Shown: positions 1-14,260 of the stretch, piece by piece
Layout: each line of letters opens with the position of its first letter
Numbering within the stretch: position 1 is the stretch's first letter
Assembly (NCBI GenBank): GCA_048940925.1
Contig: JBHLOC010000069.1
Location: forward strand, 1 to 14,260
Length of the DNA stretch: 14,260 bases
Direction of reading: 5' to 3'
Source: Promethearchaeota archaeon
Lineage (GTDB): Archaea; Asgardarchaeota; Lokiarchaeia; Sigyniarchaeales; SOKP01
Made by a program: the position numbers and the translations under genes
The notes under the pieces: model-generated
What the model saw: the letters and a program-made list of their open reading frames with translations, nothing else
Database searches by the model: none
Told to the model about the DNA's origin: nothing

Positions 1-842
1 ATAAATTTTTGATCCAATTCTTTTTGAGCTTTTAATTTTGAGAAGAAACAGGTTAATAAACAAATTAACAATGGAGAAAAAATAATAAATATTATATTGG
101 ATAGTATTTGGTAAAGAAATCTCATTTCGAAATTTCTTGGGGAGGGAAGATCTAATACAAGGTTAAAAATTGAGCTATAAATAAGGTTAATTATTCCTGT
201 AGATAAGAGATAAACGAGAGCGATTACAATTAATCTCCAGAAAGAACCTTTTGCGATAGAATGGGCTTTAGAAATCGGATTCTCAATATCTTGCATATTA
301 TAAGTGAATATTAAAAAAATATAGAAACCATATATGATAATTGATGGTATAAGAAAAAAAAAGATTCCAAGGGGAAAACCTATTCCAATTAACAATATAA
401 CCAAAAGTATTCTTTTATTGAATGAAGATTTAAATGATGAAATAAAATCAGCTTCTCCATTTTCATATTTCTTGTATAGAAAAGTGCTAACAGAACACAT
501 TGAAATTACAGTAATGATACCCCCTATACGCCCTCCAATTAAAGTTTGGAGAACAAATAAAAAAATACTCCAAATTAGAAATTGCAGGAATTCAATTATA
601 TATAAATTTGAAATATCTGGTGTACTTTCCATTTTTTCAACAAGATCTCTACCCAATTCAGCAATATATGACTCAAGTTCAGTTAATAATAAGATTTTTA
701 AAAAAATTGAAAGAATACCCAAAATTGCGAAAGGTATAATTATATAACCAAAATTTCTAAAAAATAATTTAAAACCGTCTCCAATTACCTCACTAAATCG
801 CTTATTTGCTAAATTCACTAATTTTTGGGGATCTTCTTCCAC
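1..842 (-). CDS. Multi-pass membrane protein, 3'-truncated at the window edge (at least 280 aa); not in the ORF track
   Basis: Manual translation from GTG at 842 (in-frame TAA upstream at 864-866) is open to position 1: MEEDPQKLVNLANKRFSEVIGDGFKLFFRNFGYIIIPFAILGILSIFLKILLL...AHSIAKGSFWRLIVIALVYLL...IIFSPLLICLLTCFFSKLKAQKELDQKF. It has about 5-6 hydrophobic segments. The pattern recalls GDPD-membrane-domain-like hypothetical proteins (family call uncertain). Confidence 0.85.
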   Translation of the reverse strand, partial: MEEDPQKLVNLANKRFSEVIGDGFKLFFRNFGYIIIPFAILGILSIFLKILLLTELESYIAELGRDLVEKMESTPDISNLYIIEFLQFLIWSIFLFVLQTLIGGRIGGIITVISMCSVSTFLYKKYENGEADFISSFKSSFNKRILLVILLIGIGFPLGIFFFLIPSIIIYGFYIFLIFTYNMQDIENPISKAHSIAKGSFWRLIVIALVYLLSTGIINLIYSSIFNLVLDLPSPRNFEMRFLYQILSNIIFIIFSPLLICLLTCFFSKLKAQKELDQKF

Positions 843-1002
843 ACTTCTAATAATAATAATATTTTATTTATAGTTTGTTATCAGATGATTTAATGAAAGG
901 ATTATAAGGAAGTGTAAAGGGTGTTAAATTAATAAAGTGTAACCTCATATATTTCAATATAATATTGAGATCTATAAATTCGTTATAAGAATCAAATTAT
1001 AT

Positions 1003-2076
1003 GTGATAGAATTGGACCTTAAATTTGGAATGGAACTTGGAACAAATAGTTCCATGATTATGATGAAAACTGAGACTTATATGAGAACCATTAAGTATAT
1101 AGATAAAATGGGATATGATTCGTTATTTCTCATGGATCATTTAAACCATATACCTCCCCGAGCAGAAATCCCAAGTTGTAATGTATTATTAGGCTGGGCT
1201 GCAGCAGAAACTAAGAACATTGATATAGGCTCCAGTGTAACCGATCCACATAGAAGACATCCAGCTCAAATTGCATTAGATTCTCTAACAATTCAAAAAA
1301 TCATAAAGAATCGTTTTATTTTAGGAATTGGTGCAGGAGAGGGGATGAATCTAATTAATTTCGGGATTCAATGGGATAAACCAGCTAAAAGACTTAAAGA
1401 AGCTGTTGAAGTAATAAAATTATTATGGAATACTTCTCAAAAGCGAAATTTAACCATAGATTACTCCGGTGAATTTTTTAATTTAAAGAATGCTAAACTA
1501 CAATATCCAACTAAAGTGTTACCCAAATTATGGCTTGGCGCTAATAGTCCAAGATTGATTGAATTTTCCGGAGAACAAGCTGATGGTTGGGTACCTATAA
1601 ATTATAACCCAAAACTCTATGAAAAACACTTGAAACTGTTGAAAAAAGCAGGTAGAATTAATGAGATTGAAAAGGCTTGTGAAATTTTTGTTTTTATTAG
1701 TGATGAAGATCCTAATAAAGCACACGAAGTTGGACGTAAAGTCGGTGCTTCATTATGCTTCATTCCAGAATTACTCGAGGATTATAACATAAAGATTCCA
1801 AAAGAATATAATTCACATCAAGTATTTAAACTGCCAATGGCAGAATTATTTACATATACGGATAAATTAAGAGAATATGCTTTAGAAAATATTCCAGAAA
1901 AAGTTATAGATTCAGTAATTATAGCAGGCTCTTCAGAGGAAATTATAGAACAAATAAGTGAATTTGTGAATGTCGGTGCTGAATACTTCATTGTTGAGCT
2001 TTTTGGTCTTGGGGAATATTTTAATGCATTAGAGCTATTTACGAAAAATATTTTTAAGTATTTTAAGGATTTGTAG
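1003..2076 (+). CDS. LLM-class (luciferase-like) oxidoreductase, probably F420-dependent (Mer/FGD/Adf-like)
   Basis: Motifs GYDSLFLMDH, VTDPHRRHPAQIA, RFILGIGAGEGMN, RLKEAVEVIKLLW, YSGEFF, ADGW and IAGSSEEIIEQI are typical of the LLM TIM barrel. The true start may be TTG at 1012 (MDLKFG), with GTGA upstream as a SD-like site. Confidence 0.9.
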   Translation: MIELDLKFGMELGTNSSMIMMKTETYMRTIKYIDKMGYDSLFLMDHLNHIPPRAEIPSCNVLLGWAAAETKNIDIGSSVTDPHRRHPAQIALDSLTIQKIIKNRFILGIGAGEGMNLINFGIQWDKPAKRLKEAVEVIKLLWNTSQKRNLTIDYSGEFFNLKNAKLQYPTKVLPKLWLGANSPRLIEFSGEQADGWVPINYNPKLYEKHLKLLKKAGRINEIEKACEIFVFISDEDPNKAHEVGRKVGASLCFIPELLEDYNIKIPKEYNSHQVFKLPMAELFTYTDKLREYALENIPEKVIDSVIIAGSSEEIIEQISEFVNVGAEYFIVELFGLGEYFNALELFTKNIFKYFKDL

Positions 2077-2180
2077 AAGGAAATAATTTAATTATAATTA
2101 TAGGTTATTTATAACCTTAAATTTAAAAATATTTTATTAAAGAATAATCCTGTTTTAATAATAAAATATGTAAAAGTTTT

Positions 2181-2200
2181 AAAAAAAAAAAAGAGAAAGA
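2181..2200 (-). terminator. Oligo-T/pyrimidine tract, candidate archaeal terminator for NMO paralogue A
   Basis: The minus strand reads TCTTTCTC followed by T12, about 10-30 nt after the stop at 2211. Confidence 0.5.
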
Positions 2201-2210
2201 GCTAATAGAA

Positions 2211-3290
2211 TCATTCTACGACTTTTATTGCATTTTTTAATGCTTTTTCTGCATCTTTGATAATCGTTTCAATGATATCTGAAACACTCTCGATTTGATT
2301 TATGATTCCTATACTCTGCCCTAATAGCACATAACCATTATCAACATCACCTTGATAGGCTAAAAGATAAGCCAATCCCTCCCTCCTTAACTCTTCGGCA
2401 AGTTCTTCCTTAGATATGGCAGCTCGATGTTCTTCCCTTGCTTTTTCCTCCGCAATCTTTTCTTCTTTACTTTTTACTAATCCTTTTGTCAGAGAAAATT
2501 TGTTCCTCCATAGTCTAATGGTTCCTAGACCTCCCGTTCTTACAATAGTATCTTGAGCTTTAGCAGGAGGTACTACGTTTTTATAATTTTCATGAAATTC
2601 ACTATCTTTAGATGCGATAAATCTTGATCCCATTGCAATTCCTCCTGCACCAAGAGCTAAAGCTGCAGCCATACCTGCTCCAGTTGCAAATCCTCCACAC
2701 GCAATTTTAGGAATATCTGGATGTTTTTGCTGTACTTGCTGTAATAGTACTAAACCCCCAACTTTTTCATAAGATTGGTGGCCTCCACCTTCAAAACCTG
2801 TTACCACAAGCCCGTCACATCCCGCTTCAACACATTTATCTGCTAACCAAAGCGCAGGAGCGACATGGAAATGCTTAACTTGTGTGTTTTCTCTTAATTT
2901 TTGGAAATCTTTATTCTGAGGAATTCTCCTTGCAGAACCCGCACTCGAGAGTACATATAAGCATTGCTCTCTCAATTTAGGATTTCCCATTATATGCTTT
3001 GAAGTTTCTGAGATCAATTTATCGCAATCTACTGTAAGTCTTGAAGTTCTTACGTTGAAACCAAAAATTCCATCAGTATGCTCAACCACATAATCAAGGT
3101 TTTTTTTCATTGCAACTAACGCAGATGTTTCACTCCCATCCATAGATTGGTTAGCATGAGAGATCATGCCAAGACCACCAGCTTCTGAGACCGCTATTGC
3201 CAATTCGGTTGTCCTGAAAGGACCCATCGCAGCACTTGCAATAGGATGCTTAATTCCAAACATTTCAGTAATATTAGTTTTAATTGTCAA
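2211..3290 (-). CDS. Nitronate monooxygenase / FabK-like FMN-dependent oxidoreductase, paralogue A
   Basis: MFGIKHPI, LAIAVSEAGGLGMI, GFEGGGH (catalytic His region), IACGGF, ALGAGGIAMGSRFIAS..SEFH and GQSIGII are present. TTG start with GGTGA 6 nt upstream. Confidence 0.92.
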   Translation of the reverse strand: MTIKTNITEMFGIKHPIASAAMGPFRTTELAIAVSEAGGLGMISHANQSMDGSETSALVAMKKNLDYVVEHTDGIFGFNVRTSRLTVDCDKLISETSKHIMGNPKLREQCLYVLSSAGSARRIPQNKDFQKLRENTQVKHFHVAPALWLADKCVEAGCDGLVVTGFEGGGHQSYEKVGGLVLLQQVQQKHPDIPKIACGGFATGAGMAAALALGAGGIAMGSRFIASKDSEFHENYKNVVPPAKAQDTIVRTGGLGTIRLWRNKFSLTKGLVKSKEEKIAEEKAREEHRAAISKEELAEELRREGLAYLLAYQGDVDNGYVLLGQSIGIINQIESVSDIIETIIKDAEKALKNAIKVVE

Positions 3291-3295
3291 AATCC

Positions 3296-3304
3296 ATCAC
3301 CTTC
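3296..3304 (-). promoter_or_regulatory. Shine-Dalgarno GAAGGTGAT for NMO paralogue A
   Basis: GGTGA (3297-3301) lies 6 nt before the TTG. An identical site precedes paralogue B at 4746-4750. Confidence 0.8.
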
Positions 3305-3357
3305 AATTTAATTTTGTGTAAAAAAATAGTTTTGTATTTTAATTGTTAGTTTTCATA

Positions 3358-3389
3358 TTATATATTTTCTTCTATCTTATTAGATAAAA
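3358..3389 (-). promoter_or_regulatory. Candidate proximal BRE-TATA promoter with an adjacent palindrome
   Basis: The minus strand reads AGAAAA-TATATAA at 3370-3358, about 70 nt before the TTG. The inverted repeat TATCT-tatt-AGATA (3373-3386) lies just upstream of the BRE. Identical at 4807-4838. Confidence 0.55.
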
Positions 3390-3487
3390 CTAAATTATGC
3401 TTTGAAATATGTGTCTAAAAAGAAATCCGAACTGAATCCAGTTATTAAATTCATCATAATCTATATTTTATTTTGTTTAAATTGTCA

Positions 3488-3535
3488 TTATTTCTTTTTG
3501 CTTGAAGAAGCGGTAATAATAGTTTTTATTGTCAA
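3488..3535 (-). other. 15-aa mini-ORF MTIKTIITASSSKKK copying the NMO N-terminus (leader peptide or gene remnant)
   Basis: TTG ACA ATA AAA ACT ATT ATT ACC...AAA TAA. It is preceded by GAAGGTGAT with the same 6-nt spacing as the real gene start 245 nt downstream. Confidence 0.6.
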
Positions 3536-3570
3536 ATTATATCACCTTCTATTCTAATTGAATTTCTAAC

Positions 3571-3585
3571 TAAATAAAACTTTCC
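3571..3585 (-). promoter_or_regulatory. Candidate distal BRE-TATA upstream of the mini-ORF (copy 1)
   Basis: The minus strand reads GGAAAG-TTTTATTTA about 36 nt before the mini-ORF TTG. The positional equivalent in copy 2 is GAAAAT-CTTATATT at 5034-5021. Confidence 0.45.
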
Positions 3586-3631
3586 TTAAAAGACCATTTA
3601 TTCTTCAGATATAAACTAGTGAATATTAGTT

Positions 3632-3640
3632 AAAAAAAAA
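3632..3640 (-). terminator. T9 tract, candidate terminator for NMO paralogue B
   Basis: Nine T on the minus strand, 20 nt after the stop at 3660. Confidence 0.45.
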
Positions 3641-3659
3641 TTGGAAATTGAAAATATAA

Positions 3660-4739
3660 TTAGACCACGTATGTTACTGCTTTTTTTAATGATTTTTCAG
3701 TATCTTTTATAATCGTTTCGATAATATCAGAAACGCTCTCAAGTTGGTTCACTATTCCTATACTTTGTCCTAATAACACTGATCCATTATCCATATCCCC
3801 TTCATATGCTGCAAAAGCGGCAATTGCATCTTTTCTTAATTCGTCAGCAAGTTCTTCTTTAGATATTGAAGATCGAAATTCTTCTTTTGCTTTTTCTTCA
3901 GCCATTTTTTCTTCTTTAGTTTTTACTAATCCTTTTGCTAAGGCGTATTTGTTCCTCCATAGTCTTATAGTTCCCAGAGCTCCTGTTCTCACAATAGTAT
4001 CTTGAGCTTTAGCAGGTGGCACTACATTTTTGTAGTTTTCATGAAATTCACTATCATGAGAAGCGATAAATCTTGATCCCATTGCAATTCCTCCTGCTCC
4101 GAGAGCTAGAGCTGCAGCCATACCCATACCGGTTGCAAATCCTCCACACGCAATTTTTGGAATATCTGGATATGTTTGCTGTACTTGTTGTAATAATACC
4201 AAACCACCAACTTTTTCATATGATTGGTGACCTCCTCCTTCAAAACCTGTTACCACAAGGCCGTCACATCCCGCATCAACACATTTGCCTGCTAACCAAA
4301 GCGCAGGGGCAACATGGAAATGCTTAATCTGTGTGTTTTCCCTTAATTTTTGGAAATCTTTGTTCTCAGGCATTCTTCGTGCTGAACCCGCACTGGTGAG
4401 TGCATACAAGCATTGCTCTCTCAACTTAGGATTTCCCATTATATGCTTTGAAGTTTCTGATATCAATTTGTCACAATCAACAGTAAGTCTCGAGGTTCTG
4501 ATATTAAATCCAAAAATTCCATCAGTATGCTCAACTACATAATCAAGGTTTTTTTTCATTGCAATTATTGTAGTTGCTTCCCTCCCATCCATAGATACGT
4601 TAGCATGAGAGATCATGCCAAGGCCACCGGCTTCTGAGACCGCTACTGCCAATTCAGTTGTCCTGAAAGGACCCATAGCGGCACTCGCGATTGGATGTTT
4701 AATTCCAAACATTTCAGTAATATTAGTTTTAATTGTCAA
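3660..4739 (-). CDS. Nitronate monooxygenase / FabK-like FMN-dependent oxidoreductase, paralogue B
   Basis: Same motifs and same length (359 aa) as 2211..3290. About 50 aa differences by manual count (about 86% identity). Confidence 0.92.
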   Translation of the reverse strand: MTIKTNITEMFGIKHPIASAAMGPFRTTELAVAVSEAGGLGMISHANVSMDGREATTIIAMKKNLDYVVEHTDGIFGFNIRTSRLTVDCDKLISETSKHIMGNPKLREQCLYALTSAGSARRMPENKDFQKLRENTQIKHFHVAPALWLAGKCVDAGCDGLVVTGFEGGGHQSYEKVGGLVLLQQVQQTYPDIPKIACGGFATGMGMAAALALGAGGIAMGSRFIASHDSEFHENYKNVVPPAKAQDTIVRTGALGTIRLWRNKYALAKGLVKTKEEKMAEEKAKEEFRSSISKEELADELRKDAIAAFAAYEGDMDNGSVLLGQSIGIVNQLESVSDIIETIIKDTEKSLKKAVTYVV

Positions 4740-4987
4740 AATCCATCACCTTCAATTTAATTTTGTGTAAAAAAATAGTTTTGTATTTTAATTGTTAGTT
4801 TTCATATTATATATTTTCTTCTATCTTATTAGATAAAACTAAATTATGCTTTGAAATATGTGTCTAAGAAGAAATCCGAACTGAATCCAGTTATTAAATT
4901 CATCATAATCTATATTTTATTTTGTTTAAATTGTCATTATTTATTTTTACTTGAAGAAGTGGTAATAATAGTTTTTATTGTCAAATT
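4699..4987. repeat. 289-bp direct repeat, copy 2
   Basis: 285/289 identical to 3250..3538. Confidence 0.95.
4937..4984 (-). other. 15-aa mini-ORF MTIKTIITTSSSKNK (copy 2)
   Basis: Same frame and length as 3488..3535. The upstream SD is degenerate (GAAAGTGTT instead of GAAGGTGAT). Confidence 0.5.
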
Positions 4988-5085
4988 CTAACACTTTCTA
5001 TTCATATGGATTTAGTAACAAATATAAGATTTTCTTTTTTAATTTTTTTTATAAGCCAAATTGTTTAAAGATTGCAAAATAAAAT

Positions 5086-6489
5086 TTAGCTATATTTAAT
5101 TACCTTCCATGGTTTTTTGGACCAATAAAGCAACACTCCGTTTTTCTCTGTTTTTTGTACTTTATTCTGAAATTCTAAGTAATCCAAATGAACTAAAGTT
5201 TCACTAACTGCAAGGATTTTATTCATCTGGTCCAAATCATCTCCGAAATGTTTAAGAGCAATCTGTAGGGGAGGCATTGGATTATTTTCAATGATTTTAG
5301 ATATCTCATAAAGACGATTCTGGTGGTGATTTTTAAGTGCTGTTATTCGTTTATGTGGATCGTAAATGATTTGTTCGTGTCCAGGTAGTATTATTTTGGA
5401 ATTCAATTTATCAATGCGATCTAGAGATCTAAGATAGTGTTCTAAGATATTTTCATAGTTATTTTTTTTATTAAATTCAATTGCACCTGGAATTGTAAGA
5501 GTGCCCAAGTGGGGTGTAATTTTACTTAATATGTGGTCTCCTGAGAATATTATTCCCTTTTTTGGGTAATAGACACAGATATGACCTACTGAATGACCTG
5601 GAGAATGTATAATTTGTAATTCACCATCTATAATTCTATCATTATCATTAAGCAATACATCGGGTTCAATATATCCAAATCTCGTCGATCCTGTACTAAA
5701 CCGTTGTATTATAAAATCAAGTTCTTTCTTGTCGAGTCCATATCTAATTAGTAATTCTCCCCTTGCTTTTGCCATTTTTTCTAAATTATCCTTGCTATAT
5801 AGATCTAATCTTAATTTGGCAAGTTCATGGGCAATTTTGTGCAAACATATTTTTACTTCTGGATTTGCTCTTTTTAAATCAGTTACAAGACCTGTATGAT
5901 CTGGATGCTCGTGAGTAATTATACAATAATCAATATTTTCAAAGTTTATATTTAATTCATTTAATGCTTTATAAAAAGCCTTTTTCCAATATTGCATAGA
6001 ATGCCCTGCATCAATTAGGACAAGATTATCTTTTATATCAAAAAGGTATAAGCTTATAATATTAGAGAAACCAACGTTTATCTGATTGATGTTCTCTAAC
6101 TTAAATACGTTATAATATTCAAAGTCTATTAAGTTTCTTATTTTTGATATAAAGCTTTCAAAATCATCATAATTTTTAACAGCTTTACCCAATTGAGGAT
6201 AATCATTCATTAAAGGATATTTGATTATATTATTAAAGAAATTTTTAAAAGAATCACCGTATTCCAAAAAAGATTCACTGAGATCGTGAGACGACCAAAA
6301 GAAATGTTGAATCATTTCTTCTGGAATCCTTATCCTTTTAGAAGCGTGTTTAATGAATTTTCTGATCGAGGTTTGGGGAGTAAATTTGATGAATTCTTGA
6401 AAAATAATATTCTTTTTTTTAGGATCTAAATTGAATATTTTTATTAATATCTTTAAATCTTCTTTGGGTATCTCAATTTCTCTTCTCAT
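5086..6489 (-). CDS. MBL-fold metallo-hydrolase with a C-terminal winged-helix-like tail and an approximately 125-aa N-terminal extension
   Basis: LVLIDAG, THEHPDH (HxHxDH), HSPGHSVGH, FSGDH and ILPGH metal-binding motifs. C-terminal AVSETLVHLDYL helix. Confidence 0.9.
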   Translation of the reverse strand: MRREIEIPKEDLKILIKIFNLDPKKKNIIFQEFIKFTPQTSIRKFIKHASKRIRIPEEMIQHFFWSSHDLSESFLEYGDSFKNFFNNIIKYPLMNDYPQLGKAVKNYDDFESFISKIRNLIDFEYYNVFKLENINQINVGFSNIISLYLFDIKDNLVLIDAGHSMQYWKKAFYKALNELNINFENIDYCIITHEHPDHTGLVTDLKRANPEVKICLHKIAHELAKLRLDLYSKDNLEKMAKARGELLIRYGLDKKELDFIIQRFSTGSTRFGYIEPDVLLNDNDRIIDGELQIIHSPGHSVGHICVYYPKKGIIFSGDHILSKITPHLGTLTIPGAIEFNKKNNYENILEHYLRSLDRIDKLNSKIILPGHEQIIYDPHKRITALKNHHQNRLYEISKIIENNPMPPLQIALKHFGDDLDQMNKILAVSETLVHLDYLEFQNKVQKTEKNGVLLYWSKKPWKVIKYS

Positions 6490-6537
6490 ATAAAAATCAT
6501 TAAGACTTATTTTGTATATAGATGTACGAAATTTTTG

Positions 6538-7413
6538 TTATGAAATTAGGTCTCTTCCATCAAATATTGGTTCCATTTCTAATTGGTTGGCTTTTATTTG
6601 CATTTCCTCCTCACGAGGACCACTTTTAAAGCGACTAGCAGCATCGAGTATTTTAGGTAAGAGATGAATATCAGAACTTGAATTGAGAAATATTCCTTCC
6701 TTATTTAAAACCCAATGAACTGCGCAGTCAATATCTGCTTGATCTTCAAAAGGTTCATACCATGTAGTCCGAATTCTTTCCTTATCACCCCAAGGACGGC
6801 GTGCAAGAGACTTTATTGTCTGTACTGCTACATTACGATCTTTACATAATTTTAAGAGATTTTCAAAATCCTTAGCATAAATAGGATTTTGTATCATCAT
6901 ATAGTTATAAGGTAATAGAACAGAGTCAAACTCAAAACGTTCCAAACTCTGAATGTGCATTGCAGCTACAGTATATCCATGACCCGTCACCCCTATATAT
7001 TTTACAAATCCTTGTTCGCGGGCTTCAATTAGAGCTTTCAAAGCCCCATTAGGTCCCATTACTTCTTTCCAGCTTCTTGGATTTGTCAAATTATGAATTT
7101 GTATTAAATCTATAAAAGAAACCTGCAATCTTTTGAGTGAAGCTTCTATTTGATCACGAGCATCTTGATAAGAACGCTTAAAAACTTTTGTGGCAAGGAA
7201 AAATTTATTACGGTATTTCTTCATCCAAGGACCAATTCGTAATTCTGATTCTCCATAGCCAGCAGCTGTGTCAATATGGTTAACTCCATATTTTAAAAGG
7301 ATCTCGAGTGTTGTATCCGCTTCCTCTTGAGTTACATCACTCAAAGCAGCTGCTCCAAAAATAACGCGTGTACTCAAATGTTCTGTATTACCAAATTTTT
7401 GTTTAACAATCAT
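6538..7413 (-). CDS. Aldo/keto reductase family oxidoreductase
   Basis: [15 protein letters not shown] (catalytic Asp/Tyr), FLATK (Lys), [16 protein letters not shown] (His) and [11 protein letters not shown]. Confidence 0.93.
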
Positions 7414-7590
7414 TTTTCAAACTGTACTTTCTATACACTTTTATTCTTAATTAAAGAAATATAACTTTTCTAAAAAACTCTAATAAAATAATGATTAAAT
7501 GAGATTTATGGATTTCTTGTATAATTTAAAAAATATTCAGATTAATTATATTGAATTATTTCATTTGATCATCGCAAAAAAATATATTGG

Positions 7591-7608
7591 CGAAAAGTTT
7601 TTTAATAT
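7591..7608 (+). promoter_or_regulatory. Candidate BRE-TATA promoter for 7662..9140
   Basis: CGAAAAG followed by TTTTTTAATA, about 55 nt before the ATG. Confidence 0.45.
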
Positions 7609-7661
7609 TTAAAGAGAAATATTTAGCTGAGAATCAAATTAAATTAACTAAGTAATCCCCT

Positions 7662-9140
7662 ATGAGTGAAGAAGAAAGATTTCACACGATAATTCAAGAA
7701 ATAAAAGAAATTTATTTATTTTTAACTCAAGGAGAACCTACTCCTGATGATGAAATTGAAGCACGGAGCAATCTGATGGAAAAAGTAAGTGAAATAAAAA
7801 ATTTAAATACTTTTCAAGCAGGGGAAAATATGATTCTTTTTGAAGATGCTCTTAATAAGCTTGAAAACTGGGATACACTTGATTTGTGGTTTATTGAATC
7901 TGAAGTACCTGAATATATTCAAAGTATAATAAAAATAACTGATGATGTCCCAGAATTACCTGCTGATAGGGAAACTGAACAAGCTTTAGAAAGCCGTTCC
8001 AAAGCTGATTTAGAAGCAGTTCAAATTGATATTGAAGATATTGTTGGTAAAGTTTCTGAGCAGTTTAAAGGAGAAATTGATGATCTTAAGCAAAAAATAG
8101 AATTTTTAAAGCATGAATTAGAAGAAAAAGATAAAATGGTAAAAAGGTCTTCTCGAATAAAAGTAGTTAAAACGATTAAACCCAAAAAAGATGTATTATT
8201 ACCACCTCCCGAAATCAGAATTCCTACTATTAAGAAACCAGAAAAAGCACCTCAGGTTAAAGTTGAAAGAAAATTAGAAGAAGAAAAACCAAATGAGGTT
8301 AAATCACTGCAAGATGTCCAAGTAAAAATCGAAGAAAAATTAGAAAAATCTACTGCTCCCCCGATAATTGAAGAACAACAAAAAAAACCACAAATTGATA
8401 TAGGATTAACTGAAATTCCAGAACAACCTAAGGCTCCTAAACAGATCACAGAAAAATTAGAGAAAAAAATTGAGACTCAAGAAAAAGAAAAACCAAAGAT
8501 ACAAGTTGGAGTAATTGAGGACGAAGCGAAATCAATATCAGATATTTTTAAAGAAGAAAGTATTTCTGACACTAAAGAATCAATAGTAATTTCGGAAGAA
8601 CAAAGTGAAGATTTGACTGAAGAAGAGGAAAAAATACCTTTTATTGCTAAAAAACCAAAAATTGCTACCGTAACTGTAGAAGAGATTGAAACAGAACCTA
8701 TAAAATCAACTGGAAGTGATTTATTTAATGTATTTTCATCTGTTGGTAGTACACCTAGTGAGAAAACAACAAAATCTGAGAAAACGATTAGTCCTATATC
8801 TGATGAACAGCAAAAAATTAAAGAAAGTGAAATTCAAGAAAGATCCTCAATGCCTTTTGTAGACTTTAATACAACTGGACCTGAAATCGTGAGTAGCGAA
8901 GAATCTCTTCCAACATTAGAAGAATTACCTACTGATAAAGATTCCTTATACCAGGAATTAATTGCTCTTGAGGGAAAAAGATATTCACTTGAGAAAAACT
9001 TTAAAGAAATAGAAAAGAGCTATACTTCCGGTTCTATAGATGATCTTGAATATAACAAACAGAGTGATAACCTTAAGAATAGACTGAATAATATAACTTC
9101 TCGTATTAATAAGATACGTAGGGTAATTGCTAGCTTATAA
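7662..9140 (+). CDS. Acidic hypothetical protein: N-terminal helical domain, coiled coil, long Pro/Glu/Lys-rich linker, and C-terminal steadiness-box-like helical hairpin
   Basis: 492-aa ORF with an ATG start. Heptad region IDDLKQKIEFLKHELEEKD, low-complexity centre, and C-terminal LYQELIAL...SYTSGSIDDLEY...INKIRR. The CDS is secure; the domain call is inference. Confidence 0.8.
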   Translation: MSEEERFHTIIQEIKEIYLFLTQGEPTPDDEIEARSNLMEKVSEIKNLNTFQAGENMILFEDALNKLENWDTLDLWFIESEVPEYIQSIIKITDDVPELPADRETEQALESRSKADLEAVQIDIEDIVGKVSEQFKGEIDDLKQKIEFLKHELEEKDKMVKRSSRIKVVKTIKPKKDVLLPPPEIRIPTIKKPEKAPQVKVERKLEEEKPNEVKSLQDVQVKIEEKLEKSTAPPIIEEQQKKPQIDIGLTEIPEQPKAPKQITEKLEKKIETQEKEKPKIQVGVIEDEAKSISDIFKEESISDTKESIVISEEQSEDLTEEEEKIPFIAKKPKIATVTVEEIETEPIKSTGSDLFNVFSSVGSTPSEKTTKSEKTISPISDEQQKIKESEIQERSSMPFVDFNTTGPEIVSSEESLPTLEELPTDKDSLYQELIALEGKRYSLEKNFKEIEKSYTSGSIDDLEYNKQSDNLKNRLNNITSRINKIRRVIASL

Positions 9141-9160
9141 TAACTCTACTATATTTTAAA

Positions 9161-9931
9161 TTACCGTATTTTAAAAATTGGTGGCATTTCCAACTTATGT
9201 TGAGCTGATCTCATCATATTTCTTACTTTCTTAACCTCCTCCTTATTGAGGTCATCTAATTCTAAATTATAATCTATTCGATAAATAATTTCATCTAATT
9301 TATCATAGCTTAATCCAATTTCGCCTTCATCAGTCTGACCCTCCCATAATCCTGCACTAGGTGGTTTTGTGATTATTAGTTTTGGAATTTCTAGTATTTC
9401 AGCAATTTTTAGAACTTCACATTTGTAAAGATCCCCTATGGGCTCGAAATCTACCCCTCCATCCCCATATTTAGTGAAATAACCTATTGCTATTTCAGTT
9501 CTATTACTTGTTCCTGCTACAAGATATGAACCATTAGATTGCCCTATAAAATAATTAATTATCATTCTTAATCGAGCTTTCAAATTTGCATTCGCTACTT
9601 CATTTGATTTAATCTGAGATGACATAGTTCTCAGAATTTTGTCATAAATACCCGTCAGGTTAAAAATCATAAACTTAATATCAAGAAAGTCCGAAATCAT
9701 CTTAGCATCCTCAAGATCTTGAGGATTTGAATAACATGGTAAACCTAGACCTATAACATTATTTTTTCCTATCGCTCCAACGCATAGTGTTGTAATTACG
9801 GCACTATCAATACCTCCACTGATTCCTAATACAATCCCTTTCATATTAGCAGATTCAACATAATTTCTAATCCAGTTTTGAATATCTACAATTACTTGGG
9901 TAAAATCTAATTTTCGCATATTATTTCCCAA
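9161..9931 (-). CDS. nadE: NH3-dependent NAD+ synthetase
   Basis: VLGISGGIDS PP-loop, NLKARLRM, GTSNRTE, GYFTKYGDG and PPSAGLWEGQTDE. No glutaminase domain. The start may be the ATG at 9919 (MRKLD). Confidence 0.96.
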   Translation of the reverse strand: MGNNMRKLDFTQVIVDIQNWIRNYVESANMKGIVLGISGGIDSAVITTLCVGAIGKNNVIGLGLPCYSNPQDLEDAKMISDFLDIKFMIFNLTGIYDKILRTMSSQIKSNEVANANLKARLRMIINYFIGQSNGSYLVAGTSNRTEIAIGYFTKYGDGGVDFEPIGDLYKCEVLKIAEILEIPKLIITKPPSAGLWEGQTDEGEIGLSYDKLDEIIYRIDYNLELDDLNKEEVKKVRNMMRSAQHKLEMPPIFKIR

Positions 9932-10077
9932 TTATTCTTTCATTTAAAATGTTTCAAATTCAATAATTTTAAAAGAAAAGATTAAAATAGAAAGTTTAAA
10001 TTTATAAAGTTAAAAAAATCACGTTGATTAATCTAATATAAGAAATTTTAAATTTACTTGAAAAGGAATGATTTAAT

Positions 10078-10488
10078 ATGAGTGAGGAATTTAAAGCAAT
10101 TGTTGATTCTTCTTATGATAATGGAACACCCTTATGGATTTATACTAGCGACTATATTTATGGTGTAGTACCTACAGCTGGTGAAAAATGGTTAGAAGTA
10201 TCCTATACTTTTGAGGATCCTGATGAGCCATTAATGAAAGGAGAAAAAAGCGCAAATTTCGCATACCAATTAATGATGGAAGAAATTTCTAAGGGTCTTA
10301 CTTTTTATGTACAAGATTTAAAGGTACCATTATTAAAAGAATTTGCTGGTGGTACTGGAAAATCAGGTTCTGAATTAATAGTTGCGGTAATTGAAGAATT
10401 AATAAATAATACTTCAAAATATACCAACAATACTGATTTCCTAATTAAAAAGAAAGGTGAATTAGGAAAACTAAAAGAAAAAGTCTAA
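10078..10488 (+). CDS. Hypothetical protein (136 aa)
   Basis: ATG start (MSEE), globular composition, fills the space between nadE and the convergent ORF. No recognisable family. Confidence 0.8.
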   Translation: MSEEFKAIVDSSYDNGTPLWIYTSDYIYGVVPTAGEKWLEVSYTFEDPDEPLMKGEKSANFAYQLMMEEISKGLTFYVQDLKVPLLKEFAGGTGKSGSELIVAVIEELINNTSKYTNNTDFLIKKKGELGKLKEKV

Positions 10489-10496
10489 ATTAACTT

Positions 10497-11000
10497 TTAT
10501 ATATAGAGATTCTTTCTCATATTATGTTTTTTTGTGAACTCCTCATCAACTCTTCGACGCAGTTGATATCCTAAATTAGGATCTCGTTCTTCTATAACTT
10601 TTTTGATATAATTTCCATGATGCTGTGAAAATTTCTCAATTCCAGTAGCTATAATATTCTGATTATTTTTAACAGGAACGATCATTCCAAAAAGTCTGAG
10701 CATATCGTTAGGAGACATCTTTTTTCCTACTTTTTCATCAATGTCTTTATCAAGATTCCTTACAACCGTACCCATAGATAAAGCCGAATATGGGCTTAAC
10801 TGCTTTGATTTTAACCAATAAGAATTAGGTTTTTTTGTTATGAAAGTGTCTAAATTACCATCTTTATCATTCGATCCTATAACTCTCCAATCTTTAGGAT
10901 CCTTATCATACTCTTTCTTCATTTTTTTTACAATTGATCTAATTGGAGCTACTCCATAATCATCTTCTTCATCTAATTTTCTATTTCCCTTGTCTGTCAT
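10497..11000 (-). CDS. Hypothetical protein (167 aa), resembling a conserved archaeal uncharacterised family
   Basis: Clean ORF convergent with 10078..10488 (8-nt gap). The DPKDWR...YWLKS...SPY...GTVVRNLD pattern recalls euryarchaeal hypothetical proteins (from memory, unverified). Confidence 0.8.
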   Translation of the reverse strand: MTDKGNRKLDEEDDYGVAPIRSIVKKMKKEYDKDPKDWRVIGSNDKDGNLDTFITKKPNSYWLKSKQLSPYSALSMGTVVRNLDKDIDEKVGKKMSPNDMLRLFGMIVPVKNNQNIIATGIEKFSQHHGNYIKKVIEERDPNLGYQLRRRVDEEFTKKHNMRKNLYI

Positions 11001-11133
11001 GCTTCAATAGTAATTAATAAATACAAGTATAAAAATATCAAGTAACAATAATTTACGTAGATCTTATTAATTTCTAATAAAGATAAAGGTTCTATAAAAA
11101 ATAAATTTTTTTGTTATAAATTTCGCATAAACA

Positions 11134-13038
11134 ATGAATAATAGTAAAGAATTTAAACAGTTCAAAACATACATTAATCTCTTTGATAGTGCTATTGAAT
11201 CAAAAAATAATTCCCGTTTAAAAGCATTATTGAAGCTGATAAAAAATAATGAATCGTTATTTTTGGAAAGCTACAATAAACGAAAGAAGGAAGGCGTTTA
11301 TTATACAGATGAAGAAGTCTCAAGATTTATAATTAAAAAAACCTTACTTGAATTACTTAATCAAAATCTAAATAAATTTAAGAATCTTGAAATAAAGATA
11401 AATTCTTTCAAAGATTTATATAAAATAGAGCAGAATCTAAAGAACCAAATAATTAAAATTCTGCTTAACCTTTCTGTATGCGATCCTACATGTGGTTCTG
11501 GAGTTTTTTTAACTAGTGTGGCTGATCTTCTTTTTAAGGTAATCAAAAACTTAGATAGAAACATAAATCCAATTAAAATAAAAACTCAAATATTAGAGAA
11601 TATTTATGGTTTAGACATAAATCCTTATGCCATTAAGTTATGCTCAATTAAATTGTTAGCGTGGTTTTATAAAGAAATTGAATTTAATAATTTGGAACAC
11701 TTTCCCCTTAAATTTTCAAATTTAAAAGTCCAAAATAGTCTTTTTTCAAACGATTGGCCAAAAAAATTGTTTAAGAAGAACCATTTTCATATTATTATAG
11801 GAAATCCACCATATGGTAATATTCTGAGTAAAGAAGAGAAGGATATTTTAAAAAATCAAAATCTTTATTATAATGATATCTACTGCGCGTTCCTAATTAG
11901 AGCTCTCGATTGGATTGATACTGGAATCATTGGTTTTTTGATACCAAAAAGTTTCCTTCTCAGACAAGGATATTTAAAATTTAGGAATGATTTTCTTACA
12001 ACGGCTTCGATTTTGAAGATATATGATATAGGAGCAAATTTATTTAAAAGAGCTACAAATGAAGTTCAAGTTGTGATTTATCAAAAAGATAAAAAAAAAG
12101 AAAATCATCTGGAGATATATGATTATCCAGAGAAAAAACTTTCCTGTTATAAAAATCAACAATTTGACGATTTGAGAATATGTTTAAATCTCGAATGTCC
12201 TTTATGTGTTAATTCAAAAAAATTTTACGCATATACTTACGACAGAAATTGTCCCTTTTGTAATTCTAACACAATAGAACTCAACCGTATTAGAATTAAA
12301 ACCACTCCCCGCATTATTAGCATTATTAATAAACTTGAGAATAAAGGAGATTTAAATTATTTAAATATTTCCAACTTTCCAAATATGATTCGAGGAGAGG
12401 AAGATAAAGGACTGCAAATGGTGAAAAAAAAACTGCTAAATCACTCAGATGTAAATTGTTATTACATAAATGCTAAAAATGATTTCAAGTATTACTATAT
12501 AGACAAAAAGAAGCGTTTTAATATTAAAGAGATTGATGCAAAATTATTAAAAGGAGAAAATTATGAATACTATCTTAGCCCAAAACTACTTATTAAGCAT
12601 AATAATATAATACCGGAAGCAGTTTTTACTGAAGATAATCTATGTTTTTCTTCCTCAATATATTCACTTCTCTATGACGATAATGCTGAACTTCAATATC
12701 TGTGTGCAATCCTTAATTCCGCATTAATTCAGTTCTATTGTATATACGGTATTAATAACCAAAAAGATACAACAATCAATCTTAATCAATATATGATTAG
12801 GCATCTTCCAATCGTAAACCCAAGATCCCAAATCAAACAAATTATTATCAATCGTGTGGAGGACATTGAATTAAATTTAAATAAAAATAATGGAACAATA
12901 AATAATCAGACAAATCAACTATTAAAAGAAATTGATGATGTTATATTTAATCTCTATTCTATGTCAAATGATGAGAAAAAATTAGTAATCTCTAATGTAA
13001 CAAATCAAATAAGACATTTCAAGATAATTTATAGTTGA
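11134..13038 (+). CDS. N6-adenine DNA methyltransferase, gamma class (Eco57I/TaqI-like), with a C-terminal TRD-like region and a Cys-rich insert
   Basis: Motif X GVYYT, motif I CDPTCGSGVFL, IYGLDIN, motif IV IIGNPPY, GFLIPKSFL, and TaqI_C-like PKLLIK...YLCAILNSALIQFY...LNQYMIRHLPI. Confidence 0.9.
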   Translation: MNNSKEFKQFKTYINLFDSAIESKNNSRLKALLKLIKNNESLFLESYNKRKKEGVYYTDEEVSRFIIKKTLLELLNQNLNKFKNLEIKINSFKDLYKIEQNLKNQIIKILLNLSVCDPTCGSGVFLTSVADLLFKVIKNLDRNINPIKIKTQILENIYGLDINPYAIKLCSIKLLAWFYKEIEFNNLEHFPLKFSNLKVQNSLFSNDWPKKLFKKNHFHIIIGNPPYGNILSKEEKDILKNQNLYYNDIYCAFLIRALDWIDTGIIGFLIPKSFLLRQGYLKFRNDFLTTASILKIYDIGANLFKRATNEVQVVIYQKDKKKENHLEIYDYPEKKLSCYKNQQFDDLRICLNLECPLCVNSKKFYAYTYDRNCPFCNSNTIELNRIRIKTTPRIISIINKLENKGDLNYLNISNFPNMIRGEEDKGLQMVKKKLLNHSDVNCYYINAKNDFKYYYIDKKKRFNIKEIDAKLLKGENYEYYLSPKLLIKHNNIIPEAVFTEDNLCFSSSIYSLLYDDNAELQYLCAILNSALIQFYCIYGINNQKDTTINLNQYMIRHLPIVNPRSQIKQIIINRVEDIELNLNKNNGTINNQTNQLLKEIDDVIFNLYSMSNDEKKLVISNVTNQIRHFKIIYS

Positions 13039-13052
13039 ATTTCTATTTCATT

Positions 13053-14207
13053 TTAAACTAATTTTTTATCAACTAATTGCTTAATGTCTAATTTTTCTGA
13101 AATCCAATATTGATTAATTAAGTCTCTTGCTTTCTCCCTTTTTTCTTGATGATTTTTTAGGAATTTAATAATTCTTTCTGTTAAAATGGATTTGCACTCT
13201 CCGCATAGTCTTTCACCATTTAGACATTCATTTTTTATGGTTGATAATTCTTCATTATCTAACATAAAGGCCATGAAGAAATATTTATAAACAGAGCATA
13301 TATTGGGGGTGCCTCCTCGTTCTTTCTGTTCCTTAGCAGAACCACGACCTCCTGTAAATGCATTCCCAACTTTTATTTTTACTTCTTTTTCTGAATCCGT
13401 TGAGAAAATAGCGTCACCCCCTACAGAAGTTGACATTTTACTTTGTTCTTTTAGTCCAGGAAGAAAAATACACTGAATCGACGCAGGTTTATAATACCCT
13501 AATTTAGGTAGAACATCTCGAGCGATTCGAAAATGTGGATCTTGGTCTACAGCATGCGGTATAAGACAAGGGACATTTTTATCATCAATTAAGCACTTTA
13601 AAATTGCAGGTACTGCTTGCATACTAGTAAAAAAGATTTGTCCTATGTTTGAACTTTCATTCAGTCCAAAAGTGGCTCTTATCATTGAGAAAGTAATTTT
13701 TTTAGCGATTTTTGCAGCATACTTATAGAGTACACCAGCTAACTCGATATCGGAGAAGATAAACGTTTTTTTAGGATTGAATCCAATAGCGATAACATCT
13801 AAAGCATTTTCATACCCTAACAAATTAGTTTTTTCTAAAGAAATATTTTCCTTAAAAAAGAATTTCTCATCATCAGTCATTTGAAACCATAATTCTACAT
13901 CAAAAGTGTCTTGGAGCCATTTTGTAAATATCCATGGAATTATGTGCCCGATATGAATATTCCCTGAAGGACCTCTCCCTGTATATAAAAAGAATTTATT
14001 ATTATTCTGATATTCATTTAAAATCCAGTCTAAATCTCTGTGTGCGAAAAAAATTCGTCTTTGTAGATAAGGATGAGTAGTTCCTGTTAATTTTTGTAAT
14101 GTTCTTAAAAGATTTTGATCAATTAACTTTATCCCAAATTCCTCTACTAATTTTGTATAATCAATATCTCCTTTTACTTCCCAAGGAGTAACAATAAAAT
14201 CTTTCAT
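13053..14207 (-). CDS. trpS: Tryptophanyl-tRNA synthetase (archaeal/eukaryal type)
   Basis: VTPWEV, YTGRGPSGNIHIGH (HIGH), TDDEKF, CLIPHAVDQDPHFR, KMSTS (KMSKS variant) and AFTGGR. Confidence 0.97.
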   Translation of the reverse strand: MKDFIVTPWEVKGDIDYTKLVEEFGIKLIDQNLLRTLQKLTGTTHPYLQRRIFFAHRDLDWILNEYQNNNKFFLYTGRGPSGNIHIGHIIPWIFTKWLQDTFDVELWFQMTDDEKFFFKENISLEKTNLLGYENALDVIAIGFNPKKTFIFSDIELAGVLYKYAAKIAKKITFSMIRATFGLNESSNIGQIFFTSMQAVPAILKCLIDDKNVPCLIPHAVDQDPHFRIARDVLPKLGYYKPASIQCIFLPGLKEQSKMSTSVGGDAIFSTDSEKEVKIKVGNAFTGGRGSAKEQKERGGTPNICSVYKYFFMAFMLDNEELSTIKNECLNGERLCGECKSILTERIIKFLKNHQEKREKARDLINQYWISEKLDIKQLVDKKLV

Positions 14208-14260
14208 TTATCCTAATCCAAATAGTTTACATATTTCTTAAATATTATGTTTATCCTTCT

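Follow-up and report, generated by a model that had tools for sequence, protein, structure and literature searches.

Tandem NMO genes and the near-identical tract at their starts

The window, a stretch of 14,260 nt from a Promethearchaeota archaeon, carries two adjacent paralogous genes on the minus strand, each preceded by a non-coding leader. Both are predicted to encode enzymes of the nitronate monooxygenase (NMO)/FMN oxidoreductase family, based on full-length matches to Pfam PF03060 that scored 133.7 and 134.9 bits (gathering cut-off 28) and covered profile positions 2-330 of 331. The genes lie in two tandem units, in each of which one tract around the gene start stands out:

2211..3290, minus strand: NMO paralogue A, 359 aa (open reading frame list; Pfam PF03060, E = 1e-38)
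3290-3288, minus strand: TTG start of paralogue A, with the SD motif GGTGAT at 3301-3296
3660..4739, minus strand: NMO paralogue B, 359 aa, with its TTG start at 4739-4737 and SD at 4750-4745
2183..5080, minus strand: two tandem 1449-nt units (2183-3631 and 3632-5080), with homology detectable over ~2183-3590 of each
3250..3538, minus strand: near-identical tract, copy A, comprising the first 41 nt of the coding sequence, the SD, a 199-nt filler and the 3' part of a fossil start
4699..4987, minus strand: near-identical tract, copy B, with 4/289 differences from copy A

The genome contains nine NMO-family matches, namely the tandem pair and seven others. The family reaches up to 11 copies per genome in these Asgard archaea, and tandem NMO pairs are present in genomes G002 and G062 too.

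The coding sequences (CDS) of A and B differ at 154 of 1080 nt, with 36, 19 and 99 differences at codon positions 1, 2 and 3, and at 50 of 359 aa (86% protein identity). Nei-Gojobori estimates for the pair were pS 0.39, dS 0.55 and dN 0.075. At a fixed offset of 1449 nt, the tract shows only four mismatches (3419 A/G, 3494 C/A, 3500 G/A and 3511 C/T), a count taken from short-read assemblies in which bubble-popping could mask a few true differences. Its portion upstream of the TTG start measures 248 nt, and the first mismatches on either side fall at 3249 and 3539. Past 3538 the copies can be aligned to ~3590 with ~40% mismatch. Divergence of the tract (4/289) is far below that of its surroundings (14% for the CDS, ~40% for the outer flank). 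These values bear out an earlier note on this DNA, which had described a tract with 4/289 differences and 248 nt upstream of the gene, paralogues differing at about 14% of amino acids, and alignable but diverged flanks beyond 3538 and 4987. It had also proposed setting dS against leader divergence, a comparison that gave 0.55 versus 4/289.

To assess the excess identity, the 185 mismatches of the 1408-nt unit were placed randomly 20,000 times. None of the permutations produced an identical run of at least 169 nt, the length observed (longest 99 nt), or a stretch of at least 289 nt with four or fewer mismatches, and an analytic estimate puts the chance of the observed identity at ~1e-8. Homology continues on both sides of the tract: proximally into the CDS (~87% identity), and distally into the fossil start and a promoter cassette, where it is alignable to ~3590.

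Both copies are real, as public contigs attest. Each of the four leader junctions is crossed by Logan contigs, which come from three independent studies. The passage from leader to A cassette lies on X5 3264-3554 and X11 3331-3610, that from the A cassette into the 3' end of gene B on X1 3464-4057 and X5 3525-3842, that from gene B into the leader on X11 4548-4767, and that from the leader into B's upstream flank on X1 4913-5300 and X11 4934-5222. The leader contig has a depth of ~1.6-1.8x that of its flanks, which fits two copies. Run X1 yielded one 244-nt leader contig at ~2x flanking depth, in keeping with two copies that do not differ over these 244 nt, and the contigs of runs X5 and X11 carry G, the copy-B letter, at position 3419. 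In X1, leader variants also cluster at 4778/4781/4785. An artefact, be it homogenisation of the leaders when bubbles were popped or the repeat was collapsed, or a tandem fusion of alleles from two strains, is conceivable for a short-read MAG with an estimated contamination of 8.4%, an exact repeat of 169 nt that exceeds typical k-mer sizes and a total of 3.3 kb spanned by no single public contig. Against this stand the independently bridged junctions and the near-doubled depth (~2x, not more), by which we consider the tandem pair with two leaders not to be chimeric. Moreover, at the junction 3539-3659 the 3' flank of a gene abuts a promoter cassette, which is impossible from two alleles of one gene; the copies are 14% diverged without common k-mers, so they could not be collapsed; and tandem pairs recur in G002 and G062. 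We regard the misassembly that the earlier note had allowed for as very improbable.

Architecture and distribution of the leader

In relatives, a cassette of TATA promoter, SD and start lies directly at the gene. This holds for 18/18 close homologues in congeners and for 28 of the 35 homologues on metagenome contigs (26 full matches, two partial), and no duplicated start was found among these congener and metagenome-contig homologues. Here, by contrast, the cassette sits 245 nt upstream of the working gene start and is followed by a truncated start, the filler and a second SD and TTG. Because of this difference, and judged by alignment with the relatives, the leader is a lineage-specific insertion with 46 nt of the gene start duplicated at its borders. 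Its parts are as follows:

3266..3311, minus strand: S, proximal arm of a 46-nt imperfect direct repeat, with the working SD, the TTG and the first 8 codons of A
4715-4760, minus strand: S of copy B, the equivalent of S in copy A
3312..3510 (copy B 4761-4959), minus strand: X, the 199-nt AT-rich filler, absent from everything else searched
3326-3320: T7 run within X, which also holds TATA-like AT boxes (putative signals)
3511..3556, minus strand: S', the fossil start, with SD GGTGAT at 3546-3541, TTG at 3535-3533 and the first 8 codons of the ancestral start
4960-5005, minus strand: S' of copy B, lacking the SD core, with its mini-ORF at 4984-4937
3550..3593, minus strand: ancestral promoter cassette of copy A, intact (promoter-only profile E = 1.3e-8), with a BRE-like AAGGAAAG at 3587-3580, a TATA-like TTTTATTTA at 3579-3571 and a conserved AATTCAATTAGAAT
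4999..5036, minus strand: decayed ancestral promoter cassette of copy B, whose orthologue in G067 is that genome's working cassette

S and S' agree at 37 of 46 positions. The assignment of S' is based on alignment with the starts of 18 orthologues and on a match of their promoter+start profile at 3594-3511 (E = 3.8e-18). The same profile matched the proximal starts at 3311-3264 and 4760-4713 (E = 6.5e-10) over profile positions 55-102 only. In copy A, the distal cassette follows the family profile through codon 8 and then stops, while the proximal repeat comprises SD and start only. S' breaks off after codon 8 and now opens a 15-codon mini-ORF at 3535-3488 (MTIKTIITASSSKKK followed by a stop). 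The N-terminus of paralogue A, MTIKTNITEMFG, matches all homologues, and translation almost certainly begins at the proximal TTG behind its strong SD.

The two distal cassettes have fared differently. That of copy A is the sole significant match of the promoter-only profile in the 4.8-Mb genome and agrees with 38/40 strongly conserved columns. In copy B, the SD core AGGTG, which is kept in copy A and all 18 orthologues, has become AAGTG and the TATA region is altered; the promoter-only profile scored 1.5 bits (E = 6) and the promoter+start profile reached E = 5.6e-9. The main grounds for the label 'decayed' are loss of the SD core and a low score against the profile, since the 34/40 conserved columns of this cassette fall inside the orthologue range of 30-40.

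Within the leader (GC ~21% over 248 nt), a possible second promoter cassette appeared ~62% similar by eye, yet the promoter-only profile had no match there. A scan for sigma-70 promoters and intrinsic terminators returned sites at the shuffle rate and 0 terminators, with a bacterial model applied to an archaeal host. Tandem Repeats Finder reported nothing in the filler, and a third TGACAAT mini-copy was not significant (73/1000 shuffles scored as well). Local alignment of the filler to the gene's 5' region and to its remainder, to the cassette and to the 3' flank gave z < 1.4 throughout, and no source emerged among these. On the sense strand, a 20-aa ORF lies at 3395-3457.

The filler has no further copy in its own genome, where sensitive blastn returned only chance AT-rich matches beyond the two known ones. 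It is absent from 53 congeneric Asgard (Loki-type) genomes, from 16 genomes of the same order and from 80 metagenome loci, and none of the 35 metagenomic homologues has it. Its exact words had 0 matches in 185,579 species genomes and in metagenome contigs, two collections from which near-identical records may have been left out. Genome G067 is syntenic across the entire window, yet its NMO gene is single and lacks the leader, and G002 has a tandem NMO pair without the insertion, whose upstream regions have diverged in ordinary fashion. No genome (one per species) or contig with the leader in one copy only was found. The earlier note had called the leader 'conserved'; its interior matches nothing in relatives, and this distribution marks the leader as a young feature of one lineage rather than an old one under constraint.

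Probable gene conversion between the tandem copies, and alternative readings

We consider it probable, at roughly 75%, that a young insertion, specific to this species and located at the 5' end of an NMO gene, was recently copied between the tandem paralogues by gene conversion. This reading is favoured because both paralogues have the insertion although their CDS (dS 0.55) and outer flanks show old divergence. The pattern would be accounted for by an insertion that arose once and was then transferred by conversion. Recent gene conversion homogenising the control region was one of three explanations offered in the earlier note and is the one the evidence favours; a constrained cis-regulatory cassette or RNA and an element targeted to NMO starts, its other two, fared worse (see below), and the insertion with its duplicated start had been missed.

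In the ancestral state, a subfamily-specific archaeal promoter (BRE/TATA), an SD and a TTG stood immediately before the gene, as they do in relatives. An addition of 245 nt after codon 8 then brought in the 199-nt AT-rich filler and a second copy of SD, TTG and the first 8 codons. The second copy has become the working start, leaving the old one as a 15-codon fossil mini-ORF. Non-reciprocal homologous recombination between the tandem copies (gene conversion or, equivalently, unequal exchange) would recently have copied a tract of 244-289 nt, insertion included, drawing on the diverged start and promoter homology at one end and on the homologous coding sequence at the other. The mechanism itself is ordinary. 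Transfer may have run from B to A, a direction hinted at by the decayed fossil SD of B and the intact cassette of A.

As the leader itself has no orthologues, evidence from trees comes from the CDS alone. The tree of the full CDS places B as sister to the only NMO gene of G067 (support 97/92), at a p-distance of 0.127. Because this sister gene lacks the leader, the insertion should be younger than the split between B and G067. In the 5' third of the CDS, A and B cluster (support 85), while over the last 150 nt B is closer to G067 (0.153) than to A (0.253). The AU test did not reject a sister relationship of A and B (p = 0.21 with the full CDS, 0.18-0.29 with 3' partitions), so that the phylogenetic discordance, a classical proof of conversion, is only suggestive here. 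An older, 5'-biased exchange inside the coding region may have left this signal.

A leader of this kind could also be held constant by function. As a cis-regulatory RNA, an sRNA or a long 5'UTR with a regulatory mini-ORF, it would be under purifying selection at nearly every base, and the extreme identity relative to synonymous sites, together with the intact promoter, SD and 15-codon mini-ORF of copy A, is in keeping with that idea. Its interior, however, is conserved in no relative searched, an outcome that the earlier note had named as refuting, a scan of 2000-5200 against Rfam gave 0 matches at E ≤ 1, and folding was not significant: the sense strand folds slightly better than its shuffles (z = -1.27, 20/200 as good), the antisense strand does not (z = +0.61, 147/200). 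The mini-ORF has lost its SD core in copy B and differs at three positions between the copies, two of which alter the peptide (A to T, K to N) and one of which is synonymous; as a regulatory uORF or leader peptide it was rejected on these grounds. An antisense ORF of 51/47 aa is shortened in B, lacks an SD and has neither a Pfam match nor credible relatives among 54 genomes. Invariance of more than 200 unstructured, AT-rich bases at a dS of 0.55 would moreover imply constraint beyond that on rRNA, and we judge this explanation distinctly unlikely. Conversion and function could also be combined. In one Asgard species, the insertion may have arisen as a new, adaptive module for 5' control that spread between the NMO paralogues by conversion because it was favoured; the long leader, the fossil start as a decoy or regulatory mini-ORF, and the T7 run or a new TATA box may then have rewired transcription. 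We hold this to be unlikely; if true, it would offer a rare snapshot of an archaeal gene gaining a new promoter and leader architecture.

The anatomy of the insert invites two further explanations. The 46-nt direct repeats (37/46 identical) consist of the target's own sequence and lie at exactly the same position in both paralogues, as might be expected of two independent site-specific insertions or of the remnant of an integrative element whose att site mimics the NMO start. In that case the repeats would correspond to attL/attR-like sites, and the NMO gene would be restored by the copy of its start that the element carried. But the 4.8-Mb genome has just two copies, both here and none before the seven other NMO-family matches, the search of other genomes and of metagenome contigs found none, the ends of the insert are not paired by an inverted repeat and the window contains no integrase or transposase (Pfam). 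The repeat is imperfect and, at 46 nt, far longer than the target duplications of transposases, and identical breakpoints are equally expected from one insertion copied by conversion. We therefore regard an element as quite improbable. A mobile element of the MITE or IS type was rejected as well: the insert is not dispersed in the genome, lacks terminal inverted repeats and has no short target duplication. The insert might instead be an intron, cut from the mRNA by the tRNA-splicing endonuclease so that the fossil start rejoins the gene, and removal of exactly 245 nt would indeed restore an orthologue-like gene. Bulge-helix-bulge candidates at the two junction regions nevertheless occurred at the shuffle rate (22 versus 21.4; 23 versus 17.9), and none would excise the homologous 245 nt in both copies. 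Splicing is also unnecessary with a strong SD and TTG before an intact ORF, and the fossil SD of copy B is destroyed; an intron is barely credible.

Significance and comparison with known systems

Non-coding identity above that of the neighbouring genes can mimic constraint, and the present locus cautions against reading it so, with a young insertion homogenised by recombination as the probable cause. If so, an uncultured Asgard archaeon of the Loki type actively exchanges sequence between tandem paralogues by homologous recombination. The locus also represents an unusually legible intermediate, in which a gene start has moved by 245 nt while the old promoter, SD and start are kept as a fossil. 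In addition, the comparison with orthologues defined a strongly conserved, subfamily-specific archaeal promoter/5'UTR cassette that is usable for the study of transcription signals in Asgard archaea.

The SD-led 15-codon ORF of copy A, ~200 nt upstream and on the same strand, resembles the attenuator leader peptides of bacteria and archaea. Unlike those, it is a truncated old start whose SD is lost in B and whose peptide is unconserved, and no terminator/antiterminator structure is predicted in the NMO leader. Closer parallels are found among homogenised gene copies. Gene conversion between tufA and tufB is known from bacteria, and conversion rates have been determined for the rrn operons of E. 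coli (PMC8022953). In these cases as in ours, recombinational homogenisation keeps identity within a genome far above the divergence between species. The tuf genes and rRNA operons, however, are highly expressed, strongly constrained and dispersed, whereas the NMO case concerns an unconstrained leader in an uncultured archaeon.

Between tandem archaeal paralogues, gene conversion has been documented for mtrA-1/mtrA-2 in Methanococcales and Methanomicrobiales (PMC4632066), and a survey has addressed the process across prokaryotes (PMC6053082). The mtrA pair and the cases of the survey share with the NMO pair old tandem paralogues, one near-identical segment and tract borders that lie in flanking homology. 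Compared with mtrA-1/mtrA-2, tree-based proof is weak for the NMO pair (AU p = 0.21), and its tract is nearly all non-coding and consists of a lineage-specific insertion. Where the mtrA genes reflect long-lasting homogenisation of a protein domain, the NMO leaders would record one or a few very recent events.

Tandem NMO genes and their leaders

The window is an entire contig (14,260 nt; C9) of a 4.8-Mb MAG consisting of 90 contigs. It carries two tandem NMO genes, with a luciferase-like oxidoreductase gene on one side and metallo-beta-lactamase-fold and aldo/keto-reductase genes on the other.

2211-3290, minus strand, NMO gene A (359 codons; nitronate-monooxygenase family, PF03060)
3660-4739, minus strand, NMO gene B (359 codons; nitronate-monooxygenase family, PF03060)

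The two coding sequences differ at 154 of 1080 nt and 50 of 359 residues, with third codon positions dominating (36/19/99 by codon position; pS 0.39, dS 0.55, dN 0.075). In contrast, the tracts that take in the leaders (3250-3538 and 4699-4987) are separated by only four mismatches, at 3419, 3494, 3500 and 3511, which bears out the earlier observation of a near-identical leader ahead of more diverged genes. Outside this tract, from 3539, mismatch rises to ~40% and homology fades by ~3590. In 20,000 permutations of 185 randomly placed mismatches, the longest identical run was 99, none was at least 169 nt, and a stretch of at least 289 nt with four mismatches or fewer never occurred (0/20,000).

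The A and B units are homologous over ~2183-3590 at a constant offset of 1449 nt. Only ~28 nt of 3' flank belong to the duplicated unit (3632-3659 vs 2183-2210), and the unique spacer between the units is ~40 nt (3590-3631). Compared with the tandem NMO genes of the congener G002, which lie just 121 nt apart, the A-B spacing is inflated wholly by the insertion. Tandem pairs are also found in G002 (C25) and G062 (C27), with lower-identity ones in G044 (C23) and G024 (C2). This Asgard genus shows a strong expansion of the NMO family, with 9 matches in this genome (contigs C9, C39, C84 and others) and up to 11 in relatives. Two homologues in the relative G069 (C7:123563-124633 and C9:73015-74076) each contain one in-frame TAG within an otherwise full-length match; the TAG may mark a pseudogene, be read through, or stem from a sequencing error.

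To check the assembly, Logan contigs from four public sequencing runs (three studies) were aligned to 2000-5300; parts of the stretch are present in runs from six studies (sediment, mangrove). All four junctions are bridged, each by separate Logan contigs.

Logan contigs bridging the junctions (run and window positions)
Leader to A distal cassette: X5 3264-3554; X11 3331-3610
A distal cassette to gene B 3' end: X1 3464-4057; X5 3525-3842
Gene B to its leader: X11 4548-4767
B leader to upstream flank: X1 4913-5300; X11 4934-5222

The common leader contig has ~1.6-1.8x the depth of its flanks (X1, 22.1 vs 12-14.5; X9, 5.9 vs 3-4.4), which fits two copies and not a many-copy collapsed repeat. At 3539-3659 the gene 3' flank is joined to the promoter cassette, a junction that two joined strain alleles of one gene could not yield. 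No single piece among the Logan contigs on 2000-5300 covers the entire stretch, and bubble popping might hide a few true leader differences. In X1, the single leader contig (depth ~2x flanks) departs from the window at a cluster of three positions, 4778, 4781 and 4785 (= 3329, 3332 and 3336), while the flanking contigs are identical to it. The cluster is either a strain variant common to both leaders, which would suggest that homogenisation is still ongoing, or an error in a low-complexity AT run.

Ancestral start cassette and leader insertion

The leader was set against the sequence ahead of 18 close homologues, which have 78-87% protein identity and come from 15 congeneric species. A cassette lies directly before the start codon in 18/18, in the order BRE-like A-rich word, TATA-like TTTTATTTA (or a T-run variant), near-invariant AATTCAATTAGAAT and SD AGGTGA, followed by TTG/ATG and then MT(I/L)KTNITEMFG. 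In this genome, the same cassette lies 245 nt upstream of the working start; its intact form, matching 38 of 40 strongly conserved columns, occurs only once, ahead of gene A.

Elements of the copy A leader
3593-3550, minus strand, A distal cassette (promoter-only profile from 18 orthologues, E=1.3e-8)
SD 3546-3541 and TTG 3535-3533, then eight codons, minus strand, fossil start; departs from all orthologues at ~3511
3535-3488, minus strand, mini-ORF: the fossil frame continued to a stop, 15 codons
3510-3312, minus strand, AT-rich filler, 199 nt
3326-3320, minus strand, T7 run in the insert
3311-3266, minus strand, second SD/start segment, 37/46 identical to the first; opens the intact gene

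The second segment matches the promoter-plus-start profile over positions 55-102 only (E=6.5e-10). Compared with all relatives, the leader is therefore inserted sequence, and a 46-nt imperfect direct repeat, made up of the ribosome-binding site and first codons of the gene itself, marks its ends. Translation should start at the proximal TTG, five bases behind GGTGAT. None of 35 further subfamily genes on metagenome contigs has a duplicated start: 26 carry one full cassette at the start, two a partial one (positions 33-101) and two the SD/start part only, and five more distant genes lack a cassette. Across species, the subfamily promoter/5'UTR cassette (3550-3593; same position in loci L016-L032 and L138-L166) is conserved at least as well as the coding sequence, and AATTCAATTAGAAT, between TATA box and SD, is a possible operator or 5'UTR element.

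The leader interior is found in two copies only in its own genome. Among 53 congeneric genomes none gives a real match, 16 same-order genomes are likewise unmatched, and the interior is absent from 80 metagenome loci; scans for its exact 32-mer and 22-mer words gave nothing in 185,579 species genomes or in the metagenome contig collection. Neither the gene (its 5' part or the remainder) nor the promoter cassette nor the 3' flank is a detectable source of the filler (z<1.4). The filler is not a tandem array, and a third TGACAAT mini-copy is not significant.

Probable exchange between the two copies

Independently of any tree, the genes and outer flanks are diverged to dS ~0.55 and the leader to ~1.4%, and the leader occurs in no other lineage. 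An insertion older than the A/B split must have been homogenised afterwards; a younger one must have passed from one copy to the other. Both cases call for recombination between A and B; the exception would be an unstructured 21%-GC sequence in which each base is under tighter constraint than rRNA. This supports recent gene conversion, one of three explanations in the earlier note.

The other two find no support. A constrained cis-regulatory cassette or RNA is at odds with the lack of an Rfam match, with folding no better than that of shuffled sequence (z=-1.27 sense, +0.61 antisense) and with the lack of conservation among relatives. An element targeted to NMO gene starts, or any mobile element, would have to account for just two copies, both at the NMO pair, with none elsewhere or ahead of the genome's seven other NMO-family matches, and its ends are not paired by an inverted repeat. 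Nor is the fossil start supported as a regulatory mini-ORF: the SD core AGGTG has become AAGTG in copy B, unique among 20 sequences, and two of the three A/B differences inside the mini-ORF alter the peptide. A tRNA-type intron is likewise unsupported, since the gene does not need splicing and bulge-helix-bulge candidates occur at the shuffle rate, none removing the homologous 245 nt in both copies. An antisense 51-aa small protein was also rejected: the ORF has no SD, ends early in B (47 aa), and yields neither a Pfam match nor credible relatives.

The ancestral order was promoter-SD-start-gene, as seen in the congeners. As the present structure shows, 199 nt of filler were then inserted and a 46-nt piece of the start region was duplicated, which left the former promoter, SD and start 245 nt further away. 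A tract of at least 244 nt and up to 289 nt would next have moved between the tandem copies by gene conversion or unequal exchange. Within 3250-3493, the window has one A/B difference, at 3419, where the X5 and X11 contigs read G, as copy B; X1's single leader contig spans the site. The three differences at 3494-3511, together with a gradient in the 5' coding sequence, suggest earlier exchanges with other end points. The direction may have been B to A, since decay is seen in the fossil SD and promoter score of B, whereas A's cassette is still orthologue-like. Alternatively, A may keep using the old promoter, with B read through from the same-strand upstream genes (5086-7413).

G067 is syntenic across the window (aaRS, methyltransferase, two small ORFs, NAD synthase, orf492, NMO, luciferase-like and end genes; 79-92% protein identity) and carries just one NMO gene, whose start is immediately preceded by the cassette; at the corresponding locus, G049 and G064 likewise have one NMO gene each. 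Maximum-likelihood analysis of 20 coding sequences places B as sister to the G067 gene (97/92), with A separate from them; B's decayed distal cassette also has specific words in common with G067's working one. Over the first 360 nt, A and B cluster (support 85), while over the last 150 nt B is much nearer to G067 (0.153) than to A (0.253), and the closest sequences to A are those of G049 and G019. Such a mosaic is the pattern expected of repeated 5'-biased exchange. We do not rest the case on the tree, because an A+B clade is not rejected by AU tests (full CDS, p=0.21; partitions, p=0.18-0.29). The slot between orf492 and NMO is variable within this otherwise conserved synteny: an aldo/keto reductase and an MBL-fold gene here (5086-7413), a single unrelated 343-aa ORF in G067 (L054 7205-8897), and an SDR-like ORF plus a 226-251-aa ORF in G049 (L055 8950-10902) and G064 (L056 5582-7477).

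Relation to known paralogue homogenisation

It is unlikely that the insert represents a recently evolved control module. The NMO leader adds one more case to a known process: homogenisation of paralogues by recombination is amply documented in both archaea and bacteria, from the mtrA-1/mtrA-2 tandem pair of methanogens (PMC4632066) and rRNA operons (PMC8022953) to a prokaryote-wide survey (PMC6053082). Among such cases, the NMO tract is small, recent and largely non-coding, and it is unusual only in that the homogenised sequence is itself a structural novelty absent from all orthologues.
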